A stretch of 62,858 nucleotides of DNA, the filler included, from Rhabdomonas costata (Eukaryota), in assembly GCA_019059605.1 (NCBI GenBank). It is 26 parts of 26 records of this genome, joined end to end, with 100 filler letters (N's around TTAATTAATTAA, not from the genome) between each part and the next. Parts side by side here need not be neighbours in the genome. Positions count along the whole stretch, not along the records: positions 60,540 to 62,858 come from JAHMHO010004070.1; 25 more parts are not named here. One strand, written 5' to 3'. Shown piece after piece: positions 1 through 62,858 of this stretch (the stretch's first letter is position 1; the number at the start of each line of letters is the position of its first letter). The notes under the pieces are model-generated. The model saw only the letters and a list, made by a program, of their open reading frames with translations. It made no database searches and was not told the origin of the DNA. Both the position numbers and the translations under genes were made by a program.

Positions 1-418
1 GGTTGGTTGGGTTTTTTGTTTTTTTATCGTGTGAAAACTCGAAGATTTGGCTGCTGCAGAGCCTAGGCGTCCACACCGTGTTGTCGAGCTTTGGTGCCTT
101 TTCCCCGTTCATTTCTTTATAAATATACCTACCTTTTGGTTTATTGGGTTATATGGCGAAGGCTGGGGGTGGGGCTGATGGCGGGAGGTCTCCCCACCCA
201 ATAATTCGGACTTGCTGCATAGCCTGAGTTCAGTTTTCATTCACGCCCTTTCATTATTTAAAAGGATACCACCGTGTGGGTTCGGGAAAAGGAAAGCTGC
301 GGGGTGTGGCGATCTTTTCAGACACCAGGTAACCAGTGCGCAGATTCCCGGAATCAATTAGTGAAATCATACCCATCTACTCAGCAGAGCAGCAGAGCCC
401 TCTTCCTCCCTTCTGCAG

Positions 419-1518
419 CACGTTCTCTCCCCTGTGGGCCAACTGGTTGTGCTGTTTTCCCAGACGCCGAGGAGGCCTGGGCCAAGCTGTGCGCCTTCCC
501 CGGCACCTTGCACTGGGTACTGACCGACCTCAACCTGAATGGGCCGATGGACGGGCTGCAACTGACGGCAAAGATCCGTTCTGAAGGGCCCTCGGCTTCA
601 TCGCCGCATGCACCCCTGCCCATGCCCGCTTCACAAGAGGAGATGAGCTTGGGTCCCGAGGGAAGCGCCCCTCTTCGGCGTGTGCCGATGATCACTGTGC
701 TGAGCGGGGACTCCGGGGAGGACACGCAATACAGCTGCCTCCAGGTGCACAAATCTGCCTGATTGGGTTTCAAGCGTTGCATTATTTTGTGTGCTTTTCT
801 CTTCTTTAATGTCGATACCTTGTAAGAGGGCAAATTTTAGTACTTGTGGCAAACCCGAATTGTGCATGCGTGTCTGCCCCATTTCGCCTTTGGTTTCGCC
901 TCTTTTTTTTTTGTGTATGAAAAGTTCCAAGGTTGGACTCACCTCCAGTTTATCACGGGTAGGCTGTCCAAGGAGGAGTCCGGACCGGTGATTTAAGTTC
1001 TGGCGAAAGTTTGGTCCGGTCAGCATGAGGAAGACGAATGAAACCTAAAGGTTATGAAATAAGATTAGTTTTTGAGTCCTCTAAAGGGGTCCTCCGGGGT
1101 GGGACATGAGTGAAAGTCGGGCGTTTTGGTTGAAACGCGACCTCCGGAATATGGTCCATGTTATTGCTTTGAATGTCGGTGATCGCTTTTAGGACGCCTT
1201 GAAGCCCTTTAAAAATTCATGATGAGGTCAATTGGGAGCACCGTGCACCGTGCACAAGCCTGCCACAAAAATTTCTGTTTATCCCCTGCTTCTCCCTGCG
1301 AGACCCCTTCGCAGAGAGCCATTGCAAAGTTCAGATGCGCTCAGGTTTTGACTGTGGATGTTTTGCGCTCTGGCTTCCAGAGGAACCTATTGCGTCCTTA
1401 TGCCGCCTTGAGAATCTTGCGTTTGTTCCAGGCTGGGGCGGATTCCTTCCTGTGCAAGCCTGTGACCCGAGAGCAGCTTCAGGCTGCCGCTGCGCTCACT
1501 CTTTCGCCGGCCCCCTGA
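419..1518 (+). CDS. Response-regulator receiver domain, C-terminal part of a probable hybrid histidine kinase (last two exons, partial)
   Basis: Exon ~419-744, GT-AG intron 745-1431, exon 1432-1518. Spliced: VFPDAEEAW...VLTDLNLNGPMDGLQLTAKIR...ITVLSG...SCLQ|AGADSFLCKPVTREQL. Phospho-Asp, Ser and KP are present. 5' exon boundary uncertain. Confidence 0.85.
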
Positions 1519-2323
1519 TCCTTCCCTTTTTGGCTGTGTTATTATTGCCCTTGCCCTGCGCTTGCTCTCTTGTCTTCGCCACGTGGCGGTGCTTCTTTCT
1601 TCGTTTGATTTGGGTCCACCCTCATTCCCTTCCTCTTTCCTTTTCCCCTTTCGCTGGGGACATCTGCCACATATCTGGTTCGCGGACACCAGGGGTGTTC
1701 GTTGCACCGTGCAAGTGCTCCGCACCGCTTTGCGAGCCTTTCTGGCGCCATAGTGGTGCTAAACCTCTCTGCGTCTGTCTTTCGTGTACATCTTGCACTC
1801 CCCCACCCTCCTTCCACAGCAGGCCCAAGTGCTGCCTTCTGTACAGAGTTCGTGTCTCCCTATCTTCGGATGCTTCCTCCAGTACCCTTTTTATTTGAAC
1901 CGCTTTCTTGGACCGGGATGGTTTTTTTGGCAAGGAAGGTCCGATGGATGACCACCTCGACTTGTGCTGTGCTGTGGTGGGCAAGCTCGGATGTCGCCCC
2001 AAGCTTTTGTAAAGGGCTCTTTTTTCCTCAACGTGGACACGGGGGGCTGCGAGACATTGTGTTCTACCCCAACCCTTTTATGTTTTTGTTTCGCTGTTGA
2101 CGCGCGTTTGGTGTCAGATACGGTACCGCCTGGGTGAACCCCTTGAGTGGTGCAGTTTGTTTTAGGCTTCTCATTGGTCCCCATTCCTCTTCCATTGGGC
2201 TGCTTTTGATTTGGTTATATCCCAAGTTTGACCCCTCGGGGTTGTGGCCCATGCAACCTCTAAAGCTAGAGGTATTGGTATTGCCAGTATATGGATAAGA
2301 TGTCTGATTTATGCACACACAAC

Positions 2324-2423
2324 NNNNNNNNNNNNNNNNNNNNNNNNNNNNNNNNNNNNNNNNNNNNTTAATTAATTAANNNNNNNNNNNNNNNNNNNNN
2401 NNNNNNNNNNNNNNNNNNNNNNN
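2324..2423. other. Artificial contig spacer (44 N + TTAATTAATTAA + 44 N); first of 25 identical spacers, last at 60440-60539
   Basis: Identical 100-nt block about every 2.4 kb. The 12-mer gives stops in all six frames. Contigs between spacers are all ~2314-2351 nt, as in a size-sorted concatenation. Confidence 0.99.
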
Positions 2424-2660
2424 CAGCTGTTCAAAGGGGAGAGGATCCAGGATGCACCTGCTCAAGGGCATCCAGGATGCACCTGCTCAAGGGGGAGAGG
2501 ATCCAGGATGCACCTGTTCAAGGGGGAGAGGATCCAGGATGCAGCTGTTCAAAGGGGAGAGGATCCAGGATGCACCTGCTCAAGGGGGAGAGGATCCAGG
2601 ATGCACCTGCTCAAAGGGGAGAGGATCCAGCGCTCAAGGGGAGAGGATCCAGGATGCACC
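2424..2660. repeat. 31-bp minisatellite (GATGCACCTGCTCAAGGGGGAGAGGATCCAG), ~7-8 imperfect copies, truncated at contig start
   Basis: Period of 31 seen directly (GATG at 2476, 2507...). Two units are internally deleted. Confidence 0.95.
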
Positions 2661-3539
2661 CTTGCCCAGTTCTCGTCTGCCGAAAGGTGAGCAGTTAGCA
2701 ATGGTTACTAGTAGCTGTGTCAGTCACACATTAATGTTGCGTTAGCCATCCTTCACGGCATCCTCATCCCCATTATTGTCCAACTGATTTAGCTGTGGGT
2801 ACGTTGACAAAGCTGGAACTGTTGGAATTAGGGAACAGAATAGAACCGATGATGCAGTTGCACTCAAACCACAGGTGGCACTCTAACCACAGGTGATAAG
2901 TGATAGGAGATTGAAATAATAGACAAATTGGATCGCAGACCCTCCCAAACCTACCAATTCTGTGCAGCACTAGAGGTCCTTTGACACCACCAGGCCGGGC
3001 CATCCATCACGCTGGAAATGGCAGTGTTCTGCCTGAGCTTAACTTCAGCTGAGCTTGTTCACGAGTTGCCTTCCAGCCCTAGTATCCCTCAAGGCTGTGA
3101 GTTTCGGGACGACGACGGTTCATATGGCCATCATCGTGATGTGGTTAAAATGAAAAAGGGTGGGGTGACCGCCAGCTGTCGATGTCCGTTACCAATTCTT
3201 TTTGTCATATGACCTGTATGGAGCCTGGGGCCGCGGCTGGGCGTAGGTCATTCCCCCTGAAATGTCCTCCAATCTGTTTTTGCAAGGCTGGAGAGGTAGA
3301 GGGCTTGATTACAATGCACCCGTCGGAGGAAACAGCGGCAAACAACTTATAAGTGCTGCAGAATATTATAGCTTTCTAATACAGAAAGTAGAAGCAAATA
3401 TGGATGATTTTGCCACCCACCCCACCCAATTGCACTGCCATTGCGGCTGTGAAACGATCTTCTTCAGTGTGCTTTTTTCCTGCTTGTGTCTGTGTCTGTG
3501 TCTTGTTCGCTCTTGGCCCCCTTCCCTCCTTTTTCCGAG

Positions 3540-4535
3540 CCCACGCCAAAGGAGTGGATGCAGCCCCTCAGGCTGTGCCGCCTCAGCCGCACAGCAAAAG
3601 CCTGAGGGACCTACGCCCAGTCATTCTTGCCCAGGAATCCAACCTGCTGCAAAAAATGGAGAGCAACACAGTGGAGGCCCCAAGCATGGAGGACGATGCG
3701 GAGGATGGCGCCCCCGTTCTGAAGGTTCTCCTTTTGGTTTGGGTAGCATTGGGTTGGGGTTTTGTTTCGGCTCTGTTTCAGCAGAAGTGTGCACAACACA
3801 GCATCGCCCATAGTCGAAGCCTTGTGAACCAGCAGAGGGAAGCACAGGAAGACTTGGGAGCTGGAAGACAAAGAGGCGGGAAAGAAAGGACAAGAACACA
3901 CTCGTTTTGTTCGTTTGTGGTTCCCGGGGGGGGGGGCGGTCGAGTTTCAGTCGCACACATGTCCTTGCCCCTCGCGTTCGTCCCATCCTCTCATCTCATC
4001 CCTTCTTCTGCCAGGCATGTCACCACAAAAATAATGCTCCAGTGCGTCCCCCCTTCCCCCGGTTTCCTCGCCGTGGTTTTTGTTTGTCTTGTATGTCGCT
4101 TGTGTCCAGTCTGCATATTCGCGTCGCACTTCATACGTATCGGGCAGCTTCGGATTTGAAATGCCCGAAATCATCAACACAGTTGTACAGAATTGAAGGA
4201 ATGAATTGGGCCCTGCCTTCAATGCTTGGTTTTGCGTGCTTTTAGAAACGTTTCAGCATTGCAAGTGCAGTGAAACTAGCGAAGGTTTTGCTTCTGAGTG
4301 AAGGAGCAGGCCTAGGTCAGGATGGGAATAGCAAACCTGGTGCTGAGGATTATCTGCTGAGGTTCTTCACTCCTGGGGGATGTTTCAGCCAAGTTCCCCG
4401 CTAAGTGGGCCAAGCAATGGAAGCAGCTGGACCCCCGGCTACAGCCCCGCAAACGCCGGGTCGCTGACCACCATCAGCTACGAGAGCGCCACTGACATGT
4501 ACGCCATCCTTTCTCTTCTTCAGGCCTGCATAAGG
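3540..4535 (+). CDS. Probable exons of an unidentified protein
   Basis: GC-rich open segments ~3540-3724 and ~4390-4535 end at GT donors and are flanked by pyrimidine tracts. No recognisable domain. Confidence 0.3.
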
Positions 4536-4839
4536 GTAACCTTTCCATGGTTTGCACTTGTGCTCCTGGTACGTGAGAGGAATATGTTCGATTTTCTGGA
4601 TCCACGCGGGAGTGGGCGTGTGTGTTTGGGGAGAGCATTTGAAACCCGGCAGGCAAGACCTCCACCAGAACGATGCCTTCCTGAAGTGTGAGTGTCTGAT
4701 GGGGGATGCTTCGCAGGGCTCGCGAAGCATCCCCCACNNNNNNNNNNNNNNNNNNNNNNNNNNNNNNNNNNNNNNNNNNNNTTAATTAATTAANNNNNNN
4801 NNNNNNNNNNNNNNNNNNNNNNNNNNNNNNNNNNNNNGG

Positions 4840-5005
4840 TGTTTTTTATTGACCGTGCCGTGTGGTTATATATTGCAGTAGGTGGGGGTTCCGAGACTCC
4901 CCACCTACTGCAATATATAATCACATGGCACGGTCAATGAAAAACAGGTCAGGTGGTGGGGAGTCTCGGAACCCCCAACTACTGCAATATATGATCACAT
5001 GGCAC
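4840..5005. repeat. Nested inverted repeat: 48-bp hairpin (4840-4887 / 4899-4946) plus an inverted copy of the loop-containing segment (4955-5005)
   Basis: Arms pair with 3 mismatches. The loop GTTCCGAGACT reappears as its reverse complement AGTCTCGGAAC. Confidence 0.9.
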
Positions 5006-5240
5006 CGTGTGGGCAGTGGCCGGAGACAGAGGTGTGCCATGAAGCTTGGGCGATCAGTAAAAATCCACTTTTTTGTAGGGTGAGAGAACCTAACGCAAAA
5101 AGCACAGCAGAAGTGGAGGAGCGCACGGCACACCAACATGTATCATTTGCCATCAGCGCAAGCGCATGGATGGAAGTAATGTACAGTCGACTGGCAGTGA
5201 CGGATAGAACAGCGGGCAGAAAGATCCGTTGGCGCATCAC

Positions 5241-6841
5241 TCACTTCTGCTCAAACCGAATAACGCCGTCCCAGGCCACGCCCACAGGCTTCCCAGCGCG
5301 AGAAAGCTTTAGCAGAACCTCCGTGGGGCCATCGTCTGGGACGGCACGCTGTGCCATCTCAAACCACCGCGTGGCCTCCTCCAAGTCCCCCGAGGCAAAG
5401 TGGCCCAGGCCCTGCCAGGAAATAGAAAGGCAACACTTCTCACCTAGTAAGAGTGCTCAGCCTTATGCATTGTGGCCAATATTCGGCCCCTCGCCATAAA
5501 CAAGAGCCATGTACACAAAGCAGGGAATCACTCAGAAATCAATCGGGGGCGGTATTTCCGGATGGGGAAGGGGGCCAGATCTCGGAGAAAAGCTGCAAGG
5601 ACAGTGCACAGTCAGTGGTTTCAGTACAGCTCAAACGACTACCAAGTCCCAGTGCATAACTCCGCACGACCATTTTAGATGTGACAACCACCGAAGATTC
5701 CGCGAGCTGGCGTTCAGTGAAAGCACTCGCAGCGGAGAGAGGCATTTCTTTCTGGAGGAGTGGGGGTGTTAAACGGTTTGACACTGTTGGACACATGATC
5801 ACCAATCCCTCCTTTCCTTTTGCGCCAGCCATCCTTTCTCATACGCTAATCATTATTCTCCGTTTTCCCGTGCTACTAAGACCACACATCATGTGCGACA
5901 TTTTTGTCCGGTCTCTGCCTCCTCTTTGCTCACAAACGCCCCGCCTTCCCCTCTGCGCTTTTCTGTATTAGGGCCTTCTATTCCTCTCCATCGTGTATTT
6001 TTCAGCTCTGCCACTTCCTTTCCTTCAGGATAGCTGCTGCAGTTTTCCCTTGTTTGATAATGTTCTCCGCCATCCGTCTTGCTTTCTTTAGTGTTGTTCG
6101 TTTCTTATTGTGTGCTGTTCCTGCTACTACGGTTTTTTGTGGTGTGACACGCTGTGCAGCACGAGTTATCCCACCCTTTGGAGGACCTTCTCATAGGTTT
6201 CCACAAGTGTGGCCAGGGAGATCAACGGGAGGATCCTCCAGCAGTGCAGCACCTCGGAGCCCGCAACTGGGTACTCGTCAGAAGAACCGGGTAGCAACGC
6301 GTCCCCTGTGCAATGGGCGGCCGCTCCCACCCTCCCCTATTTCGCTGTGACATCACATTAAAGATAAATGTGTATATTTCATATTCAAAAGACAGCCACG
6401 AAAAAGTTGTGGTGACCATCACCGGAAGTACAATCACCGGAAGTCCCCGAGCCGAATCATTTAGCTCAGTTCCCTTCACCTCATGGTTCTTATAGCTCTG
6501 GGGTGCCCGTACCGCTTCGCGCCACACGTTAACCAATACACCAGAGGTTAAAAGCAGTCTGGTTTGGGTGCATGGAAATCTGAGAACGCTGCCGATATGT
6601 AAGTGATAAGTGTAAAAAATATTTGGGCACCTCCGATGCTGCTTCTCTGCACAGGAACCATATCCAGCTCCTCCTCCTCCGCGGGCAACGCGTCGCCGCT
6701 GGGCACGGCGTAGAGCGGCTCAAACACAGGTAGCACCTGCGCCTTGCCCGGCACCGTGATGGTGGCGACGTGGCGGAACCGGAAGGCTTCCTGGGCGCCG
6801 TCCTTGGTGGTGCCCGAGACCAGAACCACGGTGCGGAATTT
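5241..6841 (-). CDS. Class III adenylyl/guanylyl cyclase, C-terminal part (partial)
   Basis: Exon 6841-6631: KFRTVVLVSGTT...FRFRHVATITVPGKAQVLPVFEP (end of the cyclase core). Terminal exon 5411-5241: GLGHFASGDLEEATRWFE...PDDGPTEVLL...WDGVIRFEQK*, a typical cyclase tail. Intermediate exon(s) not resolved. Confidence 0.8.
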
Positions 6842-7307
6842 CTGGAGCACAAAAGGGATGGACAAGCGTTTTACCGCTCGAAATTCGGAAGAACTCAGTT
6901 TCCACCAGTCAATAGTCAAGGGTTATCAGCAAAATTGGAGGTTTAAATGCACCAAAGAGTTCAGGGGCTAGGAGATACGCTTCTGCTCAACCATCACGGG
7001 AGTGTAGAAGGCTCAAGTAGTACGAGGATGGGGACGTCTGCTATCCTTACAGCAGGCGGTGTGAGAATCCGGTGAAGACCAGGTGGATTTCGGCGCAGAA
7101 TTGCCTCAAACCTGGAATCTGGAGAAGGTGAGGGAACATCCCACCCCCCCACNNNNNNNNNNNNNNNNNNNNNNNNNNNNNNNNNNNNNNNNNNNNTTAA
7201 TTAATTAANNNNNNNNNNNNNNNNNNNNNNNNNNNNNNNNNNNNNNNNNNNNGGTTGTTCTGTACGAAAGCTTCATCGTGGCCGTGGGGTCTGTGGGCTT
7301 GTCCTGT

Positions 7308-7812
7308 ACTCCAACACAGCCAAGCCAAGCATAGTAGCACAGGACAAGCCCACAGACCCCACGGCCACGATGAAGCTTTCGTACAGAAGAAGCCCCAGAA
7401 TGAAATGGAACACCACCATGACCCCAACAATGGAGCTGTGCTGGAACCCCCCGTGCGAGATCAGCACCACGGGGATCCAAATCCAGAAGCTTGCCGTGGA
7501 GACGGCTCGGGGCCACGTCAGGGACTTTGTGCGGAGCAGCACTGCGGTGAGAATCATGGAGGTCAGAGTGACAAAGAAGTAGAAGGACATGGAGAGCATC
7601 GAGGACACACAGAGCTCGAAACCTTGCGCCCACCACGCCAGAACCCCGACCGACAGAGGGGCAAAGCATCCCATGAAAAGGATGAAGCATAGCGAGAGCT
7701 TCTGGCGCCGCAGAGCAGGAGGGTCCGCCTGCTCGCAAACGCGGGTCTCCAGCCACTGCAGCACAGCAGCACCCCGCTGCCGAATAAGAATGCCACGAGA
7801 GTCCTCGGGCAT
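7308..7812 (-). CDS. Multi-pass membrane N-terminal region of a probable sensor/signalling protein (partial)
   Basis: ATG at 7812 follows a (CTT)n tract and CAG. About 5 hydrophobic helices, with HGGFQHSS in a loop. Ends in a fold-back junction. Confidence 0.6.
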
Positions 7813-8954
7813 ATCTGTTTTTGTGAGAGAAGAAGAAGAAGAAGAAGAAGATTCAAAAAAACAAGAACACCAGACCCTGGGAAGAAAAACAAAAAAGGCC
7901 CATTAAACACAGCTGAAGACTATGGAGGTCGCGAGATGGATGCTGAGCAAGCACACCAGCGAAGTGAAAATTATTGACGAGGCGTTCCATCGTTTAACAC
8001 GAGAAAGTTAGATGCACCCCTGCGCTGCAACTAACGCCGTCGTCGGGCGGTTTGGAAAGGGGAGCTGTGGGGAGTGGTTACCAGACTAGCGCCCACCCCC
8101 TACCACCCGAGTATTGTGCAGTACGATGGTTGTAAAAAAGCAAACGCGTTCTCAGCGGTGGACGCGACGCGGGCAAAACTGCCATAGCGGCGGGTATAAA
8201 GTGAACCGGAGAGAGGTTCTTTTCAGCATGCGGTTGGTGGTCCTGCTCTCCAGTGCATAAGCAAAGTGACACTCATAGGACCGCTAGGGTTGTTACGAAA
8301 CTTCTGGCGGTTGCCTCAACGGAGAAACCCAGGGGAATTGTCTTTTGCAGTTCCTGACCCATCAGCTCCCATGACCCACAATCGATAAGGTGTCAACACC
8401 CTGGCAAACAGCACGCCCAATAAGCGGGCGCGTCCACCACAGGGGGTTATGCCACACACAAAAAGAACACAAACAAACAGAAGGGAGATAAGGCCGCCCT
8501 TCGCCAAAGACACATTCTGAGGGGGGTCAAGAAACTCAACATTCCCAGCACATTAAAAAAACACAAACTCGCATTACAAATCAATAAAGCGGAGTACAAT
8601 GGAATATAAAGTGAACAAAGAGGTAAGAAGGTGCGCAGAATGCAAACAAACGTAGTAACGGGACCCCTTCACAGGACAGTATGGATTAACGATGGAAGCA
8701 AAAAGGATGTAAGAGGGGCAATGAGGCGCTGAAAAGCGCGGGAGTATCATCAAAGCGGTCCCCAGGGCAGTCAATCTATCGTGGTGACACGCAGATGGGG
8801 AGGAGGGGGGGCGCTAAGCAACAAAAGCAGCGGCCGAAAACAGCACCGCACATTAGCTGCCCATAAGCGCGTGTTGCACAGATTCAGCAGAGCACAATAC
8901 GTATCCCACAACGCTGCCCTTGGCGGGGGAGGGCCGCCATCCAAAGATTGCCTC

Positions 8955-9215
8955 TCAGAACATGGGACACATGTAGGTCAGGATCACACAGAGGAGGTCC
9001 TGGGGGACCCAGGTTGTGTCAGAGCTCTGCATCGCATAAAGGGCGGCCTTGACCCGAGCCTGGAAGGGCTTCGAGGTGTGAAGGTGGCGCTCTGGGCACC
9101 ACACGCTGCACAAAAGGAGCAAGGCTACGGGCCTGGGGTCCCTTCCGTATACAGGCGACCCCTTGAAACACTGCGGAGTCTTTTCACCTTGGCAGTCAAG
9201 CTTCTTTGGCGGCAC
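8955..9215 (-). CDS. Probable terminal exon of an unknown protein
   Basis: WCPERH...FQARVKAAL...VPQDLLCVILTY resembles a C-terminal W-x-P-x-x-H plus SOCS/F-box-like helix seen in protist proteins. A TAG acceptor lies just upstream. Confidence 0.3.
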   Translation of the reverse strand: MPPKKLDCQGEKTPQCFKGSPVYGRDPRPVALLLLCSVWCPERHLHTSKPFQARVKAALYAMQSSDTTWVPQDLLCVILTYMCPMF

Positions 9216-10915
9216 TATTTCTTTGTATCACTAAAAACGCACCAATTCATTCGCCCCCACCATCCCCACTGCAAGGAAACGTGGATGAAATTTACTTCAG
9301 CCGCCCCCTTTCAAGAAAAAGGAACACCTGACGCTGTATCGCCCAGGCATGCTCCGTGCCTAAATGGAAGCAGAACACACAACCTCACACCTGCAGCTCA
9401 CTTCCAGAACACGGCCGTAAGCCTCTACTGAGACGTCCTCAAGCGCCACCACCCCACCGCAGCCACCGCAGCACTCGGGAAGGCTCACCGCCCACCACAG
9501 CCGCACCACCACCACGGCCAGCTCGCCGCCCCATGCGGCGGAGAGGGGTGTAACGCGATCAGGGCGAAGCAGGGNNNNNNNNNNNNNNNNNNNNNNNNNN
9601 NNNNNNNNNNNNNNNNNNTTAATTAATTAANNNNNNNNNNNNNNNNNNNNNNNNNNNNNNNNNNNNNNNNNNNNGGGTGGGGGTGAGGCCCGATGGAGCC
9701 CAAGGGGGAAGAGAAACGCGAGTCTTCCCCGGAAAAAACGCCTTGGCCAAGTGCACAAGTACACAAAGTGTGTGTATGGGCATATATCTGTGTGTGTGCG
9801 TGTGTTTGTGTGACTGTGTTCTCGAGGGATTTCACACGCCTCGGGACACAACGCATCGTGCATGATACAAACCACATCGCACGCTCTCCCATCATGCCTT
9901 CTTTGCCACACCCCAGACACCGGTCTCACGCGTGTGTCTGTGTGTGTGGCGCGCGCACGCCACCTCTGCGTGCGGGTCAGAGCGCGTGTGCTCTTCTTGG
10001 TGGCCAGGCCCCAATGGGCGTGTGCGTTCTTGAGAGTCCAGACTTCGCACATACGACTCTTCCCGTCCCATCCCCCTGGGGTAGACAGGCTTTCTGCCCA
10101 CCCCTCACTCCTCACCTTATAGTCCGGATTATATGCGGTCGTGTTGCCCTATTTTTCAGTGGTGTCTGTACCTACTTGATAGTCCATTTCGTGTTGACCA
10201 ACGGTCAAACTTTTAAATTACCCTTCCATTGTGCAATGCTCACCGATGCTGCAGCGAGGGACCTATTGCCACCAGTCGTTTCACCCTTGGCCGGCGTGCA
10301 TAACGGATATTCTGATCTTAGGTTTGCAAAAAACAAAGTCCTGGCATGGTGTTGAGTAAGGAAGGTAAGGAAGATCACCTCCAGACCGAATACATTTGGC
10401 ATGGTCTTCAGCAGGCTATGATCCCGCGATGCTCACTTTCATTCTCGTACACACCCAAGTGAAATAGCCACGCGCCGGAGACGAGAAATGTCTCGAATTT
10501 TTCAGTCATGTGAAATGCTACCGGTGCTCGGTGCTCACAAAAGCAGTTTTCTGATTGGAAACCACAAAACATCAAAGAATTCCCAGGTTCTGAGTTTACG
10601 GTGCAATGTCCTTTATTTTTAGTATTATGTTTAGTATTTGACGTCATTTAATATTCAGTCTTAAGTGTAAAATGGGCCGTTCCGAAACATCGGTTATTAA
10701 CCCCACAAAAAGTGAGCTGAACTCAGCAGTTTCAAAACACAAGAATATGGTTCACAACAGAGGACCTTTTTCACAATCCCTAGAACTCATGCTCAAATGG
10801 TCCCTGTTTGGTTCCACTTTTCTACACCTCACTTTTATCGTGACGCCAATATGAAAAAATATAATAGGGAGACGGGGGGATGGAATGGGGGGGGGGATCG
10901 AACTTAGACGCGAAG

Positions 10916-11007
10916 TCACTTGGAGCTCAAACGCCAACTCACTTGAAGCCAAAGACTCTACCCATTCTAAATGTTTACAAAAATCGAAATCTTTCGAAAG
11001 AAAAAAG
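10916..11007. repeat. Dispersed intronic repeat, copy 1 (copy 2 at 42680-42766)
   Basis: TCACTTGGAGCTYAARCGCCAACTCACTT is 27/29 identical between copies. Both are followed ~45 nt later by TTTCGAAAGAAAAAAG. Confidence 0.7.
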
Positions 11008-11083
11008 CGCAATCGGGGTTCGGTCCCGTTAGAGCAAGCCGTGTTCCGCCGGCGCAGCTCACTCTAGTACTGCACGAACGCAC

Positions 11084-11767
11084 CATGTTCTCTGTGGGAT
11101 CGATGGAGCTCGCAGCGAGCAGCGTGCCATTCCGGTCCACCAGGTAGATCCTCGCATCGGGCTGTTCCACCACCATGCTCCGCACAAAGCTCGTGAGTGC
11201 GCGGAAGTCCGCTCCCGACCGAGCACACCGACAAGGGAGTTGTCCTGTGCAAAGCAGCCTGCCACAGACTCCATCGTGTTTTCAGTATATCACAGCTGTG
11301 GCCCACCCGCCGCGCAGAGATCTGCTCTCCTAAACAGAGCCCACCAGAGACGGCAAGGGCTGCAAAAAAAATCCTTTTCGCACACATACATGCAAACACA
11401 CCGGTGCTCGAATCGCGGTGGCCAAGAAAACGTACTTAAAGGGAATCGCCGCATGCCCCACCATCAGTGGCCCGTACTTCAGCTCTCCCGCCGCCAGCGT
11501 GGAGGCAAACGTCTTCACAGGGTCCACAATTGCGGAGTAGCTGACGTTGCAGTACGACACAAACCCCGCCGTGCACCTCGAGGAGGGATACAGGACCTTC
11601 CCGGTGGTGGTGTTGACGGCATAGCTGCTGACCGGCTCACCCGTTCTGGACGCCACCACAGCGACAGGGGCGTATCCAACGGACCCAAACAACATCATCA
11701 GGGCCCCACTCAAAGTCCCCAGGAAGGCCAGACTCTCCGTGCGATCGGAGGCCAGTGAGGAGTACGC
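11084..11767 (-). CDS. Cache-like extracellular sensor domain of a receptor (probably adenylyl cyclase); two internal exons
   Basis: Exons 11767-11436 and 11258-11084 join in frame across a GT-AG intron: ...AAIPFK...ADFRALTSFVRSMVVEQPDARIYLVDRNGTLLAASS, a typical dCache segment. Confidence 0.6.
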
Positions 11768-12162
11768 CTGAGAACATGTGGAGAACAGAAACCCACAGGT
11801 GTTGCCCCAAGGCAAACGCGGCCGTGGCAACGGCTGTAAATGCTATCTCTCACGGTGAGAATTGCCACCGTCGCTCACAGGTCAGACAAATAACGCCAGT
11901 ACCTTTTTTGCGACTGCGTGAGATAAAACAGACAGCATATTCCACGGCATATTCTTCTCACAATACTTCGAATTTCGCATCTCCTACACACCCCCCNNNN
12001 NNNNNNNNNNNNNNNNNNNNNNNNNNNNNNNNNNNNNNNNTTAATTAATTAANNNNNNNNNNNNNNNNNNNNNNNNNNNNNNNNNNNNNNNNNNNNGTGG
12101 TGGGTGTGTTTGGTGTTGTTTGTCAACCTTGATTTTTCTGTCGACATAGTGTTTTTCTGCAG

Positions 12163-14260
12163 CAACTATGTGCTCCCTTCGCTGGAGGCTGTGCAAGCCG
12201 CTGCACTGACTGCCTCTTTTGATGTCAACTTCCAGAGTGGTGGCTGTGTAGCTTCTCCTCTTTCCCTCGACTTTTCCTCCTACCTTTTTTCATTCATTGT
12301 CATTGCAATCCTCTTCATTGCAAATATATGGCCAGTGCCACGTCAATAGCTGAAATGCACAAAACCAAACCTATGGGAACCCGCACACCTGGAAACATCG
12401 AAATAGCGCACAAAAGGTGAGCTGAATTCAGTAAGGTTTACGGGACCTATAAGTCCAAATGGTCGCCTTTTGGTAGCACTTTTCCAACTCTCTTTTAGGA
12501 TGGCACGGACCACATCTATGTGGTCTTGCCTGTCATGATAGAATATTACAAATTCGGGGTTCATGCGTTTCGCACCTTGTCAGCTTCCGGATTTGAGTGA
12601 ATTATCTCTGATGCTTCCTAAGTAATCTCAGCCCTCCTCCCTCCATCATCTAACCACAGGCATCATCTAACCACATGCTCCAGGCCTTATGCCCCCACCT
12701 TCACCACTCGGAATGTATTGACGCTGCATCCAGGCTTGCAACTGTTCGGAGGCCGGACCCGGAAGTATTTTTTTTTGACAAGTTAGGAGTCAAGTTGGTG
12801 TTGGAAGGTTGGGGATCCTTCCACCTGATCCATCCCCGCCGGAGATAGCATCACCCCTCCCTCCCCAACCTACTAGTAGTGCATTGAGTCGGTGTGCGAT
12901 TCGAATGGTGCCTCTGGAAATCCTCAGACTTTTGCTGTGAGAGTGGTGGAAACTCTCAGATGTGCTGGACGCCGACGGGGACTCGGCGTACCCCATTGTG
13001 GGGTTCTCCAGCTTTGTGGTGCAGAGGGCGCCGCAGGTCACCGCGGTGGCAGGCTGTGAGGAGCTCAACGCCACCCTTAGTTTCGTCCGCTGGATCTCCG
13101 CGGACACCCACATCCAGGCCCTGGTGCGGCGCTCCTTCGGGGGATATCTCACTGAGTTTTTGCCTTGCACCTCGGAAACCTTCGTTGGCATTTTTTTCAT
13201 CCTTCTCTCTTCATTTCTCTTTCTTGTGTGCACTGCGCCTCTCTTTCATGTTGTCAATGCAGAAGTCTGCTGCCTTTCTTTTGCCGCTGTTTTGCTGTGT
13301 TTGTGCTCTTCGCTTTAAAGGTCAGCGCTTCGGCTTTTTTACATGGCCTGCGTCAATATCGCCCTCCTGTACACTTTAAAATAGATATAAACGAAGCAAC
13401 AGCAATAATATAGCCCTCTCCCCCGAACAAAAGGTGCAGGCCAGCAACTACATCCCTGCCCTCCCTTCGGGTGACCCCCGGGTTGTCGCCGCGCTGGCCC
13501 GAGTCTCCTGCAACGGGGTGGTACTGCAGCCCCTGCCCCGGGCTCCCGAGCCCGCGCCCTTCAACGTGATCCCCGTTGTGGTGCCTGTGGTGCTCTTTTT
13601 GATGATCACCGTGGCTGCGGCGGTGTTTATCTTCCGGTTTGTGCTTTTTGTGTTTTTGTGTAATGCCTTATGGGATTTTTGGTTTCCTTCATCTACAGTT
13701 TTTCAGCAGTGATGTGCGTATTAAGGTCTTTGTTGTTTCTAGTGTGGGGTCAACACGAATGTCAGCGTGATGCTGAGACTCCCAAAGCGGCCCACGGGCA
13801 GACATTGCCATTGCGAGCGTTCCACGCGGGTGCACGCTGTTGATCAGCTGCCGTCCTCGCTCCTTTAGCCGTTCGGTATCGCTGGCTTTGGGTCCGCAAG
13901 CGTGCGGTTGTCGCAGCTTGTTGATCCAATGTTTGTTCATGGCCGCAGCGTAGGATGTGGGTCACCTCGCGTCATCCCCCCAACTTTTCAGCATCGAAAG
14001 CTGATCCCTGGCGTAGACCAAACCCTCGTTCACGTGTCATCCACAACCCACCCCATGTTACCACTACCGAGGCGATCAAGCCAGGGCGCTGCTACTTTTG
14101 GTCCCTTGCCGGACTTGCGACGGGTGGGGGTCACAGGAAGATGCGCAACCGGCTGCGGGAGATGAACGCTAGGCTGAACGATGTGATGGTTGCCGCGGAG
14201 CTGTCGGAGTCCATCGCGACGTTCGACCTGCAGAAGATGGCCTTCCTGGAGACCCTTGAG
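12163..14260 (+). CDS. Single-pass receptor: PstS-like phosphate-binding-protein ectodomain, TM helix, cytosolic helical linker (partial, probably a receptor cyclase)
   Basis: Four phase-compatible GT-AG exons: 12163-12239, 12960-13123, 13434(or 13440)-13636, 14137-14260. PSLEAVQAAA...DVLDADGDSAYPIVGFSSFVV...LSFVRWI...NYIPALP matches the PstS C-terminal half. TM is VIPVVVPVVLFLMITVAAAVFIF. Confidence 0.75.
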
Positions 14261-14953
14261 GTGGCCACACAGATGCACACCCACACACAGTGCTTTTTCC
14301 AGGGGGGGAGGGGAGTGATCAAGTGATCAGGTATTGGATTCTTTGTCACTGGTAGTGTTTTTATCCCCAATTCTGATCTGCTTTTCCCAGCTTAGTATCG
14401 GTGTTGTCCAACCACCCACANNNNNNNNNNNNNNNNNNNNNNNNNNNNNNNNNNNNNNNNNNNNTTAATTAATTAANNNNNNNNNNNNNNNNNNNNNNNN
14501 NNNNNNNNNNNNNNNNNNNNGGTTGTTTGTTGCAAAATTAATGGCAGTGTGCGTGGTGCACTCAGCAAGTTGCAAATGAATGAAAAGGCCAGAGTGGTTT
14601 GGCATAATTGGATGGAAGGCAGGGAATGAAAATGAACGAGATCAGGAGAAGTTGGAAGGGAGAGGGTGGTCGTTACCGCCGTCGCTTCGGGGCTGTAATC
14701 TGGAAAGAGTATCTGCGTTGTCAAGGTCTTCCGTTCCTTATCATCCGAGATGACACGTCATTTTATGTGGACGGTGAACGGTTGTGCGAATTTGATTGTG
14801 TCTCTCTCGAAGCTATCGCTTTGACAGCCAGCAACGCCTGTGTTGGAGGAACCCGCCAGCTGTCCCCTGCATTTGGCCGTGCGTGCCATTTCAGTTTTGA
14901 AAGGTACCTCTTCTTTTTTCTTCTTTCCTTTCATCCAGTTTCTGCTCCCCACA

Positions 14954-16360
14954 ATGAGTGAGGCGCCCTCTGCAGCACTAATTGCTGTGGGTGGATTGGC
15001 CCTGGCTGTGGCGGCGTACTTTGCGTGCCGCCGGACACCCTCGCAAGGGGGCCCCCATGTATGTCTGAGCTTCCGTTAGCCGCATGAGCTGGGGTGTTCC
15101 GTGATTCCGCTTAAACGGCTGCAGAAAAGGCAACTGGTCAAGCATGTATCAAAGAGCCTACTGTCCATTTACTATAATACTGTCCATATTTTAACCCCGC
15201 TTCGCGTCTTGTAGTTGGCAAGGGCGCTTCACTGACTCAAAGGCGAGCTGCTACAGGTGAGTGCGGACATGTTCTTCGAGTTAAGAAGAAAAAAAACAGG
15301 GAAACCGACAATTTGGTATGGTTCCTTCTCGATCTGATGGGAAAGTCGGCGGTTCTGTTTTCCGCAGTGCTGAGCTGAGGTGACGTTTTTTGACTCGGCA
15401 GTTACGGAATTTCGTGATATGCGCTTCAGCACAGTAAACATGAGCTGCCCTTCTTGCTAGCCCGAATCTATGTTATGAGAAAGCAGCCGCTCCCACTTGT
15501 TCTAGCATCTCGTCGATTTGTGATAGTTTACACCGTCCACCGCGATTATTCTGATGTTAAATGCTTGATGGGGCGATAATCCATGGGTCGATAACACAAT
15601 CATGCGACCCAACATTGGTTGCGGGTACAGGCCTTTTGACAAAAGCAGAGTTGGCATCCCCTGCGTCGTGGGTGAGAGGGCGGGTCTCCTCTTAGGAGCC
15701 CAAAAAACATGTCCCGGTGTCGCTGCGTACCCCACCGGAGGAGGTGGCGCGCACCCTGAGGCTTGGAGTGGTGCGCACGGCGTGGAACGAGGAAATGGTG
15801 ACCAACATGTTGGAGGGCGTCCGTGGCGCCCTGCTCGCCGCCAAAGTACCTCCTGAGAACATCACCGTTGAGATTGTCCCTGGGTGTGTCTGGCACACGC
15901 CTGAACAAAATCGGCCGTTTTACATCACAAGAAAGTTGCGGATCTTGTTGACAATGCAATGTCATCCATAGCGGTTGGAAAACATCAGGGCGGCCGTACC
16001 CACAGGTTCACAATAGATGACGTTTCTAATCCTGGTGAGAGAGAGGCATGAGCTATTCTTTCCGCTTTATGGTGCCAACGATTGGTCGAATGCAATAAGG
16101 TCTGTGGGCTGTTAGAGAACTTGCCACGGCCCATAAAGGGCAGGACTGGAAACGGTGAGTGGTCTTCTCTGTGCGCCTGTCGAGATTCCATGGGTGTCCC
16201 CATTTTTCGATTTCATCTTTTTTTCTCAGCTCCTATGAGCTTCCCGTGGTGGCTTCTTACATGGCGAAAAGCGGAAATTACGATGCCGTGCTCTGCCTGG
16301 GGGTTCTTATCAAGGGCGAGACGGCTCACTTCGAGTACATCTCCTCTTCTGTGTCCCGTG
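14954..16360 (+). CDS. ribH: 6,7-dimethyl-8-ribityllumazine synthase with N-terminal hydrophobic extension (3' end missing)
   Basis: Exons 14954-15058, 15696-15883, 16230-16360, all GT-AG and in phase: LRLGVVRTAWNEEMV...VPG|SYELP...YDAVLCLGVLIKGETAHFEYIS. Confidence 0.93.
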
Positions 16361-16962
16361 GTATGTGATTCGCCTCCTTCCTCTGAAAATCCAATGGTTG
16401 CATTGCGTGCATCGATTTTCACCATCCGCCTTTATACCGATCTTTCACTATGTCTATAAGATGGATTTTTCGCAGTGGAGAGGTGTACACTTTGAGATGT
16501 GTCGGCACGTCTTCAGCTCCTTGGAATTGCGTTCTTTGATTGTGTTGTCTCCAAAACCAACAACAGTGCGCAACAGTGCGGCTTTGGCTTCAAGCAGGAG
16601 TTAGCTCCCGTTTGGCTGGAATAGCGAGCCCCGGGCCAAGGCCACTCCGGCAATCTGGGGCGAACCCACCACACCACCCACCACAAAAAGCTACTGTCTC
16701 AGAGCAAGACTAACACCCAGGTGCTTCAACTCGTTGGCAGGGAATGGTGTCAAGCATTCAACTGATTAGGCATGGGATCAGAGGGAGCTCCTGCCTAATC
16801 AGTTGAATGCTTGACACCACAACCCAAACTCTCCCAACACANNNNNNNNNNNNNNNNNNNNNNNNNNNNNNNNNNNNNNNNNNNNTTAATTAATTAANNN
16901 NNNNNNNNNNNNNNNNNNNNNNNNNNNNNNNNNNNNNNNNNGTTGTGTATTGTTCGACACAG

Positions 16963-18676
16963 GCTCTTTGACGTGAAGTCCAAGACAATGCCCGTTTCCA
17001 CGGCGGCAGAGCTGGCTAAACACATGATTTGTGTTGACTTGGCATGCCACCTCCTCAGCGTGCCCAACGACCGCGCAATGTTGATCAAGCTCAGCGGTAC
17101 CACGGAAAAGGTCTCCTTGCTTTGGTGGGTTGCTGTGAAGATAAGGGTCACCTCTCACTTTCCTTGCAGCATTTTATGTCTGGTAGAAATTCTTTGGTGC
17201 CCGTGTGTTGTCTTGCCACTCAGTAAGACCTGATTAAAATGAACTCGAAGAGAGAACATGCGAAGGTTAAGCGTGTTTTTGTCTCGGAAACCCAGGAGTA
17301 CACCCCTGCCTTCACAACGGTGCAGAGCGTGCTGCAGATCAAGCTTCCTGTTTCCATTCGCCAATTGGCCATCACGTTCGGCTGTGCTCGCGTGCAGGAA
17401 ACCGCCCAGAAGGTCCTCTTTGAGGTGTGGTCACGTCCTACCACAGTTATTCCTCACCCCACCCCACACGACACGAAATTCCGCGCGGTGCATCCCTCAC
17501 CGTGTTATAAGAGAGTCTTGAAAATAGGTTGTTGTCCACCTCTGCGTAAATACAAAACACAAAGGATCCCTTCCTTATCTTTTATACCTCGCCGCGTCCG
17601 AGACCGTCAGTCCTCGGTAGTCCTCGGGGTTCTGGGAAGAGGGTGCTGGGTCACTGCTGTGTGAGAGCGGAGTTATTGATGTATGCGCTACCTTTTTTCT
17701 GTATCTTTACGCTCAGTTTCAGAAAAAATTTCGCGACCAGCTCAGTGAGGCCCAGCAGGAGCACCTGAACTTTCAGCAAAACCCTGCCTATACTGCGGTG
17801 GCGCTGTATCTTGCAGCTCTTAAGCAGAAGCTCCAGGTATCCCCAAAGAGCACCACTCTTCTTTCTTTGTGGTTAAAATCTGTTCGTTCTTACACAAGTC
17901 GATAGTGCTTTTTCTGGCATCCTTAGAAGAAATACTATTTCGCACACTGCGACTCCCAACAAGTACGGGAGGTTCCCAGAGGGGCCTCGGTCGGAGTGTC
18001 GGACCTCGGTCGGACTCCTTTGTAGTTGCTGCTGTTGTCTTGTTTCACCAGTGTCTTCCTTCATTGACTGCTTGAAAGCTTTTGTTATTGTTCCTCCCTT
18101 CAAACTGTACTGTTTTCCCGCACTCCCGTTCTCCTCTTCTCTCTCTTTGCATCTGTGCGGCTGTTGTGTGCGCCGGACTTTGAACACTGGACTTGTGGCT
18201 GAGAATGACTATCTATTAAGCTCATGGACCCTGGCCGTGCAGTAAAAGCTTTCCTGGGGTGGAATAGGTCTAAGGGCACCATTCACGAATAGCAGAGCCA
18301 GAACCTGCCAAACGAAAATGAATATGCTCGAATACGTCCAGGTGTCCTCCTCCTCAACAATCACTGATGTCCTGGTCTTCTTCCTGTGTGACATCCTGTG
18401 AGCTGTGGAGGAAGGGTGGGTCATTCCCCCCAAAGCTGCGGCCGCAGACTGGAGGTTAGATTGGAAGCCCGCCTGGAGAAGAACTCCAAACCAGCCTGTG
18501 CCTTATGCAGCAGCTCGTGTGTGTGTGTGTGTGTGTGTGTGTGATCGTCTACTTCCGCGTTCTGAAGTTGCCGGTCCGGTCCGGTCCGGTCCGGTCAGCC
18601 CACTTTCGTTTGGATTCAGATCGACAAGGCCAAGCTAATTCAAATGGTCAACTGCACCCCGACCAGCTTCGATGCT
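16963..18676 (+). CDS. ORC6: Origin recognition complex subunit 6 (internal exons)
   Basis: Exons 16963-17110, 17296-17424, 17717-17836, 18620-18676: ELAKHMICVDLAC...DRAMLIKLSGTTEK|EYTPAF...SIRQLAITFGC...AYTAVALYLAALKQKLQ|IDKAKLI. This follows the plant/animal ORC6 pattern. Confidence 0.8.
18517..18595. repeat. (GT)n microsatellite and (CCGGT)n run in an ORC6 intron
   Basis: Seen directly. Confidence 0.9.
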
Positions 18677-19526
18677 GTGCTTGCCCAAGTGTGCCGATTA
18701 TCCCCCGTGCTCTCCCGCAGTGACACCTTGACATAGGAAACCGCTAAGATGAGATGCTGTGTTTGCTGCCTTACCCACGCGTTGGACGCGTCGTACTTTT
18801 ACTGTCCTCTTTTTGGGCCGTCGAATGGAGTCCTTGAATGGACATTGAATGTTGTCAGTCAGAAATATCCTGACCAGAAAACGCATGTATACCAGGCATG
18901 CTACCCTTTTCCTTGAGTCCCAGAGTTCCACACTTCTTTGGTATCCGCGTTTCAGCACCCGAGCACGCGTCCCCTTTCCATTATTGATCCAAACCATTAT
19001 TAATACCTTTACGGTCAAGACACCTTCACACACTGCAGATACAGATACACCAACACCAGACGTGCACACAAAGAAGCACCTAATACCACACCTGAGATCG
19101 AAGCAACGTGAGTCATGTGTCGTTAGTCAAAGGTCAAACCACTCTAAGCATTCAGCTGAAACGATTGTGGTGACAGCTGCCAGATTATGATGCTGTCTGC
19201 ACCTTCAGGCAGCTTATGCCCCTCCTGGCATGTGCACAGATTCACTTGCTTTGCTCAGAAACACCAACACCNNNNNNNNNNNNNNNNNNNNNNNNNNNNN
19301 NNNNNNNNNNNNNNNTTAATTAATTAANNNNNNNNNNNNNNNNNNNNNNNNNNNNNNNNNNNNNNNNNNNNTGTGGTGGGTGTGGTTGGAGTGTGGGGGG
19401 GGGCGCTTATGACAAAGACAGTGCGATCGTTGGTCGCTCATAAGTGCTTCGAAAGGCTTTATATCAGACGCCGTAGGAAGAAAAAAACGGGGCACATTCT
19501 GAAGACTGTATGTACCAAAGAGAGTA

Positions 19527-21144
19527 TTACGCCCCAAGCGGAAAGGTGGGGCGTGAAGGAAGGACAGGTGGTTCCTGGAGGGTTGAGGCCGGAGAGGTCG
19601 GCGCTTCTGGTGGGGCGGACATCACTGCGTGCTCCAGAGCCACATCTGCGGCGAGGGGAAGGATACCCAGCCGATCCGCAGGAATCGTCATCGGGGCTCT
19701 CACCGTTTCGGCAGGAACCGTATCCTCGGAAGGAACGAAGCCCCGCGGCACACGAACAATCTGAGCAATCCAATGACAAGCAAAAACGAAACCTCTAACC
19801 ATTAAAAAAGTTTTGCTTAAGAAAAAAGTGTGCACAGAAATGCGAATATCAGGCGAGCACGCCTTCTCAATGACCCGCTCCACGGGAACTTCACTGAATT
19901 GCTCCACGAAGCGCTCCACGGAGCACTCGATGTCTCTCCTGTATTGCAGCACAAATAAAAGAGCGCCAGCCTTTTAAACTCTCCCTCGTCTGAATGAAGG
20001 AAGTCCAGCAATTGGTTCCTTAATGAGCACATTTATGTTCACGCAGCTGGGAACTATCACAGCACAAAACAGCTTGACTTCGGACGGGAGATTCCCTATG
20101 CAGCGTGTGAGCATGTGAAAGCATTCGCACTACCGAATAAGGTTCTCCACCGCGACGGAAACAGTCTTCTCCACCAGCCGCTCAACAGAAACCTCCTCCG
20201 TTTTCTCCACAACCTTCTCAACAACCACCGGCACGAGCCGCTCAACTGGAAGAGAGACAGGGACGCAAAAAAATGCCCCCCGTGAAGAAGCATAAAAAAC
20301 AGTAAATGGCAGGAAACAAGCGGTGAACCAGGGATGTCAATAAACTTCTCCACGACAACTTCCCGAGGAATCTTCACAGTCTTGACCACGGTGCGATCAA
20401 CAGGGACTTGAATAATTCGCTCGACTTTGACCTGAGAAACAGCGTCGAACCCGCAAATGCTGTCAAGAGCCTCCTGAGCCTGGGCCTCTTGTTCGCAGCA
20501 CCGAAAAAGAGCGTTGCGGAGTTTCCCAAAATTTTCCCATCGAAACAAGCAGTTTAACTCCAACTGGCAGACCTCAACGATCCTCTCCACCGGCCGTTCC
20601 ACAACCCGCTCTACTGGGATCTCCACCACTTTGGTGATGGGCCTGACCACCACCTTTTCCACCACTCGCTCTACAGGAACTTCTATGATGCGGGTGACCG
20701 GCTTTTTCACTAGCCTGGTCACAGGGACTTGAATTTTCGTAAGCCTTCTCACAGGGACAGGGACGCGCTCGGAGGTGTGTAGTACCAGGTCCACTGGAAA
20801 CTCAAGAGGAAAAAGGATCGGCACCTGAAAAATCATTAGTGGACAACACAGACAGCCGTAAAGACAGGAAAAAGTAATCAACAAGTCATGAGCAACTTGA
20901 GCACCTTAGATGGGATTTCGCGGCTGATGACAGTTCCTGGATGGGCTGAACTACAGGCAGAGATCGGGGCAGAAGATGGAGCAAAAGGCTTGAGCTCTGG
21001 CCGCAGGGAGGAGTTGGGATGGAGACCCGAGGTTGTGAAAGACACCGAAGCGGAGACTTCTGCGAGCTCGGTGATCGCATGACCACTCCCAGCTTCGCTG
21101 GCATTGGTATCCTGAGCATCGCTGAATGCCCCGTAGAACCTCGC
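19527..21144 (-). CDS. Articulin/epiplasmin-type VPV-repeat membrane-skeleton protein (5' end unresolved)
   Basis: Exons 21144-20905, 20824-20573, 20431-20329, 20245-20134, 19938-19863, 19760-19527 join in frame. Repeats such as EVPVERVVEK and EIPVERVVERPVERIVE. The last intron is GC-AG. Confidence 0.85.
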
Positions 21145-22989
21145 CTGGGGTGCAGCCAGCAAAAAAAAAAATACTAGACAAGAACCAAGACCAACATGAA
21201 GAGGGCAAAGCCAAAGCAGGCCTGGGATCTCCTGTACAAACAACAGGCCTCCCGAAACGCTGCGCGAGGGGTCCTTGGGGCCACAATGTTCTGACCTTTC
21301 ACCCTAGACCGGTGGTGGTGCCCTCTGGCATCCCTTTGTGGCGCTTCTTGCCCCATCAGGCAGGAACTTTCGCGTGAACAGAAGCCAAATAAGGGTGCTC
21401 GAAGTAAGAAAAGCCCATCCAAACTGGTGCCAGAACCCAACGCATGACTGAAATGCACTTTGACACCATCCACTTCGAATTCCTTATTGATTTTCAGATG
21501 CAGATGTACTCCTGACTTTATTCAATCCTCCACCTTGCAATGTTGTAGCTGTATTCAGCAACGTTTTACTGGTGCTCCATGTTTTTTAGATGCTCTATGT
21601 TTTTTCACCTTGACACTAGAACCATGGTGGTTGAGTCTCGGAAAGCAGTGTGAACTCACACAGCACAGAAACCCACACGGTACACACCAACCNNNNNNNN
21701 NNNNNNNNNNNNNNNNNNNNNNNNNNNNNNNNNNNNTTAATTAATTAANNNNNNNNNNNNNNNNNNNNNNNNNNNNNNNNNNNNNNNNNNNNGTTGTGGG
21801 GGGGTGCTTGGCCAGAAATGCTACAAAGGCCGGGTACCGGGGGACGTCCCCCATTGTTACGGGGCTGCCGTCGTTATGCTAGTGGTGGTCACTTTGAATT
21901 AAAGGGATTTCTGGTCAAGGCATTTACCAACCAGGATATGCACGGGGGCTTTGGCATTGCGTCGTAAGCCCGTTTCCGTAAGGCAAAATACATAAGAATA
22001 TTTTTCCCTTCCGGCGTTGTGCCGTACCAAAAGTTTCGCGGGGATTTGACAAAGCCTTGGTGGCAGAGCATGGGGATGGTGAAAAAGAATCGCTGACTTG
22101 AGGGATTCGCTACCAGGATCGATTGCGTTATTTCTCAAATCGGCATGACGCTGGTGATGGGCGTTTCCGCGAAAAAATCACACTACAAACGCACCTTTTG
22201 GATAAAGCCAAAATAGTTGTAATGAAAGCCAAAAATACTTAAATCAACCGATACACAAGATTACAGGCCTGAGCGGCATGCTGTGTGATCAAAGGCGACA
22301 AAACCTCACCATCATCTTTCTTGTTCTAGCCCCTTTTCCTGCCTGCATTATGCTCCTCTGCCTCCGGGGTTGTGAACGGCGTCACTCCATCGGCAACGCT
22401 TTGGGGATTTTATCCCAATTCCCGGCTGATGATGAGACCGATCGGCGGTCCAAATTTCTCTGTCTTGGTTTTCGGGAGAGGAAGTCTTTCATATATGCGG
22501 TTACCAAGCCTCTTCGTGACACCACCCACCCGCACGAGAAAAGTGTAGCCCATAAGTTCAAACTGCTTCAGGTTGGTGTCGAAGATTTCCATTCTGAACT
22601 TCATGTAGAAGTGCCCATTCCGCCCTCACTTCACGCCCCAGGAGTTCCGCACAATTCAGAAGGTGGGTACAGCACCGCTGGGCGAAGTATGGGCGGGATG
22701 GGTTCGATCCGTAGTTTCATGTGTTTGGTAAGGCAACCAAGGAGTGCGGGGCTCACTCGGCAATTCCCCCTTCTCCACTCAAGAGCGTCTCAGCCTCTAA
22801 GCATCAGAAAATTTAGGAGGCATGGCCGTAGTAGAAGGCACCTGCAGTAGGTACGTCCCTAGCATGCATCACGTGGAGTGAGGGACCATCACCTCACCCT
22901 ACATGGCCATCATGGTGTGGGTCGGTCGCTGGGGTGCATAGGGGTAGGTAACGGTGTCACCATTGGCCCCTCCCTCACCACGACATCTC

Positions 22990-24116
22990 ATCTTTACATC
23001 CTGGGTTGAGATTTACGCGTGGGTTTATGCGTTGGGTTTTGGAATTCGCGGTTCAATGTTACATGCGTGGGTTTGGAGTCAAGGGGTCAGGTATTCGATG
23101 CGAGTATGTCACTATGCTGGTTCTGTGTCAGGGGTTAGACATTCGTCATCGGCCTTCATTTTTGCGTTGGGTTCCTTCTGTAGTATGGGTCTAGGAGTCA
23201 ATGTTGGGCGTAGGATTTACACTGACTTGGTTCTGTTTGCGTTTGGCCTTCGTCTTCGCGTCTTCGGGTTGGCATTCGGTGTTCTGTATTGGACTTCAGA
23301 AGTCGTCATAGTGGGTGGTTTCTGGCCTTCTGGTGTCGTGGTTACGTTTCGGGTTCGCTTCTCTGGATATGGCGTTGGCCTTCTAGTCACATGCGTGGTT
23401 CTGGAGTGGTGTTGGTGAGTGTGATTCTAGAGGCGTGTTTCCTTCCTACAAATGTGCGCATATTCTGGCAGCACGTATTCTAGGGTATCGTGGTCAGTGG
23501 GTGGGGGTTTTGGTCAGCTACCGTGATATCACCTGTCTTCCGTTGTCGTATGGTGGGTTCATGGGGTTACAGTGCTTTGCTTGTTTTGTGGCGCTTTCGT
23601 GGTGCATGGTGTGTGAGAAAGTGAGGTGTCGTAGGCGTCGTGGATGCGTAGTGGTGGTGCGTTGTGTGGGTGTCGGCATTCGTGGTAGGGGTTCTTTCGG
23701 TGGTGTTCGTGTGTGCATGGTCAAGGTTTCGTGAAGTGTTGGGTTGTATGCATGTCTTCCTCTTACCCATAGGTTTCGGTGTCGGTTTCGTGGTTCGGGT
23801 TCATGGTTCCGTTGTTTGCTGGGTTTCTACGCTATGGTTGGTGCTGCAAATCGTGTTGGATGTGCTTTTGTGGTGCATGCGTGGGCCTGTGACGTGTCTT
23901 TTGGGCTTTGGTTCACGTTTCATGGTTCGTCCTTCGGTTAATCTGAAGGTACGATGGGTGGTGAGTGTGCTTGGTGTGCTTTGGATGCTTGTGTTTCTTC
24001 TATGTGTATAGGTGCGTAGGTGTTGGGTAGAATAGGATAGATCAGAATGCAGTAATCCAGAACACGAACTCAGAAACACGGAACCCAAAAACCAAACCCC
24101 AGAATTCGAAACCCGA
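22990..24116. repeat. Strand-asymmetric G/T-rich, A-poor cryptic simple-sequence tract; switches to the complementary bias at ~24045
   Basis: About 1 kb of GGTT/GGTTC/CGTT/GTGTT-like words with no fixed period and no credible ORF. Confidence 0.6.
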
Positions 24117-24216
24117 NNNNNNNNNNNNNNNNNNNNNNNNNNNNNNNNNNNNNNNNNNNNTTAATTAATTAANNNNNNNNNNNNNNNNNNNNNNNNNNNN
24201 NNNNNNNNNNNNNNNN

Positions 24217-25470
24217 GTTGTTTTGGTTGGCCTGTCGATGCTCTCGCTTGGGCTGGTCGGTGGGCTGACGTTTGGCGTGACCAAGGCTTGGAGCGAGGAT
24301 GTGATTGTGAATGTGGCGATGAGCTACTTGAAGCTGGCCTGTGCCACGGCCTCTGGGCGAGTGGAAGACTTTCTGACATACATGATGGACGGGACGAATC
24401 AGGTGGCGATGTACGCTTCGACGTCCAACATAAGCACTGGTTCGGGTGCTTTAGCCTTCTGCTCTATAAATTTATTTGTTTCGCTTCTACTTTTTCTCCC
24501 TTCTCTTGATTGCCGCACGAAGTGAGGCTGCTGGTTGATGCAAAAATTTGGATTCCATTAACTCACCATGTGAGCTCACATTCACTTTCACTTTCACTCA
24601 CCTTATCTTACATCTTCGGTTCCGGCTTTTGACAAACAACCCGTACCCCGAGACCCTGCGGCACGTCTTGATAACCCGGATGAAGAGCTATACTCAGTTT
24701 TTGGAGAATATGCCTGGGATGACCATTTTAGTGGGGCTGGGTACTGGGGAGTATGTGTCGGTCTTCTTGGACGCCATTTCCGGGCGGATGATATGGGCGA
24801 TCAGCTGCAATGACACTGGATACCATCCCATGACCTGGAATGCCACCGAGCAGGTGAAGGACTGCGAGAGCTGCCCAGAAACGGAACGTGACCTGTGGAG
24901 GAATGATGACTGGAAGAAGTTCTATGCCAACGGTTCTCTGGAAACCTACATCGTTAACATCTCTAACTCGGTGAGTCTTGCCTTTGTGAAGCGCGATGTT
25001 GAAACGTTTCTTCCCAAACTTTCATTGGGTCCTTGCTTTTTTAATGTGCGTCGATAAACTTTTCCCCTCCCCTCCTTTCAATGGGTCCTCTCGAAGGAAG
25101 GGATGAAAACTGAACATTACGTGCGATTTCACTTCGAGATACCTCCACCTTCACCTCAACCTTTGCAGTCCTGAGCTACACCTGTACTGGTGCAGTCAAT
25201 AGTCGGTCATAGTAATACAGCCACCGCAGCCACCCGTTCTTGAACGGATTCGTTCAGACGTTATACGAGGACGCCATGCACACCAGCTATTCTGTGACCA
25301 TGGGGCCGGCGTTCGTGTCGGACCTTCCCGACCCCAGCAAACCGAGCGGGAAGCGGCTCGTGCAGGCGTTTTCCATCATCGCGCCTGTGCGTCGGAGGGC
25401 TGGGGAGCCGATGTTTGCCGTCGCCTCCACTGTGTTGAGCGGAGAACGCTTTGTCGGCGTGCTCCAATCG
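24217..25470 (+). CDS. Receptor with N-terminal TM helix and Cache-like ectodomain (partial)
   Basis: Exons ~24217-24410, ~24625-24970, 25258-25470. TM VGLSMLSLGLVGGLTFGV, then helix RVEDFL, ILVGLGTGEYVSV, and SIIAPV...FAVASTVLS. First intron boundaries are atypical (see findings). Confidence 0.65.
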
Positions 25471-25965
25471 GTCAGCCTTTTTTTCTTCGATACATGTCGT
25501 GTGCGGAAACCTTTTCGCCTCAACTTCCACCCGGGAATGGTCAGAAAGTTTCAAATTGCAGGTAGCTGTGGCTGTAGTTGGTTTGTTCGGCCCTCTGGGG
25601 GGGGGTATTTGAACGAGTGAAGGAAGCTCTTTTTGTCGTTCTGGTGTGCTGCGTGCATTGTTTTTTCTTTTCCCTCATGTCCCCATCACCCTCAAAATCG
25701 GGCGTTGGAACGTCATCGCAGAAAGTTTGCCGTTTGTTTGTTCGTGTATTGTGCAATAAAATGGGTGCGGAGGAACGCGAGGTTTTTTTTTGCTTGCCAT
25801 GGCGCTTTAGCAAGCCAACCTTTAGGAAACCATCAGAGCAAGTGTGCGAGCAGCAAACCCGTTCGAGCCAAGGTTCACCGCTCCGCCTCCTTCCAGCAAA
25901 CGGCCGACCCCAGAATGGCTTTTTTATGCATTGCTCAATGACGGCACTCTTTCGGTCGGATCAGA

Positions 25966-26456
25966 TCAACCGGGAAGCACCTCAGTCATCATCTTTTCGA
26001 ATTCCGAGTACCGAATGCGGCCGTCCTTCCATGTGTCGAGTTCGCTGAACACCTGCGCGTGAACATAACAGCCGCAATTCTCCGACTTTCAGCGGCAGTA
26101 CAAAGATTCAAAGACTCACTCACGCAAGGGATAGAAAATTGGTCGAAACGGCGAAAAGCTTCTGATAAGCCGAATATGACCTTTTAAATCTGATAAAAAT
26201 ACCAACAATCGGACAACATTCAAAGAAGGGAGCAAAAAAAAAAGCAAAAAAGGCGAACCTCCTGCACGGTGAGCAGATCCACGTGAGGAGCCACTTCCGC
26301 AAAGGCGGCCGAGGTGTCTTCCAACGTCAAGAAACCCCTATTGTGGCGGTCGAAGGCAGTAAACACGGCTCGCACTCGATCCTGTCGCTCAAACACTGCC
26401 GACTTCTTGGCCATCAGGTTCAGAAAGTCCGCTTTAGAAAGCTCCACTGCCTTACC
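25966..26456 (-). CDS. EF-hand calcium-binding protein, EFCAB11-like (last two exons)
   Basis: Exons 26456-26259 and 26052-25966: VRAVFTAFDRHNRGFLTLED...AFAEVAPH...QE|VFSELDTWKDGRIRYSEFEKMM. Confidence 0.8.
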
Positions 26457-26638
26457 CTGAATAAAAACACCGCTTTAACGTCACCAATGCAACCGCTTCG
26501 ACGAGTGAAATCGATCAAAATAATTCAACACAAACACCNNNNNNNNNNNNNNNNNNNNNNNNNNNNNNNNNNNNNNNNNNNNTTAATTAATTAANNNNNN
26601 NNNNNNNNNNNNNNNNNNNNNNNNNNNNNNNNNNNNNN

Positions 26639-26765
26639 ATATAATATAATATAATATAATATAATATAATATAATATAATATAATATAATATAATATAAT
26701 ATAATATAATATAATATAATATAATATAATATAATATAATATAATATAATATAATATAATATAAT
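26639..26765. repeat. (ATAAT)n microsatellite, ~25 units, truncated at contig start
   Basis: Seen directly. The run is 127 nt long. Confidence 0.98.
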
Positions 26766-26816
26766 TCTGCAGCCAGAATTATAACCCCTAATCCGGAATC
26801 ATCGCTTCCTTCACAG

Positions 26817-28361
26817 CTGGGGTGAAGCGGGCCGACCTGGGCAACATGGCCATCATGCTCACCAACTTCCTCACCGCCGTCCTGGCGATGACCCTGGTGG
26901 ACCGCCTGGGCCGCCGCGTGCTTTTGCTGCCCAGCATGGCCGTGATGACGGTCTCCCTGCTGGCCATGCCCGTGGTGTTCCAAGCCATTGAGGCGGGCCA
27001 GCTGCCAACCTGGATGTGCTTTGTGCTGCTGTTTGGGTACATCGCCGGCTTCGAGGTGCCTGCAAGGAGAGAGAGAGAACAGCCTTCCATGCGTTCGTCT
27101 TGTGCGGCATCCCCAAGAAGGTTGCAGAACTAATTCGCCCAGTCGCAAAGCGGATACCGAAACTTTTTTTGAGGTAGTGTGCAGGCCACTTTTTACGATT
27201 GTGGAAAATCGTGTATAAAAAAAGAAACGGAGGTCCCCAAAAAAAACTTCGAAACACGTATAAGAAAGACGCACTTTTTCCCTTTTTCCGTAAATAATCA
27301 GCCGACCTTGTAACATGTGGTGAACCTCGTTGGATGCTTTGAATCTATTTGGAACCAGCTCTCCTCATTGCGTCTACCATGAGCGATTGTGTTCAGATGA
27401 AGACCGCTGTTCTGAGGTTCGCACCCCCCCCCCTCGACCACCCATGGGGTGCTTCTCACACAGCTTGGCCCGGGAACTCTCTTTGGGGTGATCCTGAATG
27501 AGATCTTCCCCGAAACTGTGCTCCCCTTCGGCTCCTCGATCATTGGGAACCTGTCCGGTATGCATGCCAGTTCCCTTTTTTGTTAGATTACTTGCTTGCT
27601 TGCAGCCACTACTACCTTTGAGACGATTCCCCAGCATGTATGGCTTGATATCACTTGCCCGACTCGGACCTTCCTTTAAATTCTCTGTCAAGAGACCAAG
27701 GCTGTCTGATCATTGGCCATCTCTGGTGCTGTCTCTCTTCACCCAAGCGGAATGGTTCTCACTGAAACCGTAAACAAGACCGTGAGCAAACCCCTGCTCT
27801 GACATCGGGCAGCCCACACGATGATGTCACATATCCTTTGGCACAAACCATTTGAAGCAACGGTCAACTTCAAAAGTGCCATCATGTCATATGGTATGCA
27901 GCCTGAGCCCGTCATAATTTGCCGCAACGTCTTTCATTCCGGAAGAAGCTCCGGCTTGCGCTCCAGCAGCATGAGAAACAAACAATCAGAGGAGGGGGGG
28001 AGGAGGAGGAACGACAGTAGTCAGAATTCCGTCCGATTCATCGAAGTTTCCAAAACAAATTGAGCACACACACAGCAGCCCAAGAACTAATATTCCAATA
28101 AAATGGAAGGAAGGCAAATCGGAGCGCTGTGGTGTTCTTGCCCCAGGGGTGCTTGCCCTGGTGACCACCTCGGTGTTCCCTGCAATGGAGCTCGCGTTTG
28201 GCTCCAGCGTGTTCTACCTCTTTGGAGTGGTGTGCGCTGGGGTGCTGGTCTACCTGTACCTGTGCCAGCCTGAGACGAAGGGCCTGACCAAGCGGGAGAT
28301 CGCAGCTCGCCTCGTCGACAGCCCCACGTGGATGCTCGGGGTGAAGCCCCATGACGAATGA
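26817..28361 (+). CDS. MFS sugar porter, C-terminal half
   Basis: Exons 26817-27055, 27464-27557, 28147-28361 in phase. Motifs LVDRLGRRVLLL, LGPG...NEIFPE and PETKG. Confidence 0.93.
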
Positions 28362-28381
28362 GAAGGGGACACCCCGAGAGG

Positions 28382-28383
<2 letters not shown>

Positions 28384-28417
<34 letters not shown>
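28384..28417. repeat. (GT)n microsatellite just 3' of the transporter stop
   Basis: Seen directly. Confidence 0.9.
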
Positions 28418-28419
<2 letters not shown>

Positions 28420-29653
28420 CAATGGATTAATTGCGAGAGTGCCTCATCATTCTGGCTCTGGCGGGATCCGAACTCCTGCGCCACCCCTCATTGCCACATT
28501 CCTCACCCAAAGAGAATGAGTGGAGGTAAGGAGGCCTGTCATATGATTGAGAAGGCCCTGAAACGGGCCAGACTGGTTCTGAGGGTGCATATATCGAATG
28601 GTGGTCGAGTGGTTGCTGTTCCTGGATGACTCCAGGGTGCTGACACACTGGAGAGCAAGGTGGGTGGTGTTCAGCAACCGGAACGATCCGGTGTGCGTAT
28701 GTGTGTTACCCGTGCCTCGTGGACCTGGAGGGGATCTTCTCTGACCTTGTCCCCATTACGGATCGTGACGTTCTCGAGCTTTCGCGTTTCTCAGACGTTC
28801 ATGTACCGTTTAATTTAAGCTGCCTGTCCGAGCAATGAGCCCATGATTGTGGGTCACAAGCCCTGGGGTCAATATTTTTAAATCGCTCAACGACACTGAC
28901 CTTTAACGTGCGGTAAGTGCAGGACGGCGTTGAATGTTTGTTTGTTTGTTTTCCTGAGTTAAACGGTCATAGTTACAGCAAAACAACCCNNNNNNNNNNN
29001 NNNNNNNNNNNNNNNNNNNNNNNNNNNNNNNNNTTAATTAATTAANNNNNNNNNNNNNNNNNNNNNNNNNNNNNNNNNNNNNNNNNNNNGTGTTGGGTGT
29101 GGTTGGTTTGTGTGGGAATGCCGAGGAGGCCCACTGCAATGTTGAGGGAAACCGGGAGTCTGAACGGCAACCCCCTTTGTGAGGGATTGAGGCGGGGGAC
29201 GAACCCTCGCTATGCTATTGGATTTGGAGGAGGGGAGAATCGAGAGCTCCCACAATTCAGGGAATTCAGGGAGAACGCGATGCGGCCCAAAATGCTTTCA
29301 ACCAACTGTGGTGCAGCGGTGCAGCAGGTGGAGAAAGTCTCAGTTAATTCGGGTTTTGCGGCGACATCTTGCTCACACATCTTGCTCAAAAGTCTCTGCA
29401 TGCCCCCGTTACGGACCAAGTCCTGCTGTGAACCGTGAGCTGCGTGGGCATCTTCCCACTTTTTACCCCATCCCCAAACGCATCAAAACCACCTCTACAC
29501 ACGCCACAGGATTTCAATGTGTGAATTTCTCATTTTGCTACCTCAGCCTTTGCAGGGCGGGGTTCGCGTGGTCACACCTGAGATAGTTATTTCTCGATTT
29601 TTGCAGTGGGATCAGTTTCCGGTTTTTGTTGGGACTTGCCTTTGCTCTTTTTC

Positions 29654-30439
29654 ATGGCCTCTTCAAGCACCCTCAACGATTCCTCGGGGAATGGCACCCA
29701 GCCTTCCCATCCCGTTGACGTGCCCAAGGAGGGTGAGCTGGGTGCCTCCTGGCCTGGGACAAGCCTCTTGCCGACCTATGTCTGCGTGGAATTTCCTGGT
29801 GCGATGCAGTTTGGATACCCAACCCAACTTTTTATCTCAAGATTTCTGCGCTCTGGAAACATGTGCCCGGAAAAGGACATGAGTGGAGAGGGGGCGGGGT
29901 TCGTCTCGCGTTTTGGATTGCGTTTAGGCTCTTTTGCTTTGGGGATCCAGTCGTGTTCGTCAGGACGCAACTGCTGAGGTGTGATTTTATTCGCAGGGTA
30001 TTTCAGAGACCCTGAGTCTGCCCTGCAACGCTTGGGCGGAATAAGTGCGATTGAAGAGGTGCGTTTGACCGACTCATTGTATTTGCCCCCCCCCCTTTTT
30101 CCTTTGTTGGTCCCTTCTTTCTTCGTCATGGGATGTGCACCGCTCTGCGTGATTGTTGTGTTGCGGTCACGTGTGCATTCAGTGTTCCGTATCATTCACT
30201 CGTCCACTTGTCCACTGCCAATGGGGCAAAGTTGGTTCGTCTGTTCAAATGTTATTTGTGGTGGCGAAAAATCAAGGCGAATCCGCTTTCCACTACAACT
30301 CATCGCTCTCTTCCTCTCTCGCGTTGGGCAGTGCTGCAGTGGAAAGACCAAGATGCTGGGGTGCCGCCTTCGCCCGGACGACCCCCTTGCGCACCCCTTG
30401 TACGGGGACAAAGTTCAGACCTGCAACCTGCTGGTGAAG
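29654..30439 (+). CDS. GTF3C5: RNA polymerase III factor TFIIIC subunit tau95/Tfc1, N-terminal exons
   Basis: Exons 29654-29798, 29997-30058, 30332-30439: VCVEFPG|YFRDPESALQRLGG...LRPDDPLAHPLYGDKVQTCNLLVK. Confidence 0.85.
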
Positions 30440-31510
30440 GTTCCTATTTCCTTCCCTTCTCTTCCCTTCCGCGCTTCTCCTTTCTTCACTTTGCTCTTCG
30501 TGCGAGGGCGCGTTCATTTTTGAGAGCGCAGGAAAGCCTGCAAGACAAGTACCCTTTCTTGCTACATGAAGACTTCCTCTTGGAGCGGCGAGGATAAATA
30601 CCTGGTCCTTCGACTGTTGAAACGCCATCAGGGTTTTACCATCCATCTTCACTGTAACCTCGTTCGGATCATGGACATGGACATGGACATGTCGAAGTCG
30701 GCAGCGGAATCCCCATTGGGGCATGTGATTCTGCTTTTCAGGTGTCGGGCGTTGAAAAAATATTGGGGTATGCTCTCACACCCCGAAGGAAGGAAGGAAG
30801 GAAGGAAGGAAGGTACGTGTAAATCACCTCCCGTGCAGTGGGGTAAACTTCGCCCGATTCCCGAGTAATGCCCCCTCATACGCACCTCAAGGCGAGAAAC
30901 ATCCATTCTGTGTGCCACCCATTTTCCAAATTAGAGCATGACTTTACCACAGCGATTTTGGGCATTCCGGGCTTTCCGGGCTGGTCCAGGCGTTGGGACA
31001 TTGGCCGGCGTAGGGTGGGCCGTTTCCACCTCCGCCATGGATGCTCCCCCATCCGACTTCGGATTAATGTGACGACCCGCAACCAGGAGCCGTCCGTGGC
31101 TCAGATTCGGGGATAAGGAAAGGGAGAAATGGAGAGAGGGGCGGTGTAGAACACAAGGAATACATGTGCGCCACCATGCCATCACACATCCCATCGAGCT
31201 GAAATTTCTGATTATTTAGATTGTACTTCGTCGAGTTGCGAGTATCCCCTTCGAATGAAGACTTCAGTGTGGTTTCGTTTTGTAGGGGCGTCTCCATCAA
31301 AAGAGACTCGTGTCGATCTTCCCCTTCCCGCAATCCCATGCACAGGTGAAGAGGCGGCGACTGCAGGGCGCTGCCTCGGCAGACTCTAGCCGCCCTTCGT
31401 GCACCAACCCNNNNNNNNNNNNNNNNNNNNNNNNNNNNNNNNNNNNNNNNNNNNTTAATTAATTAANNNNNNNNNNNNNNNNNNNNNNNNNNNNNNNNNN
31501 NNNNNNNNNN

Positions 31511-31637
31511 AAACCGCGCGTCCGTCTGCGTTGTGGTATCCAATTTCTCAGCTTTTCGAGAACAATAAAGTCTCGCACCGCAAGGAACTTGCTCAATCAA
31601 GGCCTCTTGGGCGTTTTCCACATATTTGGTCTTATTA
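31511..31637. repeat. 127-bp direct repeat at both ends of the contig (second copy 33705-33831)
   Basis: Copies differ at one position (T31556 vs C33750), implying a 2194-bp circular or tandem unit. Confidence 0.95.
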
Positions 31638-31709
31638 AGGATGGTTCACGACATTGAAGGGAGCAACATTTCGATGGTTCAGAAATTGAGGTGCCAGCGG
31701 CAATACAGC

Positions 31710-32500
31710 GCAGGAAGCAAAGCCACCGGGCCATACCGAGGTGGAAGTCCCTCAGTATGATCGAGAGCGACCACATCTCCGAGGGAGCGGAAAAGCGCTG
31801 GAGGTCGGACGGAATCATGGCGACGGCGAGTTGCGGAAGGTGCGCCGCCACAAACGCTGATGGAAGCGCGGCACAGCCCGAAACGCGGCCCATGTGGACG
31901 CGGAGCCACAGTTGTGCGGCAAACACCGCACAGTCCCCGGAACACGTGGGCGGACAGCCGCAGACTATGTGGAGGTCGGTTTCGAGAGGAGACCCGCAGC
32001 ATGGGCAGGGTGGAGGAGGTTGACGCGTGGTACTGGCGTAGCGGTCCAAGGTGACCAGGGCCCGAGAGCGCGCGAGTACAACCCACATCAGCACCCGGTT
32101 GTCGGCGGCGTGCACGAAGGCGCCTCATTCCACCGTGGGGCATTTGATTATGTGCACCGAGGTGGGCCAGTCAAATTGCATCCCCTCAGGGTACAAGGTG
32201 GCGAGCCACCAGCGGCGCCGCGAGGCGAGCGCGCGATGGTCTTCCCACAAGAGGGCCGAGAAGGCCCCTGGTCCCGGGAGTGGGCAGCGAAAGGGGGGCC
32301 GCCTGGGATTGGCGTGCCCGCCGCGCGTAGTGGAGTCCACCGCGGGTGTTGCCGTGGATGGCGTGGGTAAGGCGGTTGCGGGCGCAACGGGAGAGGGCCC
32401 ACATGGCGACGGAGACCAGGACCAGGCGCAGCAGGAGAGGGAGCAATCCGCCAGGGCCCGCCAACACACAGGGGCCCCCGGTGCCGTGGTTGGACTCCAC
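31710..32500 (-). mobile_element. Non-LTR retrotransposon ORF2 C-terminal fragment, inactive
   Basis: CPCCGSPLETDLHIVCGCP is a LINE-type CCHC zinc finger. One in-frame TGA at 32125-32127. GC-rich block with sharp edges. Confidence 0.65.
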
Positions 32501-33831
32501 GTATGATATCATAATTGAAGGCAAGCTGTGGGGACGTACGTCGTGGAGGAAACGCTTTAAAACTTGTGGTGCCTTTATTTTGTCCGAACAGGGATCAAGA
32601 TCATTTGCTTCGAGCCATGGTCCGTCACGGTGAAAACCTGGTTGAACGTCTGACCTTGTGGTGCTGTTTTCGGCAGATTGTCGAATCTATGGCCGATGAT
32701 ATCAGGAAGTGATGCTTAGCCTTTTCCTGCTTGCACGCCGCAGAAGTCTTGCAGGAGCGTCGCCACAGCCTCCGGAGCATAACAATACAAGCGGTACATT
32801 TGATGTATACCATGGTGCTGAGAAATAATCTCCGTGATTATTGCTTTGTGAACGATGATGCTGTCGTTCTCCCAAAGGCAATTGTGGAAACAGATTGGAC
32901 CACTGATTGTTTCAGAGCCTCAATGCGGTATTAATTCCATATCAGCGTGGCAAAAAAATAGGTCGCTACAACTGAGGAATGGGTTCCGCAGTCAGGGCTG
33001 GAAGTAGACTTTCTGTTTCGCCAGTAAAACGTGCAAACGCGTCGGCGGCAATACCGACAGTATTTCCGTAATGCGGGCGATTGCCAACGGGCTGTACCGC
33101 GGCATTTTTTCAACTAACCCACTTGGGCCGGCAGAATTCCAAAATACCGGGCTGAATTGCAGGTGTGGTTGTGATCTTCTAAGAATATATTGCCTCCGGC
33201 CATCCAACCTTCCCCAAGTGCGCGCGGGTACTTGCGGGTCAACCTGTTGGTGGGCGGGTGTTGGTTTGATGGTCCTGGTTGGGAAAGCATTATCAAGTGG
33301 TAAAGTACCATCTTTGGAAGCCCGGCAGCGGAACGAAACTGAAGAGCCGGCATGTTCTGCAGAAGCAAACGGTTAAGGCATAAAACCTGGAGGAAGAAAG
33401 TAGGAAACTGAGCTTAAGTGTTTGGGGTACGTCTTTTTGACCATGTTGAAATCCGCCTTCGTTAGGCGCTGTGTGCAATAATGTCCTGTTCTGTTGATGG
33501 CGCAGATGTGGTTAGTTTCTGTGTGGTTTCTGGGCTCTTTTTGGCGTGTTGTTTTTTGAATGCTTTTTTCTGCCTTAAAGGCTGCACTAATTATAAGCCC
33601 AAAGGGCGATTCGATTAGGGAGTCAGAGCAGTGCTGAAGTCCAAAACGATGGAAGATGGTAATTGTCGTGGGGACGGCTTCGACGCTCCGCACGTCTGAA
33701 TCTGAAACCGCGCGTCCGTCTGCGTTGTGGTATCCAATTTCTCAGCTTTCCGAGAACAATAAAGTCTCGCACCGCAAGGAACTTGCTCAATCAAGGCCTC
33801 TTGGGCGTTTTCCACATATTTGGTCTTATTA
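32500..33831 (-). mobile_element. Heavily eroded Ty3/gypsy-like pol remnant (RT, RNase H, integrase), continuing through the terminal repeat into 31638-31710
   Basis: Ordered remnants across frameshifts: GHYCTQ and VPQTLKLSFLLSSSRFY (RT end), EAIYS*KI and ARITEILS (RNase H), IVHKAIITEIISQHHG and LPKTAPQGQTFNQVFTVTDHGSKQMILIP (integrase). Confidence 0.6.
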
Positions 33832-36800
33832 NNNNNNNNNNNNNNNNNNNNNNNNNNNNNNNNNNNNNNNNNNNNTTAATTAATTAANNNNNNNNNNNNN
33901 NNNNNNNNNNNNNNNNNNNNNNNNNNNNNNNGTTTTTTGGTTTCTCTGTCGTGCTCGCGCTTGTGCCATGCTGCTCTCGTCTCTGCACTCGAATTTTTTT
34001 AGGTGATGGCTTTTGTACAGAAATGCGTGGGTGGAGAGAAGGGGAGGAGACGAGAGGAGAGGGAGGGGAAGGGAGCAAGAGGGATTCGCTCATAGACTGG
34101 CAGGTATGATTATCTGTATGTGCGTGTGCGTGCGTCTGCTGCTTGGCTGTGTGCTTTGGCCATAAGACCGCTTGCTTTCTTTGGCCGAAGACCCGAAGGG
34201 AGGGGAACCGGTGGGGCGACCGGATGCCGAGGCTTGTACGGAAGCGTTCGGTTTCGACCTTTGACTTCGTTGCTCGTCCCTTCCCCGTAGGCACCTCTTC
34301 TCAGATGGAGTACTGCGCATTTCGAAGCTTCTCTCCTCTCATCTCAGTTCCTCTCCTGCGAAATGAGGGCAACCGATGGGAAACTTGAAAGAGAGGGATG
34401 GAGACGGCATATGTGCATCAGCGAAATCCATAGAAGGGGTCGCCCGTGCCCTGTGCCGGGTTTGGTTGAATTCCTCCGGATGGAAAGGGGGATGGGAAGT
34501 TTTTGAAGAGCTGTGCCTGAGGTTGCTGACGGTCTTCACTGCTTACCCACACCCCCATCTCCACCGACCACTACCACCGCCACCACCTCCATCGCCCCTG
34601 TTGCATCAGCGGTGGGTGGTGGGGTTTGCAACCGGTGGTTAGCCCTCCGTTACCTCCGGGGATCAGCTCTGCTCGACGCGCTGCTTTTTTTCTTGGATTG
34701 GGGGGGATGCCACCGCCGACGGGCACCCGCGTTTGTTGTTTAGTTCTTCTTTTCTGGAAAGGGAAGGAGCGAAGGAGTAGAGTTGGGGGGAGGGGGAGGT
34801 GCCTGAGACGAGACTGGGATGTGCCCATTGTGCCACCTTGCAGAAAAAAATTCGAGAGAGAAAGAAGGGAGGGCTGTGCATTCAGGTTGTGTGTGGTTAC
34901 AGGAGCGATAGAGAGTGTTAAGAGTGAGTGAGAGAATCAGAGAATGTCACATTTGGACGCTCGTGACTGCCACCGTGGTGTGAGTTCGCGTTGCCCTCTT
35001 CCTGTGGGGTTGCGCTGCATTCCGCTTTGCGCAGGGGCGGCCGAGAGCAATCATACACGAAATGATTGACAGAAACTCAATTTAAAAATGATCGTCTCCA
35101 TAGTAAAAAAATGGCAAATAATTCCAAAACTTTCTGGCACTCCTTCCCCGAGGCCTCTTTTTGACCCTAAGTCCTACCCCTGAAAATCCTTCTAGCACCA
35201 TCCCTTGCTCGCTTGTGATGTCTCCAGGAGGCCAACAAAAAGAGTCGGATTTAATGTAAAACTGCCAAAATTAAGAAAAGATTAGTTTTTTCAATTCCAT
35301 TGAAATCGGGGGGTTCAGCACTTAACTTTAAGCAATGTCAAACCGCTTTGGGTATTAGCACAGGTGGTGAAGGCCAATCCATGGTGCGGTCTCCACCACG
35401 GCTGAGACCGGGACGTCACCTGGCATCGGGTGATGCTACGCTTTGCAGTATCAATAATTCATCAAGCGTCACGGACATCCTGCTAGACATATGGCTGTTG
35501 AAATGATTGGCATCCTTTCTCAAACCGCCGTGAGTGACCCTCTTGCAGGACCCCTGTGGTGACTTTCGTCCACGGGCACAGTAAGGGCATTCAGAGCATT
35601 TGAGGGCGCCAGATGTCACCCACTACACCCCCAGCGTGTGTTTGTGTGAGTCAGTAATGATGGCATGGCATGGGGTCCTGAGTTGAGCTTTGCTGGATTG
35701 CTGGGAGGAGCTTTTGCTGTGAAAGACGGTGTGAGGGGATTTTTAGATCCCATGGGCCCTTGGAAGCCAATGCAGAAATTTTCCTCCCGTGCTTGCTCCT
35801 GCTTTTATGCTCCGGAACTGTTTTTTTGCGCGTTGCAGAGTTCCGTCTCCGCCCAACTTCCGGGAAGCCGACTCGCCCACAGCCTTTGAGAGCGCCCTAG
35901 AGACCTCCTGTCCCCACTCTCCCCCTTTTTCTGTGCCGCGCTCCCACCTTTTTCTTTTCCGTTTCCCATCCGTTTTTGGGCCTGCTGAGTGGCGGTGATG
36001 ATTATCCTGCTCCCAATTAATTCCCATGGTTGTCATATGCTGATTCTCAGGCAACAACAGCATCTCCCTAATTATGTGGTTCTGTAAACGGGTAGAGGTC
36101 CTGCCTCTTGGAGGGGGGGGCTGTATAGATTCCCCAAGCCCAAGGACCCCCTCCCCAAAAAAGCCAAACTGGTGCATTATATTGGCCTGATGACCAGCGA
36201 TCCTCGTTTTACCCATGGTTATATCGCTCAACTTGCCAGCCACCCCACCACNNNNNNNNNNNNNNNNNNNNNNNNNNNNNNNNNNNNNNNNNNNNTTAAT
36301 TAATTAANNNNNNNNNNNNNNNNNNNNNNNNNNNNNNNNNNNNNNNNNNNNGGCCTGGGCGCTCCCCGCGCCGGGGCCAGCGCGGGGGCCTCGCTGAGCT
36401 CCATGAAGAGAACCACAGCGAAGAAGGCCGAGTAGGGGCAGCGGGATCTTTGCAGAGCTCCATTTTTGTGGAAGGGGGTTCGCAGAGGTTATGTGAATAG
36501 AGAGAGCGCAGGGTTGGGGGCGAAAGGTTTCAGACTCTGGTTGAAAGCAGTAGTCGATAAATTTCTCAGAATCTTTCCCCAAAGCGTTTGCACGCCCCGT
36601 GTCGCGGAATGCCTCAAAAAGGTGAGGAGCATGCTGTGTCAACTCTCGAGCAACAACCCCCTCTCTATTAAGCTGTGATTATGTCGTTGGTTCCGATCCT
36701 CTCACACGGGCCTGGTCTGTGCCAGAGGACATTTGCTGAAGAAGGTTTTGGGGGGGATTGGGATTGGAGGGATGCCTAAGGGGTCAGTGGTCGCCTCAAG

Positions 36801-37563
36801 GCTCCTTCCCTCCCCTCCTCCCAAGTTATGTGGTCCTCGGTTTTGCTGCACCATTTGGAAAACGTGCCTTGGTTTTCGTTTCTTATTGGGTTGTCCGTGA
36901 GAAAGGGAAGCACAAGGCAATAATATCAAGGGATCTGCGTTTCGTCCAATTATTCGAGGGATGGACCTTCAGGGATGCGGGGCTTCGGATTCGGCTTCGG
37001 GAATTACTACTGGCCCCATGCTTGCTGCTTTTTTGGCGGTTCTTCTTTCGGTTGATGGTGGAAAGCCGTAGTCTGTCGTGCTGACTGGTCACGTCAGCAC
37101 ACAGGCATGCCGCCAAGCCTGCTCTGGCATTTTCAGTCATTTTCAGTCATTTGCAGTTGTTTTTGGATTTCTTTTCGGTGCTTTCAATGTTTTTTTCCTC
37201 CAATGGGAGCTGCGAGTGCCACCTATGGTTCTGCTGTAGGCACCGGAACTTGCCAGACTGCTGATATGGCTTTCGGGGAACCCTCTTTGCGGCTTGCTCC
37301 AGTGTGTGTTCAGTAGGTTTTGTCAGAGTTTTTTTTTTCAGTCAGTAGGTTTTTTAGTGCTGCTAGCCCTTTCCCGACGATGACCAACTGACTGGGCAGG
37401 TTTTGAAACCTCCAGTTGTTTTTGAAAATCTTTTCGGTTTTCTGATATGCACCTGTTGCGGTCAAGGGCATCATCTCAGCATGAAAAGGAAAATCGAGGT
37501 TTCGAGGTGTTTCACTCACCTTGCCCGCTTACTTGGCTCAGCTTCTTTGCTGCTCTTCACTCG

Positions 37564-38660
37564 ATGTCGAAGCGTGGCCAAGAGAAGTTTCCTGCGGTCA
37601 GCAGCGGCGGCTGTGGCGGAGGATGCATCTCCTGGCCCGCCTCTGTCGTGTTCTTGACGGAGTGTGTATTCGCTCCAGAGGTTCCCCAGGTTTGTCTCCG
37701 TGCTCGAAATGATGAGCATTTTGTTGTTGAGTTGTGTTTGATGACCCTTTTCGTGTTGATATTACCTTTTGCTATTTTTCCGGAGCCGTGTTTGCTTTCT
37801 AACTCGTTCCGTTCTAATGCTTCTCACGTCGGGGATCAAAACTTCATTCGCTTCCATTGTCGCGGGCAACTCAGCCAGTTATTGTTCGCCTCGAGCTGTC
37901 GTTCCTCTTTTGTGTGGTAGTCGATTCGGAAGGGGGTTGCCGTCAGCGGCTCCCCCAGTCATGCCTCGACCTATTGCAAGGCAACTCGGTGCCCATTGGT
38001 GCGAATCCAGCCGATCACTACCCTAGGGCACCCCGCGATGGGGCAGTATGGGCTTTTCGCGGCAAGGGCCTTGCCTCCGAGGAACAGAATCCTTTCCTAC
38101 GTCGGCGTCATCCGGGACGCTACCTCGGAATCTCAGACCAGCGCTTACGTCTTATCTTTTGCCGAGGTTTCTGTTTTCTCCTTCTCCTTTCGCAATCAGC
38201 CCACTCCGTCTCGTCCCCGTCGTGAGTCGCTGATCCTCAGTGGAGTACACTGAACGATTGCTATTTATCAAGCAAACATCAGCCGATTCGTGCACAACAG
38301 GCGAGCAGCAGATGGCCTTGACGTTGAATACGGTAACCAATGTGCACCAGGGAGTGCGCGTGAAAAAGTGAAGGATCTGGAAGATGAGGCATTCCATTAA
38401 ACTTATTAAGGAATGTTCTCCTTTCAGCTGAGGCTTTGCCGAAAGCTTTAGTACAGCTGGGAGTGCAGTTCCGCAGTGGCGTAATTAAACGGATATTTTT
38501 GCTGCTGCTGGTGTGATTGTTTTCCGGCAGGGCCTTTCCATCGACGCGGAGCAGCGTGGAAACGAGGCGCGGTTTATAAATGACTTCCGAGGTATTGCAG
38601 CAAGACCAAACGCGGAGTTTACCCTGGAGCGCGCCCCGGACGGGCGGCCCAAGGGAATGG
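37564..38660 (+). CDS. SET-domain methyltransferase of the HPAxGQxGLFA / RFIND(F/Y)RG subfamily (3' end missing)
   Basis: Exons 37564-37689, 37921-38166, 38531-end: WPASVVFL...VRIQPI...HPAMGQYGLFA...ILSYVG...IDAEQRGNEARFINDFRGIAARPNAEF. Confidence 0.88.
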
Positions 38661-38926
38661 ACCAAAACCCCNNNNNNNNNNNNNNNNNNNNNNNNNNNNN
38701 NNNNNNNNNNNNNNNTTAATTAATTAANNNNNNNNNNNNNNNNNNNNNNNNNNNNNNNNNNNNNNNNNNNNGGTTGTTGTTTGTGTTGTGTGGCACCTAG
38801 ATGAACGATTTTGGGGCGTGGTGCACTGATGACTCAACCAGCCGAGGGACTTGGCTTGCGCCGCCTCTGCCCTTTCCACATCGCGTGACAAGCAAAAATG
38901 AAAGGAGAAGCTGCCTGCCGGAAAAC

Positions 38927-39067
38927 CTCATCGGTTTTCTCCTCAGGCTTCTCCTCATCCTCGTCCAGATCTGGTTCATCCACCATGCCGCGCTTGGGTT
39001 TCCTCCGGTGTCGCAGCGGCGGTTCCTCCTCCATCTCATCGCGTGAGCTGTGCTTCTTCTTCACCAT
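38927..39067 (-). CDS. First exon of an unknown charged protein (MVKKKHSSRDEMEEEPP...)
   Basis: ATG follows a T-rich tract and CAG. 47 codons end at a GT donor. Confidence 0.5.
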
Positions 39068-39666
39068 TTGAAATGAAATAAGTATCAAAGAAGGGAATAA
39101 AAGCTGTGAAAAAATCAAAAAGGGGCGCGCTGCACAACTGCTCGCCATCCACATCGAAAAGCGGTCAGACTTAGTATTATCAATCTGATAGTCGGATAAA
39201 AATCGCTGGATTGAAGGTTTGCAACTCACTACACCACAACAACTGGAAGTCTCCTTTTGCTGGCATCCAAAACCCTTATAGGCGTCCCCCCCCCAAAAGG
39301 CTCCCTTTCCAGAATCGTCCAGTGTAAGCGTCTCCTTCAATTGTCGACCCGAACCGACAGCTCCGCCACAGCAAGAATGGAAGGAGGATGAAATCAATTT
39401 CAGCTCAAACGACTGCTACTGCCCCGTCTTGTCATCCCTCTCACTGAAGTGAAAGGATCCCACGCGCAGGTCAACTCACGAGCACCACTGTCGCACAAGA
39501 AAAGCATTACAAACTGCACAACAACAAAGACACCTCAGCGAAGTGGAAGAGACTCAGTGAATAGAGGAAGACACTGAGGGTGTGGGTGAAGGACCAGCAA
39601 GGCAACTCACTGGTGTGAGGTGGCCGCCACCCCTTCCTTCTATCTGCCTTTGCTCCCACGGAACTC

Positions 39667-41066
39667 TCAGGAAGAGGACTGCAGGAACCGGAAGGCGTGC
39701 TTGAGCACATGCTGGGCGAATGGGATGTACGAGAGACAGTACCACACAAGGGCGCCAACCTGGAGGCAGGTAAACACCAGCACCAGGATCATGCTCCGCA
39801 GCCACAGCGCGGAGAGCAGGGTGGCTACCATGCTGCCGAAGTACAGCGCGGAGGAAAGAATGCGGTCGCGCTGCACCATAGCCTTCAGCTGCCGCAGCGG
39901 GCCCACCAGGAACCCCGTGCTGCACACGCAGAAGATGTTCCTGCGTGTAGAAAGAGGGCTTATATAGCTAGCCTTACACCCAGAACCGCAGATACGTGCG
40001 CTCATCATCCGATATGTCAAAAACCCAACGGCGTTATACCATTTGGATGGAGCTCCTTTGTACGGGCAATGTGCGGGACGTGGCTTTGGTGAAGGTCTAA
40101 AATGGAACTTCTGAAAAGAACTTTGGACGTGAGAATCTCGATGCAACCCCAGCCCGGCGCGGGGAGGGATTACAAAAGAGAATACCCAGGGGAGGAGACT
40201 AAGACAGACCCAAGTAAAGCAAACACAGACTGACTGATCTCAAGAACGAAAGGGCAAACCGAGGCCCCGAAAATTATTGGGTATTGCGGCATTCGTTCAA
40301 AGCGCTGTCCGTCCGCCTGCACAGTTGAGACACGCTGCATATCTTTACATAGAAAATTACTGCACAAAACAGCAATAAAAACTATCTATGGCCTCACCAA
40401 ACGACAGCATGTTTAAGTTTACGATTTACAATAATTTGGCAGATAATATAGGCTCCCCCATTACCACAACTCCCTATATCCTAATCCCTTCCTCCAGTCC
40501 CTCCCAATAGGTGCCATTGGCGAGCCATTGGTTGGGTGTGGGAGTATGCGGGTTACTGAACTTCAATCGACATAAAACACGCTGCATCTCATGGAAGGGC
40601 GTATTCGAGATGATGCGGCGTGATAGCTATGCAAAGTATTGCCGCGTCACTTGAGTTCCACCCATGGTATGAACAATACTGTGGACAATCACCAGTCGAT
40701 CTGAATTGGCAAGGCCCCGATACGCTTGCCAAGTGTTTATCATCAACCGGAATGCCGCCTTTGATTTTAGATGATTTTGAATACACCGTCCTCCCTCTCA
40801 CCTTCATCGGTTCCTTCCTGACCACCCCCCTCTTCCTGCGCCATTGTACAAATACGTCTTTCTTTGAATTGCGTTGGTTCTTTTCGGTTCCCGTTTGCTT
40901 TTCTGCTCTTTTTCACTCACTTGCAAAGAACATTGTTGTTTGAATCGATATTTACTTTGGTCATTGTCAATTAGATTAGAGGCAAAGAGGAAACAGGGGG
41001 CTCACAGCAACCCGAAGGTGAAGAAGAACGCGAACTTCGCCGGCACCAGCACGATGATCGGCACCA
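39667..41066 (-). CDS. SFT2: Vesicle-transport protein of the SFT2/Got1 family (last two exons)
   Basis: Exon ~41066-41012 (VPAKFAFFFTFG) joins exon 39940-39667 (NIFCVCSTGFLVGPLRQLKAM...ALVWYCLSYIPFA). Confidence 0.92.
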
Positions 41067-42679
41067 ACCAACCCATACACACCTAACACANNNNNNNNNN
41101 NNNNNNNNNNNNNNNNNNNNNNNNNNNNNNNNNNTTAATTAATTAANNNNNNNNNNNNNNNNNNNNNNNNNNNNNNNNNNNNNNNNNNNNTGTTTGTGGT
41201 GGGGTTGTGTCTTGGTGTCCAAGAACGGTTCTAGGCAGTGAGTCCAAGAGAAAAGTTTTTTTAAAGCCATTTTTTAAAAAGGAGACAATGCTTTTTAAAT
41301 TGAATTTTCTGTTTGCATTAAACTTCTCCTGCTGGCAACTGGGCAAAGGTGATCGTTCTAACCTCAAGTGAAGACCGAAAATTTCACTACGAATGTTTGC
41401 TATGGAGTGGGTTTGGTAAACTGGTACGGTGTCGTCGAAATGGTCATATTGCAGTGCAAGGAGATGGGGTAAATTACGCAAGCCCACGAACTTATCGTGT
41501 TGTGTTGTGTACCAAGGGATTTGGATGCTACCGTTAATGCACGCTGTGCACGCGCGGAGGGAGGGAGGGGAGCGGAGGGGCAGTGCTGCCCTCCCATCTC
41601 CCCACCCACGGGCACGGGAACCAAAAAGCCGCACCATACCGCAAAAAAAAAAGAACGGGTCGGCCGCACGCTGATTACCCTCAGAGGGACGGGAACAACC
41701 CATGGAGAAATTTAGGGAAGCACAACAACGGGCACCTGCACTGGGCATATCCACGAAGTTACACGCATTGGGAACGGCCAATGGAGGGAGGCAAAGGCCA
41801 CATGCACAGGGACAACGCCCGAACTCAGTGCACTGCAGGAACAATCGCAGGACATTAATTGTGGCCAACTAGATCACGCCTTTGTCGCAGTGGGCCAGGT
41901 GCCGCTAAGAATATGAAGTATTTTCTTAATTCTTGGGAAAACATGTTTTCTGAAACCCAGATCCACCTGGCGGGGGGGGGGGTGCAGACCCTTACTCCCT
42001 GGCAGGAGTTTATTATCTCCTATTGAATATACCTCCGGCGGTCTGGGTTGCAGCGCTAGAGAACCTCTTGTATCCTGCAACATCACGGCGACCCAATTGA
42101 TCCACTGCTCTCCTCCCTTTTGCCCTTATCATTCGCATAACTGCTTGTTCCACACAAAATGGAAAATATTCCTTGAAGTTTTGCACCCTGAACTGCTATC
42201 AGGGGTGACTGAGCAGAACGATTCGCCCCCAACCGATTCTTGTCGATTATTTCAATTTATTCGAAAGTTAGGCATTTTTCCAGAAAGAAAGTAACTTCGA
42301 TTTTTGGGATTTTTTTAACAAGAAAAATGCGAAAATTGCAACGATTGGGTCATGAGATCATGTCAGTTGATGAACTCCCTGGATGAAATTCGAAGTTTCC
42401 AGAATGCTCACACGCGCTGGGACCCGGCCACCAAGAGGGAGCATATTTCATCTGTGAAGGTGATGCGCACGCGCACTGGGAAACCGCTCGATGTTAGACG
42501 CTGTGGTGGAAGGCCTTGCGTCCCAGTGCGTGTGTGCTTCCTTGACAGTCGGGATTTCCCCAATGTAGGCTCCCCCCCCCCGCTTCCTGAAAGAGGCAGG
42601 CCTCTCTTCCTATTACGAATATTGTATGGAATCTATAGAAGGAAGGGGTGGGGTGGGGAGGGAACGGTTGAAGGTCAAC

Positions 42680-42766
42680 TCACTTGGAGCTTAAGCGCCA
42701 ACTCACTTTGAAGAATTATAACATAAGTCGAAGTTTGAGAGGACGTCGGTTTTCGAAAGAAAAAAG
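42680..42766. repeat. Dispersed intronic repeat, copy 2 (copy 1 at 10916-11007)
   Basis: Shares the 29-bp core and downstream 16-mer with copy 1. Confidence 0.7.
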
Positions 42767-43051
42767 AACTTTTTTTTTGAATTTTTTGAAACAATTCTTG
42801 AGATTCTTTGAATTTTTGGAAAGAAGCCGGTTCTGGCGAAGCGAGAGTTAATTCCCTCCTTGCCATGCTCAGCCTCACTGAGGTTTATGTTCACGTGGCA
42901 GGCCCCCAGAAGCTCCTCCGAGGCTCGGAGTGGCGAACCCGCTCCAGTCACTCTTCGCCTGGGTAGAAAGCATGCCATCTTTTTGATGCTTTTCTTCAGG
43001 CCGACGCCACCACAGCCGGAGTCAACGAGTACCTTCGGCTCACCATATTAG

Positions 43052-43397
43052 GGCCCAGTGACTCGTATCCCGCAACCGTGTACTTCACGGTGTACCGTCA
43101 CGTCGTGGGCACGACCTCCTGCCCAATGGACTTCCACCGCTTCCCCTTCGACACACAGAATTGCCCTATCCCTGTGGTGGTGTGGGAGAAAGACCTCCCG
43201 CTCAGCTCCGGCATCCTCAATGCGAGATTTGCGCCGCCTCCTGCCACTGGGTCCTCCCACCTGGCCACGTTCGCCTTGAACTACAGCTTCGAGTCGTTTA
43301 TAAACTACTCCCCTTCCAGAAGTGTTATTCAATAACAGTGCTATGCTTGAGGACTATCCCGTGTGCCAGTTCACGGTGACGATGAAGAGGAACGGAG
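43052..43397 (+). CDS. Pentameric ligand-gated ion channel (Cys-loop receptor) extracellular-domain exon, with a frame break near 43310
   Basis: CPMDFHRFPFDTQNC (C-x13-C, 43120-43164). The +1 frame then gives YPVCQFTVTMKR (pre-M1 strand and Arg) before a GT donor. Confidence 0.85.
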
Positions 43398-44067
43398 GTA
43401 AACGCGGTTGTTCTTGTATACATCCCCTCCTGTTTTTCATCTTTTCAGTTCTTTCTCGTATCATTGTTATGGCTGGGACGGAGGTAAGTAAGGCCTTCTG
43501 CCCACAACACNNNNNNNNNNNNNNNNNNNNNNNNNNNNNNNNNNNNNNNNNNNNTTAATTAATTAANNNNNNNNNNNNNNNNNNNNNNNNNNNNNNNNNN
43601 NNNNNNNNNNGCCACGGTCACGGTGGAGGTGCTGTCGTGCGCCGAGCTGCGGTACCGCCTGCGAGCCCTAAGCTGGGTATGTGGGGTATGTGCAATGCAA
43701 TGTCACGCTTCGCATTAAAAGTGATTTTGGACGTCCTACCAAGTGGCGTGCGAAACAACACAGCACCGAGGCAAAGTGGTGAGCAGATGTCCCTTATCAC
43801 CTAGAATTTCTTTTTTCTCTGTTATTTTTTCGCTACTGAATCCACAAAAAAAACAATTATCACTTTAAGGTGAAGCGGACAATTAGAATGTGGTGTTGGC
43901 CCCTGCACCTCAAAATTTAGAGGTTGGGGTAGCACGAAGAGGCCAAAAAAGAGCAATGCACCGTGAGATTGAGTTGTTACATCACCACTCTTTAGCGTCT
44001 ACGTCCGAAAAATTTTGATTTCTGCATTTTGGTGTTGACCTCAAACAAAATCCCACAAAACAACAAG

Positions 44068-45112
44068 AGTGACCGCTGCTTCGCGGTGCCCGTGGTCAGC
44101 ACCTTCGCGGCGGAGGTGGCGGGTCTTCGGAGTGAGCTGATGGGGTACGACCCCGAGCAGCTGTCCGTGTACTCCTCTGCTGCGCTGTGCGAAAGCGATG
44201 GGGACAAAGGTGCTGTGTCACCTTGCTTCCGAGTGCTTCACGATGTTTCCCCAGCCTCTCGCTATGGCTCCACCCCAAAAAAGCAAGTTTGCGAGAAGAA
44301 GAGAAATCGCCCTTCTTTAAGTACTTCCCTTCTTATGAAAAAAAAAAGTCGTCATTCTCGAACCAGAAAGTATTCCTACCCTTCCGATTGCGCCTGTATA
44401 TGTTGTCGGTGTCGATGTGTATTGCCCAAAGATGGAGCGAGAAGTTTAATTGCGCAGGGAGGGTTGAATGGCGATTCCAGGAGGTGAAGGAGGTGGGGAC
44501 CGAGGGAAAGACAGAGATGTTTTTTTAGATTATTTTAATGGACATCGCTGTTGAGAGAGAGGTTTAGGGAGGCAAAGATGGTCGTGCTAGGGCCATTCTT
44601 TCAGTGTTCCAGATTCATGCTTTCCCCTGACATGTAACATTTTCCCGGAAGTGTTTTTTTGAATCAAATTGTATTAAAATGAGTTGCTGCAGCACACAGA
44701 TCAGTGGATGGATCATGAGATTGCCTACTGGCTCCGGATGCTTGCATGAGCACTTTGCATTTTGAAGAAAGCCACGGCATGCCACAGGTTTTTATGTTTT
44801 ATATGCCGGGTAGGGGGGTGAATGAATGGATGTGGGTTGGTGGCCCTCTTGTTCTCAGTGCCTTCGTCGCAGCCGACCCTTCTAACAGCCAATGAGGTTG
44901 TGGTGCGGCCTCGGTCCAGCGCAGACGAGCTGCGGTTTACATTTCGATACAATGCACCCCGAGGTATGCCCCCTCCACACAAAGGATTTCCTTCGTTGGC
45001 TCTTCGCTTTTCCGCCTTTTTTTTTGTCGCGCCGCACCGGTTTACTACGCTGAAGGTGCTCTTCAGCACGCAGACCCGCTTGCTCGATGTTCTGAGCTGC
45101 GGCGTTCTGTGA
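44068..45112 (+). CDS. C-terminal exons of an unknown protein
   Basis: Exons 44068-44209 and 44859-44963 are phase-compatible across a GT-AG intron. The terminal exon is ambiguous (~45030-45112). Confidence 0.5.
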
Positions 45113-46050
45113 CTTCCTTTCCATTGCATTGAAATGAGTGTGAAAGAGAATGAAGAAGAAGTGGAAGTGAGGTGGGGAGTATGTGCGTGTTTCGCGTGTT
45201 GAGCACCAAGCGCAATAATTGATGCGGAGCTGTGTGGGAAAGGATGGATGTCTTGACGGTGGAATGTTCGTGGGGCCATAGAAGAAGAGAATTGGTTAAT
45301 GGGGGCACAACCATAATTTGCGCCCCCCCCCTCCCCGAGAAGAAAGGCTCCGGTGCCTTCGAGGCATCAGTTTCCCTGTCGTGACACCGCCATGTCAACC
45401 ATGGGTCAGGCATGGTCAGCCATGCCAGTGCTCGGCTTACGCTGCTGACCTGGCGAGTTGGATAAGATGGTGAGGTGGGGCCTGCTTTTATTTCTGCTGG
45501 TTTTCTGCAGTTCTTTATTGGTTCTTCTCACAGCGTCTTCCCCAGGGGATCCTGCTGGAAAAGAGCAGGTGCATGTGCAAGCGTGGTTTGTTTTTATGCG
45601 CAAACGCTGTGGGACCAAGCTGAGTGGAGTATGGGGTTCCCGTCGGAAGCTTTCTGCAAGTTGCCCGTGCTAACCCCATCACAGCAAAACTAAGGTGAAA
45701 AAGAGCTTTGCCAAACGTCAACCTGAACACGAAGGAGTCCAGACACGGTTTCTGTCCTCCACGACCTTCACAACGGTTTTACAGAAAGAAAATAAAGAAC
45801 CAACAAACACTGAGCACAGTCCAACTCGGAAAATCACGTCTGCACGTCGCCCACCCGCTATTCTAGATCTCCAAATTACAGTTTCATGAATGGTCTGCAC
45901 CCGACCCAGCTTCCGATGTAGAGTGCTGCGNNNNNNNNNNNNNNNNNNNNNNNNNNNNNNNNNNNNNNNNNNNNTTAATTAATTAANNNNNNNNNNNNNN
46001 NNNNNNNNNNNNNNNNNNNNNNNNNNNNNNGGTTGGGTGGGGGAATCCCT

Positions 46051-46959
46051 GACGAGGGAGACTGCCTTCGCGAACGTTTCGCTGCTTTGAGGCGACGACA
46101 CTTGGAGTAAGATTCACCGACGGAGGGTCCGACCGGCTCTCAAATCGAGTGGAGTGCACGAAATGGGCGAGGCCCATGCCCAGAATCACAGTGCCGTAAG
46201 CGACGCTGACAAGCATATGAATACTTACCTGAGAGGTAAGCCGTGCGTGTCTGTGTGTCTATGGGAGAGAGAAATACCGTCTGAAACACCAGCCATGATC
46301 CAACGCTGTCCGGAACATCAGAAATGACCAGTTTTAGTCGGCGGTACATTTTCAAGCAGCGAGGACAAAAACTTGCTGTGTCATTCGTCGAAAAACTCCA
46401 TGCCAAAGTGCACGTACATACAGACCAGTTGAGCCCACTTTGGCACGATGGCACTACTAATTTCGGAAAGTTACCTGGAAAGTCCAAAGGAAAGGGAAGA
46501 CGGCGCAACCTCTAAAATTCACGGGGAGAAGACAAAGACGGATGACATAGCAAAATGAGTGGGAAACAGCTCGACACTGATGATATGTGTGTTGAGGCAC
46601 TGGGCCGTTATCAGCTTACTTGGCGGTTGTGCGGTGTACAACACTTCGGATAGCTCTACCCCTCAGCCATCAGGGACGCGTGACCCAAAACGGCTTTCAA
46701 GCCAACCCCCCTGGTGGGAGCCCCGGGCTCGCAGCACCACCATATTGGTCCACTGATACACTCCCTGACAGGTGGTGTGAGAGTGAGTGAGTGTGTGTGT
46801 GCGTGCGTGGAAAGGTGCGTGGTGTGGGTGTCGGTGTGGACGAGGAAAGAGGGTTTTTATATATTAAACTGAGGTGCGCACCCACCACCCACCATCAGCG
46901 TGGAGTACCAGACCTGAGGGGTGATGTCGCCGAACCCGCACGTGGTCATCGTAACCAGG
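46051..46959 (-). CDS. Potassium-channel pore (Ion_trans_2-type), partial
   Basis: Exon 46959-46893 SLVTMTTCGFGDITPQ (selectivity filter) joins exon 46228-end VSIHMLVSVAYGTVILGMGL (inner helix). Confidence 0.85.
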
Positions 46960-48999
46960 CTGTCCCCCCCACGGCCCTCACAGGAAACAGACCGACGCGC
47001 CACCCAGACAAAAATATGGCGGAACTCACACTCGTTTCCAAAGAATAGCCACCTTCTTTTACACCAAAAATTCACAGGAGAACGGCCGCTTGTGAACTCA
47101 GCACGAGGTTTCTTACATCAATTCTGTTCACAGCTGCCGTGTTGGCAGACTTGGTCTGAGTTGGTCTTGCGATTTCTGATCTAGCACGGGCGTATGTGAG
47201 TGGTGGTAACCTCGTTGGTTGGTGCTCCTTTGAGTGTTTCTGCTTTTGGCCTTCTGGTGTCAGCGTCGCGGAGTCGTCTCACTTCGTGGTTTCTTCTGTT
47301 CCCAGCACGTACTGTTTCTCTGCGTGTGTGCGTGCGTGTGCGTGTGTTGCGTGCGATGTGCACAGTGTGGTCATAAAGATGGCCCAGGCTCTGCTAGTGC
47401 TGGACTTAGCACTAATCGTTGGCATTACTGACGTCTTAGGCTGGCACTACATGTGATTTTGGGGATGGGGGCGGGTGCTGCCGCTCGCGAGACAGAGAAG
47501 CTGGCGACCGCAGGGGGCGCGTGCGCGCGGGCTGACTGCCGGTTGGTGCGCCTGATCAAGTTGGCTGCGCCGCTTCGCCAGCATTATGGCTGGGTGGCTG
47601 GGCAGCGTCGGCTTTGCCGTCGCCTGAAGTGACTAAGTTCGGCTTCCCCTACTCCCCGTCCTCCTCTGTGCGGGCATGTCGTGACGGTGAGGTGCTTTTG
47701 ACGCAGGACAGCATGCTATTGAACGTGCGTGCAGGCACGCCCGTTATACAGCAGTTTGACATCTGACAAACTTAGACGTCCAACGACCATCTTAAGCCAG
47801 TTATACCCCACCACCAACGATTGCATGCCCCCTGGTAATGATAATCAATGAAGGCTGGAAAATTTACGTCTGCATCTGGGTCTTGCGGGGGGGGGGGAGG
47901 TAACGAGATATAAAGGGATCCGGGATGCAAGTAGCTTTGTGCCACTTTATACCATCTTCAACTCAGTGTCCGCTTCCGGGATGATGTCCCCATTCTCGTG
48001 TATAATAGCCTACATCTGCCTTCCTCTAGCCTCACAACAGACTTGGAACCACTCCTAAGTGCCCCCGTGCAGGGGTAAGTAGGGGTACACTTGCTGGTGT
48101 TGGGACACGTGGTCTGGCATCCTCGCAGTGGTGAAGTGCGGTCGGGCGCCTAGTGCTTGCAGGTGCTGTGTCAAGTGGACTGGTCGATGCTGGCTGCTGG
48201 CTGCTGGCTGCTGGCGGTGGCGGTGGCGGTCTTAGGATTGCCCCAGCATTGCCGTGGGACCTCCAAGACACAGGGCACGTGCACTGAACCTGAGATAGAC
48301 GGCCCACAAAAACAGGGAGAAGCCGCGGCGGTAGAAGGGGTCGGCACCCTNNNNNNNNNNNNNNNNNNNNNNNNNNNNNNNNNNNNNNNNNNNNTTAATT
48401 AATTAANNNNNNNNNNNNNNNNNNNNNNNNNNNNNNNNNNNNNNNNNNNNGGGTGGTGTTGGACAAAGCATAAGTTCGATCTCGTGTGGTGCGGTTGGAA
48501 CGGAGCGCTGTGGTGTCGAAGAAAACGTACATTTCTGTAACAAAGAGAGTTGGCGTGTGTGTGGGGGCCAGTGTTTGCATGTGTCTGAGCCTGGGTGCGC
48601 TTACCCTCCATATGCGGGTCCCACTGAAGGTACACTCCCTCTTGGAAGGGGTGCGTCCGTTCATGTGAGGCCTCAATTCGCCCACAAATGCATTATTATA
48701 TAACAATACCGAATCTGTCCAAAAATCAGTTTACTGGCATCAACGGCTTGGGTGGGAGCCGTGTCAGAGGTCCCTCGCCCCTGCGGGGAAACTGTTTTTG
48801 ACCTTAATCCAAATAAGCTAACTTTACATCGCACTGGTAGGTGACGTTGGTATTCCCGCAAGAAGAAAGCATACCTGAGACACGGTTGGTGCCCGAGGTA
48901 CGTGTTTGTGTGCCTGTGGTTGGCGGTAGTTGTGTGTGTGTGCGTGCGTTTGTGTCTGTGCTGCTGCACCGGCGCAGTTCTTCCCTGCAACACGCCCAC

Positions 49000-50760
49000 G
49001 CGCCAGGCCTCGAGCTGCTCCTGCCAGTGGGCCTCGAAGTCCTCATCGCGGGGGGCGAAGGTGGTGGCATAGTAGGCCACCCATTGCCGCCCAAATCCCA
49101 TGTCAATCCCAGCCTGTGGGGACGCAGCGGGGTAGGTGGGAAGTGAATTCAAAGATGTGTGCAAGAAGTTCGTGCCCGCACCAGCATGTGAGTGATTCTT
49201 CATTCCTAGAACTCAGGGACGAAAGAGGTATGTTCCAACTATAGGTTCACAAAACCTTAGGGGGTAAGGGGAGAATAAGGAGGGAGCGAGCCTTGCTTGG
49301 CTTCTTTGTCCTTCAATCATTTTATCTATCCTCATCTGGACATCTGGATTTGAAAACTGAGGTTTTCCTTCGCGGAACGGCCTTTCTTTCTTCTTTGTGT
49401 GCTCGGCCCCGCGATCCCAACCTCAGACACCTTAGCCTTCGTATAACCGTATCTATGCCTTTGTAGCAAAGGCCATGGGAACTTACTGTGTGTCATGCCC
49501 CTTGTGCAGCGCCAATGGCGCAGCGCAAGGGATGCTGTGGCGTCCCGCTTCTGTCCATTTTGCCAGCTGAAAGCTGAAGTTTCTGTGGTTTCAAAGAAAT
49601 TAACAGAACAGAATGTTCGACACGCTCAGGGGAAAGAAATGATTGGCCATTCCCCTGTCCGGAGAGAAGGCACATGGGCATGGAAGCGGTGGAGGGAAGG
49701 GACAGTTGCGCCACAAGGTACACACCCGAGTGGCCAATGGGGCCTGCCCGCCCGCAGTGGTGTGGCCCACGGTAAGGAACATCTTGGCCGCGGCGACGTA
49801 GTCGCGGTCCTGCTTTGTGAGGGCAATCCCGCGCTTCCACAGCTCCTTCCGCCGCTCCACCTCTCGATCCGCGGCGGAGGGCGGGAGGATGCGTGCGTCG
49901 AAGCCCCCGGTGGAGTGGAACCCCGGGTTGGGCCGGGGCTGCCCCACCACAGGGGAGCCTCCCTTGGACGGGGAGGGCGCCGTGGGGTCCTCCTTGGGTC
50001 CACCGGTGGAGAGCTTGCCAGGGGTTCCTGATGGACACCCCAAGCATAAATTTCCATTTCCTATTTTACCATTATTGGCCCATTTTTATTAGAGAAGGAG
50101 CACGGGCGCAGGAGTTCTTGGTGTGGTTGGGGCGCGGCATCAAACAATCTTACACGAAAAAACACTAAAAGACCTCCGGTGTCAGGTGGGATGCAAAAAA
50201 AAACGGATTGAAACAAGAAAGACGAGCAGAATTTTTTCCGAAAGTATTTTTTACAATTATTTTTACACTTTCTTTTACTATAACTGTCTCGACAGTGCTT
50301 GTATTTCACGTCCAAGATGTGCGCGGACCGCGAAGCAAACTGAATTAGATTACGAGCAAGCATAACAATCCAAAAGTTCGCGACTGAATGGTAACGGGGA
50401 CGCTTGCCTGAAGTCTGCGAGCTGGTAAATACACACTTGTTAGTGAGTGAGAAAAGGAGCGAGTAGCTTTGTGCGCGTGTGCAAGCGCGAGGATAAGCAC
50501 TGTGCCTCCCACCGTAGTCATCGCCTTCCGCAGGGAACAGCGCCGCGGGCCACGCAGGAAAGTCCGTGAAGCTTCTCGCCTCAGGGCTTTCGAACGCGTG
50601 CAGCACCGGGGGCCACCTTCCGCCTGCACCTCCCCGCTGCGCAGTGGCCGAAGGGGCGGAGGACGAGCCCGGAGGTGCCCTAACCGAGGCCGGCCCTCCA
50701 TCGACGGAGTACAGCGAGGCCACCCCACGCCGGACCACTCCACGGCGCTGCGAGGGAGCA
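49000..50760 (-). CDS. Three exons of an unknown protein
   Basis: Exons ~50760-50513, 50027-49771, 49113-49000 join in phase via GT-AG introns. No recognisable domain. Confidence 0.55.
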
Positions 50761-52243
50761 AAACCCAACANNNNNNNNNNNNNNNNNNNNNNNNNNNNNN
50801 NNNNNNNNNNNNNNTTAATTAATTAANNNNNNNNNNNNNNNNNNNNNNNNNNNNNNNNNNNNNNNNNNNNCATTTTCCCCGATTCCCCGATTTGCTTGTG
50901 GTTGGTGTCCTGTAAAAACGTTTTGATTTGCTTCGCGACTGCCGGTCAGAACGGCGGTTCCACAAGCGTCCACAAGTGCACATCGACGAGGCGCTCCTTC
51001 CTTTTTGATTTACGGTCCTGCGGTTAATAAAAAACATCTACGGGAACCCACACAGCCTTGGGTGAGTCTCGGCGATCTGACACCGCGGTGGACACCCCCA
51101 CCGCGGATGCCAAGGGTAAGGGCCCCCTGGCCGAGAGCAAGCATCTCGGCAGCTCCGCCTACTCCGCGTCCACCCTGGAGCGCTCCACTGCCTCCACGGC
51201 CAGCGCCCCAACTTCCGCAGGTTCACACACACACACATAAGACTGGTGTCTGGCACAAAGGAGGCACAAAAGAGGGGCGAACTTGCATATTTGATGTGGA
51301 TGATACTATGCACGACAGGCGTTCGGGAAGCCGCGAGTAGTACTTCGTGCGTCTGTTGCAGAACTGGAATACCACCGTCATCGAGATCGCACAAAGAAAA
51401 AGGACAAAGCCCGCTGATCCCAAGCAAGCTGTACACATACTCAGATACGCGCATTTGAGCAAGATTGCGCGGAGGCAAGGTGACACAACCGCTTCAACAA
51501 CCCATTTGCAAAAAGCAGAGGCGCATGCAGGTTCTGTGGTGGTTTCCCTCAATCGCACGCGAAGCGAGAACAAAAGGGGGAAAAAGGCGCGTCCTCAGCG
51601 AATGGAAACTTTCAGGAAAGTCGGGTCAGCCCATTTCTACATGACCTTGGAATTTTCACCCATTCACCCCATGTGACTGTTGGAGTAGCCTCCAATTACG
51701 ACGATGACCTCTCTCCCGTCGCCTGAACCAGAGTTTACACACCGTGCATCAGTGACACCAAAAAAATGATATCCAAACGCTTAATAGTGTTAATATCGGC
51801 GTTCCAATCCCGATGGATACGAAAACGCACCGGCCTACTGGCCGGCCTACTGGCCTCCTTCAACTCCTCAGGCGGTAGAAACTGAGCGAAATGAAAACGC
51901 GGCGCCCGTGAAGGTGGGATTCCTTTGTCCCCATTTACTCGCTTTCTGTGGGCCTCTGTGGTCGCAAGGTTTCTTTGCATGTTTCCACCCACGTACGATG
52001 CGTTTCTTCGTGTGGTTGTGTTGCACATTCGCACACCTTGTCTTCGTCCTTCGATCATTGCAATTCACGTCTTTGTGCACATTGCTTTATGTTTCACGTG
52101 TCATGCACTCCCCCTTCCCCACACTGCTCTAGGTTCCCAACAACAAAACAAGGGGACAACAAAAGACGGACTCGTCAGGTGCACAATCTGCGTGAAGATC
52201 AGGCTTGCTTTCTGCCCGCCCTGGACTAGTGCGGAGAATAAGA

Positions 52244-52550
52244 GGCGCTATGGCATTATGGGGACCCCCTGTATCAAGTGTATTTTGGGGACCGCGCAAC
52301 ACACTCTGTGCTTTCATCTTCACTTTCTTTTGCCTCGCCACCGGAAATCTCACTCCTCTCCGCGTCATAGCAAACAACAAAATATCAAAGAAAGCCTAAG
52401 TCCGTAATAATACACCGAAAACTCCGGGATCCCCAACTTGCCCATAGATTGTCCTGTCTGGGAAACCTTGGGTCCCAAAAATACACCGAAACAGGGGGTC
52501 CCAAAAATACACTTGATACGGGGGGGGAGTCCCCATAATGCCACTTCGCC
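52244..52550. mobile_element. 307-bp MITE, possibly hAT-type
   Basis: About 50-bp imperfect terminal inverted repeats (core TGGCATTATGGGGAC...GTATCAAGTGTATTTT). 8-bp flanks GAATAAGA / AAATAAGA (7/8). Subterminal AATACAC repeats. Confidence 0.75.
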
Positions 52551-53319
52551 AAATAAGACGCACGAAAAGAACGCACATACGCATACACAGGCTCCCCCAC
52601 TCGTGCCGAGGAGAGCAGGGCAGATGGCACCGACGGCGACGACCACGATGAGGAGGAAGCCAAGGATGCCTGAGCATCTCGCTGAACCCATCGGTGCAAA
52701 AGCCCTGTATGCTATCGGGCATGCGCTGAAGGGGTGCTGGACCTTCCCCTGCTTCTTGTGCTTCTTGTTTCTGAACTTTCGTTCGATTTCCTCTTGAGAA
52801 GCGCGCGGCTGGTTGGTCCTTCTGCCTCCTCATCAACCCATCAACCCTCTCTCTGGTCACGTGGGCTGTTCCAAGGGGCTGTGTGCCCCCGTTTGTACTC
52901 CACCACTTTTCCGCTCCACCCATGTGTGTCGGCGTTCCCCTCCCGCCCGTGGGTTGGGAAGAAGCCTCATGACTGCTCGTTGATCTTGGGTATCCCCAAA
53001 AACATTTCGAAAGTGACAATTAGGTGACATTCTTGAAAAGCTCCACACTAACTTACAATCTTATCCTTTTGGAAACAATCGATCCCGCAAGTGTCCGTCC
53101 CAAGGAACTCTGGACGCGTTTGCAGCCAGTCTTGGAAGCAACTATCCTCAGCCTGCTGCACCCACAAACCACCCACACCCACCACNNNNNNNNNNNNNNN
53201 NNNNNNNNNNNNNNNNNNNNNNNNNNNNNTTAATTAATTAANNNNNNNNNNNNNNNNNNNNNNNNNNNNNNNNNNNNNNNNNNNNGTGTGGGTGTGTTGG
53301 GGTTGGTGTGTACACGCAC

Positions 53320-54540
53320 CCACGCAGCTGCCGACGTCATTGACGGTGGGATCTGTGCAGTAGGAGAACCGGCCCTTGAAGAGGTTCACCCCAACCACCC
53401 CGTAGGCCATAATAAAGAGAGCGTTGATGATCACAATGTTGACCATCACAGGCACCGTGCGGAAGATCGCACGCACAAGTACCTGGCCACAGCCGCACCA
53501 ATCTTACCCGAATTCTAACCCAAAAATTCGCGCCATCAGCCGTGAGAAGGGCCAAATCGTGCCCCCCCATACAGATTCCACATCCCGGGCTCTGCAAAAT
53601 GGGGGGATAGGTCACCTTTTTGGCTCATCTCTTCTTCTTTCCTTTAATAGCAAAAAAAGAAGAGAACAAAACTCGGGGCAGCAACAATCGGGCAAACGAC
53701 AACTAGCACCTTCAGGCTGTCAAGGTATAGGATGACTCGGACGATTCGGAGGGCACGGAACCCCCGCATTGGGGCCACCACACAGGCCAGGATCATCACC
53801 ACCGTGATCACGCAGTCCAGGGTGTTCCAGGGAATCCGAAAGTACGCCGAGCTGTGGTCCCACAGACCCTGTTTCAGGTTGTAGTGGTCAGGAATGCAGA
53901 GAAGCAAGAAGGGAGGGGGGCAACCGAACAAGCGCAACTGTGAAAAACACTACTTTGTGAGGAAAATGTACGCTGAGCCGGGCGTGCTTGGGAAGAAGAC
54001 TCACAATTGGAGGAGGTCAGGTAACTTTGCCGCTGTCTTCAACGAGGTCACAACGCGAAGTATGATATGCTGCTCAACAACTATTCCCAACCCAACGGGC
54101 CATCCTGCACGAGACAATGGGCATGTAAGGCACAAGCGGGCAGTATTGTTCCCTAGTTCTCATGAAGCCAAACAGCATTTCGGCGGCCACGACATCGGTA
54201 TGGCAAAGCCATGGTGGGTCCACCATGCAGATGATGTGCTTTGCCACTAAAATCCTCTCAGACCTCCGCACACCAGCACAATCATCTTCGCAAGCATCTC
54301 TGCAACAAACACGGCGGTGAAAAGGAAATTCGCGGCCTCGACGGTCCAGTAGTACCCCGGGTACACGCTGGGATCTAGGGCGGGGTAGTCCAGCGCGAGG
54401 AACACCGAGCTGATCAGGATAAGCACCACCATAGTGGCCTCGAATCGCGGCCACAGGATCACTCGGGCCAGGGCTCTCCTGAAGGGGTGCTCCGCAGAGA
54501 ACAGCCCCAGGGAGGTGCCCTCCAGGGTGTCCAGGATGTC
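53320..54540 (-). CDS. Four-domain voltage-gated Ca2+/Na+ channel alpha subunit, domain III S1-S5 (partial); a Ser-rich linker exon probably lies at ~55283-55603
   Basis: Exons 54540-54274, 53868-53710, 53482-53320: SLGLFSAEHPFR...ILISSVFLALD...AYFRIPWNTLD...RGFRALRIVR (S4)...GVNLFKGRFSYCTD. Confidence 0.92.
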
Positions 54541-55706
54541 CTGAAGAAACAAAAGAAAGCAGAAGGAAGCTCGGGGGCGTCCCGGGCGGCCAAGGTCCCT
54601 CACGACTTGCCCGTCAGACTGTCAAATGTCCGGGATAAAGCTCTCTCCAACCTTGGAGATGTCATTTCACCAAAGATGCTGCAGAGAAAACAGGACTGCA
54701 TGCGCCTGGCGAACTGATCAGTCTGGAGTCAGGAGTCGCCGGGGAGTTCCCTTGGAATGTTCTCTGCAACACCTATCGCGAGAAAACGGCTGGTACTGTC
54801 ATGTGCATAACATCGCGGAAAAGAAGCTTGGCCCATGGCTTCTGCTGTGATTTCCGTGGCCAGATCATCCTGATTTTGGGTTGAAGCTGCAGTAAACAGA
54901 GCTGGTGAATTTGCAACACACACACCATGGCAGTGCAACTGGTGTTCTCAAACTGCTCCATTATCTCAGGGTCTTGATCGAGGATGCTGGAATGAAGTTG
55001 GAATGAAGTCTTTCGGTGTAATTCCGTCTCTTGTGCTGGGTAAACGCTGGAACGGACTCTGTCAAGCACCGAAATTGTCTCAGATCCACATCACCGTCTC
55101 GATTAGGTGCATGAAAGAAGGCAACTCTGACATTACCCCAATCTGAGATTTTCCAGCAGGGGCCAGCAGGTGTGGGGGACATAGGTTGCCTGAAAACAAA
55201 CCGTCTCGAGCAGTCGCGAAAGATGAGATGATAACTAAGAAAATTCATATGCACACAGCCACAGGGTGCGGCATGCCAGGGCCTCCTCGTCGGAGTTCTC
55301 GTCGCTGCTGGATTGCGTCGTGCCCTCGGTCTCCACTAGAGAGGCCAAGCTCACCGGAGTGAGCAGCGGCAAGGACCCTCGGGCACCCGCGGGCTCGTGC
55401 ACCTCTTCGATCACCTGAAGCTGCGGAAGGGCCCGTGGGGGCGGGCTGCAAACTGCGAAGGGGGCGGCAACAGGGACAGAGGGAGCTCCCTCCCCCTCTG
55501 CTGAAGCCGTGGAGGAGCTGCTGGCCGAATCGGAGGACTGCCCGCGGCTCCCCTTATCACCTTCGCTGCCGCTGTCTCTGCCGCTACTGCTGCTGCTGCT
55601 GCGNNNNNNNNNNNNNNNNNNNNNNNNNNNNNNNNNNNNNNNNNNNNTTAATTAATTAANNNNNNNNNNNNNNNNNNNNNNNNNNNNNNNNNNNNNNNNN
55701 NNNTGT

Positions 55707-56909
55707 GTGGTGGAGAACGTCAGCAGTGAGCCGTCCCGGCGTGCGCGGATGGACCTTCGGGTGAGCTACTGCACCCCAGCGGAGGTGCTCTCGGCAGCGA
55801 TGGCGGAGGTCCAAAACGCACTGGAGGCCGACCCAGAGCTTGCCGAGGCGTGCCCGACCGTGTTGTCTGACCGTGAGATTGTTTGGCTTGGCTGAAAGAA
55901 AGAGAGTGTGTGCGTGTAGAAAGTTTTTTTTTGGAAGGTCGGGTTCTTTTATATGGTTTCATGATTTGCGGGGGAGTAATTTTTGGCAGGGGCTTCGTTT
56001 CGCGTGGGCAACCATTAAGCCGTTTCCCCACACGAAACCGAGTTTCCAGGTGCGGTACCCCATCCACCACCCAGCCCACGAGGGTCATCCACCACTGTGA
56101 GGTGGATGACCAGAGAGGAGGCACCAGAGAGGAGCGGGAACCCGTGACAGCAGTGTCCTGTAATTTCTGTAATTCGAGGGGGAACGAGATCCCAGCATGG
56201 CAAAAACCGCGCATGGTCAACCTTCTGACATTGACTCAACTGCACCTCACAAAGTTCAGCGGTGAGAACCGCCGTGAGCGCGGCGGTGGCGTGTGCATCT
56301 ATTCTTGAGGTTCCATCTTCAGTATTAACGTTGCACCTATTTTTGAAGACTGCAGTTGTAGGCTTGGGAGATCACTCCGTGTATGCGGGGGGGGGGGGCC
56401 ACTCTCAATCTTTCTGCCGTCCTTGGTTTTCAAAATGGCTCAAGTTCAGGGCAGCGGCCCACTTTACCATGGCGTTTGCGCGTGTGTGGGGTACCCGTCA
56501 CGTTTTCAAGTGGCAGTGGTATACCATGGTAGAATCGTAACGTAGCCAAGACGTCTGCCCGCAAGAGTGGTAAGATACCCCGCACAAGTGTACCACACAA
56601 GTGTGCCTCACTTAGTTTGGACCAGAGATGACAAAAGAACTGCCATCCTTTCTGTCCTTTCTGACTCATTCCTGTTCCTTTTCTCTGCTGCGTGCCTTTT
56701 TGCAGGGCAGCACTTGCCTTGTGGCTGAGGCGGATGAAAAGGGAATCCTGGTGCGGTCAACTGTGTTCATTCGCAAGGACGTCCGATCCATACTCGCCAC
56801 CCAGAGCCGGGTGTTCCTGGTCATTCTGGGCATCCTTCAGCGCAACAACGTACAGTGTGTCAACCAGGGAAATGTTGCGAAGTGCAGTGGGCTTCCACCA
56901 CAGGGATAG
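55707..56909 (+). CDS. MscS-family mechanosensitive channel, C-terminal domain
   Basis: VENVSSEPSRRARMDLRVSYCTP...ADPEL joins exon 56706-56909 LVAEADEKGILVRSTVFI...QSRVFLVILGILQRNNV. Donor is at 55848 (GC) or 55860 (GT). Confidence 0.7.
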
Positions 56910-58994
56910 GTGTGTAGCTGTTGCTACGCCGCGCTGTTGCTGCGCCGCGCTGCTGTGCTGCTTGCTCGGCATTGTGCGCATTTTCCCTTTGATAGGTCTT
57001 GTAAGGCCCTTGCCATGGGCAGGCATTTCCCTGTGCACCACACCTCGGCAGGCGCTACTGCTGCCCACTGTTGAGTTTTTCCTTGCTGCTGGGTTGTATT
57101 TTTGAAACTTTTCATGAGAGAGTTTCGTGGCTAATATTTTATTTCGGTGAAAGCGGCACACAAGTTATCTACTTGCGAGCGCGCAGGCTCACCTCCAATA
57201 AACAGAGATCCAAGACCCAGTGACAGCCGTCGGGAAAGACGAGGTAGGCTGAGCTTTTTTGTTCGATTCTGGCGTGCTCGTGGCTCGTTCGTGACGCGTG
57301 GTGTGGGTCTGGGCCGGCATAGACCTGTATTCATAGGAGATAGCACTCTTAGAATGCAGCGGCTCTTAGGATGCTGGCAGTATGGGGATGGGACAACTGT
57401 TAGCGGAGATACTGATTTAAAGGACTCATCACCACTATTTTGTTGAGGGGAGTTGACACTTTGAGGGACCTCGCACTTTTTTATTTCGCAGCCCACATAT
57501 TTTTTTCGTCCCCTTTCTTTGACCGCGTTCGGAACCGTTTTTAGCATCCCTAGGCGCTTCGAGCTACCTCTCGTTTTTCCAAGTGCTGCCCCCCCTCCCC
57601 TTCTGCCCACCCATCTCACTTGTGAATGTCGACCACCGTGGGAAGCACCTCGGCGAGTGGCTTGGGGTGTGCCTCCTCACAGGGGTGCAAGCCCTGCACA
57701 GTATGTGTGTTTACATGCTTGGTGTCAACCAAAGGATTGCCTTTCTTCCACTGATTGTGATTTTCGGCGATTATCACAATACTTCACCCCCCCCCCAATG
57801 TTGTCAAGATACTGCACCCTACTCCCACGCAACTTCATCTCCACCTAACCCCTATCGCTACCTAACCCCCAACCCGCTGGCTTTGGATTGACAACATCCC
57901 TTTTATAGCGTATAGCCCAGTGCCCGGGGCGGTGTCGCGTAAAGAACCGATTTTCTTTCAGAAGCATTCGGCCACTTGTGGACTCCCGATGTTATCGCTG
58001 TCCTGCAGCTCACCCCCCCACANNNNNNNNNNNNNNNNNNNNNNNNNNNNNNNNNNNNNNNNNNNNTTAATTAATTAANNNNNNNNNNNNNNNNNNNNNN
58101 NNNNNNNNNNNNNNNNNNNNNNTGGTTGGCATATAAAAATGTGTTCTGTGCAAGCTGAGTTCAGTGGAGCAGTACTACAAATCAATGTGCCCAACATCGA
58201 GAGTACATGTATGTGGGTGTTTTCTCTCCACATCGGGTGCGAAACAACTGGACTCGTGCAGTCAACTCTCGAACTTTCCATTTCAAACTTTTCGCGTTGG
58301 CAACATTCTTCTATGTGTGCCACCTCTCTCTCTCTCGCTTGCTCTCTTCTCGATGCTTTTTTCCCTAGAAGTTTTAGGACTGCCGTACTTTCTGCCAATG
58401 CCAAGGGGATTTATTTTTTCCAGCGCCTCCAAGCCGAGAAAACCGCGAGAGAACACACCGCAAACCAGGTACCGGCAGGGAAACATGAAACGAAAGATTG
58501 ACCTAGCCGTTTTTGCCGTTTTTGCTAGCGGCTTGTGCCTTCGAAATGAACCGCTTTTGGCCGGTGTCGGTATCCTGTCGGTCATCCGTCGAAGTGGTTG
58601 CGTGCGGGCAGAGTGGCTGCCATCGAAGGGGTCGGGGCCAGTTGTGTGCCGCCATGTTCCCGGAGAGTTTCCTAGCCCAACCAGTACGTTCCAACGAATT
58701 GGGATCTTCAGGTCTCAATCCTCCGCATCCGCGGTTTCAATGGCTATTTGCCGCCAAATACTTTGAAAGACGAAGCTCGAAAACAACAAACCCCCTCGGA
58801 CATGTTCGGAGATGACGCCAAAGACACAACTTTGCACATCGGATATTTTCACATGTGGTACTGGTCATGCGGGTCACTCGGCGTAGTGTTCGTCCATTTG
58901 AATCTTCGTTGTCCCTAACAAGCTCTTTTCACTGGGGTGGCTTTTTCCCTTGGTTCGTTGGCCTTCCAACGTTGGAGATCCCGCGGGGGATCTG

Positions 58995-59600
58995 CGAAGC
59001 CGAAACAGAGACAGAAGCGGAGAAAGAAGCAGAGGCAGAACCCAAGACCAACCTCGGAAGAGGGAATGCCGAAGACAGAAATCGAAGTCAGAACCACCGA
59101 ATTGGGAACCAACGCTTACCACACGATCCACGCAACTTCCTTCCAACCACGTACCCCCCAACCAAACTCACCAACCCAACGACCATGACCCGAACCCCCC
59201 AACCGAACAGGCCAATTCCAATTCCGAGGCCAATCCCACGTCAACCCAGAACCGCAAACACTGACCCAACCACCGCCACCAAACCCATCACCTTTCACAA
59301 AGAACGTGACCACCCGAACTCAGAATGCCGACTCCCAACGAACCCATCCAATTCCTGCTACAATTCCAGAGCAGAACCCTAACTTCTTTTGGCGCCACCA
59401 AATTCGACCCCATCCTTGGGAACGGCAGGGTTGGGGCGGACCGCGGCTGCTTTTGCAGCCAAGAAGCACGCAGTACACGGAGGGGTGTGGACCGCGGAAC
59501 GCAAACGCGAACAGAACGTTAAAACCCATACAACCGAGTACACGAGCACAAGCACTCCGAGAATCCGAACCCGGAAATTCGATGCACGGATATTCGCAAT
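58995..59600. repeat. C/A-rich cryptic simple-sequence tract, complementary in style to 22990-24045
   Basis: Dense GAACCC/CAGAAC/AATTCC/CCAAC words. The overlapping ORFs are low-complexity. Confidence 0.55.
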
Positions 59601-60548
59601 GATCCGCCTCTGGTTTGATATGGCCCAATCAGATCACATGCTATTCGCAAAAATTAAACCAAAAATGAAAAGCTACAATTTAGCTAAAAGAGCACTATGG
59701 TCTTTCGAAGGCTTTTAAACACATGATACCACAAAACCCTGACTGTTGCTTTCCCGATGGGTACATGCACACTCGCTTCCTCCTTGAGAAGAACGGCAAT
59801 CATGTGTGTGTCACGAGTCCAGCAAATCGGCACGGTTGCGAGCAGCACAAAACTATTGTACAGCGCAGCAGCACAACATAAAGGCACGACATGAACATGA
59901 CATTCAACAGCACAGTTATGTCCCAGGAAGAACAGCTGTGAGTGACGGTGGCTCTGAGAAAGCGATGCGAGGCGAGGTAGTCAGCAGAAGCTCGGGCGTT
60001 TCCAAAGTTCGCGGGGGGGTCACTGCGGTCTCCGAGCGCTCGTCGTGGTGCTGGTGCTTCTCCTGAGATTCGGGCCGCAGAGACCCGAGCGGGGGCACAT
60101 GAGGAGAGTTGCGCTCCCCTTGGTCGCGGAGGGACAGTACTGTTTTCGAGAGGGTTCGGGAAATAGGCCTCACCTTGGGCGTCAGGGTAGACGTTGTCCG
60201 AGACCCAGCCGACCGGACCACCACTTCCTTCTCGTCCCTTGTAACCCTGGAAGACCCAGGTGGGCTGTGCTGACGGCTCTCGCTCTGTCCCAACGGGACA
60301 GGTGAAACCTCTAAGACGGAGCCATTCCCAGGTGGGGGAGTCCCTGAAGCGACGGGTCCCGTCGAAGTCGAAGATGGCCGATCGATCGATGGTGCCTGCT
60401 GCTGTGGCAGGCGCGAGAATTTGGATGAGACCACACAAANNNNNNNNNNNNNNNNNNNNNNNNNNNNNNNNNNNNNNNNNNNNTTAATTAATTAANNNNN
60501 NNNNNNNNNNNNNNNNNNNNNNNNNNNNNNNNNNNNNNNGGGTTGGTT

Positions 60549-62845
60549 GTCTAGGGCCCACGTCAGCAGGCACACCGCAGGCATCACCAAGTCCAGCGAG
60601 GCAGCCGTCTTTCGCCCTGTCGGCCGTAGCGTGCTGTTAATGACTCGATAGGGTGCTTGTCGAGTGGAATCTTCCTCCCCGGAGGTCCACCACCGGCACG
60701 TCGCTACCGCAAGCACGTCACTCGGGTACCGCTCCTGGGCCCACGTCAGGCACTGCTGAGCGAACAGTAGGGCATTCACACTGCCCGCACTGATCAGACC
60801 GTTCGCGGCAATCAGAAGCGCATCGGGCTCATTCAGAATGCCCATGTGCTTCTCCAGCATCACTCGGTAGGACTGCTCCCAGGCTTCGTCTCGAGATACC
60901 ATGGCGCCGAACGCCATCTCTATGGGATCTAAAAAGAGAAAGGGGAAACACATGCGAATTGCAACACGAAAAGACAAAGAACGAAACAGGAACTAGCAGA
61001 ATGAAGGCTCACCCGTGGTGGGAAACACCAGGCGCCGCCTTTTCTTCCACTTGAGGTAGACAACGAGGAGCACAATTGCAAGGATCCCCACGATCCCACA
61101 GAAGGAGGAGACAACGATTGTCACCACCAGCAGACCTGTCCAAAACAGCATCACCAAAGGATGGAAAAACGCAAGGCGATGCAAGGCTGAAGGCATGAGA
61201 AAGCACTAATGAAATAGTTACCAGGCTATTGTATTGTAAAAAAATGGTTGTAGGGCTTTAGAAAATAATCGGTTTTTAGGTGGGTTACTGTTTCTTCTAT
61301 TGTGTCTTATTCGTTACCCTTTGTGCCGTGTGTGCCGACTCTATCCGACGATTTTGCAATAGAGACGAAAAAGCTGGCGGACACGCAAGATAATCCGAGA
61401 ATCTTCCTCAATTATCCTGACTTCGAATAACTTCAGGGGCAACTTGAACGGACATTCAACCAAAAAAACAGAACCAGCTTTTTCGCCTCGGAAGCAAGGG
61501 AGTTCATTCAAAAAAATCAATGCGCATTTAGCACCTTGTGATGGCGCACAGATAAACGGGTTGCAGGAGAACCGCAGCGTGGTTCCGTTTGCATAGCGGC
61601 AAGCGTAGGCCGTGGTGGTATCGGTAATGATAAACGTGGCAATGTAGAAGCCCGTGCCGCAGGTCGCGGAGCATGTCCCATTGTGAAACGAGCCTTCGCA
61701 AACGGCTGTTACCCGACCCAGCATCAAGCCGAATAACGGACGAAAAAAGAACAGATCACTTCACGGCATGAAAAGACAGAATATATATATGGCTCAAGTC
61801 CATAATCGTACCCCAGGCATAAGGGCTGTCCTCCTTGCAGTCTAGCCGCCGTGCAGCGGCTGCTCGTTCTGCGAGGTGAGATGAGCTTTTGGGAGTTAGA
61901 TGGAGTTAGGGGCTTAGAGCGCGATGCTCGTGATTCCCTTGTCTTCCGGGTGTTTTTTGTTTTCTCAACAATGCCTCGACAATGGACTGTTGCTGATATT
62001 ATCAGTCTTGGTCAGGACTTATCTTCTCTGGTGGCTTTCCTGGCTTCCTTTGGGATAGTGGAGGTTCACGTTCATTGTGATTGCGGAGGTGTTTTGAAGG
62101 TTGCTGATCATTGAGATTTCAGTCCGATGCTGGAGTTGTTCAAGATTCCTCTTGCAACATGGCTTCTGCTCGTGTACTGTGGGGTACGATAATGGACTTG
62201 TGGTATATATAAAAACTTGGCTTAAGTGCATTCACCGCCCCCCCCCAACCCGCTGAAACCCGCACATGGAGAACCATGCATCGCCACCCAACACCAAATC
62301 CCCTGCAAATCCTATATCAGAATCCCAGGGGACCGTGCATAATGCGATGGTCCGTTGTGACAGGCTATCCACCTAAAAAGCGCCTGTAACGATGGAGCTG
62401 GACCTCACAGTACGCCGCAACGAGCAAAGTGGACCACAGTGGCACCAGAAACCTGAACGGAGCGAATCCAAGAAAGAGACATGCCAGTGCAAGGTGTCTT
62501 CACCCATGATGGGAGCATCAAAGGGCAATCCCAATGGTTGCCACCCAGCTCCAGGCTGAGGTTGTTCCTCGCAAACACACCCGCAGTGTCATTCCCCACC
62601 ACAAGCCCACTCAGCTGGTTCCCTGCCAGGTTCATCGTCGTCAGGTTCTGCGGAAGCCCAGACAGCACCACAGTGCCGTTGAAGAGGTTCTTTCCGAGGT
62701 TCACCGCCACCGCCGCGAGGGGCAGCGCGGTGAGGTTGGGGGTCCCCGTGAAGGTGTTGTCCGTCAGCGACAGATTCCGCAGGCCCGCTGGGGCCTGGCT
62801 GAGGTCCACGGTGCCCGTGAAGCGGCAGCCCTGCAGAGTCAGCTC
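60549..62845 (-). CDS. Type I membrane receptor: LRRs, TSP1-like module, TM helix, probable cytosolic mono-ADP-ribosyltransferase domain (both ends truncated)
   Basis: Exons 62845-62485 (LRRs plus NHWDC cap), 61705-61535 (CSATCGTG...CNPFIC), 61135-61013 (TM plus KWKKRRR), 60928-end (ATCRWWTS...PYRVINSTLR...MPAVCLLTWALD). All three introns are phase 1. Confidence 0.8.
61971..62200 (+). mobile_element. Possible Merlin/IS1595-like transposase N-terminal remnant inside an intron
   Basis: MPRQW...LVAFLASFGIV...HCDCGGVLKV then a stop. Resembles the zinc ribbon that precedes ISXO2-type DDE domains. Confidence 0.3.
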
Positions 62846-62858
62846 CTAACCACCCACC

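Follow-up and report, generated by a model that had tools for sequence, protein, structure and literature searches.

The accessible portion of PMC7955679 describes the ARTC-type R-S-E transferases of eukaryotes as ecto-enzymes that carry a GPI anchor or are secreted and work extracellularly. The same portion describes LRRC9, a protein that pairs leucine-rich repeats (LRRs) with an ADP-ribosyltransferase (ART)-like domain in the order LRR-ART-LRR and that has been reported in Euglenozoa too; its authors propose that detection is coupled to ADP-ribosyl signalling (PMC7955679). The ART-like domain of LRRC9 is nested between LRR blocks and its active site is divergent, and a transmembrane (TM) segment is not mentioned in the accessible portion of that source (PMC7955679). 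The bacterial R-S-E toxins and effectors C3, Vis, XopAI, SpvB and HopU1 are soluble and are secreted or injected. In plant LRR receptor-like kinases and animal Toll-like receptors, LRRs with capping cysteine motifs precede one TM helix, and the output domain in the cytosol is a kinase or a TIR domain. Cytosolic arginine-specific hydrolases exist, and the writers of intracellular arginine ADP-ribosylation are poorly known.

Our literature searches found no paper describing an LRR-TM-ART protein, in line with the remark in an earlier note on this DNA that no characterised receptor of such architecture is known; apart from LRRC9, they returned no published protein in which LRRs are paired with an ART-like domain. 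The words 'ribosyl', 'LRR', 'leucine' and 'receptor' do not occur in the main text of the Rhabdomonas costata paper (PMC8219788), the supplements of which may hold automatic annotations. The pairing of an LRR sensor with an ART enzyme has apparently not been described before. Herein, we analysed a locus of the euglenid R. costata which, in our judgement, is rather probably a 3'-truncated, spliced gene for an LRR receptor with a cytosolic mono-ADP-ribosyltransferase.

The window, that is, the whole stretch of 62,858 nt analysed, consists of 26 contigs of ~2.3 kb each joined by N-spacers. The gene sits on the minus strand of the last contig (60540-62858), which reaches 60540 and not 60549, where the end of the gene had been placed before. 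Four ORFs that had been listed separately were previously proposed to form one frame through three phase-1 introns. Joining them as exons (Table 1) gave a product of 348 aa without a stop, the introns being GC-AG, GT-AG and GT-AG and all in phase 1. When this product was compared by blastp with P0008, a 1224-aa transcript-derived protein of R. costata, a single HSP was obtained that aligned residues 1-348 with residues 610-958 (49% identity, E 5.9e-106), which is far above chance expectation. The open product and its colinearity with P0008 confirm the proposed splicing. Moreover, the exon junctions are already joined in the transcript-derived paralogues P0008, P0007 and P0016, so the transcripts show joined exons rather than separate ones, and the residues at the junction of intron 3, LVFPTT-DPIEMAFG, agree with those of P0007 (LVLPSLDALEMAFG) as read from the sequences. 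The GC donor required for intron 1 is a recognised conventional variant in euglenids, according to the accessible part of PMC8219788. The AG acceptor directly upstream of 62845 indicates that the contig begins within another intron; the 5' part of the gene is off the contig, and 609 residues of P0008 lie N-terminal of the aligned start.

Table 1. Features of the receptor-type gene on the last contig, listed in the direction of transcription (positions along the window)
Feature	Position	Strand	Length (nt)	Content	Basis
End of a further upstream intron	62846..62858	-	13	AG acceptor	reads ...GGTTAG/GAGCTG
Exon A	62485..62845	-	361	last 4-5 leucine-rich repeats and NxWxCP-type C-terminal cap	translation; P0008 alignment
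Intron 1	61706..62484	-	779	GC..AG, phase 1	junction fixed by P0008 colinearity (...PC-x-A-x-C...)
Exon B	61535..61705	-	171	juxtamembrane six-cysteine module, CSATCGTG motif	translation; P0008 alignment
Intron 2	61136..61534	-	399	GT..AG, phase 1	gene model
Exon C	61013..61135	-	123	single transmembrane helix, then basic stop-transfer KWKKRRR	translation
Intron 3	60929..61012	-	84	GT..AG, phase 1	gene model; junction residues compared with P0007
Exon D	60540..60928	-	389	cytosolic helical region, ended by the contig edge	translation P0002, 130 aa

Conservation relative to P0008 was 60% in the cytosolic part, 46% in the LRR part and 51% in the cysteine module. On the rest of the window, tblastn of the four exon translations against the other 25 contigs gave no significant match, and the same search with 18 family proteins gave 0 HSPs at E<=1e-3. 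Rfam returned 0 matches at gathering scores over the whole window. Intron 1 holds a stretch of 428 nt (61784-62211) flanked by 32-nt inverted repeats.

The view that each exon carries one module was retained for the LRR, the TM helix with its basic stop-transfer and the cytosolic exon, but the TSP1 identity given to exon B had no profile support. Exon A was 46% identical (55/119) to residues 610-725 of P0008 and carries six N-x-S/T sequons. Scanned alone against Pfam, it reached 18.1 bits for LRR_1, below the cut-off of 20.6, and the predicted LRR identity therefore comes from the paralogue P0008, in which LRR_4 (51.3 bits), LRR_1 (48.5 bits), LRR_8 (44.1 bits) and LRRNT_2 (31.2 bits) all exceeded their cut-offs. 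The LRRNT_2 cap is of the plant type, as in plant LRR receptor-like kinases. Exon B was 51% identical (30/59) to residues 727-785 of P0008. Its likeness to TSP1 consists of CSATCGTG (CSxTCGxG) and six cysteines only, and the assignment to that family was rejected: the exon has no WxxW, TSP_1 (PF00090) was found neither in the exon B piece P0004 at E<=10 nor in P0008 at E<=0.1, and no TSR chain occurred among the 10 PDB sequences matched by exon B at E<=10. In exon C, the best 19-residue Kyte-Doolittle window had a mean of 2.9, with the basic stretch following it. The 177 residues on the N-terminal side of the TM helix contain 8 sequons and 9 cysteines.

Within one chain, P0008 has LRRNT_2, LRRs, the cysteine module, the TM helix and the cytosolic domain; judged by eye, its N-terminal end does not clearly look like a signal peptide. 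The predicted protein would accordingly be single-pass and type-I-like, anchored by one TM helix with a basic stop-transfer, with an N-glycosylated LRR ectodomain and then the small six-cysteine module outside the cell. On the cytosolic side there would be a helical region and then, as in the closest relatives, an R-S-ExE core of the ARTC/C3/Vis/XopAI kind. This layout is that of LRR receptor-like kinases and Toll-like receptors, but the output domain of the euglenid family is of the ART type, and no kinase or TIR match was obtained in any family member scanned. An LRRC9-type identity was also considered and rejected, as the order in P0008 is LRR, cysteine module, TM and ART, no further LRR follows, and the putative R/S/ExE arrangement is of the classical kind.

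An exhaustive phmmer search with P0002 recovered 9 representatives among 1.84 billion proteins. Word-index searches for further relatives returned the same small family and nothing else, and no relative was present in the metagenome and viral contigs scanned. By these searches, the family has few members and clear limits. Six of its proteins are named by their source as R. costata transcriptome proteins. Exon D was 84% identical to P0016 and 83% identical to P0006 over 126-128 common residues. The earlier note had foretold that R, S and ExE motifs would follow downstream in this order, and these two relatives, 83-84% identical to the window piece, have candidates for them in that order: 14 residues beyond the last residue of exon D, V-Y-R-V-V is found, then F-R-S-A-S, and then E-D-E-L-L-F-P-P.

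Pfam scans of the relatives identified the vertebrate ARTC family (ART1, ART2.2, ART5; PF01129) as the best match of this catalytic region. Five proteins scored above the curated cut-off of 22.3 bits, namely P0014 (29.9), P0022 (28.0), P0019 (27.0), P0018 (23.6) and P0017 (23.3). The receptor-type members P0006 (22.1), P0016 (20.1) and P0008 (19.2) fell just below it, and P0010 (16.5) and P0023 (11.0) scored lower. P0012, P0013, P0015, P0020 and P0021 gave no match, and all of these except P0013 lack the region concerned. Six of the seven members of alignment A2 matched PF01129. These matches span ~40-60 residues in the region of the ExE strand only (profile positions ~156-214 of 222).

When the A2 profile was searched against the PDB, 13 sequences were obtained at E<=10, 11 of which we take to be R-S-E transferases or ART toxin domains. 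They included XopAI twice (2e-4, 3.5e-4), Vis (1.2e-3) and C3 three times, together with ART2.2, HopU1, two PAAR-toxin entries and Lmo0066. In the HMMER alignments, E-D-E-L-L-F-P-P of the family corresponded to E-Q-E-V-L-F-P-P in XopAI, E-A-E-V-L-F-A-P in Vis and Q-L-E-V-L-L-P in C3; the ARTT-like segment and catalytic strand of C3, Vis, XopAI and SpvB align with L-S-Y-F-P-E-E-D-E-L-L-F-P-P. The matches to bacterial R-S-E ARTs are weak, with a best E of 2e-4, and do not extend beyond one region, and, in contrast to those soluble bacterial proteins, the present gene bears introns and encodes a eukaryotic membrane protein. The NCBIfam XopAI model matched 8/8 proteins scanned, weakly and far below its 300-bit cut-off, and by protein-language-model comparison the named clusters neighbouring P0006 were ART families, with a score of 0.95. 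Thus, Pfam, PDB, NCBIfam and the atlas returned ART families and no other enzyme family for the catalytic region of the relatives. The question raised before, whether the cytosolic part would match a non-ART fold, was answered, as far as these analyses reach, in favour of the ART family by the relatives' matches to Pfam ART and to solved R-S-E transferases.

The window's own cytosolic piece gave no such match. At E<=10, the sole Pfam entry for P0002 was RE_BstXI (0.06) and no ART family appeared; its best PDB match was POT1 (0.003), with no ART chain; and its atlas neighbours were not ARTs (DUF5717, score <0.9). An AF2 model from the single sequence had a pLDDT of 48. As P0002 comprises 130 residues without an ART match, the ART assignment is drawn from the relatives. 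The motifs quoted earlier for this exon, ATCRWWT, YRVINSTLR and PAVCLLTWAL, were all found in its translation, and the helical part with Y-x-x-I-N-x-x-L-R presumably resembles that of bacterial R-S-E ARTs. P0002 stops before the core seen in the relatives; in the present gene, the catalytic core would fall past the contig end, where the R-S-E residues had been expected.

Relative to ARTCs, the euglenid family appears to share the R / S-x-S / E-x-E layout, with S-A-S and an acidic E-x-E as in human ART1 according to the accessible portion of PMC7955679. Unlike ARTCs, it has a fused LRR ectodomain, an extra N-terminal helical region and an insert of ~100 residues, and its ART is expected to be cytosolic since it follows the TM helix and stop-transfer. 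Among receptor-type members covering each site, the Arg was present in 7/7 and E-D-E in 7/7. The putative catalytic Arg (context V-Y-R-V-V-P-W-L-F-P) and the second motif, F-R-[S/A]-A-[S/C], were placed by order and conservation, without a scored alignment. The second motif reads S-A-S in three of the seven receptor-type members, A-A-S in three and A-A-C in one, and is separated from ExE by ~135 residues including the ~100-residue variable insert.

These motifs bear on whether the domain transfers ADP-ribose at all. Conceivably, the receptor is a pseudo-enzyme, having the ART fold without transfer and serving as a scaffold, a sensor of NAD+ or ADP-ribose, or a docking module. In 4/7 receptor-type members (P0008, P0017, P0020 and P0021), Ala takes the place of the first Ser in the second motif, and the large insert before ExE points in the same direction. 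The soluble paralogues P0010 (Arg to Glu) and P0013 (catalytic Glu to Met) have each clearly lost one catalytic residue, indicating that the family does yield pseudo-ARTs, and LRRC9 was judged 'most likely pseudoenzymes' in the accessible portion of PMC7955679. However, the soluble paralogues have drifted, whereas the receptor-type members retain both the Arg and E-D-E throughout. Furthermore, active human ART1 likewise has S-A-S as its second motif (PMC7955679), and second motifs of the [GS]x[TSC] type are tabulated for predicted R-S-E families in PMC12522546. We consider a pseudo-enzyme unlikely, and an active transferase is preferred.

Structure models did not add to this. The AF2 model of P0006 from 12 sequences had a mean pLDDT of 56, with residues 127-181 and 285-370, the segments of the core, below 50; the region equivalent to exon D formed six helices with 10-residue block means from 54 to 92. 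A Foldseek search of the PDB with this low-confidence model listed 110 matches at E<=10, none of them at E<=0.001.

An active site of this kind could also serve mainly as an NAD+ glycohydrolase upon activation, with a TIR/SARM1-like depletion or second-messenger output, which was the alternative raised in the earlier note. Several R-S-E ARTs have NAD glycohydrolase side activity, and the evidence for an NAD+-binding R-S-E site is the same for both activities, which sequence cannot separate. But the combination of E-x-E and an aromatic ARTT-like segment is characteristic of enzymes that modify proteins, and the family segment L-S-Y-F-P-E-E-D-E aligns with C3 and Vis. We regard a mainly NAD+-consuming receptor as improbable. 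The E-x-E motif of the transferase that we favour makes arginine its probable target, as in ARTC enzymes and toxins specific for Arg.

There is only a slight chance that this particular copy is not a working receptor-ART, being truncated, degenerating, a different paralogue without the core, or an adhesin rather than a sensor. The visible cytosolic part has just 130 residues, and the family has multiple copies, among them fragments and odd transcripts, P0007 for example. Nevertheless, all four visible exons are open and their splice sites are intact; the cytosolic exon shares 83-87% identity with P0007, P0016 and P0006, unlike what a decaying copy would show; and every receptor-clade relative extending past the end of exon D carries the core, which this copy is accordingly expected to have. 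A coincidental ART resemblance of a domain with another fold is very improbable, for although Foldseek was uninformative and the profile matches are short (~40-60 residues), independent libraries (Pfam, PDB, NCBIfam XopAI and the atlas) returned ART families exclusively for the region, with five relatives above Pfam's curated cut-off.

Taking the receptor-transferase as the best explanation, we tentatively propose, as a possibility falling somewhat short of an even chance, that these euglenid proteins form a family of single-pass LRR receptors signalling by ligand-controlled, arginine-directed mono-ADP-ribosylation in the cytosol. A ligand on the LRR ectodomain would alter the oligomerisation or the conformation of the receptor, and the cytosolic ART domain would then draw on cytosolic NAD+ for the mono-ADP-ribosylation of itself or of substrate proteins. 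If so, an outside signal would be converted by a new route into a covalent modification within the cell, and the family would be a class of receptor-enzymes alongside receptor kinases, cyclases and TIR receptors. Such a family would also place an ARTC/C3-type writer inside a eukaryotic cell, neither on the surface nor injected as a toxin, provide a natural system in which to study regulated intracellular arginine ADP-ribosylation, and illustrate the recruitment of a toxin-type domain into eukaryotic signalling. Full-length cDNAs are present in the public transcriptome, so that the family is directly testable. Among its odd transcripts, P0007 has a duplicated TM/juxtamembrane segment.

When the four ORFs on the last contig were joined as exons A to D, they formed one frame of 348 residues with no stop codon. 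The introns were 779, 399, and 84 nt long, respectively, and all three were phase 1. Introns 2 and 3 had GT..AG borders, and GC..AG borders were assigned to intron 1 because the frame and spacing of the paralogue must be kept; a section of PMC8219788 gives GT(GC)/AG as the conventional euglenid intron consensus. The 13 bases upstream of exon A ended in a TTAG acceptor, indicating that the contig begins within a further intron. The end given in the earlier note, 60549, falls nine bases short of the true contig end at 60540.

Exons of the receptor gene, its contig, and the paired arms within intron 1
Feature	Position	Strand	Length and remarks
Exon A	62845-62485	minus	361 nt
Exon B	61705-61535	minus	171 nt
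Exon C	61135-61013	minus	123 nt
Exon D	60928-60540	minus	389 nt, open to contig end
Contig with receptor gene	60540-62858		last of 26
Intron 1, first arm	61784-61815		32 nt
Intron 1, second arm	62180-62211		32 nt

Residues 1-348 of the joined product matched residues 610-958 of P0008, a 1224-residue paralogue with LRR, Cys module, TM, and cytosolic domain, in a single blastp alignment (49% identity, E 5.9e-106), and this colinearity confirmed the proposed splicing of four ORFs into one frame via three phase-1 introns. P0008 is labelled by its source as a Rhabdomonas costata protein, and a section of PMC8219788 states that the R. costata proteins are predictions from transcriptome data, indicating that the equivalent exons are joined in the mRNA of the paralogue. 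Two further relatives that share the source of P0008, namely P0007 and P0016, spanned the TM-to-cytosolic junction.

Exon A encoded four to five leucine-rich repeats followed by an N-x-W-x-C-P cap. Its own LRR_1 score was 18.1 bits, below the cut-off of 20.6. The exon was colinear with the last repeats of P0008 (46% identity), which had strong LRR_4, LRR_8, LRR_1, and LRRNT_2 matches, and the LRR ectodomain was thus upheld. Exon B encoded a six-cysteine module with CSATCGTG, which was 51% identical to P0008. This module had been called TSP1-like; neither a TSP1 profile (Pfam, P0008 included) nor a TSR structure (PDB search) matched it, so the name denotes likeness of motif only, and the TSP1 assignment was rejected. 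Exon C encoded a single helix of strong hydrophobicity, with a Kyte-Doolittle mean of 2.9, and KWKKRRR after it, in agreement with the suggested TM and basic stop-transfer. The 177 residues ahead of the helix contained eight N-x-S/T sequons and nine cysteines, which fits a predicted outside location.

For P0002, the 130-residue cytosolic piece encoded by exon D, there was no significant match among Pfam families, solved structures, or atlas clusters. An exhaustive phmmer search of 1.84 billion representatives returned no more than nine relatives, E being <=1e-10 for eight, and word-index searches added nine further family members, P0015 among them. Of the whole family, six were R. costata transcriptome proteins; the others originated in small contigs of ENA, in Logan assemblies, and in a single JGI metagenome. 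The nearest relatives, P0007 (86.6% identity over 82 residues), P0016 (84.4% over 128), and P0006 (83.3% over 126), are paralogues or orthologues of the window gene at different loci. Identity to P0008 was 60% in the cytosolic part versus 46-51% in the ectodomain, as expected for diversifying sensors with a common output.

All relatives running past the end of P0002 continued alike. In the longer ones, V-Y-R-V-V-P-W-L-F-P lay fourteen residues past the window's last residue, Y-D-F-R-S-A-S came about 30 residues later, and a variable insert of ~100 residues then led to L-S-Y-F-P-E-E-D-E-L-L-F-P-P. In this last region, P0014 (29.9 bits), P0022 (28.0), P0019 (27.0), P0018 (23.6), and P0017 (23.3) matched PF01129, NAD:arginine ADP-ribosyltransferase, above its curated cut-off of 22.3 bits, and P0006 (22.1), P0016 (20.1), and P0008 (19.2) were slightly under it; PF03496 matches were weaker. 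A seven-member family profile matched 13 PDB sequences at E<=10, 11 of which we take to be R-S-E transferases or ART toxin domains, the remaining two being a designed protein and PA0821. XopAI (2e-4, 3.5e-4), Vis (1.2e-3), and C3 (0.068) were the leading matches, and the family E-D-E was aligned to their E-Q-E, E-A-E, and Q-L-E, respectively. With P0014 alone as the query, SpvB was also matched. NCBIfam gave only weak XopAI matches to the relatives, and ART clusters adjoined P0006 in the atlas at 0.95. None of the scored ART matches extended outside the ARTT-loop and the strand with ExE; the placing of the Arg and Ser motifs follows their order and conservation. The AF2 model of P0006 had no confident prediction for the catalytic core, so its fold search was uninformative. 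The ART domain proposed in the earlier note is supported at the sequence level via close relatives, by their R/S/ExE order and PF01129 matches, and not by any ART match in P0002 itself; the window gene's own 3' end lies beyond the contig.

Catalytic residues were compared in the receptor-type members (P0006, P0008, P0016, P0017, P0018, P0020, P0021, P0022, and P0023), seven of which cover each site. The putative catalytic Arg and the E-D-E were both present in 7/7. Three members had S-A-S as the second motif, three had A-A-S, and one had A-A-C; active human ART1 has S-A-S and an acidic E-x-E, according to a section of PMC7955679. Two soluble paralogues with no TM and another N-terminus differed, Arg being changed to Glu and the first Glu to Gly in P0010, and the catalytic Glu to Met in P0013, indicating that the receptor clade retains these residues and that they drift among the soluble paralogues. 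The retention is indirect evidence of a probable enzyme activity. The Ser to Ala changes and the long insert in the ART region would suit a pseudo-enzyme scaffold, an ART-type domain without transfer, but we consider this unlikely given that Arg and E-D-E are kept in the receptor clade while the soluble paralogues drift. An NADase output of the cytosolic domain is quite improbable, and so is a defective copy at the window locus.

The modules followed the order LRR, Cys module, TM, and helical region, and then the ART core in relatives. In such a transferase receptor, the LRR part would face outward and bind a ligand, and the ART domain would lie in the cytosol, where NAD+ is presumably available. 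On activation, it may modify itself or substrate proteins. In ARTC enzymes and in Arg- versus Asn-specific toxins, the E-x-E form goes with an arginine target, and because the family has this form, arginine would be the most likely target residue.

The catalytic region was closest to vertebrate ARTCs and bacterial C3/Vis/XopAI-type enzymes, but the former are ecto-enzymes and the latter secreted toxins. The overall layout is common to plant LRR receptor kinases and Toll-like receptors, whereas the output differs. LRRC9 was the only published LRR-ART pairing found in a full-text literature search; the section of PMC7955679 on it describes LRR-ART-LRR, mentions no TM, and regards it as a probable pseudo-enzyme. 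The same search gave no description of an LRR-TM-ART protein, although a 2015 ART natural-history review may note such architectures, and the main text of the R. costata paper (PMC8219788) contains no ribosyl, LRR, or receptor, although its supplements may carry automatic annotations. The modules are known and the receptor architecture is apparently undescribed; it is so far confined to euglenid-like sources.

The 62,858-base window consists of 26 separate contigs (2314-2351 bp, GC 50-56%) with spacers of N44-TTAATTAATTAA-N44, so genes on either side of a spacer are not genomic neighbours. Rfam over positions 1-62858 gave no RNA family at gathering scores. The two arms in intron 1 were 88% complementary, enclosed 364 nt, and began or finished in TATATATA. 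The pair has the look of a small MITE-like insertion with inverted repeats, and 25 nt of one arm, with <=3 mismatches, had no further copies in the window.

Several relatives had unusual structures. P0007 (R. costata transcript-derived, 201 aa) carried the juxtamembrane basic stretch and cytosolic start twice in tandem, which reflects a tandem duplication of an exon or else mis-assembly of the transcript. P0020 spanned the N-terminal half of the cytosolic domain and P0022 its C-terminal half, and a longest contig of 4870 bp is given for each, which suggests one paralogue with a split ART region, perhaps by an intron; in P0006, P0017, and P0018, the ART region was one open frame. The soluble paralogues P0010, P0013, and P0015, with no TM, had an N-terminal segment with repeated G-L-S-x-K-x-A-E-x-x-L-x-W-G, and at its C-terminus P0010 had the entire unit again as an incomplete copy. 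Within the P0006 insert (~190-285, between motif 2 and ExE), which is variable in sequence, AF2 predicted with good confidence a small alpha/beta unit at ~200-240, with pLDDT of 78-88 in 10-residue blocks.
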